64,000 nt of DNA from NCBI GenBank assembly GCA_010909165.1, contig MU008166.1:1426001-1490000 (forward strand), given 5' to 3'. This DNA is from Anthoceros angustus. Lineage: Eukaryota > Plantae > Anthocerotophyta. Below the pieces are notes generated by a model. That model ran no database searches and was not told the origin of the DNA. It was given only the letters and a program-made list of their open reading frames with translations. The translations under genes and the position numbers were made by a program. Positions 1 to 64,000 of this stretch are shown here, one piece after another (position 1 is the first letter of the stretch; the number at the start of each line of letters is the position of its first letter).

Positions 1-717
1 GTAAAAGCTCCCAATCCCGCGGAAGCGAAGGCGGAGGCAACCTCCGATGGAAAAACCACCACGGAGCGGCGAGACACCATCGAGGAGAAATAGGAACAAG
101 GCGGCACCATCCCACAGGTCTGGCGCGGGCGGTCCAAGGAAGGCGCTAGGCGGGGACATCGTCGGCGCGTGAGGCGCCAAAAAGGCGGACCGAAGCGCGC
201 CGTACAAAGCAAGATGATCAAGCGCCTGAAGCCCACAAGACTCGAGGGCCCAAGAGGGTACCAGGGCGGTGGGACAACGGAAGTAGATGAAGACGTAAAG
301 TGAGCCTCCCAAGTCGTCCGATCAAAATCCTTGTGGACCCGACCAATGTAGTTCCTGAACCCGCAAGGCTTGAATAATTTCCCATACACGGGACATGGAG
401 TGTCCTTCACAGGGACGGGAGAAGGGGGCCCCATGCATCAAAAACCCCCCTATTTGCGTGCCCCGGCGGACCCGGGAAGACCCGAAAGTAGGGGCACCCA
501 GACACCGGTGGGAACACCTGCCGGGGACAAGACCAGCGACACCGAGCCGACCCACCGGCAGCCAGCGATGATATGGCCCAGCCTTGACACGGGCCACCCC
601 ACACCCTCGCTTACACCGGTCCTCCGCTGACCGCACTCCTCTACACGCCCTTTACAAGATTCCTCCAGGTGCTCCTGCACCTTTATAGCGCTCTGCGGCT
701 CACAGCGTTCCTCCACA

Positions 718-1048
718 GGCAAGGGCAGGGCAGGGGCAAGGCAAGGCAAGGCAAGGCAAGGGCAGGGCAAGGCAAGGCAAGGGCAGGGGCAAGGCAAGGG
801 GCAAGGCAAGGCAAGGCAAGGGCAGGGCAAGGGCAGGCAAGGCAAGGCAAGGCAAGGCAAGGCAGGGCAGGGCAAGGCAAGGCAAGGCAAGGCAAGGCAA
901 GGCAAGGCAAGGCAAGGCAAGGCAAGGGCAGGCAAGGCAAGGGGCAAGGCAAGGCAAGGGCAGGGGCAAGGCAAGGCAAGGCAAGGGCAGGGGCAAGGGC
1001 AGGCAAGGCAAGGCAAGGCAAGGGGCAAGGCAAGGCAAGGCAAGGCAA
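718..1048. repeat. (GGCAA)n pentanucleotide microsatellite with GGCAGG/GGGGCAA variants
   Basis: Continuous ggcaa tandem array of about 330 bp. It produces the spurious PCLAL/ARQGK ORFs in the track. Confidence 0.97.
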
Positions 1049-1645
1049 GTTTAGATTTTTAGTTTCCCTCTTTCCTAATTCACCTTTTTGCAGCCTATAT
1101 GTATTTATTTGTGAATTAGTTTGATTGATAATTTCACCAAAAATAGGAAAGATGATTCAGATGCTGGAAGGAGGCAACATTGTGAATTAGTGCTACTCAG
1201 ATTGTTCCTTGACAGATGGTTAGGCCTTGTAGTAGTTCTGCATACCAACAACAATATGGTATATGATCGTCTGACCAGCATAGGGTTATTCTTTGCAAAG
1301 CAAGAGAACAACATTCAAAGTGAAACATCCAAGAAATGTTGGTAGAGGCAGAGATAGCTACTCTCATGACATTGTAATGGCACTATACTGCGACATCATT
1401 GAAGGCATAAACAAAAATGTGAAAACGGTCAAACAACAAATTCGACAAAGGATAAGCTCCCTCTAAGACCTTTATATGGTTCCTAGTAGGCACACAGCTA
1501 ACAGCAAGAGAGATACTTAAGAACAAGATACAAGATACTAATAGAATGTCATCTAAAAGACTAAAATAAGGATGTGCAATGTGTAACAAATTCAATTCAA
1601 TGCAATATATAAATAAAAATATAAAAATAATAACAAGTTAATTTT

Positions 1646-1684
1646 TCACAATGCCCTGGCTAAAATATAGCCAGGGCATTGTGA
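1646..1684. repeat. Perfect inverted repeat (17-bp stem, 5-nt loop)
   Basis: tcacaatgccctggcta-aaata-tagccagggcattgtga. Confidence 0.9.
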
Positions 1685-1916
1685 GGAGGCGCTTATGGGT
1701 GAGCCAGCTCCACATTTGTGGGTGCTATGATTGTACCCCTTCATACTGCCTAAAAGGCTACATGATGTTAGAGAGGCAAGGCTTAATACTTGCATAGACT
1801 AGGTAATGCTTTAGACTTATAAACTCTAAAATCATTTAGTTTTACGGAAGTCGGTCAGTTTTGCAAAATATGCTTTCCCTGGCGGGTCCTGCTAATGTCA
1901 GGTCGTCGGGTACACT

Positions 1917-3855
1917 TCACTTATCAGGGCGTGGCTTTACAACGATGTTAGAGTGAGCGGCGATGTGCAAGCTGAACTGCCCGCCTTTCTCAGACAGATC
2001 CAGCTTCTCCACGCCAGGGGGGACAGGTGAGCTGGAAGCTCTGCACCAGGCGCCCCAGAACCAGATTGAGCAGGGGAAGCGCCAAGATGATGCCAGGGCA
2101 GCTCCGCCTGCCCACGCCGAAGGGCAGGAAGCGGAAGTCGGTGCCGTTGGGCTCGGCTCCCTTGTCACTCTCCAAGAACCGCTCCGGCTGGAACGTCTCA
2201 GGATCCTTCCACAGAGCCAGGTTGTTGGCCAGGTACCAGGCGTTCACCAGCACCTTGCTCTCTGCCGGGATGTCGTAGCCGCCGAGCTTGGCCTGCTGCA
2301 GGTTCATGTGCGGCACCAGCAGCGGGATGGCCATGTGCAGCCGCAGCGTCTCCTTCACCACTGCCGCCAGATAGGGCAGCTTCCCTCCCTGGATGTCGGG
2401 TTCCGTCAGAGGCGTTCCCTTGCCCAGCACATTATCCAGCTCCTCCCTCACTTTCTGCTGGATGTCAGGGTTGTTGACAAGCTCTGCCAGTCCCATTCCA
2501 TCGACCACAGTGTGGTTTCGATGGCTGCACGGAAGCGAGTTTTAGCAGGCACAGCTCACCTGTTACTGTAACAATTGAAGTGCATCTGCAAGACGGAAAA
2601 ATGTATACCTGCAACATTGATGTTCTCAACGATGTAGAGCACGTTGTCTTCGTTGATTTCCCCATTCTTCTGAGCATCCAGAATGTGATCGATAGCACAT
2701 TTCTCTGTTGATGCTGCACTCTGGCCGCGTTTCGTGTTGAGAAGCTTCCTGAGTGGGCCAGAGATGAATTTTGTATATGTTAGGCTGCTTCTTAAGCATT
2801 CTCATCTCACACGAATGCACCGCAGTGCAGTTTCAATACTAACTTTCGCTCGTCCAGGAAGTAGTTCTTGAAGAGGGCAAGACGTCGGTCCTTGATGTCC
2901 TGGCAGACCTTGAGGTAGTTTCTCAGCAAGGGCCTCAAGATGGGGATGAAGTCCCCGTAGTTGTACTCGAAGCTCTGGGCCAAGCGGCTCCTCTCCCCAT
3001 TCAAGGCCTTCAATTGAACAAATAGCGGATCGTCCTCGCTCTCAAACCTGGAAACACGACACGACTACGTACCAGCTGTTGCTTCAAATACAGAATGCGA
3101 TGAGGAACGTGCTTGTACAGAGCACTGTGAGATATACATACCTCCTGTCAAACATGAGTCGGTACATTGTGTTGTACATCAGAAGCTGCAGCCTTCTCCT
3201 GAGCACAACTCCCGTGGTCGAGGCAGCAGCATACTTGGGATTCGTCTTCAAATCTGCGATCACGCGGTCTGTCTCATCCTCCCACGTCACACGCGATTGC
3301 TGCACCACCTTGCTGGTGAAGAAGGGCACCGTCATGATCCTGCGCATCCTCCTCCAGTGCTCCCCGTAGACTGTGAACACCATGTCCTTCCCTTTACCGG
3401 TGAAGATATCGAACACCACGTTCCGCGTGCGAGATCCAAACTCCACTCCCTGCTCTTGACAAGCCACCTCTCTTCGACATTTAGGAATTTATATAATTCA
3501 TGTGCTAAAACTGCGACCATGATAGCACGAGCAAGATCCACTGTTATCTCACCTGGGTGAGAAGAACCTCCTTGGCAAGTTCAGGAGAGGACACCACCAC
3601 CACATTTCTCTGTCCCATCCTGAGTAGAAAGATGTCGCCATATTTCTTCGCAAGCTCCGACAGGTTGCGATGATTCAAGTCGTCTCCCACCTGCAGCCAG
3701 TTCCCCAGAATGGGCAGCGCCAGGGGTCCTGGAGGGAGCTTCAATTTCCTGCTCGTCACCTGCTTCACCAACCATAGCACGGCTATGGTGGCCAAAAGGG
3801 CCTCCAAAATCGCCTGCACATTTATGCTGGCAAGAGTGGTTCCACCGGAAGCCAT
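1917..3855 (-). CDS. C4H: Cinnamate 4-hydroxylase (cytochrome P450 CYP73A). Exons 3855-3553, 3449-3142, 3047-2844, 2748-2609, 2524-1917. Two apparent 1-nt frameshifts (~2493, ~2020)
   Basis: N-terminal anchor followed by LPPGP. CYP73 signatures [83 protein letters not shown] and the heme motif [10 protein letters not shown]. All four introns are GT-AG and in phase. Both frameshifts fall in G/C homopolymers. Confidence 0.96.
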
Positions 3856-4130
3856 TGCGGTGGGTGTGGATGGAAAGAGCCCGATGCTGCCTTCAAGAGC
3901 ATCCCAGCAAAGGCTTGCGCTGAATTGAGTTTCGACGGTCCTGGCTGATTGCGATCAGTCAGGCTCTTTCACCAGCACACGGAAAGAAAGTACATATGTA
4001 CATACTGTTAGTGCTCAGTGCTCACATGCCGTCAGTGATGCACCTTCGTCTTGAGAGAGACATCGACAAACCGGCGAACGGAAATGAAGAAGCTTTTACG
4101 TGACATGAGAGCCACAATCTGTGAATGCCT

Positions 4131-4137
4131 ACCTACC
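4131..4137 (+). promoter_or_regulatory. AC-I element (ACCTACC), candidate R2R3-MYB site upstream of C4H
   Basis: Exact ACCTACC within cctacctacc, about 280 bp upstream of the C4H ATG. AC elements are typical of phenylpropanoid promoters, but the motif is short and could be chance. Confidence 0.3.
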
Positions 4138-4449
4138 AGGTTATGGGACTGAAGTACGGTTCACATGACTTATCACACCAAGCTAATGAGGGTCGAGGCC
4201 GGCACCGGTCGTCCCTAACGGAGCCTCTTTGAAGATGGGAGATGCTAGCTATCAAAACTGCGAGAAAGGCTGTCACAAGCCCAGTTCAAGTGGAAGAATA
4301 TAACTAACTACTTTTACAACTTAACTCGTCTAAGAGAGGATCCAAGCAGTGACATGAAATCTGTTCCTGCAATGTAGGAGCCTTTCAGTGACGACAGCAG
4401 CCACACAACATAATAATATTGCGAAAGAGGGCTGGGCTGGGCCCGTCAC

Positions 4450-7400
4450 TTAGGGCTCGTAGTTGAGCATGGGAGACAGCCATCTTTCGCACTCTGGCAG
4501 AGGCATTCCTTTGCGCTCTGAATACTCTTTCACCTGGTCGGAAGTTATTTTCCCCACGGCGAAGTACGAGCTAGCAGGGCTTGCGAAGTAGAGTCCAGAA
4601 ACAGAGGCAGCAGGGAGCATAGCCATGGATTCTGTCAGGAGTATGCCCGTCTGTTTCTCCGCATCCATGAGCTCCCACATGGTAGCCTTCTCAGTATGAT
4701 CCGGTTGAGAAGGATAACCTGGAGCAGGCCGAATACCCTGGTATTTGACACGCAGCAGATCCTCCACAGACATGTTTTCGTCTGCCGCATAGCCCCAAAG
4801 ATCCTTCCTGACATCCATATGCCACACTTCTGCTGCAGCCTCTGCGAGGCGGTCAGCCAAGGCCTCCGCCATGATGTAGCCATAATCATCATGGGTAGCC
4901 TTGAACTCTTCTATCATCTTTTCCAAACCAAATCCTGAGGAGACAGCGAACATGCCCAAGTAGTCCGGAATGTAAGTATCCTTAGGAGCAATGAAATCTG
5001 CTAGAGCCAAGTAGGGGTCATCTGATTCCTTCTCCGCCTGTTGCCGTAGGGTATGAAACTTGCATCTCACGGTTGTTCGGTTTTGGTCAGTGTAGATCTC
5101 AATGTCATCACCAACTGAGTTAGCTGGGTAGATACCTACGATGCCCCTCACCTCTAGTTTCTTGTTGGCCACTATGTCTTTCAGCATCACCAATGCCTCT
5201 TCATATAATTTCTTGGCTTCAGCACCTACTGTCTCATCGTTGAAGATCTTTGGAAAACCACGGTTAGGGTACCGACCCCTCAATTGCCAGACCTGGAAAA
5301 ATGGATTCCAGTCAATTGCATCCATCAGCTTCTCCAATGGATAATTCACAATGACCTTTGTCCCAAGGAACTTTGGTTCCACGGGGAAGTTTGCTGGGAG
5401 TTTCCAGTCCACTTTCAGCTTCTGGTCACGAGCTTTAGCCAGTGATACATATTTCCGATCCTCCAATCCTGCATAGTGTTCCTCCCTGAGATCAGCATAT
5501 GTCTCCCTTGTTTCCAACATGAAGTCATCCCGAGCAGTCACGTCCAAAAGGCTTGACACCACAGGTACACTCCTAGATGCGTCCAATACGTGCACCACAG
5601 GCCCGCTATACTGAGGCTCAATCTTCACAGCAGTATGCATGCGGCTGGTTGTGGCTCCGCCAATGAGAAGAGGAATCTTGAAACCTTCTCTCTCAAGCTC
5701 CCTTGCAACAGTGACCATCTCATCTAGCGATGGAGTAATTAATCCTGAGAGCCCGACCACATCGGCGTTATGCTCCCTACAGGCATCCAGGATTTTGGAA
5801 CAAGCACACATGACACCCAGATCAACAACCTTGTAGTTGTTACAACCTAATACAACAGCCACTATGTTCTTTCCGATGTCGTGAACATCTCCCTTAACTG
5901 TTGCAATGACCACAACCCCAGCATGTGATTGCTGGGCGAGATCTGGGTTTTCAAGAAGAGCCAGTTCCTTCTCTCTCTCCATGAAGGGGATCAGATGGGC
6001 CACGGCGCTTCATCACCCTGGCACTCTTGATGACCTGGGGAAGAAACATTTTTCCAGCTCCAAAAAGATCACCCACAACGTTCATTCCATCCATAAGAGG
6101 ACCCTCGATGATATGCAGAGGTCTAACATACAGACCACATGTCCGTGCTTCTTCCACATCATCTACAACATACTGGTCAATCCCCTTGACCAGGGCATAC
6201 TCCAACCTTTTGTTCACTGGTTGTTCTCTCCAGACATTTACCTGCTCCTTGGCACCCGAACTTGCTGACTTTGGGTCAACCCTCTGAGCCATCTCCAGCA
6301 TTCGTTCAGTAGCATCAGGTCTTCGATTAAGCACACAATCTTCAACGTGCTCCATCAATTCCTTATCAACATCATCATAGATGTCTATTTGCCCAGCATT
6401 CACAATTCCCATATCCATGCCCTCTTTGATTGCATGGTAAAGGAAAGACGAATGGAATGCCCGACGCACTGGCTCATTGCCTCGGAAGGAGAAGGAAATG
6501 TTGGAGACTCCTCCACTAATTTTGCATCCAGGGCACAACTGTTTGATTTTTCTCGTGGCATTGAAGAAATCCACGGCATAGTTGTTATGCTCCTCCAGAC
6601 CCGTTGCAATGGTCAAAATATTAGGATCAAATATTATATCCTGAGGGTTGAAGCCAACATCTTCAACAAGAATTTTGAACGCTCGAGTGCAGATCCGCAC
6701 TTTGTCATACTCTGTCGCTGCTTGACCCTCCTCGTCAAAAGCCATGACCACAACTGCTGCACCATGACGCTTTACGATCTTTGCATGCCTTCTGAATGTG
6801 TCTTCGCCTTCTTTCAGGGAAATGGAGTTTACAATGCACTTTCCCTGACTGCATTTAAGGCCCGCCTCAACCACATGGAACTTGGAAGAGTCTATCATGA
6901 AAGGCACCTTGGCAACCTGCAAATTCCCAATTCCAGTGAATTAACCGTGAAGTCACAGTGTAATACACAATCAGAAGAAAAGCTAGCAAGCCGGATGCTA
7001 CTGCGTGAATCACAAATCACTCACCTCGGGCTCTGATACCAGCAAATTCACAAATCGGGTCATGGCAGCCACTGAATCCAGAAGACCTTCGTCCATGTTG
7101 ATATCAATGACTTGTGCACCAGCTTCCACCTGCTTAATTGCTATAGAGAGTGCCTTGTCATAATCTCCGGCCATTATAGCCTTCTTGAATATGATTGACC
7201 CGCCACATTACAACGCTCTCCCAGGTTGATAAATGGGATGGTCGATGGAGTGTAAATGAATGGTTCAAGCCCAGATATCCGCATAAGATTTTCCACTTTA
7301 GGAATAGCGCGAGGCTTGCAGTGAGAAACCTGAGAATTGACATTGCAAGTTCCACATTACTCAATGTTGTTGACAATAGAGACGACTGCTCAACTCTCCT

Positions 7401-9945
7401 CAATGCTTTGTATTCGGAAATACTTACAATGTCTGCCACTGCCTTTATGTGGTCAGGTGTTGTACCGCAGCATCCACCAATGATGTTGATAAGGCCACCA
7501 GTTGCAAAGTCACGGACATTTTCCGCAAACTGTGATGGTGTTTCATCGTACCCACCCATAGCATTGGGAAGCCCAGCATTTGGGTAACATAAGATGTAGG
7601 TATCAGCAATCTGCAAAGCTGCACAGAGTTAAAACTCCTCATTGTACTTCCCAGGCTCCTGGATCTCCCAAGGTTTAAAAACAAGCATGCACATTGCAGG
7701 AGCCACAGACTTACCCTGTTCAGAGTGTCGACATAGCCACGCATATCCCTTGCCCCCAAGGCACAGTTCAGACCAAGGGCCACTGGTCGAGAATGGGAGA
7801 CACTGATCCAAAATGCCTCTCCAGTTTGTCCAGAGAGTCGACCACTTTGGTCAACAATAGTCCCACTGACCATTACAGGTATCTCATGACCCCAGTCCTC
7901 AAAATACTCATCTATAGCATACAAAGCAGCCTTTGCATTCAAGGTATCAAAGATGGTCTCCACAAGCAAAATGTCTACTCCACCTTTCACCAGAGCATCA
8001 GTTTGCTCCCTGTACGCTGCTACTACTTCATCAAATGTTGTAGCACGGTATGCTGGATTCTCAACGCTCGGAGAAACAGACAGAGTTCTGTTGGTAGGGC
8101 CAATGGCTCCAGCAACGAACCTTGGCCTAGTGGGATCCTGAGCAAGAACCGTATCTACAGCTCTTTGTGCAACCTTAGCTGCTTCAACGTTTATCAGAAA
8201 TACCTCCTCTGAGGCTTGCAGCTCGTAATCTGCCTGTGAAATGCATGTCGCATTGAATGTGTTGGTTTCAATAATATCAGCACCACCTTCCAGGTACTCC
8301 CTGTGGATTGTTTCTATGATTTCTGGCCGAGTGATGACCAGCAAGTCATTATCTCCCTTGAGATCGTGAGTATGATTTTTATACCGTTCTCCTCTGAAGT
8401 CATCTTCTTTCAACCTGTATCGCTGAATCATCGTGCCCATGGCACCATCAATCATTATAATTCGCTGCTTCATGATATTATCAAGTGTTTTGAAGAGATC
8501 CCGCTCCACGACTGCTGTATTCAGCCCGCTGGGGCTCAGAGGGGCATCTGGGTCAACTTTGCTTTGACCGTCAACAATAAATCTGGCGGCAACATCTCGG
8601 TTAGAGTTGGACACAACAATGCCTGAAACACACTCGTGACAGGGCACAACATACAGACAACCTCATGCAAAAGAGAAATACTGTTTAGCACGATACCTGT
8701 ATTCAATGGGGCCCTGTTTACAAGAATAGTCAATGTAGAACACCTTCTCCTGACTCAAGGACTTTTTCATCTGCACCGGTTTCCCACCAGAAAAACTTCC
8801 AACAACCGCCACATCTGAACCTCCATGGCGCCACAAAAACTGAATATAACCCAGCTCTGCTCAACACCAAGAGAATGCTTTAGAACACAAAGTAATGTTA
8901 ATTCTCACCATTGCCTGTGTCAAAAACGCCGAGCAACTCCTAAACCTCAGAATTGCTCAAATGGCAGACCCAAGATGGAGCAATCGACGTACTGTCACTC
9001 TTTGGAACTGGTCGGCGAGGAGGTGGATAGTTCATAACTGCAAAGACAGTGTTACACGAACATTACTAGGTGATTTTATTCATCTCCCACTTTCAAGACC
9101 AGATGATGATGGCATGACAGAAACAAGTAATACGGGGAGTGTTCCAAAATATGTGGGCACCACACCGATGCAGATCATGAAGCTTACCAGCTTTGGGGAA
9201 CTGATCGAGATCAAATGACTCAGACTGCTGAGGTGGAGAAGTTTTTCCCTCAGTTTGCACCGACTTTGCATCCTCACTAGCTTTTGCGTCATCTGCCTTC
9301 GAGATCTTGGATTCTTCAACTGTAACTGCGGGTTCTGTGATGGCATTTCCAAGTTTCGGGATGGACTTGACCGCAGATTCAGGCAAAGTACTGATAGACT
9401 TTGACGCTTCCTTCTCCAAGACTTTAGCAGCAGCCGCATCGGGTTCATTTGTAGGCAGTTTCTCCCCTTCAATGGGTGCAAGTACTGAAGTAGCTGGAGA
9501 CAGGCCAAGAGCCAATGTTATAACCAGCAGTCGGTAGAAACGTTTCCAGAACCACAGCGGGCTAAATCTAGACAACGAGATATCATCAGAAAGAAACAGG
9601 GCTCCCTACAATTCATGCTCACTGCAACAAAGCCAATGACAAGAACAACACAGGAAAATCAACCGTGACCGCAGTCACTCGAATCAAATACCCGTGCAAA
9701 ACCTCACCTCGTCTCTCAGAGACAGCACCATTTTGATCTTCAAGTGGCAACTCACGCTCCGCAGACGCTGGCACAGCTTTCTCGACGGCCTCATCCTTTC
9801 TAGGAAAAAAATACAACGCTACCGCCACGGCAACGATCCCTGGCACCAAAATGGACAGAAAAAAATTCCATGCCGCAACCGCAGCCACCACCACAGCAAT
9901 CGGATGATTCCTCAGCAGCGAGAGGAACTTCTTCAGCGACTCCAT
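4450..9945 (-). CDS. METH: Cobalamin-dependent methionine synthase with an N-terminal extension (hydrophobic anchor, acidic linker, CBM48/AMPK-beta-like domain). Predicted exons 9945-9708, 9493-9188, 9037-8993, 8856-8697, 8582-7715, 7610-7428, 7329-7025, 6916-4450. Apparent frameshifts at ~7199 and ~6006
   Basis: Homocysteine-binding domain ([24 protein letters not shown]); pterin-binding domain (GERCN, DINMDEG, IDSS, DPNIL); B12-binding [10 protein letters not shown] and SGLITPSL; reactivation domain ([25 protein letters not shown]). Introns are in-phase GT-AG. The three most 5' exons are less certain than the core. Confidence 0.93.
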
Positions 9946-10849
9946 CGCGAACCACAGAGCTGAGATCTGCTCCCGCTGCGCAGATCTTCCAAACCACGGG
10001 ATCCCTCAGATCACGCTCGCAGATTCTCCGTCCCAGCTGCCTTGCGGCGCTTGAGAAAATCCTCTTGCTGCGCAAAACACAGCCTTCTACTTCTGCTTGC
10101 AAAACGCCTTCATATCAGCAATCCGATCCGGCTGCCGGAGGCCCCCGTTGCAGCAACAGCGCACACAGAGCGATATGGGAAATCCCGAGTAGCAGACGAC
10201 GCGGCCGACCTCGCCGCAACCCGATTGCTGCGAGTCTCCTGCGTTCGGACGTCGTGCTGACTCGCAGTCAAACGTGAAGTTGCGGCGAGCGTGGCCGAGC
10301 GTGGGCTGGAGCCTGGAGGCACTGAGGCTGGACCAACCAGAGCCTCTCCTCTCCTCGCTGTGCTGAGTGTAAACGGGGTTTGAGGCGTTTAGCCCCGTAC
10401 GACGCTCCACCAGCACCAGAAGGGTGCCCCGCGCCGTGTGGTGTACATGCGCGGTAGTGCGCCAGGGCCAAGCGCTCCCCTCACACCCACCTTTGTTCCA
10501 TATCATTTCAGGCACACTAAGGCCTGCTGCCTGCAGCCGACAGCCTGGATACAGTAACATCGGCCCCACCTGAAAACTAAGACGTGACGTGTGGGCCTCC
10601 AGTAGCACATGCGTATCGGGACACGGTCTGCTTTCACATACATGCCCAGATATGCGAAGTGCACACCCACAGCCATGCTATACAATATGTTCCTATCTAA
10701 ACATTATACAACGAAAAGAAGAAAAGAAGACTTTATTATAAAAAAAGAGATGAAGGGCACCATGCATGTTAGGGGGACTAGCTCCATGATCACGCATTTT
10801 AAAACTACCAACCGCCCGAAGAACTTCATGGTTAGGCATGTGAAAAGGC

Positions 10850-11700
10850 CTATTTACCACCGGTGTTGAAGAAGCTACATCTCCCGCGCTCGCTGTCGTT
10901 CCCCGCATTGGCCAACACCCTCACCAAAGCGATGGAAACCCTCTGCCGAAAGAAAGCAACAATATAAGAAGGGGAGGAGGGGGCCAACCCCATTCTTGCT
11001 ACGTGATAAGCCTCGCGCAGCCTCACGAACCTAGAGAAATCCTTGCCCATGGCTCTGTGAGTCTCGATGGCACGGGGGACGAAGGCGTGGCCGTCTTGCA
11101 TAGGAGAGTACTTGTGGACCTTGCATCCCTCCACCGGCCAACCTGGAGGGTTAAGGATAACATGTTCGCAGACACTGTCCCGGATGGGATCAGTTCAATG
11201 AAGAAGAGTGAGCCTGATACGGTTCTGCAGGATTTTCGGAAATCGTGTTGCAACAATTCATGTATTCAACAACTAACCAAAGAGGGTTTCTAGGAAGAGA
11301 GGCAAAGGATTTTGTTGTTAGGAAGATCGGAGCAGGAGATCTTTCTCCAGTCCCTTGTAAGGCCAGAACTGGGGGCAAATGGTAAAGACAAAGTTTCCAC
11401 TTTCCTGAAGGGACTGGTTCCAATCAAATGTTGTCTGAAATCCTTCAAGAGGGTGTACTGCATAGGGTCTGAAAGGTAGCAAGCCAAGCCCCTGAGTTAA
11501 ATCCTCTCATGCTTTGGGCGCTATAGCATGGATGGATTCTACATTCCTTCAATTGGCAGACCGTCTTCAATTGGCAAACCGTCTGCCTAATGTGGAAGGC
11601 TACAAACTTCCAGATACCTTGACCAAGTAAGAAGTGTGGACACAGTGCAATTGTGGCATGGAGCAAAAAGGGCTGCAATATACTTCGTATGCGTATTTCC
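10850..11700 (-). mobile_element. Degenerate non-LTR retrotransposon fragment with a restriction-like endonuclease C-terminus (CRE/NeSL-like)
   Basis: ORF 10850-11134 reads KVHKY...FVPRAIETHRAMG...FFRQRVSIALVRVLANA. This matches the K..KY / F.P.A.ET.G..G / QR.S.A..R..A pattern of RLE elements. The upstream part is frameshifted and the boundaries are approximate. Confidence 0.5.
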
Positions 11701-12500
11701 TCATACTTTGGGAACAGAACTTCAAGTGCGTGAAAATACCCAAATCCAATCGGTTGTCAACTCTGTTCGCTCTGCACGGGTCTGAAGTTCGATATCAAAA
11801 GCATTGGTTCGTGGAAAGATCAAGGTATGCACATTGCTTGCAACTTTGTTTTAAGGCATTGTTCAAAGGGGGTCACAAGGAAGGCGCTGGCATGCAGGCA
11901 CCTCTCTTGCATTCCCACACGTTTGTGCCTGCGGCATAGTGGTGCGGGTTTAACCTTGTCCGGACGCAGTGGGATCAAAGCACAGTATGGTGATCACAAC
12001 TTGTGGAAACGCAGAAACCGTACCTAGTTGGCATGTTGGAGTTTTGTGGAATACCTTTTATGCATAAATATTGTCAAATTGATCTCAATTTTGTTGTACA
12101 ATGCGTTTTTTGGGAGGAGAATTTTGTTGATTTTTTCCCACAAAAACATACATAACATATATCATTATCATTATTACATGAATTAACGATGGGACAAATG
12201 CAATACCCTGTGGACTAAGTACCCCTTGTCCACTCATTGAATGCGTATCATGTGACCACATGTTGATTAGATCTTTTGCAAAGCAGTGTTTTGGGGCTGA
12301 CTTTTCTGTGAACAAACGCTTGTGACGCTGGCTGTGGAGGCCAAGATTTCATCGCGGTGTGCTCGGTGACTGCTTGCACGCTGGCGTGAAGTCGGAAGTG
12401 TGGCGGCTTAGCCTTGTCAGAGGTGGTCATGGGCGTAGGAGCTGGATTTTGATCGATTGGAGGCTCCTTGATTTTGGAGGTTGTTTCTAACATGGTCTTT

Positions 12501-12588
12501 GTTTGCTAGGAGGGTGCTAGTGTGGTGGTGGGGCGTTTTCGGGTGTTTGCTAGGAGGGTGCTATTGTGGTGGTGGGGCGTTTTGGGTG
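12501..12588. repeat. Tandem duplication of a ~44-bp unit
   Basis: gtttgctaggagggtgcta(g/t)tgtggtggtggggcgtttt(c)gggt occurs twice in tandem. Confidence 0.8.
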
Positions 12589-12716
12589 CTTGCTTAGTTT
12601 ACTAGGTGTCAGGTGGGGGGCGGTGTAGTTCTACCATCTGTGTGCTTGGTTGTCGGAGGCCAACGGCTTGCTTCGTGATACGATGGGTGAACCACTTGGC
12701 AGGGTGGAGGGGAGTA

Positions 12717-15700
12717 TGTGGACTACGGACTTCCCTGGGGGGTTAGACATTAGGTAGGATTTTGTTTTTTTTCAGGAGCGAAGGACAAAATGAGGCTAAA
12801 AGGAGGAAATAAGTCCTGCTAGCACTTCCTGACTCAAGACCGAGTATACCCCCGAGTGAGGAACGACTTAGACCTACGATGGCAGCGACGGTAAGACCCA
12901 CTCCACCTGTGACCAGTGTGATAAGTACGCCAGGAAGGTAACTTAGAAGTTGGAGCGTAAGGACTGACCGGCGACGCCACGGACGCACTCGAGGGAGGAC
13001 GGCATGCAATGGGTCGACCGCAACCTTGCCAGAGGCCGTTATAGCGGTATTCACGCCCGCGGCCGCGCGGGCGAGGGCCGCAGCATGAGTAAGAGCACGC
13101 CAGCAGAGCGCCGTGAGTAAGCCATGCACTGGCGCTACGATGTGAAGAGGCGCCCGCCCACGGGCTCCTCAAGGCGTGGTCGCGAAGGCGCCGGCAGCCG
13201 AGACACCGCGATCTCGCGGCCCGCAACCGGCTCGCGGTATCTCGGGACACTGACGCTCGCGCGCCGCTCACCGCTGAGGCCCGAGAACGCGCGCGGAGGC
13301 TCAACGCATGCTAGCCTCACAAGCCAAGAACCAAGGAGAAGAAGGCGATGGCACCCAAAAGCCCGCTGGAAGTTTGGGAGCCATGGAACCTTGTGGAGCG
13401 CAACATTGTGACCCCGCGCTATCCGGACTTTGGGCCTGCCCGGAAGCGGAGAATTGGTGCAGAGTGGCATTTGGATGTGTTCAAATGGTCGGACATTTGA
13501 CAACACCGTCCGGAGTTTCAAGATGTCAAGCATCAACAAGGAGGTGCGGTCCAAGAACCTCCGAGAGGACCCAAGGCGATGGACCTTGAGGTCCCGGCGG
13601 CCTACAACCGCCCAAGGAGGAAGAGGGGAGGGTGCCGAGCCCTCAAGGCGAAGGGAAGATAGGTCCACCAGCAGCCGCTAAGGCTCGGACGCAACGACCA
13701 CCAACGGCTATCGACATCCACCGCTGACAAGCCGAGGCGGGTCCCGGATCATCGCCCATCGGAACCTACTCACCAAGGTGGATCACCTTGGTGATAATCT
13801 ATTAGTGTTCCCGCGCAGCCGGGGAAGAGGGGACTGGGAAGGATTATCTTCGCCTGCTTAGCCAGAAGCTCGCAAGCTCAGAGCGAGAAGCCTTCGCCAT
13901 CTGGGCCGCCCCATACCCGATCCATGTATGGGGCATTTCAACTCCTCAAGGAAGGAGAGCTTGAGCGAGCGCCCGGAAGGACCGAGGCCCTCCCAAGTGG
14001 AGCGGCAAGGAGGGGGGAGGAGGCACAAAACCAAACGGACTGGAGGAGGATGACGAGGGATTCCTGACCCATACTGAGCGGACCCCTCACCACCTGTGGA
14101 AGTATGGAAGCACCGCCTCCTCCTTCCGTGCCCCAACCACCCAAGAAGTGCCCCCAGCCTCACTCGCCATCACTCCGAGGAGCCCCACGACTGTGAGAGA
14201 GCCAAGACGCAAGACCACGGCTACCAACGCTGCACCCTGGGCCGGCCAAGATTCTTCCCCGCGAGTGGCAAGAAGAAGGAGGGCGTAGGGACGCCTGTGG
14301 AGCAGGAGGACACCGGCAGATCCAGAGCCGGGCCCCGCCGCTGTGAAGGGCAAAGGGCGCCCCTGACTCCATCACCTCCGCCGAGCCCCGTGGAGAAAGG
14401 GCGAGAAGGAGCTCGCCAAAAGGGCCAAGGAGGGGAAGCCCCGAGTCAAAGACTCGTGACCTAAGGGTCCCGATTGTCCGGAGAACCCACCGACTTGCTC
14501 CGGATGATGGAGGTCCTGACGACTGAGATGCCCCCGCAACGGACTTTGTGGGAGCCTCACAGCCAGCCGTGGAGGAAACACGGCGGTCCTGCTACCATGG
14601 ACGGTATGCCTGGGTCCAAGGGATGGCCGAGAAGGCCCAGGAGGTGGAAGCCACCCGAGGCGCATGGTGCCCTCCAGAGCAGCTGGAGGAGCCCAGTGAG
14701 GCGAGGAAGGAAGGCCAAGCTCCAGGATTGAGGAAGGAAAACGCCGGAGGCGGAGAGGGGAGGTGGGTCCATCCGCAAGGACCGGACTCAAATTCCTTCA
14801 CCGGAGGAATAACAAGGCCAAGGAGGCCCAAGCGGAGGACCTCCGCAGCAGAGGCGAGCGCAGCAGAAGCGAGGACGCCCGGGCGAACGCGGATCTCGCG
14901 AGGTACTGACCGACCAGAGCTGTCGAGAGGCTCAGTGAAGGTGGCCAAGGAGGCGGAGGCCACCAAGGGGCCGATCGCGATCACTATGCTGGATCGGAAC
15001 CGGAGAGGCGGCCGAGAGAGCCGCGCCAATCAAGGCCGAGCAAGGGTCATGGAGCAAGCACGGCCGAGCCGTGAGGAGGCGCTGAGGCCAAGACCCGGGA
15101 GATTGGGGACCCTGTGGTGCACTGCAGGAGGTAGGGCGCGTGGAGCCGGAGGACAACAAGGACACTTTGGAGTTGCAACCCAAGACGACGGAGCAAGCAG
15201 GGGTTCTCAACGAGAATCCAAGACTTCGAGCGAGAGGTGGAACGCCCAGCCCGCTTGAAGACGGAGGAGAACAGCGGCAAGGAGTTCGACGCCGCCAAGT
15301 TGCGCAGACGGCGGGGTGGAGCCTGACGGGATACCGCCCGCCTGGAGAAGGAAGTGGAGGACCTCCGGAGAATAGAAGAAGGAGGAAGGCGGAGGAAAAG
15401 GTGCCGTCCGCAGGAAGTGAAGGAGCTCACCCATGGCTGAACCGGGCGGAACAACGACGGAGGAGGAGAACGCCGAGCAGCCAAGGTTGCAAGAGGTACC
15501 TGAGGCCTTTGACCTCAAGGGAGTCCGCCCGCCCACACCGTAAGCTTGGCCACGAGACAGCCAGAAGCGGGCGATCGCCTGGCCACGAGCACCGGGAGGA
15601 GGGAGTACCGTGCTCCCATGTGGAGGAGGCGATTCAAGTCGATTCCGACCGCCTACTACCACGCAGAGCTCCTCAAGGCCTGAGGTCCCGCGCCACCCCA

Positions 15701-17083
15701 GTGAGGGTGGACTCCGGGATGGAAGGAGGAGCGAGGGAGGACGGACCCGGGACAAAGACAACCGCTGGAGTCCTAGGAGCTGCTTGACGACGGCAGCAGC
15801 AGCGGGAGAGCAGGAGGAACCGGGAGGAGGAAGGGCGCCACCGAGGTAAGCAAGACCTCGCATGGAAGGACGAGGGAGGATCTTGAAGGGAAAGGTGCAA
15901 CCGGGCATTCGGGAACCAAGGGAGGGCTGGATGAACCCACTAGCCCGGCGAGGAGGCATGCCCAGAGTCGAGGTCCTGACTTTGTCCCGACTGAGGAAAG
16001 GCCGACCCCGAGGTCCGCCTCGAAGTCCGACTTAGGGATCCAGACAGTGACGAGTCCGCCCCGAGGTCCGACCCTGGGAAGGGTTGTCCAAGACCGACCT
16101 CAGAGGTCCGGCCCCGAGGACCTGACTCAAAGAAGGCCGGCCTGAGACCGGACTGAGGGAAGACCTGACCTAGAGGTCCGGACGAGTCGAGGGTCCCGAG
16201 GTCCAAACTCGGGAGTGGGGAGAGCCATCACCACCAACCCCAGCAGATCCAACCCTTGAGGGCCCATCGCAGGGGCCAGAGAGAAGAGGGAGGACGAGGG
16301 AGGACTTGGTGATGGTTGCTGCCGCCACCGGTGGCGCACCGATGACCCCGGAAGAGGAAGGGGTCCCGCGATCATCCGATTGGTGCGCCTGCACATGTGG
16401 CTCTGGCCGGCCAAGAAGGAATGAGGGCTATCCCACCACCGAGCCATATGGACAGGTGGTAGTAGGCGGTTAGGTAACCGATGGCCCCGCCTCGTAATAG
16501 AGGTGTAATAAAGGCACCACCTTCGAGTATAAGAGGGCTAAGGCCGCCCAATAAATCATCTTCTCTTGGTGTTGATGCCGCTGCTGCACCTTTGTGTGTC
16601 TTCTTGCTAACGTGAGTCCCGAGTCACCGAAAGGTGCACGCCCGGGAGATCGGTCCGTGACGACCTAACGTGTTGTGGTGTGTGCGGGGAAGGGTGATCT
16701 GACCGCCCGAGCCGCGCCCAAAGACCGAACGACCGAACGTGTGAGCCGGAGGAACTCGGAGGGCGGCCCGGACGAGAGGCCCGCGAACGACGAGGAGGTC
16801 CGGATCGTAACTTTTTTCTAAGACCGAGGAGTGTAGCGTGAGGGAGAGAGGAAAGGATCGTGTGTGAGTGACGGATGTGAACGATACGACGCGAACGTCC
16901 TTAAACGCTTGGCCATACCGGCCCAGACGGTGAACGCTGAGTAGTTAGCGTGTGTGAGAGACCGAACGAGCGCGGCGGTAGGAATCACCAAACGCTAAAC
17001 GGAGCCTATCATTCCTTTGGGAACGGACTTCCTACAACGACACGGATTGTGCGCGCTACCGCCATCACGAAAGTCGCGCCACA
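12717..17083 (+). repeat. 5' LTR (TGTGG...CCACA), ~4.37 kb, containing a ~3-kb frameshifted ORF starting at 13348
   Basis: Starts TGTGGACTAC and ends GCGCCACA, followed by the PBS. Colinear with 22474-26883. Confidence 0.88.
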
Positions 17084-17086
17084 TTT

Positions 17087-17097
17087 TGGCGCCCGGG
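17087..17097 (+). other. Primer-binding site of the gypsy element
   Basis: TGGCGCCCGGG lies 3 nt after the LTR terminal CA. The TGG start is complementary to the tRNA 3' CCA. Confidence 0.75.
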
Positions 17098-17299
17098 AAT
17101 GAAATCGCTCCAGAGCCGCGGATGCGTGAGGACGGAGGTAGTTAAGGAAGAATTAAGAGAGTCGGACGCCAGATCGCCCGAGCGCCCGAGCGCAGCACGT
17201 GAGAGACGACGAGCTCGAGGCGAGACACCAGTGTGGTGGAGTTGTCGGATCGAGAGGAGGACGCAAGAAAGTCGCGGTAAGGGGCGGTTCCTCATCCTC

Positions 17300-20200
17300 A
17301 CTAATCACGATGACAACGCGACAAGATTCTCTTTGGAGGTAAGAAGGAGAGACGTCAAACCTTCGTGGAGGATTTTGTGTCTCGCAAACTTCAACGGAGA
17401 AGGTTGGATGCATCATTCAAATTGCTCCAAGGGTCCCGCGGGTACAAGCTGGTATAGGAAATACCGCCCCGTAACGCACCGCAACCTTCAAGATTGAAGG
17501 ATGCCTTCAGAAAGATTCCGCGAATCGATCAAGAAGGCTATGTCTTGTCCAAACTCGAGAACAAGCGAGGAAAGACGGAGAAGTTGGGATCAGACATCGA
17601 ACGTTCTATCGGGACCGAGACCCCACCACACTACCATGCAAAGCGTTGGTTCGCAATGGCTTATCCAAGCCATAACACGGCCCGGCGAGAAAGATGTGAG
17701 CAAGGCGGTCGGCGGAGAACTATGAAGAATCGATGCACCAACGACGGCCGAGGACTCCTCCAGGAGGAAAGAAGAAAAGAAGAAACGGGGTCGGAATCAA
17801 GATGAAGAACCCTGAGAAGAGGAGGATGAGACCGAGGTCAGAGGAGGAAGAGGACTCAGGAAGAATCCGAGGATGGGAAGAAGAAGAACCCCACAAAAAA
17901 AAAGAAGAAGAAGCCCGAGTCGAGAGGTGGAAAGAAGGAGGTCATGATGCCCGCTGACGAGGTCTCACCACCTCCTTTGAAGGAAGCGAGGGAAGATCTA
18001 GAACGGGTAATGAAGAGGGTGGAGGAGTTGACGATCAACCGTGTGAAGGATAAAGAACGGCCACGGCCACCACGTCCGACTCATCTGGTGTGCGGTGTGT
18101 CACCAACATGGGCATTCAAGGCCAACCCTCCGCACTCCGGAACTGGAGTACGACTACGGGAAGAGTCCGAAAGGAGGACGATACCAAGTGCAAGAAGCAC
18201 AACCGGACCACGTGATCCTGTGACGATGTACCCACGGTCTGGCATCGACCTCCGATGCAAAGACGCATGGGAGCCCCTCCAGAATTCTCGTGTGGTCTGT
18301 TGGAACTGGAACCCCGACACTACTCCAACGCCTGTCCCATACCCCACCGCAAGGTAACGGAGACTTTGAACTACTGGTGGAGATTAGGCGGGCACATGCC
18401 GACTGTGTCCGAATCCTCGCCGAGGACGGTACGCCACGCAACCCCGGCCTGGGAGCCAAGACCACCGACGCCCCTAAGGCGCTACACAAATTGAAGACGC
18501 AATCAGGAGGGAGGAGGCACCGAGGAGCTCGAACGAGGTGGTACGGGCAAGTTCGCCAAGGAGAAGAAGGCGGACCGAGGTACCGGAAGTATCAACCCGA
18601 GTCGCAAAGGAGCGAAGGAACGGAGAGACAAGAGGAAGAAAATGAGGATAGTCCCACGGATACGGAGGACGGAACACCGGAAGCCGAACCCGCCAAAGAG
18701 GACGAGTTAAACCGGCAGCCCCGCCAGAGAAGAAACCCCAAAAGCCACCGGAGTCTCCGAGAAGCGACTCACCCACGGCAACGCCGCAGCTTCCACCGGA
18801 TGTGGTTCGAAGTGACCGAGATGCTTCAAGAAGAACTCCGACAGACCTGTAGTCCGCCACCACCAAAGAGCCAAACGCCGGAGGAGACAACGCGCGACGC
18901 GGCAGAGAACCACCCGCCCTTTCAAGGTGGCCGACTTGATGATGGACCAACAACACTTGGTGTCCCTTAGGCGCTTGTTAAAGGACAACCCGGCATCGGC
19001 TGTGAAGTCCGGAAGGCCATCGTGGAAACGCAACCACGACGGAACCCTTGGTCCTAAGGGCAAGAACGTGGAGGTAAGGGTCGATCTCATACGGACTCGC
19101 CAGCGCAGTGGAAATTGGGTGTGTAATTAAAACGCCTCTAGACACGGGTCGAGTGAACCTCATCACCGAGGCCACCGCAAGACGGCCGGGTTCACCACCT
19201 TCGAGCCATCCACCAAAACCCTCGTGATGGCGGACATGTCGCGCGAGCCATAGGGAGTTGTCCGAGTCCAAGCCACCATAGCGGAGCCCCTATACATTAG
19301 ATTTTGTCGCCATCGACCGGACTGCATGAGGTCCCTGAAGCGGCCTTGGGCCTCGCATAAAACTACACTTTGGACGGAAGGAGATACACTTCTGCCGTGG
19401 ACTGGGATCCAAGGTGAGGGAAGGACGTAGCGACACTGGAGTAAGGACACGATCGTGAGAACCACACCACAGAGGGTACACCTCCGCCAAGATGGGGACG
19501 ATGAACGCGAGGATACGAATGAGGACTACCCTTTCCCAAAATCACGTGGTCGAGGAGGAGATGGATTAATGGAGGGACGCCTTTGGAGCGGAGGTGGACG
19601 AGGAGGTCATCGATTGTTTTAGGGTGGACTCATGAACAAGAGCCGGGAAGGCAATCAAGAGGAGGGTCCAGCAGAGGACGGGAAGTAGAAACCGAGGAAG
19701 TAACCTGCTTCACTGGACGAGCTCTTTCGGAGTGGGGAATGCGTGAAGATGAACCTGATGGAGGACGATGGACGAGCGCAAAGAAGAGAAAGGGAGACTC
19801 AACCCGACGATGTGGAAGACGTGGAGGTTCGCCTGGAAATTCTCAAATTCGCAAGGGCATGCCGAGGGTTAAACGAGACCTCACGCTTGTTGGGGAATTC
19901 AGGTGTTTGCTTTCAAGGTCACGGATATGAAAGGCATTCAAACAAGGCGTAACACCGATAGATCTGAAGCTGAGCGGTGCCTGCTCGATTAGGGCAAGAT
20001 AAATCAATCCCAAGCACTCGCCAAGGTCAAGGAAGTCTGGATAAGTATCCGGAAGCGACATCATCTTCCCAATCGAATAAAGGAGTGGGTGGCGCCCATT
20101 GTGGTCGTCAAGCAAGAAGCAGGGGGTCCGTCAGATCGAGAAAGCTTAACGCCGCCACGAAAAGGACCATTTCCCATGCCCTTTGTGGACGACATATGAC

Positions 20201-22440
20201 AAGGTGGTGCCGAGTACCTACTCCTTCTTGACGGCCACTCCGCTACAACCGCCATAAGGGAGCCTGACCGATAAGACAACATTCACCACGGAGTGGGGGA
20301 CGTTTGCCTACAAACGGAGTGCCTTCGGGATGACAGGAGCACCCGGATCATTTATGCGGATGGTGACCAATGTCTTCCGGGAATTCCTGAGGGACTTCAT
20401 GGAGGTGTTCTTGGACGACTTCTGTGTGCACGGAGAGGAGGACAAACACGTGGGACATTTGCGGAAGTGTTTGGAACGATGTAGGGAGACTCAACTGTGC
20501 CTGCATCCGGAGAAGTGCTACTTCGGCATGACAGAGGGAATCTTGTTGGGGCACCGAGTGTCGGTAAGAGGGATAGAGGTGGACCAAGACAAGGTGAAAG
20601 TCATCCACCCTCGCACCACCAACGAACTTGAAGGAGTTACGGACTCGGGCATGGTAGGTTACTATAGGCGCTTCATACAAGATTTTGCAAAGGGCCTGTG
20701 CTAACTGGAGCTACTCAGAAGGAGGAGGAATGGACCGACGCCGTAAAGGGAGGCGGCATTCAGAGACCTGCACACCACTGTCGGCCCCAAGACTCAAAGG
20801 ACCGGGGAAGCGATTCCATGTGTACGTGGATGTGTCGCCCTTCGCCGTAGTGCTCACCAAAAGATGATAAACGGAGGGATCACCCAATCTACTACGCTGA
20901 AGACACTCACGACGCGGAACGGAGGTACACTACTACGGAGCGGGAGGCATTGGGTATGGTATACGCCGTTAAGAAATTCAGACACTACCTTCTGCCCAAT
21001 GAGTTTGTGTTCTATGTTGATCGCTCAAGCATTTGGTGAACAAGGCACTTGTCCTGGACGAATTGCGAGGTGGATTCTCACAGGAGTTCACATTTGAGGT
21101 GGAGACTAGGCAAGGACGGCAACACCAACGCGACTTCTTATCCAGATTAAAGACGGAGCCGGCCCCGCAGGATCAAGAGGACGCCTTCCTGATGAGGAAT
21201 TGGTGGCGCTGATAGAGGAGGAGGTAGAGGAGCACAATGGACAAACCCAAGTCGGTGGGACCCACGGCAGGGAGAAGGGAGCGGACGCAGGGGCGGCCTC
21301 TTACGCTGGAGGAACGTACCTATGGGAGATGGAGCTACCCAACGAATCGAACTGGTCCGGCAGCCTTTGTGCACTACGCCGCCTCTTCCTACAGATAACG
21401 GTTGCATCTTTAAGGACCGACGGTGGAACGGTACTCCAACAAAGCAAAACGGAGGTGGTAATAAAGGGATGCACGAAGGACTAGGTGGTGGACATTATGC
21501 AACAGTCACCACCAAGAAAATCTTGAGGTCGGGTAATCGTGGCCCACCATGTATGGGGAAACACACCGTGAAGAAGTGTGATGCTTGTCAGATCGGAAGC
21601 CGACGCCACAACTCAATGGCCGTAGTGCCCATACTAGCACTAGCGCCTTTTGAGAAATGGGGCATCGACTTGGATATACCCAACCCACCACACACGTAAG
21701 CGGTACATCTTGGTGGCAACGACCATCGCACTGTGGGTTGAAGCGCCGCTACCGTAACGGATCATGCGAGCACGGTGGCCAAATTCCTCACGAAAACATC
21801 ATCACAAGGTATGGGTGTCCGCTGGTGATAGGGGAACCCATTTCCTCAATGATGTGATAACGCAATGACGGACTATTTCGCATCACACATCGAAACGCCC
21901 CTACAATCCAAGGCCAACATCGAGAAGACCAATGGACTTATCCGCCGCATCCTCAATAAGTCGACGGTTAACTATGCGCACGATCGATACAAAGTCGCCA
22001 TCGGCGCTATGGGCGCTCGTAACGGCAGAAGGTAACCACGCAACGAACTCAGATTATTCATTTATGGGCACTCACCCGTTATGCCGGCCGAGTTTGAGGT
22101 GCCAACACCCGGCCGTCATGATGGAAAGGCGCTTAACGGATGAAGAGAGCCAACCGGAGCGTTGCTAGGGTTTGTACAAAGATACGGAGGACCGGAAGAG
22201 GCGCAATAATGCAATCGTATGTAATCAACGCAAGCCGCATGATAGGCGCCTTTAGAATCGTGAGTATGTGAAGGAGGGAGATCCGCCTCCTTTACGCCGA
22301 CATATGCACTTCCTGTAAACTCCACCTACGATGGATGGGGCCTTACCAAGTCGACGTATACCCCAATGGGTCCGCTCACCTTCGCTGGATGGTGAACCGC
22401 CCACTGGTGAACGGGTGGCGGTGAAAAGTACACGCTTAGT
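17300..22440 (+). pseudogene. Frameshifted gag-pol of the Ty3/gypsy element
   Basis: Protease LDTG (~19140). RT LRDFMEVFLDDFCVHG and LHPEKCYFG (20330-20704). RNase H FHVYVD and TEREALGMVYAVKKFRHYL (~20815-21020). Integrase HEGLGGGH, CDACQ and PFEKWGID (~21470-21670). Confidence 0.88.
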
Positions 22441-22473
22441 GTTGGCGAGACGCCAACAGTGAGAAGGGGAGTA

Positions 22474-25400
22474 TGTGGACTACGACTTCGGGGGTTAGAA
22501 ATTAGGTAGGGTTTTGTTTTTTGTGGGAGCGGATAAAATGAGGCGAAAAGGAGGAAATAAGCAAGTTAGCTCCTGACGACCGAGTATACTGACCGAGTGA
22601 GGAACGAGACCTAATGGCAAGGACGGATAAGACCGACCCACCTGTGACCGTGCAGATAAGTACGCCAGGAAAGTAACTTAGAAGTTGGAGCGCAAGGACG
22701 ACCGGGCGACGCCACGTGACGACCGAGTGGAGGACGGCATGCAATGGTCAGACCGTGAATGCTGTGAGGCCGTTATAGCAGTATTCACGCCCGCGCGCGC
22801 GGCGAGGGGCCGCAGTACGCGCGAGTAAGAGTACGCGGCCAGAGCGCAGGAAGCGCACTGGCGCTACGGACAGGAAGAGGCGCCCGCCCCGCGCCTCCCA
22901 AGGCGTGGTCGCAAGAAGGTCATTCGGCAGCCTCGAGACACTCGCGATCTCGCGCCCGCAACCGCCTCGCGTATCGTGGACACTGACGCTCGCGCGGCTC
23001 ACCGCTGAGGTCGAGAAGCGAACGCGCAAGAGGCTCAATGCTGCCAGCCTCGGCTGCAAGCGACAAGAACCAAGGGAGAAGAAGGCGATGGCACCCAAAA
23101 GCATGGAAGTTTGGGAGCCATGGAACCTTGTGGAGCGCAACATTGTGACCCGCGCTATCCGGACTTTGGGCCTCGCCCAGTGAAGGGGAGAATTGGTGCA
23201 GGAGTGGCATTTGGATGTGTTCCAAATGGTCCGACATTTGACAAGGTCACCGTCCGGAGTTTGCCCAAGATGTCAAGGGCGGCGGTCAACAAGGAGGTGC
23301 GGTCCAAGAACCTCCGAGAGGACCCAAGGCGATGGACCTTGAGGTCCCAAGGCGGCCTACAACCCCCAAGGAGGAAGAGGGGAGGGTGCCGAGCCCTCAA
23401 GGCGAAGGGGAAGATAGGTCCACATGCCAGCCGGCGTTAAGGCTCGACGCAACGACCACCAACGTTGGTCGATATCCGACCTGCTGGATGCCGAGTGGGC
23501 CCGATCATCGCCCATCGAACCTACTCACCAAGGTGGATCACCTTGGTGATAATCTATTGGTGTTCACGCAGCTGGGGAAGAGGGCGACTGGGGAGGATTA
23601 TCTTCGCCTGCTTAGCTGTGAAGCTGGGGAGCGAGAAGCCTCGCCATCTGGGCCGCCCCATACCGATCCATGTATGGGGCATTTCAACTCCTCAAGGAGA
23701 GCTTGAGCGAGCGCCCGGAAGGACTGAGGCCCCGCCGGAGCAAGGGCGCCGAGGGAGGAGGCCGGCCGAAAACCAAACGGACTGGAGGAGGACGATCGAG
23801 GATTCTGACTCCATACGCCTGAACGGACCCCTCACCACCTGTGGAAGTATGGGAAGCACCCCGCCTCCTTCCGTGCCCCAACCGTAATGCCACCCAAGCA
23901 GCCTGACCCCACCGCCATCACTCCGAGGAGCCCCACGACTGTGAGAGAGCCAAGAAACGCAAGACCACGGCCACAACGCGACCCCCGGGGCCAAGATTTC
24001 CCCGCCGACGAGTGGCAAGAAGTGAGGAAGTGAAGGAGGGCGTAAAGGGACGCGCCTGTGAGTGGAGGACACCGCGCACGATCCAGAGCCGGTCCGCCGG
24101 CTGTGAAGGGGCAAAGGGCGTGCTCCCTGACTCCATCACCTCCGCCGAGCCCTGTGGAGGAAAAGGGCGAGAAGGAGCTCGCGCCAAAAGGGCCAAGGAG
24201 GGGAAGCCCGAGCAAAGACTCGTGACCTAAGGGTCCCGATTGTCCGAGAACCCACCGACTTGCTCCGATCTGGGTATGGAGGTCCTTGACGTGAGATGCC
24301 GCCCGCCACGGACTTTGTGGGAGCCTCACTCAGCAGGCCGTGGAGGAAACACGGCGGTCCTGCCACTGCCATGGACGGTATGCCTGGGGTCTCAAGGGAT
24401 GGCCGAGAAGGCCTGTGGAGGTGAAGCCACCCGAGGCGATGGTGCTCCTCCGTGAGCAGCTGGAGGGAGCCTGTGAGGCGAGAAGGAAGGCCAAGCTCTC
24501 GGATTGAGGAAGGAAAACGCCGGAGGCGGAGAGGGAGGTCCGTCCATCCGCAAGGACCGGACAAATTCCTTCACCGAGGAATGGCGGTGCCAAGGAGGCC
24601 AAGCCGGCGGAGGACCTCGCAGCAGGGGCGAGCGCAGCAGGAGGACGCCCGAAGCGAACGGGCGCGGATCTCGCGAGGCTGACCGACCAGAGCCGGAGAG
24701 GCTCAGTGAAGGTGGCCAAGGAGGCGAGGCCAGGGCCGATCGCGATCACTCCGGATCGAACCGGTGGAGAGAGGCCGAGAGCCGCCAACTGGCCCGAGCA
24801 AGTGGTCATGAGCAAGCACGGCCGAGCCGTGAGGAGGCGCTGGAGGCCAGCACCCGGGAGATTGGGGACCCTGTGGCAGGAGGTAGAAGGGCGGCAGGAG
24901 TCGGAGGACAACAAGGACACTTTGGAGTTGCAACCCAAGATGCACGGAGCAGCAGGGGTTCTCAACGAGAGAATCCAAGACTTCGAGCGAGAGGTGGAAC
25001 GCCCAGCCCGCTTGAAGACGGAGAACAAAGGCGGCAAGGAGTTCGACGCCGCCGTTGCAGGACGTGGCGGAAGCCGTGAGCCTGACGGGATACCGCCCGC
25101 CCGGAGAAGGAAGTGGAGGACCTCCGGAAAGAATAGAAGAAGGAGGAAGGCACTGGAGGAAAAGGTGCCGCTCTCGGCCAGGAAGGTGGGGGAGCTCACC
25201 CATGGCCCGCAAAATCAAGTGAGTCAACAACGACGGAGGAGGAGAACGCCGAAGCAGCCAAGGTTGCAAGAGGTAATCTGAGGCAGCCTTGACGGCCTCA
25301 AGGGAGTCCGCGCCACATACCGGCTTGGCCACGAGACAAAGCCAAGAAAGTGGGCGATCCGCCCACGAGCACCTGAGGAGGGAGTACCGGTGCCCGGCTC

Positions 25401-26883
25401 ATGTGGAGGAGGCGATTCAAGTCGATTCCGACCGCCTACTACCACGCAGCCCCTCAAGGCTCGAGGTCCCGCGCCACCCCAGGCAGGAGGTGGACTCCAA
25501 GGGATCAAGGAGGAGCGAGGAGGACGGACCCGGGACAAGACAACCGCGGAGTCCTAGGAGCGCTGCTTGACGACGGAAGCAGCAGGCGGGGAGAGCAGGA
25601 GGAACCGGAGGAGGAAGGGCGCCACACCGAGGTAAGTAAGACCTCGCATGGAAGGACGAGGGAGGATCTTGAAGGAAGGGCAACCGGGCATTCGGGAACC
25701 AAGGGAGGGCTGGATGAACCCGTGAGCCCGGGCGAGGAGGCATGCCCAGAGGAGGTCCTGACTTTGTCCTGACTGAGGAAAGGCCGGATCCCGAGGTCCG
25801 CCTCAAGGAAGTCCGACTTAGGGATCCAGACTCAGTGACGAGTCCGGCCCCCGAGGTCCGGACCCTGTGGAAGGGTTGGGTCCAAGACCGACCTCAGAGG
25901 CAAGTCCGGCCCCCGAGGACCGACTCAAAGAAGGCCGGCCCAGTGAGACCGGACCAGGGAAGACTGACCCAGAGGTCCTGACCGAGTCGAGACAGGGTCC
26001 CGAGGTCCAAACTCGGGAGTGGGGAGAGCCACCACCACCAACCCCAGCAGATCCAACTTGAGGGCCCATGCAGGGCCCGCCAGAGAGAAGAGGGAGGACG
26101 AGAGACTTGGTGATCGCTGTCGCCGCCACGGCGCAGGCTGCACCCTGGAAGAGGAAGGGGTCCACCGCGATCATCCGATTGCGCGCACTGGCTGTGGCTC
26201 GCTTTGGGGTGCCAAGAAGGAATCAGGGCTATCCCACCACCACCGACGGCGATAGGAATAGGCAGGTAGTAGGCGGTCGTTAGGTACACCGAAATGGGCC
26301 CTCACAGTAATAAAGGCGCCGACCTTCGGCGAGTATAAGAGGGCCAAGGCCTCAATAAATCATCTTCTTGGTGTTGATGCCGCTCTGCACCTTGTGTCTT
26401 CTTCTAACGTGAGTCCCGAGTCACCGGCAGGCACCGGGAGATTGATCGTGGTCCCGTGACGACCCAACGTTGTGTGGTGTGTGGAAGGGTGATCGGTGAC
26501 CCGTCTCGAGCGCCCAAAGACCGAACGGACCGAACGGGTGAGCCGAGGAACTCCGGAGGGCGGCAGAGCCTGGACGAGAGGCCCCATGAACGAGGAGGTC
26601 CTGACTGTAACCCAAGGCCTTTTCTAAGATGAGTGTAGCGTGAGGGGAGAGAGGAAAGGACTGTGTGAGTGACGACGTGAACGATACGAACGGTCTCTAA
26701 ACGCTTGGCTACACGGCCCGTGACGGTGAACGCCAGAGAAGTTAGGTGTGTGTGAGGCGAACGAGTATGCGGTAGGAATCACCAAACGCGTAAACGGAGC
26801 CTATCATTCCTTTGGGAACGGACTTCTTCCTACAACGACACGTGATTGTGGCGCCTACCGCCATCAGCCGAAAAGTCGCGCCA
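22474..26883 (+). repeat. 3' LTR of the gypsy element, ~4.4 kb
   Basis: Starts TGTGGACTAC right after the PPT and ends AAAGTCGCGCCA. Homologous to the 5' LTR along its length. Confidence 0.88.
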
Positions 26884-26899
26884 TGTGGAGACAACGGGT

Positions 26900-27800
26900 G
26901 GCTATGGCAAGATCCTGAGGTGAGGATGGTGGCCAGGAGAGCACTTTGAGAGTTGAGAACTCGCAATTGGTCTTAAGGAATGGGCCGGGAGTGTTTGCTA
27001 GTACTTGGAGGCCTCCCGAAATAAACTTTGTGAGTTTTAAGCTCGTTGAATTGCAAAAAGGAATAAAGCACTAATTAAAATTTGAATACAAAATTGTCTT
27101 TTAAGTACTTCATGTGAGTAGGTGTGACTCATTCACCACTAACCAAGATATTAAATAACTAACAATAACCGTAGGTTAATAAGAACTGCTCACATTCTAA
27201 CACTCCCACTTAACCCTGAGTAGGTAATTATTTATTCACCACTCCAAGAGACCATAGTAAATAATGGTAAATACGGGAAATCGCATTGAATGAGGCAGGC
27301 GCCTGCAGCCGACTCGACAGAAGTGGTGCTGAGCCGAGAATGCCCAAACCGGAATGAACACCCAAAACCAACAAAACCAAAACCAACTTCATTTTCCTGA
27401 AATGGGGTTGATTTTACCAAAACCCTTTGATAGAAGAAACCCTTCTACACCGTATCATATAAGTCTCGCTCTCTTGATGAGACCACAATCTTCCCATAGG
27501 GAGTAGTCATGTTGTTCTCGGGACGTGATTCAGTCAACTTCTTCTATTAACCAATGTCCTTCACGCACTATCTGTGGAGCTTACTTTACGACCCCCACCA
27601 AAGTGCACCACCCCTGCAGTTGTAGTATGGGGTCCGTCTCAAGGGAATGACTATCCCACCTGCAGATTTTCCTACCGCCTTCGTGACTCTCCGTCACGGC
27701 TGGCGTTACTTACCATGATGCCCACCAGACATCGCCACCACGTGCCTCCTCGCAAGTGACTCTAGTTAACCTCACGACTTACCACGCCTCATCGTTCAGA
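26900..27800 (-). mobile_element. Probable LTR-retrotransposon 3' end remnant
   Basis: On the minus strand, PPT-like AGTGGGAG (27210-27203) is followed directly by TGTTAGAA (from 27202). The rest is too degraded to assign. Confidence 0.35.
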
Positions 27801-28559
27801 CAGCCCGGGTATGGCCAAACGCTTAAGGACCCGTGCTCATCCCAAAAGTTTCCTCCTCCCTCTCCCTTGGCTCCTTCACTCCTTTCGTCCCTCGGCCCAC
27901 ACCTAAGGGTGCCTAGTTGAAAGGCGGTCCTGCTGTGCAGGTGGGTTGCAGCACTCACCTGCTCTCCACGCCGCCCGCCTGTGCACTTCCACACGCCTTC
28001 CTGAGTCTCAAGCAATCGCACGTCCGGCCCGGCCCGGCCGGCCGCCGAGTTCCCGCCTCGAAGAGCAGGGTCCCGGGAAGTTCCTTCTACACCGTGCACT
28101 CACCACCACGCTGCTAGGGTTCGGGCCACGTAACTCGACGTAGTCTCTCTCCGAGTAGTCCGCCCGCCGATGACTTCCTGTGGGACTCGCGCTAGCAATG
28201 GACACACAAAGAACAAGATATCATCGCCGGCGTCAATATACAAAGCCGCTCAAAAACCAACTGGAAAACATGGTAATCAATCGAATTCCACGATTTCGCT
28301 TAATTTTCTTGGTGATGGTTCATTCTCTCCTTCCCAGATCGCCTACTTTTCACATCAAGTGCACATATGGTCGTAGTATGCCCGAAAGGCTCTCAATGGT
28401 CTTCCGCACCGATATCTGCAGCCGCTTGTCCAATCGATTTCACACCTACTTGGAAAGCAACATAGCACTAAAAGCAATAAAAGATTAAAGGAATATGGCG
28501 CCGCATGCGGCTGTAAAAGGTTTCTAAGCTGGACACGCAACAAACGTAAATTTCCAATA

Positions 28560-31500
28560 ACCTAACTACCAAAATCTTCGCCAGCAACTTGAGTCTCGGG
28601 TGGGCATTGCCCAGATACGCTATCGAACACAACATCGACGTTTCTAAGGAGGGCGTTGTCGGGGTCCTCGAAGTTGTCGTTCTCCTGCATGGCATTCTCC
28701 ACATCCAAGAGACGAGGAGGACTGCTTTCGGTGTTGTAGTCTGATGGCACACTGCTCGAGTTCTCCGCCGTCATCAACGATTTGCCCGTTTTCTCTTTCA
28801 TCTGTTGAACCCCAAACGACCTGTGCATGAAAGTGACCCTTCTCGGACAAGCTTAATTCCTTTGCCTGCACTGAGCAGGTCCTGCCGGTGTGGCTCATGA
28901 TTCAATTCCTCCTCTGGAAGTACCTCATATCCATGTATCCTTTGGGGAATGAATTCGCATCGTTTGTCCAAGTCCACGGCGATGCAATTGCGGATTGCTA
29001 TAGGGTCGTCGTCCCGCTTCTGCACACGCATCTAATATCCAATCTCCTTCTTTGGAGAAGTTGTTGATCATCTTCGCATCAACCCTAATGGCCTCGATAA
29101 GCACATACCACGAGCTTGTCCAATGACATATAAAGAAGCTTCTTGGCAGGTGTTGTGCCCAATGATGACCATTATTGAGCGAGCCAAGGGCGGTGTTAGG
29201 TAACATTGAAACCTTGTTCTTCTTGCGTAGTTACCCCCACCCTACCGTGATGTACTCGACGGTATCATATCCACCTTGATCATTATGCATGTTAGTTTTG
29301 TCCCATACGAAGGAGACCATTCCTCCACGTGCACCAGCATAGCCTCCCTCACGGTGTGCGCTCCTCCACCCCATGCATAACTATCATGCGGATTTCCTCA
29401 CAACTCGTCATGTCATGGAAAGAGTGAAACATCATGCCCATCCGTGTTTGGTCCATCTTTACATCATGCTTTCCTTGTTGAATCCACAGGCACATCCATA
29501 ACCAATAAAGTGTAATTCCTCTTAGAAAACCCTCGGATGTCCAACACATCTCTCGCTACCACTTGGTATTTCACGATACACCCGTGGTTGGAACAGTGAA
29601 CGATCGCAGCCTTCTTCCATGTCCATGTCCGCTAGGGTCCTTTGTCTGCTCTCCACCTTCCATGTGTGCACTTCCAAGATGAAAGCCCGGAAGTCCTCCG
29701 TAGTTTTTTCAAATCGCACATCTTTCACTTGCCACCCGTCAGGTAAAACAGTGAAGTGACAATAGAAGGCGCATGCCGCTTTTCCCCACCCTACCGTTGT
29801 TACAACCAAACGAAGGAAATGAGAGCTGCATGCCGTCCCCACTCCAATGAGTCTTAAAACAAATGACGTACCTTTCCATCGAACGCTTGTTTTGCAATAA
29901 CATCATCCAAGAGTGCATTGGGTATCGCCTAACCATCTCAAGGAGTCACATCCTAAGTGTTTCGCCATCGCCACTTGGATGACATGAAGTTTCTTCCGCA
30001 GATCACCTCCTTGGACATACCATTCAGGTCTAGTAAACTCACAAAACCTTTTCTCACACTAATCAGATTTTCATTCGCCTCTGGTGGAATTCCTTGAAAG
30101 CGCCATGGTTTCCTTGCATCTCTTTGGGCTTAACAAAACGCTTCCACGCCTTCACCTCTTCTCCAACTTTGCGTTTGCCTTGCTCTTCTTGCTAGTACTG
30201 CTGCAACATGTTTGGCCCGCCTGAAGTTCCATCGCCTCCCACTTGGTGAAGATATCGCCCACGCTTTTCCCACACCTTTCCGCTTTGCTATGCATAGTAT
30301 ATGTGTCCGGTTGTCCACTTTGTTTTGCTTGTATTGCTCATCTTCCCGACCTTCGTCATCCTCTACCCCAAGCACCTTGTATAAATTGAACTTCCAGTTC
30401 ATGCTCATTGTCACACACCATCCCGCTTTGCAATCAAGTTCATCCACAGGTATCTCGACCGCTCGATAAAGTTCATCTTTTTCCTCTTGTCCGACATTGT
30501 GTTGTGGTCGGTTGCGATCTGATCTCCTGTAGAGTTAGCCCGACATGGGCCTCCATCCATTGGAACCTTGCCTTCCCGGTGATATATCCGCAGGCGCTTC
30601 ATGGCGGCGTAAGTATGATGCCTCCCAAGACCCCATAATATACTTCTTTGCGGAACTTTTCCGCCTAATGTTTTGATATCCCGCAATCGATGGGTCAATC
30701 ATACAAAGCAAAGGCAGCACACCTTCTTCAATACGACCTTCGAGATGACGCGAGCGTAGTTCGCCCAAGCCTCATCCACTTGAACCCGAGCATCGGAGTT
30801 AGAAACGAAGCGCCTCAAATTCTCCGACTTACGAGTCTGCTTCGCACCACCTTCTTCGCATATGCGACTCGACCAAATAATCCTCATGCATCATAGACGC
30901 TTCGGTCTTTCTCCATCTGTTGAGACATGCAATGTTGGAATCTCATTGTTGCGCTTTGGACGTCAACTTTTTCCCCGCTTGCCTTATCGAACGCTCCGCA
31001 CTCCGGACCGCTGTGCCCACCACCTTCCTCCATCATGGCTGCCTCATGGCCCCCGACGCTCCCAACCGCAGCCCTGAGTTTCCTCCTGGGAGGCCGGCAT
31101 GCCGGGCCGCTCATCCTCCTCTCAGGGCGGCATGCCGGCGCCCCGCCTCCGCATCAGCATGCGGGCGCATGCCCCTCTTCCTCCTCACCATAGTCGAGGC
31201 GCCGGCATGCCGCCCCCGGCCGCCCTCTTCCATGTAGCAGGGACTCCTCCCATGGTGCTTGGATGGCGACGACCTTGGAAGGAATGTAGGCAGCTGCGAA
31301 ACCTCCCTCCATCACCTCCTCCATCATCCTCTTCAAATGCCTCCGCATCCGAATGACCCAGAACTCCGGAATAGGCCCATCCTCCTCATCAAGGTCCGAA
31401 CTCCTCATTGTCTTCTACTTCGGTTTGAAGTCCTGTCTTGTCCTCCTCGACATCTCGTCGATGACGGATAATGGAGCTCGTAATCACCTCACACAAGCAC

Positions 31501-32280
31501 TGTAAATGTTCTCTCACCATCATCAGAAGCACACCGTTAGTCGCATCAATGCAATCAACCGGTGGCGAATGCTCGGAATTAAGAAGTGTACTCACATTCT
31601 CGCTCAACTCGAAAAGTGCCGGACAACTCCTTTGGCTCACATTTCTTCTGTGCAAACATGCCACTTTCAACAGACACAGTGTAATCATCTCGACGATGCG
31701 GCAATGCGTCCACTATAAGGCCTTGAAGTGCAAAGAATCCAGCCTGGGTCTCGCCCTCCATCCAAAGTTGCCCAGGACCCATCCCGCCTTGCTCTCGGTT
31801 TGCGTGCACCGTTGAACCCAAAACCCAAAGCGATCGGCGTCCATAGCGCTTCATCCGGCTCCGTTTGTGTCAACAACCATTCGCAGCAAGCATAGTGTCC
31901 TCAAGCTGGTTCATGTGCCTCCGCAGCATGCCTCCTCATACGAGTATGGGAGGGAATTGGATCTGGATTTCCCACCCTCAATCCTTTGGACAAGCGGACT
32001 TTCTCACCACCAACCGTCTTTGTGGTGCTTGCCTTGAATTGAGTGACCCACTTTGTCTCCCCCTTCCTGCTCCTCCACCTTGCTCAATTGGTTGGAAAGC
32101 ATGTCCACCCGAGGAGATCGATCCGCGTGGAGGATCCGTGGTTCTCGATTTCGCCTCCTTCTTGCTTTTAGATTTCTTCCGCCTCGGCTTCCAACAAGTC
32201 TCCGTGGTTAGGCCTCGCATCGGGAGGTCCTTCATCTGCGCGTCGCCGCCATCGTCTGTAGCACCAAAGATAGGCATCAA
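28560..32280 (-). pseudogene. Frameshifted gene with a ParB/Srx-like domain (~30800-30450) and a C-terminal beta-class N4/N6 DNA methyltransferase domain (~29530-28930)
   Basis: Joining frames gives the ParB-like EVYYGVLGG(N)HTYAAMKRL...IATDHN. The MTase part gives motif IV YTLLVMDVP(Y)GF (~29500), FVWDKTN...VEYITVG, and PLGLMR.MINNFSKEGDWILDACA(G)SGTT...RNCIAVDLDKR.CEFI. Catalytic motif before SAM-binding motif is the beta order. Residues in brackets are restored across indels, and boundaries are approximate. Confidence 0.72.
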
Positions 32281-34679
32281 ACACGCTCAATCCGGATTAG
32301 GCAAGCACCAATTCTATTTGACAAGGAATTTCTCACTGGCCCGTCCTCGGAAAGGATGGAGAGCTGGGCGAGGGTCGCCGACGGCAAATTGTTGGGAAAA
32401 CCACGGCCTCGCTTGAATCGCAGACGCTCCGCGTTGGAAGAGCTCGCACGCTACCGCTTGCGCTCGGGTAGAAGAAGGACTCACCGTTCGGGTTTATGGA
32501 GTGGCAGAAATTTTCGCGCCACGAACAACGCTACCGTAACGAGGTCCGAGTTATTGTCCTTATCAGCTATGTATGGAGGAACAAGGACTGGAATATGTGG
32601 TCTGTGCGTTTCGATGTTCTTGTAACCCATACCCAACATACAGTTCCACACACCCGCGCGTTCACGATGTCCTTCGCACTATCGATTGCACATCAGTTTG
32701 CAAGGTAGTGTGACTCAACTACGTGTTTGTTTATGTACGCTGCATGCGGGCAAGCCCAATATGCAATTGGGTAAGTAAGAAAGCGTTTTCATACGTTCCA
32801 GGATACCCTTTTTTCCAGCCGCTATTGATGGCTACCGCCGTTCATTTTAACTCTATGGTAGCGGCATATGCTAAGCATAGTAGCATAATAGCCCCCCTCC
32901 ATTACTTGAAATCTATTTAGGATTTGGCAATCAAGTGATTTGTCTCTCCACGGCTTCCCGCCTCTGCGGTCAAGTCATGTACCACACACCACCACCTTTT
33001 ATCACACTTGTCGCGTAGCCGTCGTAACCTTGAGCTACGAGTCCAACACAATGCTCCACACACTCAAGACGCGATGTGGGTTTCCGTGTTATGTGCCCTT
33101 TCATTCCTTGACCGATACCAACGATTGCTATGTCATTGACAAAATGTAGATGTGCGGTGGTCAAGAAGCGGACGAAGATTTCGGCAAAATCAAGATGTTC
33201 CCCAAAGAGTACGATCCCGTAAGAGTGAAAGGCAAGCGCTGGCCCTCCGTCTCGCCAGTCAAATGCAAAGTCCTTGCCACTCTCCGCCACAAAGTATGTA
33301 TTCTTTGGCCGATAGCTGAGTCGGAGTGTCGCCCCCCGTCATACTCATTGGCATAGGTTTGTGTTAGTGGCTCGATCCCGGGATGTGCGTGTTGCGGTCC
33401 GGGGTGGAGAAGAACTCACTCACGCCTCGTATGCCCAGCTATGTTCCCCGACTTCGTGAACACGAACCTCTACTCGCCATAGATAGAAGCTGGAAGGAGG
33501 AAAGTTGGTGTTGCGGGTGGAGCGAAGGGCCGAGGGATTGTTCACTACTATTTCCAGATCAAGATGCGGGACGCCAATGCAGATGAGGACAATGTCAGAC
33601 ACCCCAACCATTGAGAAGTTTGGACCGATCCGGCCGTCACTTTCCATCCAAGCCTTTGGCCGATACCTAGCAAATGATGGGCTTCCGTGTGCGGCGAGCG
33701 GTGTGTCTTTGAGGAAAAGTGAAGGCGATTCCGTGGGAGAGGATTTCAAAGCCTTGTTGCAACAAATTGTGCATCCGCAAGTTCACAAAAGAAGCTTTTC
33801 ATGAGCAACGGACAGTTTCGAGAATGGGCACGAGCAAGAGACATTTGCATCATGCGGCGATTTGCCACAACAAGGGAGGGTTTTCACTCACCTCATGGGT
33901 CGATTCCTATGCAATGTTGTTTGAAAGCCTTCCGACGTATCTTGCATAGGGTCCGCAAGGTACGAGGAGTTGAAGCGGAGGGTTATTAACGCACCATGGG
34001 ACGCTAATAAGGCCCCTCGTGTACAATCCTCCCATGCTTTGGCTGCAATTGCACGGATGGATGCGACTTTCCTTCACTTGGCCGAGCGACCGAATGTGGA
34101 GGTATACAATCTACGACACTTTCACGAAGCATGAGGTTTGGATACAATACAGAGTGGAATGGAGTCAAAAGGTGAACGCTTTGTGTCGTATGCATATTTC
34201 TATGGTCGAATTTCAAGCGGGTGAAGATACCCAAGTCAAGATTCTCGACTTGTTCCATATGCGGGCTGAAGTTCAACATACAGCACCGATGCCGGAGTTG
34301 ACCAAGGTAGGCCTCCTCCCTATTGTGGTGCCGTATGCATGGCATAAAAGCATGTGGAGTAATGGAGGAGTTAGCGCGGATGATGGGCAATCGCGGCATC
34401 TGCGGCGGGGCGCGGCGGTGATCCAGAGTCGCTGCGCGTGGGCGCCGACACGTGCTTTACGGCGAAGGTCGGAGCCTCCACCGCAGAGGCGAGCATGGCG
34501 GCACCATATTGTCTGTGGAGAAGGGTACGCATGGCGCCCGCGATGGGGTGGCATGCGCCGCGCCCTGCCGCCTGCTTTTGTGCGATGAGGGCTGGCGGGC
34601 CCCGCCGGTGAGCTGAAGGCGCAGCCGCGCCCCTCTTTGTGTGAGGGCATGGCGGCGCCTGCAAATTTGGGTTGGGCAT

Positions 34680-35980
34680 GCACATTAACTTCTGCAGAGT
34701 CGATTGTATGCAAATGTCACTATGCATTTGGACTGTGGAATAATAGGCAAGATGCGTATGTCCTAGTTTCGATCTCGTTTCAATGCACGACACTCGCCTT
34801 CTTCCCAAATAGCTCTTGTATGCAAAGTTATTGAATTTGGTGCCCACAAGTCGACAATGGTGTTCCATGACATACGCCTATGTATCAAGAGGCACTCAAC
34901 AAGCATCGGATACGATTGATGGAGGAACGGAAGTTGACGAAGCATCGGTCGAAGTCGCAAGGAGCCGCAAATATATGTTGTTATCTATCGACGCATGGAC
35001 AAAAACTTCCGCCGCATATTTTGCGGTGGCCAAAGGACTTGAAGGAGGATAGTCGGATCACGGTGCATGTTGTTGGATGCATGATACATAATTACACGTC
35101 AGAGCGGGCGTATCTCGCATTATGCCAATCTCGTGAATGATGCAAATTTAACAATAACTATTATCCAGACGTTATACACACGTATGAAGGATACTTCCCA
35201 AAGTCTTATACCGCACTGGACAATACATGCCGAGAGAACAAGAACCAGCTTCTATTTGCATTTGAACATGCTCGTTGAACTCGGACGTTCGAGAAGGTGA
35301 AGGTTGGATTCCTCCTCGTGGGGCATACGACGACCAAGTGGATCAAATGTTTTCATGTTTTCTAAGCATTTAAAACATAAGGAGGCGGACATTGCCAACT
35401 ATGGAGGACATATTGAAGTCCTCGTTCACGAATCCAGAGGTGAAAGTGTTGACAGGTGGCGACTTCGGACATACGTATGGCCATTACGTTAGTGAACCCG
35501 GAAGTATCCGCGGTTCGAAGTTGAACAACCTTTCATTTCAGCACCAGTTCAAAATCACCCGAGGACAAAGTTGGGCGGGAAAGGTTACCGTTATTCGTAG
35601 CAATACTCCACTTCCCCTTGTGGGAATCAAGATGGGCTCGAGTTCTTGACTTTTGTTCCGAGACATCGTCATCGGGCCCGCTCCTTTGATGGCATTGCGC
35701 GGGACAAGAAAGCTAGTGATGGTGGTTTGACCGCACGTGAAGGCGTGATCACTTGAAAAAGGATGAAGCTGCCAACATATTTGGCTGTGGAGGAAGAATG
35801 GTGGATGGATTGGAATGATCAACACGAAATCGCAAATATTGTGGATCATAACATTGGGCTTGTTACGCAAAACCCCGGAGATGGTACGATAGCACCAAGC
35901 CCGAGTCCCCTTTGCACATACCTAAGAAGTCGACGAGAGGCTCTTTGCGTGACATACCACAGGACATGTATCTAGGGGCC
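34680..35980 (+). mobile_element. Frameshifted DDE/D transposase, Sola/DUF7869-like
   Basis: Motifs KYMLLSID(G)MDK (~34975-35005), LDNTCRENKNQ (35216-35250) and FEKVKVGFLLVGHT(H)DQVDQMFS (35288-35355), typical of this transposase family. Terminal inverted repeats were not identified. Confidence 0.7.
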
Positions 35981-37330
35981 TACCAAACTATTGAACGCCA
36001 AGAAGAGGTGGCAAGAAGGATGGATGGCGATATTATGGAGATCTGAGAAAGGAATGTTTATTGTGACACCGCGAGGGTGACACACAATAGGGCGTGGTAG
36101 CGAAGGTTGTAAGTGTGCACCTTGGGGCCATCGAACCGTATTTGCTTGTGCAGGTGGCGAATCGAGCACACGGATGCTTATGAGGGCAAGTATGTTGGAG
36201 AATTTTTCAAAGGAGAATGACAATGGACCACCCGCCAAAAGGTCGAAAGGGAAAGGGCCCCAACATCCAAAAGGTTTTGTAAAAACCATTATTATATACT
36301 ACGGGTTTCACTCACTTCGAAACATCACGCAGCAGATAAGAAAGCTATAAAGGAAAAGTTGAGTGCGCCCGTCCTCACATTCAACCAAACACGGATGAGG
36401 CAATGGAGAGTGATGAAGATGGAGATGAGGCCTGTGGACGGGACGAGGGTCTCGATTCAGGCGAAGAGTAATGACATGTGCTAAGCTACTGAAATAACAA
36501 GGGAACCTTATGTTTATCCCTAATTTCTCTTCATGGCATAGGGTTTGAAATTCGGACACCAGAGGTGTCGGACATAAGTTTCATGTTCTTGTCATACATT
36601 GTTTTTAAGACATGCAAGACCACCATGCCGTCGATGAGTACATCTTAAATGTCACCTTGTAGCGTCTACCATGTTTTGGCATGCTGCAATACACTGGCGC
36701 AATACATTTCTTGATTACACAATTGCACTAGTCATAAACATTTGCCGTTATAGACAGTAACCGGTGACGGCGGACATGGACTGCTTGTGCTCCACTTTCC
36801 ACCCTCTAGACGCCATATGCTCCCATCGTGTTCGCTTTTCCGCCATCGTATACATACATCCGCTTCATGCGCCGCTGTCAGAGCTCGGTAAAAGACGCCG
36901 ATGCCGCCCATGCCACACCCAACAATCGCCAGATACATTTTCGATATGACAACCTCTACAAAACCCATACCATAGTTGTCTCCATGTGTCTCCATGTGAT
37001 TTTAAATGCGTGATTTCTGTTCTTGGCCACAATGATTGCAACACAAGCCACCGAAACTCGAACGACCTTTTTTCCCCGCAATGAGGGGAGAGAACATGGG
37101 TACTTTTCTCAAACGCATGATAAGCCGTAGAGAGCACCGCTTTTCCGTAATCAGTTGGCACAATCGTGTCTCGACGGTGATTTTCACCCTTATTTTACAT
37201 CGTTTTACGCCTAATCCCAAACATGCCGTTTTGATAACCATCTTAAACCCGGATCCACGTATATAGACCCCTGCAGCCGCTTCATGTATATTCAGCCGCT
37301 TCAAATATTATGCTGTTAAAGGTCTGCAAA

Positions 37331-38080
37331 TGTAACGTGGCATCAACCCCAAAAGAAAGATCCCTTTACGTGAATGGCAACCCCCCCTCTTATACTACGT
37401 CCTGAGGGAGTGCCTTGATTACACTCCTAATTCGGCCTTATGGCCAGCTCACTATGCACGCGCAAGTGGCCGTCCACTTCCGGCGTGGTCCTATCTACGT
37501 CTACGATGGTGGGGCTGTTGTTGACTACGATTAACTCCTAGTGCTGGCAGGCCAATACCCAGCTTTGGCGCCTGAGGAGCACCCAATCGGATGATCCTTG
37601 ACCCCCGGAGTCCCACAGAGGCTCTTCCCCTACCTCTAACCCTATCAGGCTGCGCCACTGGGGGAGGACTGACAACTGCTGTTACTATTAAATCCTCCTC
37701 CTCGCTGTCCCCCGGTGCGCTGGTGGGACCGCGTCCCTCAAGTCCGTCCGGAGCCCGTTCTTCATGGGCTGGTTGAGCCTGACCTCCGACCATACCCGCC
37801 TCTACCTCCAAGGTCCGAACTACTGGGTTCGTTCCCTCTCCCTGAGTCCAGACCTCTGGGTCCGTCCTCTCCTCCTAAGTCCGGACCGCTGGGTCCGTCC
37901 TCTCCTTCGGAGTCCGGACCGCTGGATTCGTCCTCTCCTCCAGAGTCCGGTCTATTGGACTCGAGACCTCCTCAGGCCTCCGGACTTCCAAGTCCGGAGC
38001 CTCCCCCGATGGCCTGTCTTCCTCGCCTGGACCTGCTTCCTGGGTTCCACTATTCCTCTGCGTCATCTCCACCTCTATTA
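37331..38080 (-). mobile_element. Fragment of an LTR related to the large gypsy LTRs, including a 33-bp tandem array (37840-38000)
   Basis: Shares cacccaatcggatgatcc and gagtccggacc-type repeats with 44940-45360 and with the reverse complement of the LTRs at ~16370 and ~26170. Confidence 0.5.
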
Positions 38081-38848
38081 ACTGCACAACATGATTTCCA
38101 CCTCCACATGATGGACGTAAAGACAGCTTATCTATATGGCCGTCTACAAGAAGAAATCTATATGAGACAACTCGAGGGTTATGAGGTTCAAGGCAAGGAA
38201 GACTGGGTATGCAAACTTATTAAATGTATTTATGGTTTAAAACAATCTGGAAAAAGAATGGAATGTAACCATACATGATAAGCTAGTAAAACAAGGTTTT
38301 AGAAGAAGCAAAGCCGACGCTAGCATGTACATTATGATATCAGGAGGTGATATACTTTACTTGCTACTTTACGTTGATGATTTATTCATGTCTTCATCAT
38401 TAGCTTCACTTCTAGCAAAGATTAAAGCTTGGTTAAGAGGTCATTTTGAGATGAATGATCTTGGAGAAATGACCTATGCTCTTGGAGTAAATATTATTCG
38501 AGATAGAATTAATAACACTTTAAGTATTGTTCAAACCAAGTATATAAATGAAAGCTTAGTTAAGTTCGGACTTGATGATGCAAAACCTGCCCTTACTCCC
38601 TTTGCTAGCGACATACGACTCACCTCAGCTATGAGTCCAAAGACACATGCGGAAAAACAAGAGATGTCGGCAGTTCCATATAGGCCTGTAGTCGGCACCT
38701 TAATATATTTAAGTAATTTCAAAAGACCAGACATATCTTTTGAAGTAAGCGCCAGCTCACAATTCTTGGAGAATCCTAGACGTGAGCACTAGATGTCAGT
38801 AAAGCGCATCTTTAGATACATCAAGGGTCTCATGAATACTGGACTTAT

Positions 38849-41694
38849 TGTAAACGATCTGGATTTCGAAACTCCCTGTTGGATTGTGTCTTTGAGTGAT
38901 TTTTTGTTTTTTTCTACTAAGTTTGGTGTCAAAACGAGCTAGGTTGTCAGTAGGAAGGGATATTTATACTAGAAAGTGTCCTTGACCTATGAGTTTTGGG
39001 TTGTTTCACAGGTTGAATAATAATCGGTCCTTAGACTATGAACTCGATACTCCTTGGCCTTTGGTCTCGGAATATCTAATAGAAAGTCTATATATGTGGG
39101 AGGGTCCCCATATTTGGCGTGAGGTCCGTAGGCTAGAGGTCGAACCAGGCCAGTTGAACTGGTGTGGTCGCCGATCGTGGGGACTATGTTTGAAGGCGGT
39201 TGGCCGCGGCGAGGCGGTCGTGGAAGGAAGGAGCGGTCGGAAGAAGAAGTGGTAGCGGAAGCCGGTTGGCGGTCGTAGAGTTTCCGGGGAAATATAACCC
39301 TAAGGGAACTCGGAAAGGCACGAGGCGCGCGGCTGGGTAGCTCGACGATCCCCGACTGGCACGAGCTCGCACGAGGCATAAAGGGCGTGCCACAGTGGCG
39401 GCGGAGCTCGCGATTCCTGGAAGGAAGAAACCCTGTGGGGACTCACCAAGTTGGAGATTCTGAGGCGAGTTATCAGCAATTTGAGGCTAAGGCGTTTTTT
39501 GCGGGAGCATGGCACCCAAGGTTGCAGCAGAATTTTGACCTTAATGGCCAAATATGGACCATTGGAGGTCCGAGGTGGAGGATTGGTGAGGGAGCTGGGA
39601 CTTGGGATCATGGAAAAACAGGGAGAGTTTATGGGAGGATTTTCCAGATCAGAACGGGAAGGAGGACCCATAACCAAGCAAGAAAGGACGAAGGGCCAGG
39701 ACCAAATCGGAGGGGAGTGCGGAGATAACATGGGCAGGGAGTAGTGGCATCCTAGGAATAGAACTTTGGATAGGATGCCATCTTGGACCTAAGGCCGTCC
39801 AAAATTGTAGGGGCGCCTTCGCTCACCGCTTTTAGGACTCGGAAAGTCCGGTGGCTATGGCGCCCAAAGAATTGTATAAAGGGGCTTGGTTGTGCCCCTC
39901 ACATCGGATAACTCTGGTTGAGATCCCCACGCCTGCTGGTTGGAGATCCGATTGATGAGGTGGTGTGCGATGAGATGCTCCTAGGGGTGGTGAGAGCTTG
40001 CTCCGCAACCTGGGGAGGAGGTGATAGAGCAATCTTGGCGACAAAGGAGGAGGAAACCAAGGGATTGGCGCGGGCGGGTCTCGGAGCTTGCGTGAACGCT
40101 TTGGACGCCTGGGGTTCTTCTTTCCTTCACCCTTGTTCTGTTAGTTGTGTTCAAATTGAGAGAGAAGTGTTGAGTGGATGGTTGGAAGCTGCGAATTGAG
40201 GAGAGAGAGAGAGAGAGAGAAGATTGGGTGAAGGTGATTGAACAACTGCGATCGAGGTGTAAGAGGAGTTGAGAAGGGAACTAATTGAGAGACTAACATT
40301 GAGATTTGTGTGGATCCAAAAGAATCAAACCGGCACTTGGTGGAAGTGTGCACAAGAGGAAACATTCCTTGTAAAATTGTGTGAGTGTGGCGCCCTTTGT
40401 GTGTGTGTGTGGGCGGTGAGGGAGGCTGGGACTTGGGATCATGGAAAAGCAGTGGAGAGTTTATGGGAGGATTTTCCGGATCGACGAGGAAGGAGGACCC
40501 CACAGCAAAGGCGAAGGGCGGCGACCAAATCGGAGGGGTGCGGAGATAACATGGGCGGGGAGTAGTGGCATCCTAGGAATAGAACTTTGGATAGGATGCC
40601 ATCTTGGACCTAAGGCCGTCCAAAATTGTAGGCGCCTCTTGGCGTTCGTTTTAGGACACAGGAAAGTCGGTGGCTATGCGACAATTGTATAAAGGGGCTT
40701 GGTTGTGCCCCTCACATCGATAACTCTGGTTGAGATCCCCACGCACTGTGGCTGGTTGGAGAGATTGAGAGGTGGTGTGCGCGAGGCGCTCCTAGGGGTG
40801 GTCGAGCTTGCTCCTCCAGGGGAGGAGGGTGATAGAGCAATCTTGACAAGGAGGAGGAGGAAACCAAGGGATTGGCGCGGGCGGGTGCAGAGCTTGCTCG
40901 CCTGTTGGCCTTGGGGGTTCTTCTTTCCTTCACCCTTGTTCTGTTAGTTGTGTTCGAAATTGAGAGAGAAGTGTTGAGTGGATGGTTGGAAGCTTGGGGC
41001 GGTGAGGAGAGAGAGAGAGAGAGAGAAGATTGGGTGAAGGTGATTGAACATGTCACAGCGATCACGAGGTGTAAGAGGAGTTGAGAAGGGAACTAATTGA
41101 GAGACTAGTGGAGATTTGTGTGGATCCAAAAGAATCCAAACCGGTCTTGTTGGTGGAAGTGTGCACAAGAGAAAGCATTCCTTGTGGAATTGTGTGAGTG
41201 TGGCGCCCTTTGTGTGTGTGAGCGGTGAGGATTTGTGGAACTTTGGTCCCTAGGAATCGGTGTGTGTGTGCATGAAGTGTGGAGTGCAGAATAAAGTCCG
41301 ATCAGGCACGCGGTAGACGCCTGGCGAGATCCGGCGGCGTCTTGGAATAAGTCGCTAGGGTTTGGCGTGGGACCCACCTCGGTAGTCAAGCAACTACCGG
41401 TAGTGGTGAGAGCCACCGCGGTCGTGGAATAAGATTTTGCAGTCGTGGAATAAGATTAAGTGGTTGTGGAATAAGATCTGTGGTAGTTAGACAAGTCGGG
41501 AGGTAGTAGTAGTTGAGTAGATAGGTAAGAGGAGTAATAGCAGGTAAGTCTAGACTTAGGTGAAGGTCAGTAGCGATAGAAGTTAGCGTCTCTTGGCACA
41601 AACCATTCCCTTGGGAGCGAATCCTAAGCCTACAACGACATTGAGGGTGAATGTGGACCTCACGGTGTCCCTAGACACAAATTCACACTCCACA
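38849..41694. mobile_element. Solo LTR (2846 bp, TG...CA) with a 5-bp TSD (CTTAT), inserted in copia pol
   Basis: cttat|TGTAAACG ... CTCCACA|cttat, with TSD copies at 38844-38848 and 41695-41699. Copia pol motifs resume after the insert. Confidence 0.9.
39586..41229. repeat. Tandem duplication of a ~830-bp unit inside the solo LTR; each copy has a (GA)n tract
   Basis: Units start gtgaggga(g)gctgggacttgggatcatggaaaa at 39586 and 40416 and are colinear through ggcgccctttgtgtgtg. Confidence 0.9.
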
Positions 41695-43226
41695 CTTATG
41701 TATAGACATACACTAGGTATTCAGAAACATCTCTTAACAGCCTATGCTGATGCCGATTATGCTGGCGATCCCGAGACAAGGAAATTAGTATCAGGTTACA
41801 TACTCATCTTAGGCAAAGCTCCTATCTCCTAGTCAAGAAAGAAGCAACCTACCATTGCCCTGTCCAGTACCGAGTCAGAGTTTAGAGTCCTGATTTCAGC
41901 TGCTAAGAACATAGTATGGAGTAGGTTAGCTTTATGTGAATTAAACCATCCGCAAAAAAATCCCACAATTTTGTTGAGTGATAGTCAGGGAGCAATAGCC
42001 TTAGCTCGTAACCTTGTTTTTCACTTCAGAACTAAGCATATAGTAGTTGAATACCATTATATTAGAGAGGTATTAGAAAATAAGACTATAGACATTCATT
42101 ATATCCATACTCATGAAAACCCAGCTGATTTATTAACAAAATCCTTTGGTCGGGATTTACACAATAAACATATGAAATGTCTGGGTATTTTAGACGTCAA
42201 GTCCAAACACCTTAAGTTAAGATATAAACATAGGTATTTAGGGGGGAGACTTAAGATAACCTTTTATCCTAGCCCCAAGTTTGGTTCATGAATTCAAGTT
42301 CCTCTTCAATTTCTAACTGCTGCTCATAACAAGCTTTTGCTTCCACTTCAAGCCCAAATGGAACCTATGCTCATAGCATGAAGTTCAAGTATTAATTTAT
42401 ATATATAATAATATATAGCTAGAAACTTAGGTTACAATAATTAATCAACCTAATGCTTAGGCACTTACTATAAGTGTGCCTGGTGTGACCCTCAAATTCT
42501 TTGCAAGGTTCACATCCAATCCAAACCATGTGCAGCCCAGTTTTTGAGCATACATAGGTTTGAGGAACACAGGCGTCATCCTCCTCACCGGGACAAACCA
42601 AGTATGTCAAGTTTGACAAGTTACCAATGGGTAAGGACCTTTTTGGGATGTTGTAACCTACATATGTAATAGGTTTAGTAGGAACTGCAACATTCACATA
42701 AGTAGTCCCTGTGCACTTGTCCGCAAGTTTAGGTTGAGCTGCCATACATGAAAAAAATTTTATTCTCAAATCATAAAAAAAAGGGAAACATCGGTCATAG
42801 GGAAAATATCATGTGATTCACCTATCTCCGGGTACAGTTTCCCCTTCCCTTTCCTATCCACCACTAAGTCATTATCTAGGCTGATTGGCTTACCTACATC
42901 CACCACACATACCACAAGCAACTTGTTAGTATACTGTCACCTTGTCATATCAGTGTCAAGTCTTTAGACTGCATACTTGTACCTCCATCAGCACCCTTTT
43001 CAGAGGTATGATTTGCCGTCATAGGACCAATCCTCAAGACACGACTTCGCCAACTTGGGCTGCCCTCACAGACAATAGTGTTAGCTTCTTAGATGTTTTC
43101 AATAGCGATCTTTGGCACTTTAGTAGCAGATGGTCTCTCTTTTCGAAGAACACATGTACATCACAGCAACATTATGTTTCCTAACAGGCTATGTGCAAGA
43201 GGTTGTTTTGCTGATAGCTTAAGACA

Positions 43227-44166
43227 TCAAGAGCTACCTTGCGTAGACTTCGAGGAATTCTCGTCAAGTGCATCCCAGTTCCTAGTTTCAATTGAAGATG
43301 ATAGATTTACAATATGAACAGGCACACTTGGAGGCAGGTCATCCACTAGCGACTCGTTCCTTAGGTTATCTCTGACATGTGCCAACTTATGGTTAGCAAG
43401 CTCCTCTCTTCCGGCTGATCCTGCAAACGAGAAAGGCTGATCTGGTGTTGTTGCTAGGCGCGCGCGGATCCTCTCCTTCATAGTCATAGCCGCGCTCTTC
43501 TCTTTTATGCCCATGGCAACAGGCACAGACCCTTTCCTGTTGATTGAAAACCAGCGCGAGGTGGAAATCTTCCTGGCCCGTTTATGGGCATTTGCAGACT
43601 TTTGGGCTGGATGCTGTGACCACACCGGACACGCGCGCCTCACACGCATGCTACAACCCAACGGCGTCTCAGATAACTGTGTTGCTGCAAAACACGTGAC
43701 TTTGTGTCTTCTCTTGTGGCTGTTTTGCTGAGCTATGGCTGCAGCAAGGCGGGATGCTTCATCCTTCTGTTTTTTCCAGGTTGTGCGCATACACAAGGGC
43801 GCCTGGGAGCGAACTTCAGATGTTGCAACAAGGGCAACAGGTGCCCGCGACGTGTGGGTGTCCTGAGCAGCTGTGGAAATAGGCCCGACCTCCGGGTCGT
43901 TTTCTCTAACCTCTGCAGGTGCGGGCGCAGGCACAGGCGCAGATGCGGCATGGGCAAATCGCCCACGCGCGTCTCGCGTCTCTGTTCCCATGAGGAGTGC
44001 GGGCGACGCGGTGGCGATGGCCAATCCCCAACAGACTGCACGGATTCCCTCGAAGATGCCTCTGATGCCATCGCTGAACCTGCACAAACGGCTTTGAAGA
44101 TGGCTGCCGCTAGGAAACGAGAAACCACAATCACAGAGAACCTGTTTTTGGTATCCGTAGATAATA
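43227..44166 (-). other. Unassigned open reading frame of ~310 codons, probably a transposon-derived fragment
   Basis: Stop-free frame (track 43227..44228) abutting the LTR end. No motif confidently recognised. Confidence 0.3.
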
Positions 44167-45122
44167 TGCTGGCGACTTTCGACGGCCACGCGCATAATCC
44201 CCGTGTCCAGTAAGGAGTCCGCTCCCAAGAGAATGATAGGCTCCGTTTGCCATGTTTCAATCGTTTCTCACCTCAACGTCGTGACCGTTTCAGAGCCAAA
44301 CAAACGCGTTCACCGTTTTACGACTAACTACTCGTATCGTCACCGATCAGGCCCGGTGTGGCCAAATGTTTAAGGACACGTTCGCGTGCGTATCATTCCA
44401 GTCCGTCACTCGTTCGTCTAGTCCGTTCTCCTCACCATTCTCACTACGATCATCGTTCTTTGGAGAAAAGGCGGGTGGCTGCGTGGTCCGAACCTCCTCC
44501 GCCGTTTTGCCGGGCCTCTCCGTCGGGCTACCTGCGCCCTCGAGTCCCTCCGGCTCACGTGTTCGGTCAGCGTCGGTCATTGCTGCAGACGAGCAAGGGT
44601 CTCCGATCATTCGCCTGCACACCACCACACGTTAGGGTCCGTCACGGACACTGGATCGATCTCTTGAACGCCGTGCACCTTTCGATGACTCGAGGTCTCC
44701 GTTAGCAAGAAGGCGCACAAAGGTGCCGGAAGGCGTGGTTTCTACCAAGAAAGATACTTTACTAGAGCGCCTCGGCCCTCGCCCATACCAAGGTCGGCGT
44801 CTTTATTACCTAATAGGCGATGGCTCGGTGTCCTAATCGGCCGCCTACTATTTCCCTTATTCGCCTTTATCTCGCCATCGGGCGGTAGGGGTTGCTCACC
44901 GCTTCGCCTTGGCGGCTGGCCCAAGCCTAGCCACGACAATGCGGTGCACCCAATCGGATGATCCGGTGCCCTTCCAAGACTGCATCGGTGAGCCACCGTG
45001 GCGGCTCAGCCAATCACCACCAAGTCCTCCTCCCCTCCTCTCTTTTCGCTGGTCGGCCCTTGCTCGTGAGGCCTTACGAAGATAGCTGTCAGGAGGTGAT
45101 TGGTGACCCCCTTATGTTCCCT

Positions 45123-45357
45123 AAGTCTGGACCTCAAGGTCCACCCTCGATTCTGGAGTCCGGACCTCGGGGTCCAGACTTCTCTCCGGAGTCCGGACCT
45201 CAGGGTCCGGTCTTCTCTCCGGAGTCCGGACCTCAGGGTCCGGTCTTCTCTCCGGAGTCCAAACCTCAGGGTCCGGTCTTCTCTCCGGAGTCCGGACCTC
45301 AGGGTCCAGACTTCTCTCCGGGGTCCGGACCTCAGGGTCCGGTCTTCTCTCCGGAGT
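45123..45357. repeat. 33-bp tandem minisatellite, about 7 copies
   Basis: Unit ctccggagtccggacctcagggtccggtcttct, which gives 11-aa repeats in the open frames. Confidence 0.93.
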
Positions 45358-48017
45358 TTGCCTGCCCGGTGGACTCCCCAAAGGTTCATCCTCACCCACC
45401 GGCCCCTCTCTTTGGTCCAGGGTTCCCGGACCCATTCCTTCTATGGCCTCCCCAGGGCCCTCCTCCCTTCCTACCGTGGCGGGGTGCGGAGTGCTTACCT
45501 CAGCAAACCTCCCCTCAAGGCCCCGGCCTCCAGCTCCCTCCTGTCACGTGTCAGGCGCTCCTAGGGTCCCGGTTGCCGTATTGTCTCCGGGGCCTTCCTC
45601 CCTCGCTCCTCCTTTTGACCCGTCTGGGGGTCCGTCCATCTGCCGAGGGTGGCGCAAGACTTCTAGCGCCTTGAGGAGCTCCGCATGGTAGTAGGCAAAG
45701 TCTGAATCGACTGCTGAATTGCCTCCTCCACATGGGCCCGAGCACGGTCTCCCTCCTCAGGTGCTCGAATGGGTGTGTCCTAGCTGACCGCCTCTCGCCC
45801 GCCAAAGCTTGTCATCAAGCCGGCACTCCTTGAGGCCGCCAAGGCCGCCGACACCTCTGTAGCCTTTGCACGGCCGCTCGTGCTCCTCCTCCTCCGTCCG
45901 TTGTAGCTCGCCGGCCATGGAGCTCCGCTCCCCTCCGCCTTCCGCCAATCGGACAAGCGGCCGCTCTTCTCCAGCCCTCGCCTCCGCTTCATCCTTGCCC
46001 AAAGGTCCGCCATCTCCCTCTGTGCGGTCCAGATCTCCGCCGGCTCTGGCTTCCTCCAACTCCTTCACGGCGACGTCCAACTCCTTGGATCGCCAACTCT
46101 CTGATCCTCAAACAGCCGGAGCCGCCCTATCTCAGCTTCGTGGTTCGCAATTACTCGGAGGCTCCATGCCGCTCAATCGTGTCTTGGGTAGCCTGTGGTT
46201 TCTTGCGTCCTCCATTTCCCCCGCCGCCTCCGCTTTCCCGCATGGCTAGGTCAGGAGATCCTCCACCTTCCTATCAGCTGGCCTCCTTTTCCGCCTCAGC
46301 CTTGCTTGCTCGCTCCGCTAGCGTTGCTCGCCTTGAGATTGGCCGTGGCCGTGCTGCGCTTCCTCCACTGCCCCTGGGTGAGTGGTCTCGGTCGGTTTTG
46401 GCGGCCGGCTTGCCCGCGCCTTTCACCAGCTTCCCGGGCTTGGTGGCACTCGACGAGCTGCTCGACGAGGTCTCGGGGCCTTCTCCGCTTGCCTTGGGCC
46501 TCCTCCGACTCCTTCTACGCTACCTCCTCCACTCTTGCAGGTCTTACCCGTGCTTGGGCCTCTCACAGGCGCTCACTGCTCGCCACCAAGGATCTGGCTG
46601 GTCCTGGACTGTCTCTCTCCGCCGGCTACCTCCTCCACTCTTGCAGTGACTCGCCTTCTTTTGACCCCTTGGGCCGCCTCTGCACCGCCTGAGTTCCACC
46701 ATTCTTCGCGCCTCACTTCTTGGGTCTTCTCGCCCGCGAGAAAAAGCCTCCGGTCCATGACGGTAGCCAAAACTCGTCGTGTTTCTTCCACGCCGTTCTT
46801 TTGAGGAGATACCGGGAAGTCCACTGTGGGAGTAGGCATCTCCCGATCCGTCAAGGATTATCTGCACCTGAGGAGGCCCGGGACCGGGCTCTCCGGACTC
46901 AATCAGACCCTCGGGTCCCGAGAGGCCTTTGGGGAGCCTCTACTTCTTGGCCCGCGAGCTCCTTCTCCTCTCTCCTCACTTTGGGGCTCGGAGGTGAAGG
47001 TGGTCGGAGCCGGCCCTCTGCCCCTCCCATCGGAGACAAGACGGGGCTCGGAGCTGCCCCTCCTCCTTGGGCGGCGTCCTTTCCGCCTCTTCAGACGCCT
47101 TGCCTCGCCACCGTCAGAGGAAGGGAACAAGGGGTCCGGGCGCCGCGTTGGTAGGCGCTACCTTCCGCCTCTTCGTTTCCCTTGAGTCCGGGCTCGAACC
47201 GGGCGTCGTTGTTGGTCGCCGGCCTCGGAGTTGCGACCACCGCCTCGCCCGTGGTCGCCTCTTCTGCCGGTTGCTCCATGGGGTACCAGTGGGAGAGGAA
47301 TGTCCTCCACACTTCCACACAGGTGGCGAGGGGTCCGTTCAGGGCGGAGTCTGGAATCCTCGATCGTCCTCCTCCGGACCCGCTTGCTCCGGACCGACGG
47401 AGACCCCGACCTCTGCGCTCTTCCTTCTCTCTCGCCTCGGTAGGGCGGCCAGCCCTTCCGTAGTGCCTCCTCTTCCTCCTCCTTGGGAGGTTCATGTGCC
47501 CCATGAATGAGGAGCATGAGTACCAGGGGGTAGGCTTCTCGCCCGCCCGGGCCTCCCGTTGATCCGGCGAAGATTATCCTCACCTATCGGCTTCCCTCTC
47601 AGAGGTCGTGGAGGAACACTAACTGATTATCCCCAAGGTGGTCCACCTTGGTGAGCATATTCAGGTGGACAATAATCGCCATCGATCGCCTCCCCCTGGA
47701 GGTCCGACATCAGCCACCCGTTGGAGGATCGCCGGAGGGTGGAAGGCGGCCACTGTGAACAGCGATCCTCCAAGGGGCCGCCCGCCGCTTCCACCTTCCC
47801 CTTCACCTTCAGGGGCTCCACTACTCCTCCCACTTCCTCCACTGGGCGGTTGTAGATCGCCTCGACCTCCACAGTCCACCTCACAGGGGTCCTCCCGCAG
47901 TTCTTGGATCGGACCTCCTTGTTGGCCGCCAACATCTCGCATACTCCGGACTAAGGTGACACCGTTGGTCCGACAGCCTGAAAATGTCCGGTGCTATTCC
48001 TCCACCATGGAACGCAG

Positions 48018-51000
48018 TGTTTGGGCAACTAAGCTTAAATGAGTTCGTTTTGAAACAGGCCCACACTCTTTTGCTAGAAATGGTTTGGTGAAGACATGCA
48101 AGGAAATTTTTTGCTCCTTTTTGAGCGGGAGTTGTAGGACCATGTCGGGAAGGCAGAGAGGATATGCAGGAAAAGAAACGGGTCAAAACGACCCACTGGT
48201 GAGGAGAAAAGGTAACCTACATGAGTGGTAGGAGGTGTCCTACCACCGTAGGAGAAACTCCTACCATGGTAGACGAGGGTAGGAGAGATCCTACCACCGT
48301 AGGAGGATGACCGCTAGTGTTTTGATCACCTACTGTAGGAATAGCTCCTACCATGGTAGGAGAGGGTAGGAAGGTATCCTACCGCCAGAGAAACTCCTAC
48401 CGTGGTAGGAGAAAAGGAAAACGCCTACCATGGTAGGATGTCCTACCACGTAGGAGATAGGTTTCTAAGGAAGTAGCTTATGTTTTAGGGGATAGGCTTG
48501 CTATATATAGAGTCTTTTAGTGGACTAGATAAATAGGCCAAAATAGGTAATTAAGAAATTAGAGGCTAATTTTCAGTAATTAGAAATTAGAAAATAGGGA
48601 AATTGGTATTTTAGTATAAGGAATTAGGAAACTAACATCAATGGTGGGAGAGGGGCCACGTGGCACACATCCAAGGGCAGGATAGAATGGTAGTTACTTT
48701 TCTAACCCTTGGGTGACTTATAAAAGTGGTGCAGGTGCAGAGGCCACTCGAAACTTGAAGAGCCTCACGGCGAAGGCGCCGCCACACCTCAAGCCCAAGG
48801 CCCCATACAGCACGCACACACTGCTGAGGAGGAAGGAGGCGCAAGCTCAGGGAGGAGGAAAACGCGCCCAAGAGAGGAAGAAGGAGGAAGAAAAAGAGAA
48901 GAGAAGAAGGTTGGGGCGCAAAACACTTGCCAAGCTCGTGAGGGTGCCTAGGAGGGTGGAGCGTGGCAAGATTGCTAGGAAACCGTGCAGGAAGGGCTCC
49001 TAAATTGCTGTGGCAGGTGTAAGAGTCCGTGGGGGAATTTTGTTGAGCTTTCTCTTGCAGGAGAAATCGGGGTTTTGAGGGCGCCAAGGTGTAAGGGCTA
49101 TGGAAGGAGAGCAAGGGCAAGGACCTTTGGGCTGTGAGCAGGAGCAAATCGCTGAGGAGGAGAAACGTTTGCAAGGATAGGAAGCTGGCAGGTGCTGCAG
49201 GAATTGCAGGAGAGGCATCACTTTTCTTCAATTTCGTGCAAGTACTAACCAAGGAGGCCATGACCAAGCCTACCATGACCAAGGGCAAGGAGGTAGTAGC
49301 CAAGGAAGGAGCGTCCACCAAGTGAGGTGGCGCAGGAGCGGCAAGAGGTCTAAGGCGGAGGATCGGACCGGAGGTGGAAATTTGACATGCCCTTGTTTAC
49401 GTGCTATGCAGGCCAGCTATCCTCTAGAGACCTTTCGGACTTTCGACCTTGGGCAGAGGAGAATATTCAGCTAGAGTGGGTGTATGGGCGACATTGGTCT
49501 TACACCAACCTTGAATTGATAGAGAGTGTTTTGCTAATTTGCGGCAGACGGAAGAGGAATTGGCGCCTTACGGATAAACGCAGACGGATCCACGGTGTTG
49601 GACGTAAGGAGCATACGCCGGTATAGCGGGGCGGATAGCGAGGATAGCGGAATCACGTTGATGGAAGGAACGAGTGGAGGCAAGCGTGCATCAAGCGGAT
49701 CTTCCCAAGGAGCCCTTACACTTATGCAAGGGGCATGAAGGCTAAGTCTAAGAATGGTTGGCGACGGACCAAATCTTGGAGCCCAAGTGGAGATTGTTCA
49801 CAAGAATTGTTTTGGGCTTGGTGAGCAATCCAAGGGTGTCATATTTCAGCACTACCTTCCTCCATTTTCTATGGAAGATCACTCAAGGAGCCGAAGCGGT
49901 TGGGGCTCATCATGTATGAAGCATACACCTACCAGGAAAAGTTCAAACCCAACGTCGGATGAAAGGCGTCAGTGCTATCTTAGCACTTATCTAGTGCATT
50001 TGTGGGAAGTAGAGGGCTACTCACAAGTAAGGAGTTGGATGATTCCAAGCATCCCTTTAACATTGTGTACTTACACGGAGAGGGACAGGGGTGCTTGGTG
50101 CTGCAAGGAGGTGCCAGCACCACAGGACATTATTCGGAAGGAATCCCTCAGAAAGATAGGCCGGAGGATGCGGAGGACTTGCAAGGAGAAGTTGTAGGGG
50201 ATTTGAAGTTTGGACGCGGAGGATGCGGAGATGGAAGGTAGGATAGATCCTACCATGGCAGGAATCCCGCCTGCGAGGGTGGGAGGTGTTCCCACAGTGG
50301 TTTGGGACCCCTTTCGTCCTCTCATGACAAGGCCTACAGTGGCAGGAATTAGTCCTACCACGGTAGGAAGTAGTCCTACGGTGGTAGGAGCACCTCCTAC
50401 CACGGTAGGAGGGAAAGGAAGTCACGGTTTGGAAGCTCCCAAGCGGGAGATAAGAAGGCAACCGGCCCCGTTAGGTGGGCGAGCGGATGGAGTCACGGTG
50501 GGAGGGGTTGCCCCACCAAGTGATGAGCAGGGAGCTCATCATAGGGAAGCAAGGGATGTAAGATCCCATGAGCAAGGCAAAGGCCTTGAGTCTCCCGGAG
50601 GTAAGAAAGGAGACTTGGACATGTTGGAGGAGATGCTGCGCATAGGGGAGATGTTCAGCAAGGTAGATGTAGGAGCCGCCAAGAGGAGAGTTGAATTCTT
50701 GAAGACGGAGGCGGAGAAGACAAGGACCTACCAAGCAAGGGAAATTGCAGGTAGGCGAGCGGAAACCCAGCGGCAGGAGGATGTTATGAGGATGGAGGCT
50801 CAAGTGGAGCACTTGGAAAAGAGTCTTGAAACAAGGCTACAGGAGGCAAACAACTATATTCGGGAGAACAAGGCTCTTACCAAGCAATTGGCAGCTCGAG
50901 AGGAGAAGGTGGAGCAACTTGCTCACATGGTGCGCACATGGAAAAGAAGGCGGAAGACAAGCAAGTGCTGCTAATGGAGGAAAGGTCAAGGCAGAGCAAT

Positions 51001-53120
51001 CTCTGGCAAATGAGGGCAGACAAAGGCAAGTAGGCGCACATGAGCGGGTCATAGCCACACAGTGAAGATTAGTGACATGGAAAAGGAGCTGGGAGAAATC
51101 CAGGGCTGGAATTGAAGGAAGAAGAGCTGGAAGAGCGGACACATTTTGTCCAAAGATTGGAAATGGAGCGAGAAGTCCAGAACGGAGAGTGCACAACTCC
51201 CTAGGAGGATAGGGGAGTTGGAGGAAGAAATGGCAAAGGAGAAAGGCCGTCATGAGGCGGTGGTGCATATGTTGGCGGTGAGGGAGCGAGATTTGGTGAT
51301 TATGCCCTACAAGAGATTGATCCGCCAAGCAGAATGAGAGGACGGAGAATGTGGCTCTCCATGTCAAGGCGGTGAGCTGGCCTTGGGCGAGATGCTTACA
51401 AAAGCAAGTGTGAGCATGGAGTATGGCTTGAGGATTACGAAGAATTGGAGATGGCACAACAACGATTTGCAGCCCATCTTCACAACAAGGTGCTCAAGGC
51501 CACTAACGAGTTGTTGCGACTTGCTGAAAGGAGAATGTTGGGACCTCATGACGATGATAGGGAGGCCCTCATGCAAGTCCAACCGGAAGCCTTAGACTTG
51601 GAGAGTGTCCCAAGCAACAGGGGTGAAGAAACTTCGCACCAGGGAGAAGCAAGTGAAGCGGGAGAAGCTGCACAGGTGGAGAGAATCACCCCAGGAAGGG
51701 GTAAGGAAGAAGAAACGACCCCGGTAGGAACTCCTACCGTGGTAGGAGGAGTTCCTACCGTGGTAGGAGGGACTACCATGGTAGGAGGGCTGGAAGAAGC
51801 AGCGGATTCGAAGGCTGCTAGCATGGATTTGACGGCAGGGGAGGCGAGTACCTTGGCCCTTGCAGGAAAGAAGGAAGAGGGGGTTGATCTTGCAGGAATG
51901 GAGCAAGAATCACAAGGAGAAGACCAACCTCCTAACATGGGTGCAGGAGCAAGGAGCTCACTTGCTCCACAAGTGAGAGGAAGAGGAGAAGCTGAGGATG
52001 AGCCGGTGGCTAAGAGAGCCGGGCTATTTTATTGGAGGAAGGAACTCAAGATAGGCATCAAGATAAGGAAGGGATTCATAAGAAGTCCTTAAATTAGCTT
52101 GAAGACATGGGGCAAGATGCCACTTGGGAAGACTTTTCTTTAGAGGAGGAGGCATTAATGCTTGTCACCCGAGAGTGTGTTGACTAGCTAGATAGGAATG
52201 TTGGCAGAGCCATTAAGGCTCACATAGGTGAATTTGCTAGAATAGAATTTTACCCAAGATGCTTGGATGTCGAACTTAAAATCGACAATAGGATACACTA
52301 AAATAAGGAGTAAGGCGTGCGGGAGGGCGCCAGAGGCTGTATGTGAGGACCTCCCTATAAAAGGAGGGAGCTTGTGAAGTAAAATTATCGTGTCTTGCGC
52401 TCCCATCCTCCGAGTCCTTCACTTTGTGCAGAATTTCGTTGCAATAGCATGTCTGGTAGAGAGGAGAACGCGGTCGGAGTCTTTGGGTGGAGGGCTTGCT
52501 CTTTGCAGGCCCCACTGCTCCCTTGTGAATGGTTCTGTGAATTGTTTTGCTTTGAGTGTGTGGCGATGCTCAAGGAACTCTCGGCTTGAGGGTAGACTGC
52601 AGGAAAGACTCCTGGAGGTTCTCATTGTGGTGCAAACCACATAGCCGGCCCAAGGAAGAACTCGTTAATTTGACGGACCCAGGCGGTTGTGCCGTAAGGC
52701 GAGTTGGAATTAATGAGCCAGCAATTGGTGTTAGAGTAGGAGATTGTGGAGGAAGGAAGGGTAGATGAGTAGAGAAGAAGAGGCGTTGTTGATTGAGAGA
52801 GTTGTGAGGAGGATTAGAGTGTAGGAAAAGCGGAGGCCACAGTGAGCCTAAGGGACGAATCCCAAACTGCAAGTAAGAGGCGCTCCACAGTGGGAGAAGA
52901 GTGTCTTAGGAGTAGGGAAGTTGCGGTGTGGGTCGGGGGTCCGGCGTGATACACCTGTCGTAAGGCAACTGCAATTGTGTGGTGTCGTTGTAGGTTGAGG
53001 TTTGGTGAGTTCTGAGCGATCTGAGCGTCTGCTGTAGAGGGCGTGAGAGGCGCCTTGCTTGTTTAGAAGGCTGAGGTAGTGTGTAGCTGCGGTGGTGATT
53101 TCTCAAGATTGTGTTCCACA
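48018..53120 (+). mobile_element. ~5.1-kb inserted element (TGT...CCACA), probably a solo LTR of another family, with a frameshifted ORF at ~49260-52090 that has a coiled-coil C-terminal half
   Basis: Removing it rejoins the host LTR ORF (GFGPMRL|RSMVEE...DIFRLS). The TSD is partial (agt/agtct). No pol motifs were seen. The ORF pieces at 50210-50974 and 51445-52092 are E/K/R-rich. Confidence 0.7.
48235..48455. repeat. Cluster of about 7-8 copies of the 14-bp palindrome CCTACCRYGGTAGG and variants
   Basis: cctaccatggtagg, cctaccgtggtagg and cctaccaccgtagg are repeated with short spacers. The motif recurs at 50350-50410 and 51730-51790. Confidence 0.85.
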
Positions 53121-54199
53121 AGTCTCATGGGGCCGAAACCCAAGCGTGAAACGACAGTGGGATAAGTGTGGCCGCTAGAGGGGAATCTCGGGAGTGCCCC
53201 GGGGTTTTCCTCCCACAGCTCCTCCGCCTCCTCCAGCCACGGGCCGAAGTCCGGGTAGCGCTTGGTGACGATGTTGCGCTCCACCAAGCGCCATGGCTCC
53301 CACACCTCCGCCGCTTTCTTGGGTCCCATCCCCGCACTCCTTCTGTTCCGCTGTTGAGACTTGAGGCTCCACAATCTCTCGCTCCTCTGCCGCTGCGTCA
53401 GTTGCTTCCCTCGCCAAGTCAGGCCGGGAGGGTGCTGGCGTTCGAAAGACAACGCCAGAGCCGGGTGTCTAAGCGCGAGAGAGTGCGAAAATCGCCGCGA
53501 GGTTGTTTGAAAGAATGACCTCACTCGCTTCTCTCGAGTAACTGATTCTTGTGGAAGGGCGGCTCTTATTGTCAAATGGCTGTGAGGCACATGGCTTGCC
53601 TCATATACGCTTACTCGCCTTACTCTGGCCTTACTCTGGCCTTACATGCAGCCGGGAATACGCCTATAATGGCCATTGGCAACCCTACGATCCTGGTCTG
53701 CTGCATGCCCGTCTTCCACTCAGTACCGTCCATGTGGCTTCGTCTGTCTAAATCACGCCCCAACTTCTAAGTTATTTTACTTGGCGTACTTATCCCGTCC
53801 TGCTCCGGATTGTGGTCCGGACTTATCCGATACCGGTGCGGTCGAGTTCCGGGTGTGCTCCGGAGTCCTCCGCCTACTCCGAGTCCTCTCACCTACTCCA
53901 GTCCTTCAGCTACTCCGAGTCCTTGACTGCCTGAGTGCAGATCAGTACTCCAGCTTATTTTCTTCCTTTCTGCCTTATTTTCTACTCCGTACCTACGAAA
54001 AAAAACAAAACCTCACTCATTTCCTACCCCCAGGGAGAGTCCGTGGTCCACAATGCCTATTTTCAATTTTCTTTTCTTTAATATTTGAGCTATTTTCTAT
54101 TAATGATAAATACCCATTTATCAATACCTTTAAAGTAGTTAGTTGTTATATCGGTTGCAACAACCTCTAACCGTTTTGTATTATATAAACACTTGCTCT

Positions 54200-55596
54200 A
54201 TAAAGGCAAGATAATCAATGCTAAGAATCTTTTGAGCAAGCATGATTCTCATGAGCTTACGACGATTCTTGACTTTATGAGGTCATTGGGTAATGCCGAC
54301 CTTGGTTGCTCAAGTGGGGGCATTTAGTGGTGCAAGGGCTCGGTCAGCTATGGTGCATCTTTTGTCACTCGTTGACAAGAGTGCATTTGAACCCGTGCTT
54401 AAAGTACATGGCACTACTGATTTTTGGTAGAGTGGCCCTCTTGGTCACTCTGACCTATTTACCTTGATTTGTGCCTCTTAAGCAGTGTATGCATGCTCGT
54501 CACTGACTTTAGATTTGGGGCTCCATGCCTTTTGGTCTCTCTGTGCCATTTAGCTCTTGTAGGCTTGGTGTTGTTTGGACATATGACCATTTGTCCACAA
54601 TTCTCTTGTTCGTCATGAGTGGAGTCTTGGCTTGGACATATTGGCCTTGTGTGATCATTTGACCAGAACTGACTATTTTGTCATGGATGTAGACTTGGCT
54701 CAGAGCATGTGAGAATGTGGGTCCACCCACAAACAAAGTTCCTCAAGTTCTGACAATACTTGCTGGCAGACCATCCATGGCACACACTTGATGTTCAGAC
54801 ATTGTGAAGGGGGAGCTTGCAAGAGTCCTTGCCCAAGTCGCCAAGGAGGAGAGTGCTTTAGCAGCGAAGGCTCTTTACGAGGAGAACATTTTGCAGGAAT
54901 GTGTTGGAGTACAAGAGTAATTGAATCTATTTGTATATTACTAAAGCAAGAAAGTAAATCTCTTTTAGCAAGCTTGATCAATTGTCCTTGATTATCCAAT
55001 TTGATTAGAATAACTCCAATGAAATTACTAATAATATCTTTGAATTAGATCTTTAATGTGCTTCGAATGAATGTATTTTGGTTGTTTCTCCTTTTGTTGC
55101 AGCCTTGATTCTCCTCCTATTGTCTTGTCTACCAAAATTTGAAGAATCCATGTTGTGTTGACAAGAGGGGAATGCACCAATTGTGCATCCTTAATTTGTA
55201 AAATGAAGCATAATGAAGTTGCTGCCGCATGCAAGGCCTCCTTGGAGCAAATGCTCCATATAAATGATCTAGAATAGAAAATGCATAGTAGGAAAGATGT
55301 CTTAGAAGGTGGCAAGCAATATGCTCAAGAATCTAGAGCCAAAGCTCTGATACCATGATAAAAATCACGCACACACACTTGCACAAAGCTTGTTCATTCA
55401 TTGAATAATAGAAAGTACAAAATAGTGTTTTATAATGGAGGAATTAGGTGGTTGTAACCATAAGTGGTTATAACCAATATAATAACTAACTACCTAAATA
55501 ACTACCTAAGGAAATTACTTAGTGCCCTAAGCATAAAATAATGTTTAAGTAAAGGTGCCCTAGTGAATAGTGCCCTAAATCTAGTATATTTTATCA
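54200..55596 (-). mobile_element. 5' end of an LTR element (probably Ty1/copia): 241-bp LTR (55356-55596), tRNA-iMet PBS (55344-55355) and a decayed gag-like region
   Basis: TGATAAAA...TTTTATCA termini. The minus-strand TGGTATCAGAGC abuts the LTR. A related LTR-like piece in the opposite orientation starts at ~54104. Confidence 0.75.
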
Positions 55597-55744
55597 GGGA
55601 CTTGGGCCTCTCCTTTGGCCTTGGTCCCCTCTCTTGGCCTCAAGCCTTGGGACTTGGGCCTCTTCGGTGACTCTCTCTTGCTCCAATTATTGGACACACT
55701 CTGCTCTACCTTGGCTTTAGAGGGCCCCTTGTCTACTTGCCTAA

Positions 55745-56010
55745 AGAGCTAGCATTGCCTAGCATCACCTTAGCATGCCTAACATGTCCTTAGCAAGCTT
55801 AGCATGCCTAACAAGCCTAGCACACTAAGCCTAGCATCGCCTAGCACAGTTAGCACACTTAGCACACTAAGCCTAGCATCGCCTAGCACAGTTAGCACAC
55901 TTAGCACACTAGTACGCCTAACAAGCCTAGCACACCAAGCCTTGCGTGGCCTAGCATCGCCTAACTTGCCTAACAAGCTTATCAATCCTAGCACGCCTAT
56001 CTAGCGTACA
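55745..56010. repeat. Tandem array of short (c)ctagcac/ttagcac units with a ~42-bp higher-order repeat
   Basis: cactaagcctagcatcgcctagcacagttagcacacttagca occurs twice, with degenerate flanking units. Confidence 0.85.
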
Positions 56011-56219
56011 CATAAAGATTACAGCTTGTAACAATAGAAGATAGTAGCTCGCACATCGTGGCACAAACACACTCCACGAGAACAACACGCAAAGTCCTCA
56101 CACATCGTTCTCGGAGTCATAGCTTTGGCCTCCTCACAACATTCTTGCATTGCATATCAAGAGGACAAACTATGATATGAGCTTGTCCTCTGGCAAAGGG
56201 TCTATGTATACTAGCCCTT

Positions 56220-56310
56220 GGCATCGGCATATTCCTAAGATATCCTATTGGCATCAGCATATTCCTAAGATATCCTATTTGCATCAGCATATATCGAGAA
56301 TATCCTAAGA
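56220..56310. repeat. 30-bp tandem repeat, 3 copies
   Basis: Unit ggcatcagcatattcctaagatatcctatt. Confidence 0.85.
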
Positions 56311-57153
56311 ATACACTATAATATGCAAGGAATATGTTAAAGCATATTACTTGACTTATCTACTTAGCTATTGCAAACCATGTTTAATTAACACTAATCA
56401 ATCTAGAATCAGGCGCGTGTGCCTTTCCTAGAACAAAAGCGCTAGCGGAGCTGAGCTCTTGTGGGCGTTGAGAATGGAGGGGTCCAAGTGGAGAGACCGA
56501 AAAGCCTGGCCAAGCCGCTTCTCAAGTAGCTACTACGCTTGCAATCCTAGAAGCCATCAGTGCGGAAGGTCGTGAAAGAGGGGAGGTCCTGCCGCGCATC
56601 CACGGATAACATGTCCTTGACTAGCCGTAAGGATATTTGTACGGGTAAGGTTCCCTCCTCCACTTCATAAACAAGATCTTCCATAAAAGACCTATCCTAG
56701 ACGATGGACCTATCCTAGACGATGAAGCGTGAGGCCAAAGTTGGGGCGGACAGGGCCAGTTGCCCAAAAATGCCGGTAGGGAGGATACCTCTAGCCAGAC
56801 AAGACATGTGCCCCCATATGCTACAATATTAACAAAATATCGAGCACAAGATCTTATTTTTGTCTATGGTAAGTTGATTAAAATTTATAATATTATAAAT
56901 TAAGTCTAGGTAATGCATGGGTCATAAGTTACACCTACAGTTGGATAAGGTTGGGTTCGCCCGCTCACATTTTACGAATTTTTGGCATCACTAACATGGT
57001 TGAAGGATGAGTTTTCCTTGCTGGTGGTGTCTCGCAAGAGAGGATCCGGCGTGCCTCGAGGCCTCGAGGCCTCGAGGGAGGGCAGGTAGGGAGGAAGCAA
57101 ATCTTTCTTTTGCGTGGCATTTCTTTCCTTGGATGCCATGGATTGAGGCGAAG

Positions 57154-57723
57154 CTAGTATCCCCCGTAGTAGACGTAGGAAGTGAAGTTGTCGATGGCCG
57201 AGACGCCGGAGTAGGAGTAGACGGTGGATTCAGACCAGCCGCGAGCGAGGCGGAAGAGGCCCGTGCCGCCGACGATGGAGCTCTCCCGCACAGGCGAAAA
57301 AATCGGGGTGAAGCCGCGGTAGCTGATGGTGCTGCCGGGGGGGAACCCGCTGGCGTCGTTGAAGACGACGGTGAAGACGAGCTCCAGCGCGGGCTGGGCG
57401 TCGTCGTTGTTGTCCCAGACGTAGAAGCCCTTGGCCCGGCCCACGGACTGGGAGGCGGGGTCCGGGGAGATGGTGAGCAGATCGTCGAACACCACCACGC
57501 CCCCGAACAGGCTATGCCCGGAGACGTTCGCGGGCAGCCCGCCCAGTGGCGGCACCACGAAGAAGGCGCTGGGGTCCGGGATGAGCAGCCTGTCGTGCAG
57601 GAAGAAGGTGATCTCCGCGTACTGCGTCTTGCTCTTGGCCTCCGCGGGCACCGACTGGTGCAGTGCTACGAGGACTGCGAGAGCGGCCAGGGCCATGGCG
57701 GCCGGCAGATGAGCATGCGTCAT
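57154..57723 (-). CDS. DIR: Dirigent protein (secreted, intronless, 189 aa)
   Basis: Signal-peptide-like N-terminus. Dirigent motifs FFLHD, FGGVVVFDDLLT, VGRAKGFY and RESSIVGGTGLFRLARG. The ORF is intact. Confidence 0.95.
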   Translation of the reverse strand: MTHAHLPAAMALAALAVLVALHQSVPAEAKSKTQYAEITFFLHDRLLIPDPSAFFVVPPLGGLPANVSGHSLFGGVVVFDDLLTISPDPASQSVGRAKGFYVWDNNDDAQPALELVFTVVFNDASGFPPGSTISYRGFTPIFSPVRESSIVGGTGLFRLARGWSESTVYSYSGVSAIDNFTSYVYYGGY

Positions 57724-58639
57724 GGCTGCGGCTGAGGTTTCGGTTGGCTTGTGTCCATATATGTATGATCCGGATGCAGGGGCGTATTCGGGGCAGGGGG
57801 ATTTGCAGTCAGCGGGAATATTACCGCGGATGCTACGCTGGGGAAGCTTCGTGCGTGCTTCGGCGGAAGCTTCTCGGATTGGGCTCGCACGCTCTGGATC
57901 GCTAGTTTCTGGCTTGTTCTTGATGCATGCACTTGTGGGTGATGGAGAATCTGTGTCAGAATTGAGGGGTAATCACCTGCTGCTGATGCGCGCGCTTTAA
58001 TCCTGCCGAATTATGCAAGTTACACTTGTTGGGTGATGACGGGAACGTGTGTGGTTCATCAGAAATGGAGCGACTGCTGCTGCTGATGCGAGCACTTCAG
58101 TCCTGCCGAGTTATCCAGCTCACGTATTTTGTGTAAGTCCGACGGGAATCTGTTTGAGAGAGGGAGCAGCCATGCTGATGAGATGCTCGGCGCGCACTTT
58201 GATCCTGTGAGTTCCTTCATCCAGCTTTTGGCAATGACTGTGATGGGCATGCACATCCGCATTCAGCATTGTATGTATGTACACTACATACACCGCCGAT
58301 GTACAGTAAGTCTTTTTGCACACAATTCATCTCATGGAGGCAAGTACACGTTGAATACACGACGGCAGGAAAGGTCGACGGATTGCTTTGTGCCACGATT
58401 TGCAAATTCAACTGCTGGATATGTTTACCGAATTCGGAGGAGTTGATCGAGCCTTGCGTTATCTGCTGTGTCAAGCTACAGTGGTTGCAGTCGTACGGAT
58501 GGGTAGCAATCGTGAAACTAGCTTGCAGTTGGCATCGCATCGCCATGAATGCAGGAAAAGGGCGGACTGACTGCGTTCACAGAAAACTGCTCGTTCTTCA
58601 AAGAGCTGGCATGTTCCTATTGCTGTGTGAATCTTTGTG

Positions 58640-59375
58640 CACGGACTTTTTCTTGAAGAAATTTACAGGGGATTGGCATTGGAAGGAGCCAGGAACTCTT
58701 CAGCGTTGAAACGAGGCACACGAGCCTCACAAGATGGGGACTCTTGGGAATGAAGACAAAAGAGTCCATAATTCAAGAGTGCCAGATTCGTTGTCCAGGT
58801 GACTTTCAACCCACTATTCACTGAGCCTTAAAAAATTGCGCTGAGCATCGCCAGAAACCAAACCAAATACGAACCCACAGAGTTTTTGGAAGAACTTCTC
58901 CTGGCACCGGCATTGGAAGGAGGCACGATCGGCATCTACAACGTTGAAACGAGGCACACGAGCCTCACAAGATGGGGACTCTTGAGAATGAAGACAAAAG
59001 GGTCCATAATTCAAGAGTGCCAGATTCGTTGTCCACGGGACTTTCAACCCTCTATCCACAGAGCCTTAAAACATTGCCCTGATCATCGGCAGAAACCAAA
59101 TCAAACTGGATCCCACAAGAGGTTTTTGAAGAACTTTCGCTGGCGCTGGCACTGGCATTGGAAGGAAGCACTATCAGCCTCTACAACGTTGAAACGAGGC
59201 ACACGAGCCTCACAAGATGAGGACTCTTGGGAAATTTTGGACGCTTGGGGAGTCCATAATTTTAAGAGTGGCAGATTCTGGGACGAATTCGTTGTACGCG
59301 TGCAGGTGACACTCTGACCTTCTATCTGTTGAGCTCCGCGCATATGCAGAAACCAAACCAAATCGGAATCTTTAG
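58640..59375. repeat. Tandem repeat, about 3 copies of a 234-245-bp unit
   Basis: ggcattggaagg...cgttgaaacgaggcacacgagcctcacaagatg(g/a)ggactcttg starts at 58675, 58909 and 59154. Confidence 0.92.
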
Positions 59376-59763
59376 AGGTTTGTGTAAGGTTATTATATGG
59401 GAGCCAGATACTGAGGGCTTCCCAGCAGTTGAGAAGACTGCGATGCTCCCCACACAGGACCAGGCCTAGTGTCGGGAACTTATTGTGCTACATCACTCAA
59501 TGGGAGTTAAAAAATCGTTCTACACCTTCAGGACTTCGGTATCTCGTTGCTTCCCGCTTACGAACAAGCTTGCGCGAAGTGCCCGATCCTACCTAGCTGT
59601 ACACCAGACTCTGCAGCAGCTTGAACAGATGTCATCCCGTGTTCCCTCTCCTCCACAAAATTCTCCCAGACAAGCCCCGTGCAGGGCTGCAGAATTATTC
59701 CAATCTGGACCCTGCAAATTCCAGTCCTTGCAGCCCGGCACAGAGCCAGCATGTTGGGCCGAT

Positions 59764-61044
<1,281 letters not shown>

Positions 61045-63393
61045 CGCCGTCGCTCCAATCACTGCAACGAAGCCCACCAGAGATCAATAAAGCCTCTCCT
61101 TCCTCCACTTCCCGAATTCCAACAATGCCCGCTTCCGCAAAGACTCCCGTCTCTCCGTCTTTCCGCCTTTCCGTACCAGATTGAACTGTTTTGCTCGAGG
61201 CAGAAGACTGCTCCAGAAGCTCGAAGACCCTGATCAAATCGCGTGAAACGACTCGAGGCGCGGGGGCAGCAGAGGCAGCGCTGGCTGCCGATGTATGGCC
61301 CAGAGGCCGAGGCGGTGCTTATATACCAGGCTGCATCGTTCTCAGTTGACATGGCCTCCGAGAGCCAGCTGGAAGGGATGCTAATAATACCCGAGGATAG
61401 TGCGCTGCACATCGCTACAAACCAAATCCAGAGTCGCCGCTGCCCAGCATCCCGCACACGGCTCCCACCCGGCACCAGGCGTACCTGCCGCGCCTCCATC
61501 GTTTAGCGGCACCTTCCGGCCGGCATTCCCGCACCCGCTCCGGCTAAATTAGACGGAGCCCGGCTAATTTAGCCGGCGTTTGGCTGTCCGTGGCCGTACG
61601 TGGGGCATGGGTCGGCGGTGGCTGGTCGCCGCAGATCACCGGCCGCGTCTCGGGCTTGCGTGCGAGGTTCGCGCCTGGGTCCCGGGCCGGGCTACAGGAG
61701 AAGGGGTGCGAAGTGCGAAGAAGTGGACCCCGGTGTCGCCGATGCGGGAGAGGACTGTGCACCGGCCACATGCCCCGGACGGGCCGTCCAATTGCGGGCT
61801 CCCTCTCTCTTGTCACGGCCACGGCTAATTGCGGGCTCTTCTATTTCTGTGAAGTAGGGTCCGGGTGGGTCATCACCGCAGTAGCTTGCCTGGAGGAGGA
61901 GCCTTCAGTTCGCAGTCTGGACAGCCAGGTCGATTTCCTTGATGCTGCTTGGACAGCTAGATAACGCGTTTGTATCTCTCGTATGTGGCTCCTGACGACG
62001 AGGATAAGGATGGCCAGGGCAGCTCTGCAACGTCGATATAGCCGGAAACAGAAAAACGTGCCACTTCAAATTGCTCAACGCCAGGGCGTGCTCTTTGGTC
62101 CGAGACTCTGAGTTGACCTAGGGCAGCAACTGGGCTACTTGCTCCTCATCTTGCTCCAAGTTCTCTCAACCAGTTCGAAGTTGGGCCCGGGGGAGCTGCT
62201 TTCACGACACTTACCTCTCATCAAAGCTGCTTCCTCCATAGCCGTCTTTATTGCTTCTTACATTGTTCTCACATGATAACCTCAAGTGAAAACCCTAAAT
62301 GGAAACAGGTACCAAAGATTTTGGCTCCAGCGTTTTAATCTCCTTGCTGCTCAACATTCTTGGCTTCCCTTCTCAGTGGCAAGTGGACATCATCGGAAAG
62401 GCGTCGATCGGGGTGGGTGCAAGGAAGATTTGTGGATGATATATCTCATATCCTGCATCACAAGATGGCCACCGTATGATGACTCCCCGCTTCCTGTCAC
62501 GGGCAGCCGTCACCTTAGAACGAACTCGCCAAAATAGGCATCCGCAAGAGATGAGGTATGCAAAACGTGTGCCGTGGGGTGGGCTTTGTGTACTGCGGAG
62601 GCAACCCAGTTAAAATGAGCAGACACAGTTGTACTGTGCCTGCCGGTTTCCTTTGGACGAGCCTGTAATTTGTCTGTATCTTCCGCTGATGTCTCGGCTT
62701 CATTCACTGACATCCTCTCCCGGGTAAAGTCGGAGCAAATCCCACGTCCTCCATGAATCCATGATGTTGTAGCACGGTTTTCTTTCGATGGACAAGAAGA
62801 AAATTCTGATGATGAAGTTTATGAGCAGATGGAAAAATCCCCAGATCTCAGCGTCTACCAGTCACTCCCGGGCTGCTCAATTTGAAAAGACTGCTGTTGG
62901 ACATAAAGAAGTCTAGTGCCACTAGCCTCTCGCCGAGGTGGAGCTTCCACATTTTCTGCGCCAAGACGGTAAAGTAAGCAGAACAGAAGGTTTCCTCCAC
63001 CAGCACATGCTGCGGCCGCTTCCTCGATGTCTCCGTTCGCGTGCCACATCACCATCATCTATTCCGCTGGCAGCCTGAAGCTTACTCCACACTCCAGTGC
63101 ACAACTTCCAGCAGAGGAGGTTTCGCGATTCCAACACGCAACGCGATTTCCAGCACGTGTATCAAGAAATCCGTAGACGTCATGACTCGGCCGTGTTATA
63201 CTCGTCTCTGTTATAGACGCTTTCCACACCTATCTGCCCCTCTCTCACCAGCACGGTGGAAGAATAACACATCCATCTCCAAGCTGCAGAGGCCAAAACC
63301 AAGCTCTTAGCCTACAGACACCATAAACCTCAAAGTGACGACGGCCGCCCGACTCGTGCACATTCTTTGATGAACCAACATTGGTATGTGATA

Positions 63394-64000
63394 TCATCGG
63401 GGAAGCAATGACTCCGTCGGAACGTATCTGACTGCCGCTCTCTCTGCACTCTCGTTTGTGCTAAAGCCTGTGCTCGATGATGAGTCCTCCGAAGGAGTAT
63501 GTTGGTGACCGTAAAATGCACGGCTGGCTTGCGGGGCAGCAGCTTGCGCTGCACGCGAGCCCATTCTGTTCACGATGGTTTGTAACGTCTTGACGACCTC
63601 CTGCCACGTGTACTTTGTGTAAGGATAAATCACACTGTTCTAGGCTCCGTTGGAAAAGAGAAAGAAGGTGTCACAGTGCGAACCTTGATATCGGGACGCT
63701 TTTCCCTGGCAGGTGCTGAACAATCAAGAGCTAACCATGCTATCTCTTGAAAGGCAGCTTCTGGATAGTCTTTGACCTTGAGCATTGGGTCGATGATGCT
63801 GTTGATCCCATCTTTTACAAGCCGAGAGTAGGCCTACAAGGATGTTTAGTTAGGGAGCTCCTAAGTCTCGTTCAAACGCGGCACATGATGTTCAGGATAC
63901 GAAAGAAGAGAATGGATACCTACCCACATCGAGAGGTTAGAGTCTTCTGATGACCTACTTCTGTCCATAGCCTTTTGCCCACTAACAAGTTCAAGTAGAA
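63394..64000 (-). CDS. 3' end of a receptor-like protein kinase (subdomains IX-XI and C-tail). Exons >64000-63924, 63833-63684, 63600-63394; continues beyond the window
   Basis: Spliced translation LLELVSGQKAMDRSRSSEDSNLSMW|AYSRLVKDGINSIIDPMLKVKDYPEAAFQEIAWLALDCSAPAREKRPDIK|EVVKTLQ...LLPR*. Introns are in-phase GT-AG. Confidence 0.88.

Follow-up and report, generated by a model that had tools for sequence, protein, structure and literature searches.

A methionine synthase (METH) gene of the hornwort Anthoceros angustus was found to encode, ahead of the catalytic domains, a composite N-terminal extension in which a predicted hydrophobic hairpin of 36 residues, a variable acidic linker, a Pro/Arg micro-exon and a domain of the AMPK1_CBM/CBM48 fold follow one another in that order. 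The gene lies on the minus strand (9945-4450) of the 64,000-nucleotide stretch of DNA that was analysed, hereafter the window, and its product comprises ~1,520 aa. B12-dependent methionine synthase (MetH) passes a methyl group from 5-methyl-THF to cobalamin and then to homocysteine, and METH has been modelled as a soluble cytosolic enzyme. The architecture described here, which recurs in other streptophytes, is on balance best read as a tethered form, in which the enzyme would face the cytosol at the ER or another endomembrane, held there by the hairpin and a flexible linker, while the CBM would give structural support or dock a partner rather than bind glucan.

Gene model and exon structure

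The METH gene is constructed of the following elements, among which exons 1 to 5 (the last at 8582-7715) are read in one frame with zero stops and are separated by introns of 214, 150, 136 and 114 nt, with GT donors and CAG acceptors at the junctions.

9945-9708, minus strand: exon 1, with the ATG at 9945, a basic leader, the predicted hydrophobic hairpin and the start of the linker; the donor position is the same in the homologous locus L001, and an in-frame stop lies 22 codons 5' of the ATG
9909-9802, minus strand: hydrophobic hairpin, predicted to be monotopic; 36 residues without D, E, K or R, internal prolines, basic residues on both sides, KD19 maximum 2.47
9493-9188, minus strand: exon 2, acidic low-complexity linker, poorly conserved except at its end (DLDQFPKA motif), with zero Pfam matches
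9037-8993, minus strand: exon 3, a 45-nt micro-exon with the Pro/Arg motif YPPxRRPxPK, conserved in L001, L002, L005, P0155 and P0158
8856-8697, minus strand: exon 4, N-terminal two thirds of the AMPK1_CBM/CBM48 fold (Pfam E 3.8e-4; best PDB matches AMPK-beta CBM)
8582-8507, minus strand: start of exon 5, C-terminal third of the CBM fold, running straight into helix 1 of the homocysteine (Hcy) barrel
8506-7715, minus strand: remainder of exon 5, homocysteine/Zn-binding barrel (PF02574; Pfam E 1e-66), Zn-ligand motif intact
7610-7428, minus strand: exon 6, end of the Hcy domain, with the GGCCG motif
7329-7025, minus strand: exon 7, start of the pterin domain, with a 1-nt frameshift near 7197
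6916-4450, minus strand: exon 8, pterin, cap, cobalamin-binding and activation domains (Pfam), with a 2-nt frameshift near 6008 and the stop at 4452-4450

The four exons upstream (9945-8697) add ~275 aa N-terminal to METH. A preliminary description of this DNA had drawn attention to the 160-nt exon at 8856-8697, and its translation was reproduced here, together with the junction at which an Arg codon, split as AG and A, joins this exon to exon 5, from which no intron intervenes before the Hcy domain. The hydrophobic N-terminus and the acidic linker reported there are both present, and only their lengths need adjustment, since the uncharged stretch covers 36 residues rather than ~30, and the linker plus the micro-exon amount to ~145 aa instead of ~150. 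An alternative start at the Met of exon 3 was rejected, as this residue is Ile in L001.

The surroundings of the gene also deserve description. A P450 gene (Pfam p450; 3855 to at least 2500, minus strand) is located ~600 nt past the METH stop on the same strand, and its product presumably resembles the cinnamate 4-hydroxylase CYP73A. In L001, a class III peroxidase gene (L001 1-939) is situated ~2 kb upstream of METH; the peroxidase match in the window (59763-60928, minus strand) lies ~50 kb upstream, in the same relative orientation as in L001. The DNA between the window peroxidase and METH shows a purine skew, and no informative Pfam match came from its larger ORFs.

Comparative evidence for a single gene

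The proposal that the upstream exons and METH constitute a single gene was confirmed by the in-phase exons and by intronless and full-length natural homologs, and the intronless homologs rule out the reading in which the upstream exons belong to a separate gene. Junctions 2-4 of the window are co-linear, being at most one residue off, with intronless and spliced homologs, and the intron within the CBM occupies an identical position in L001, L002 and L003. L001, retrieved in a search with exon 5, shows 88% identity and conserves all five exons, while L002 (72% identity) has an equivalent of exon 4 and, further upstream, the hydrophobic exon as well as a micro-exon. In L003 the exon-4 equivalent is found in the DNA upstream of METH, and the JGI locus L005 agrees with the window in its hairpin, the end of its linker, its micro-exon and its CBM.

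At the level of its sequence, exon 4 is under purifying selection, with a pN of 0.087 and a pS of 0.82 against L001, close to the values of the Hcy domain (0.062 and 0.77). Moreover, the window hairpin scored 23.5 bits against a profile built from algal homologs only, compared with 5.6 for 500 core-shuffles (p 0.002).

Distribution and origin of the fusion

A search for the same architecture elsewhere, which the preliminary description had proposed as a check, recovered the combination of hairpin, CBM and METH in other streptophytes, including a second hornwort-like genome and the full-length natural proteins P0153, P0155, P0156, P0157, P0159, P0272 and P0273. The AMPK1_CBM domain accompanied by all METH domains was observed in several Closterium strains, in intronless Logan contigs (P0155), in the Trinity ORF P0156, in Coleochaete scutata (P0158) and in Mesotaenium (P0163). 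The loci L008 and L009 are intronless, and the latter carries an in-frame stop before its ATG. The Coleochaete ORF and the Mesotaenium v1 model are CBM-METH proteins from which the hairpin is missing, through either truncation or real loss.

When Hcy domains were compared in a tree, the 12 sequences with a CBM all fell into one streptophyte clade (97/87), where the window is sister to L001 and next to Coleochaete. Among the 120 best matches, the CBM is absent from METHs outside this clade, and no CBM-less METH is found inside it. The fusion appears to be standard, being present in every streptophyte METH retrieved rather than peculiar to the window genome, and because the CBM is confined to, and constant within, one clade, we infer that it arose once, in a streptophyte ancestor, on a sampling without Mesostigma and Chlorokybus. 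An exon-4 profile scan of JGI metagenome contigs returned no match, and P0137/L007 was discarded as an unrelated cluster member.

The premise of the preliminary description that algal METH is soluble and begins at the Hcy domain does not hold, for a hydrophobic N-terminus is found, with no CBM, in many METHs of chlorophytes and prasinophytes (Auxenochlorella, the Cymbomonas cluster, Prasinococcus-like and uncultured forms). METH matches from glaucophytes, most red algae, fungi and animals start near the Hcy domain. Judged from this pattern, the hydrophobic anchor is probably older than the CBM. Homology between the chlorophyte and streptophyte hairpins is only suggestive, with 4 of 16 cross-tests at p<0.05, and the idea that the CBM was inserted into an N-terminal strap already present in chlorophyte METH was rejected after a profile comparison (E 0.25).

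Several relatives show further peculiarities of their own. Among the chlorophyte and prasinophyte METHs, P0291 (Cymbomonas, 2783 aa) harbors three tandem Hcy+pterin modules before a single cap/cobalamin/activation unit, and P0296 (Auxenochlorella) and P0279 harbor two before such a unit; tandem repeats of this kind are also listed for P0284 and P0151/P0152/P0161, and since they recur across taxa they are probably real. P0008 (labelled Prorocentrum) and P0166 have a single, shorter N-terminal hydrophobic segment and group with green-algal METH in the tree.

The hydrophobic N-terminus and a proposed membrane tethering

The hydrophobic runs of the homologs mostly extend over 31-50 aa, contain an internal Pro and are flanked by basic residues; a single charged residue interrupts the stretch in Closterium and P0156. 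Runs of this length are over-long for one helix and short for two, and they display the hallmark of monotopic ER/lipid-droplet hairpins (oleosin/promethin type), namely a hydrophobic stretch of 30-50 aa with a central Pro and basic flanks. The N-terminus is plausibly compatible with a hairpin that enters the membrane from the cytosol and keeps its two ends there, a topology that METH chemistry would also require, and a membrane tethering of METH is plausible on the same features. In appearance the N-terminus is unlike a transit peptide. A search of the ESM Atlas with the hairpin gave no match.

Under the preferred endomembrane reading, the hydrophobic stretch would dip into an endomembrane from the cytosol and return as a hairpin, the ER or an ER-derived membrane being the likeliest candidate, and the flexible acidic linker, whose length varies, would space the enzyme from the membrane. 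The CBM48-fold domain, which would have been fused on in a streptophyte ancestor, is devoid of the glycogen/starch-binding tryptophans in the alignment and is predicted to pack on the Hcy barrel. The AMPK-beta CBM sits on the kinase N-lobe, and by analogy the METH-CBM may act as a structural or protein-docking module. Catalysis would be ordinary MetH chemistry, the motifs being intact. Speculatively, the tether might keep apo-METH at the site to which B12, a scarce cofactor, is brought or at which it is reactivated, or close to ER consumers of methyl groups, and the proximity to B12 delivery or reactivation is the preferred guess because these lineages lack CblF.

Other readings of the same features were also weighed. 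METH could be membrane-tethered across green plants, with the streptophytes having added a co-opted AMPK/SnRK1-beta-type module that docks a partner, which might be a B12 chaperone, a reductase or an energy-sensing kinase engaged through the Ser that corresponds to S108 of AMPK-beta1 (see below). This wider proposal is rather doubtful; if true, it would imply a membrane-localised route by which the methyl cycle of land-plant ancestors was coupled to the delivery of B12 or to energy status.

It is unlikely that the hairpin targets METH to lipid droplets (LDs) as an ER-to-LD class I protein, thereby tying the methyl cycle to the methylation of lipids or sterols under stress. The length, internal Pro and basic flanks do resemble those of LD hairpins, and weak matches to Promethin (E 0.003) and Oleosin (E 0.002) were obtained in two chlorophyte METH N-termini; however, each family matches only 1 of 18 members, below the cut-off, on which grounds oleosin/promethin membership was rejected. 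In addition, METH is unmentioned in the text and part of the supplements of the Mesotaenium LD proteome, the proteome table lying outside this scope, and in an LD review.

Quite unlikely, too, is an attachment to the cytosol-facing side of an organelle envelope (plastid, mitochondrion or peroxisome), or to the vacuole or plasma membrane, near the sites where folate leaves or B12 enters. Outer envelopes, too, can be reached by means of N-terminal hydrophobic anchors with basic flanks, but outer-envelope signal anchors usually consist of one moderately hydrophobic helix of ~20 aa, and the METH runs are mostly 31-50 aa. In favour of an envelope or vacuole, algae and hornworts are without the animal lysosomal exporter CblF (Dorrell 2024, PMC11439496), so that another delivery route is needed.

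The CBM48-fold domain and its lost glucan-binding residues

The recognition of a CBM48/AMPK-beta-type domain was upheld by matches to the Pfam AMPK1_CBM profile and by the predicted fold. When the window was searched exon by exon, exon 4 alone matched AMPK1_CBM with 21 bits (E 3.8e-4), and the intact domain in natural spliced homologs reached 35.7-45.7 bits (E 1e-8 to 7e-12), the Pfam cut-off being 26.8. The AlphaFold model of the P0155 domain, for which the alignment included four canonical CBM rows, has a pLDDT of 83.5, matches the AMPK-beta CBM in Foldseek at E 2.6e-8 and deviates by an rmsd of ~2 A from the isolated CBM 1z0m. A profile derived from METH copies only retrieved AMPK-beta1 at E 5e-8, then Sip2 and LSF1, and the ESM Atlas offered generic CBM48 clusters only for this domain.

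The joint AlphaFold model of CBM and Hcy domain from a homolog (471 aa), whose alignment held only ~13 CBM-bearing rows, gave a pLDDT of 95-97 for the CBM and a pTM of 0.88, with essentially zero linker between the last CBM strand and helix 1 of the Hcy domain. As modelled, the CBM would pack rigidly on the Hcy barrel. None of the solved MetH structures aligns to the CBM part. The notion that the AMPK-beta helix after the CBM was brought along in the fusion was abandoned, as CBM-less METHs share the same first helix, and the extended match to AMPK-beta beyond the CBM is probably coincidental.

The glycogen-binding residues of AMPK-beta1 are W100, K126, W133 and N150 (PMC4032982). In all METH-CBM rows that cover both tryptophan positions, W100 is replaced by G or E and W133 by S, E or A, and K126 has given way to S, H, M or R in nearly all of them, whereas W, K and W are retained by the four canonical CBMs aligned with them. 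The window bears G, R and S at the W100, K126 and W133 positions, the Gly codon being 8785-8783, and the N150 position is ambiguous in the METH-CBM alignment. With neither W100 nor W133 retained in any METH-CBM copy, glucan binding by this domain is unlikely, and the glucan targeting envisaged in the preliminary description loses its footing with the aromatic platform, which is gone from all METH-CBMs examined.

Several surface positions (S, D, Y, Q) are invariant across streptophyte METH-CBMs. The invariant Ser (window 8761-8759, residue 32 of exon 4) aligns with S108 of AMPK-beta1, the phosphosite of the ADaM pocket; this match may be a structural coincidence. The retained CBM48 fold, these invariant positions and the strong purifying selection on the domain could also speak for a non-canonical site, through which glucan or another carbohydrate would be bound and METH targeted or regulated by carbon status. 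Such binding is nevertheless very unlikely in view of the loss of both platform Trp in all copies and the substitutions at K126; furthermore, METH appears cytosolic, whereas the starch of the green lineage is plastidial.

The METH core and its frame breaks

All five METH domains were detected by Pfam in order (PF02574, PF00809, PF02607, PF02310 and PF02965), and the Zn-ligand cysteines and the DxHxxG cobalamin motif are intact. The gene is best read as a vertically inherited hornwort METH, and B12-dependent activity is predicted; the occurrence of METH in a land plant is itself a pointer to a hornwort (Dorrell 2024, PMC11439496). Compared with intact relatives, the window has three short deletions, of 1 nt at ~7197, of 2 nt at ~6008 and of 3 nt at ~7838, the last gap removing an otherwise invariant Thr; L001, L002 and L008 are intact at the frame-break sites. 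The three lesions are all contractions in short repeats (TT; a GC repeat; AA plus a CT repeat), premature stops are absent elsewhere in the METH frame, and the amino acid identity is 0.96 and 0.92 on the two sides of the 6008 break. Because the lesions lie in short repeats, no other stops occur and conservation is equal across the 6008 break, both frameshifts and the 7838 gap are probably assembly errors. Incomplete Anthoceros METH models without PF02607 have been reported previously (Dorrell 2024, PMC11439496). That the two frame breaks and the lost Thr mark a recent pseudogene in the window genome only, the architecture still being real in the relatives, is highly improbable for the reasons just given.

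Implications

The path that B12 takes from uptake to METH in algae and hornworts is left undetermined by Dorrell et al. (2024, PMC11439496), and the conserved hydrophobic anchor provides a testable clue to the site of B12 loading. The fusion would predate land plants, whose last common ancestor probably possessed a CBM-METH, and the METH-CBM represents a clear instance of a CBM48 fold on which strong selection continues to act although the residues for sugar binding are gone. On the practical side, a gene model whose start falls within the CBM or at the Hcy domain is a truncated one, with consequences for the heterologous expression of green-lineage METH.

Comparison with known systems

Hornwort METH was published by Dorrell et al. 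in 2024 (PMC11439496), where a CBM, an extension or a transmembrane segment is unmentioned. In the literature searched, mainly non-subscription papers, a METH with CBM48/AMPK1_CBM or with a lipid-droplet or transmembrane link is undescribed, in agreement with what had been supposed at the outset. The AMPK1_CBM domain is visible in the automatic Pfam annotation of unnamed Closterium proteins, and the fusion has apparently been present in the databases but unremarked.

The window METH shares its five catalytic domains, in the same order, with the MetH of E. coli, Thermus and Thermotoga, with human MTR and with the published hornwort METH (PMC11439496), and the homolog model superimposes on human MTR 9ssp with a Z of 50 and an rmsd of 2.0. 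It is distinguished from the solved MetH and MTR by the ~275 extra N-terminal residues that comprise the hairpin, the linker and the CBM fold. The chlorophyte and prasinophyte METHs resemble it in the long Pro-containing hydrophobic stretch and linker before the Hcy domain, but the CBM is missing there. The beta-sandwich fold of the METH-CBM is common to the CBM48 domains of AMPK-beta, SNF1 Sip2 and SnRK1-beta and to the CBMs of LSF1 and SEX4. Unlike AMPK-beta, the METH-CBM is without W100 and W133, has K126 mostly replaced and is not followed by the beta-subunit C-terminal domain; and whereas the CBMs of these known proteins belong to a kinase scaffold or a glucan enzyme, that of METH is fused to a metabolic methyltransferase.
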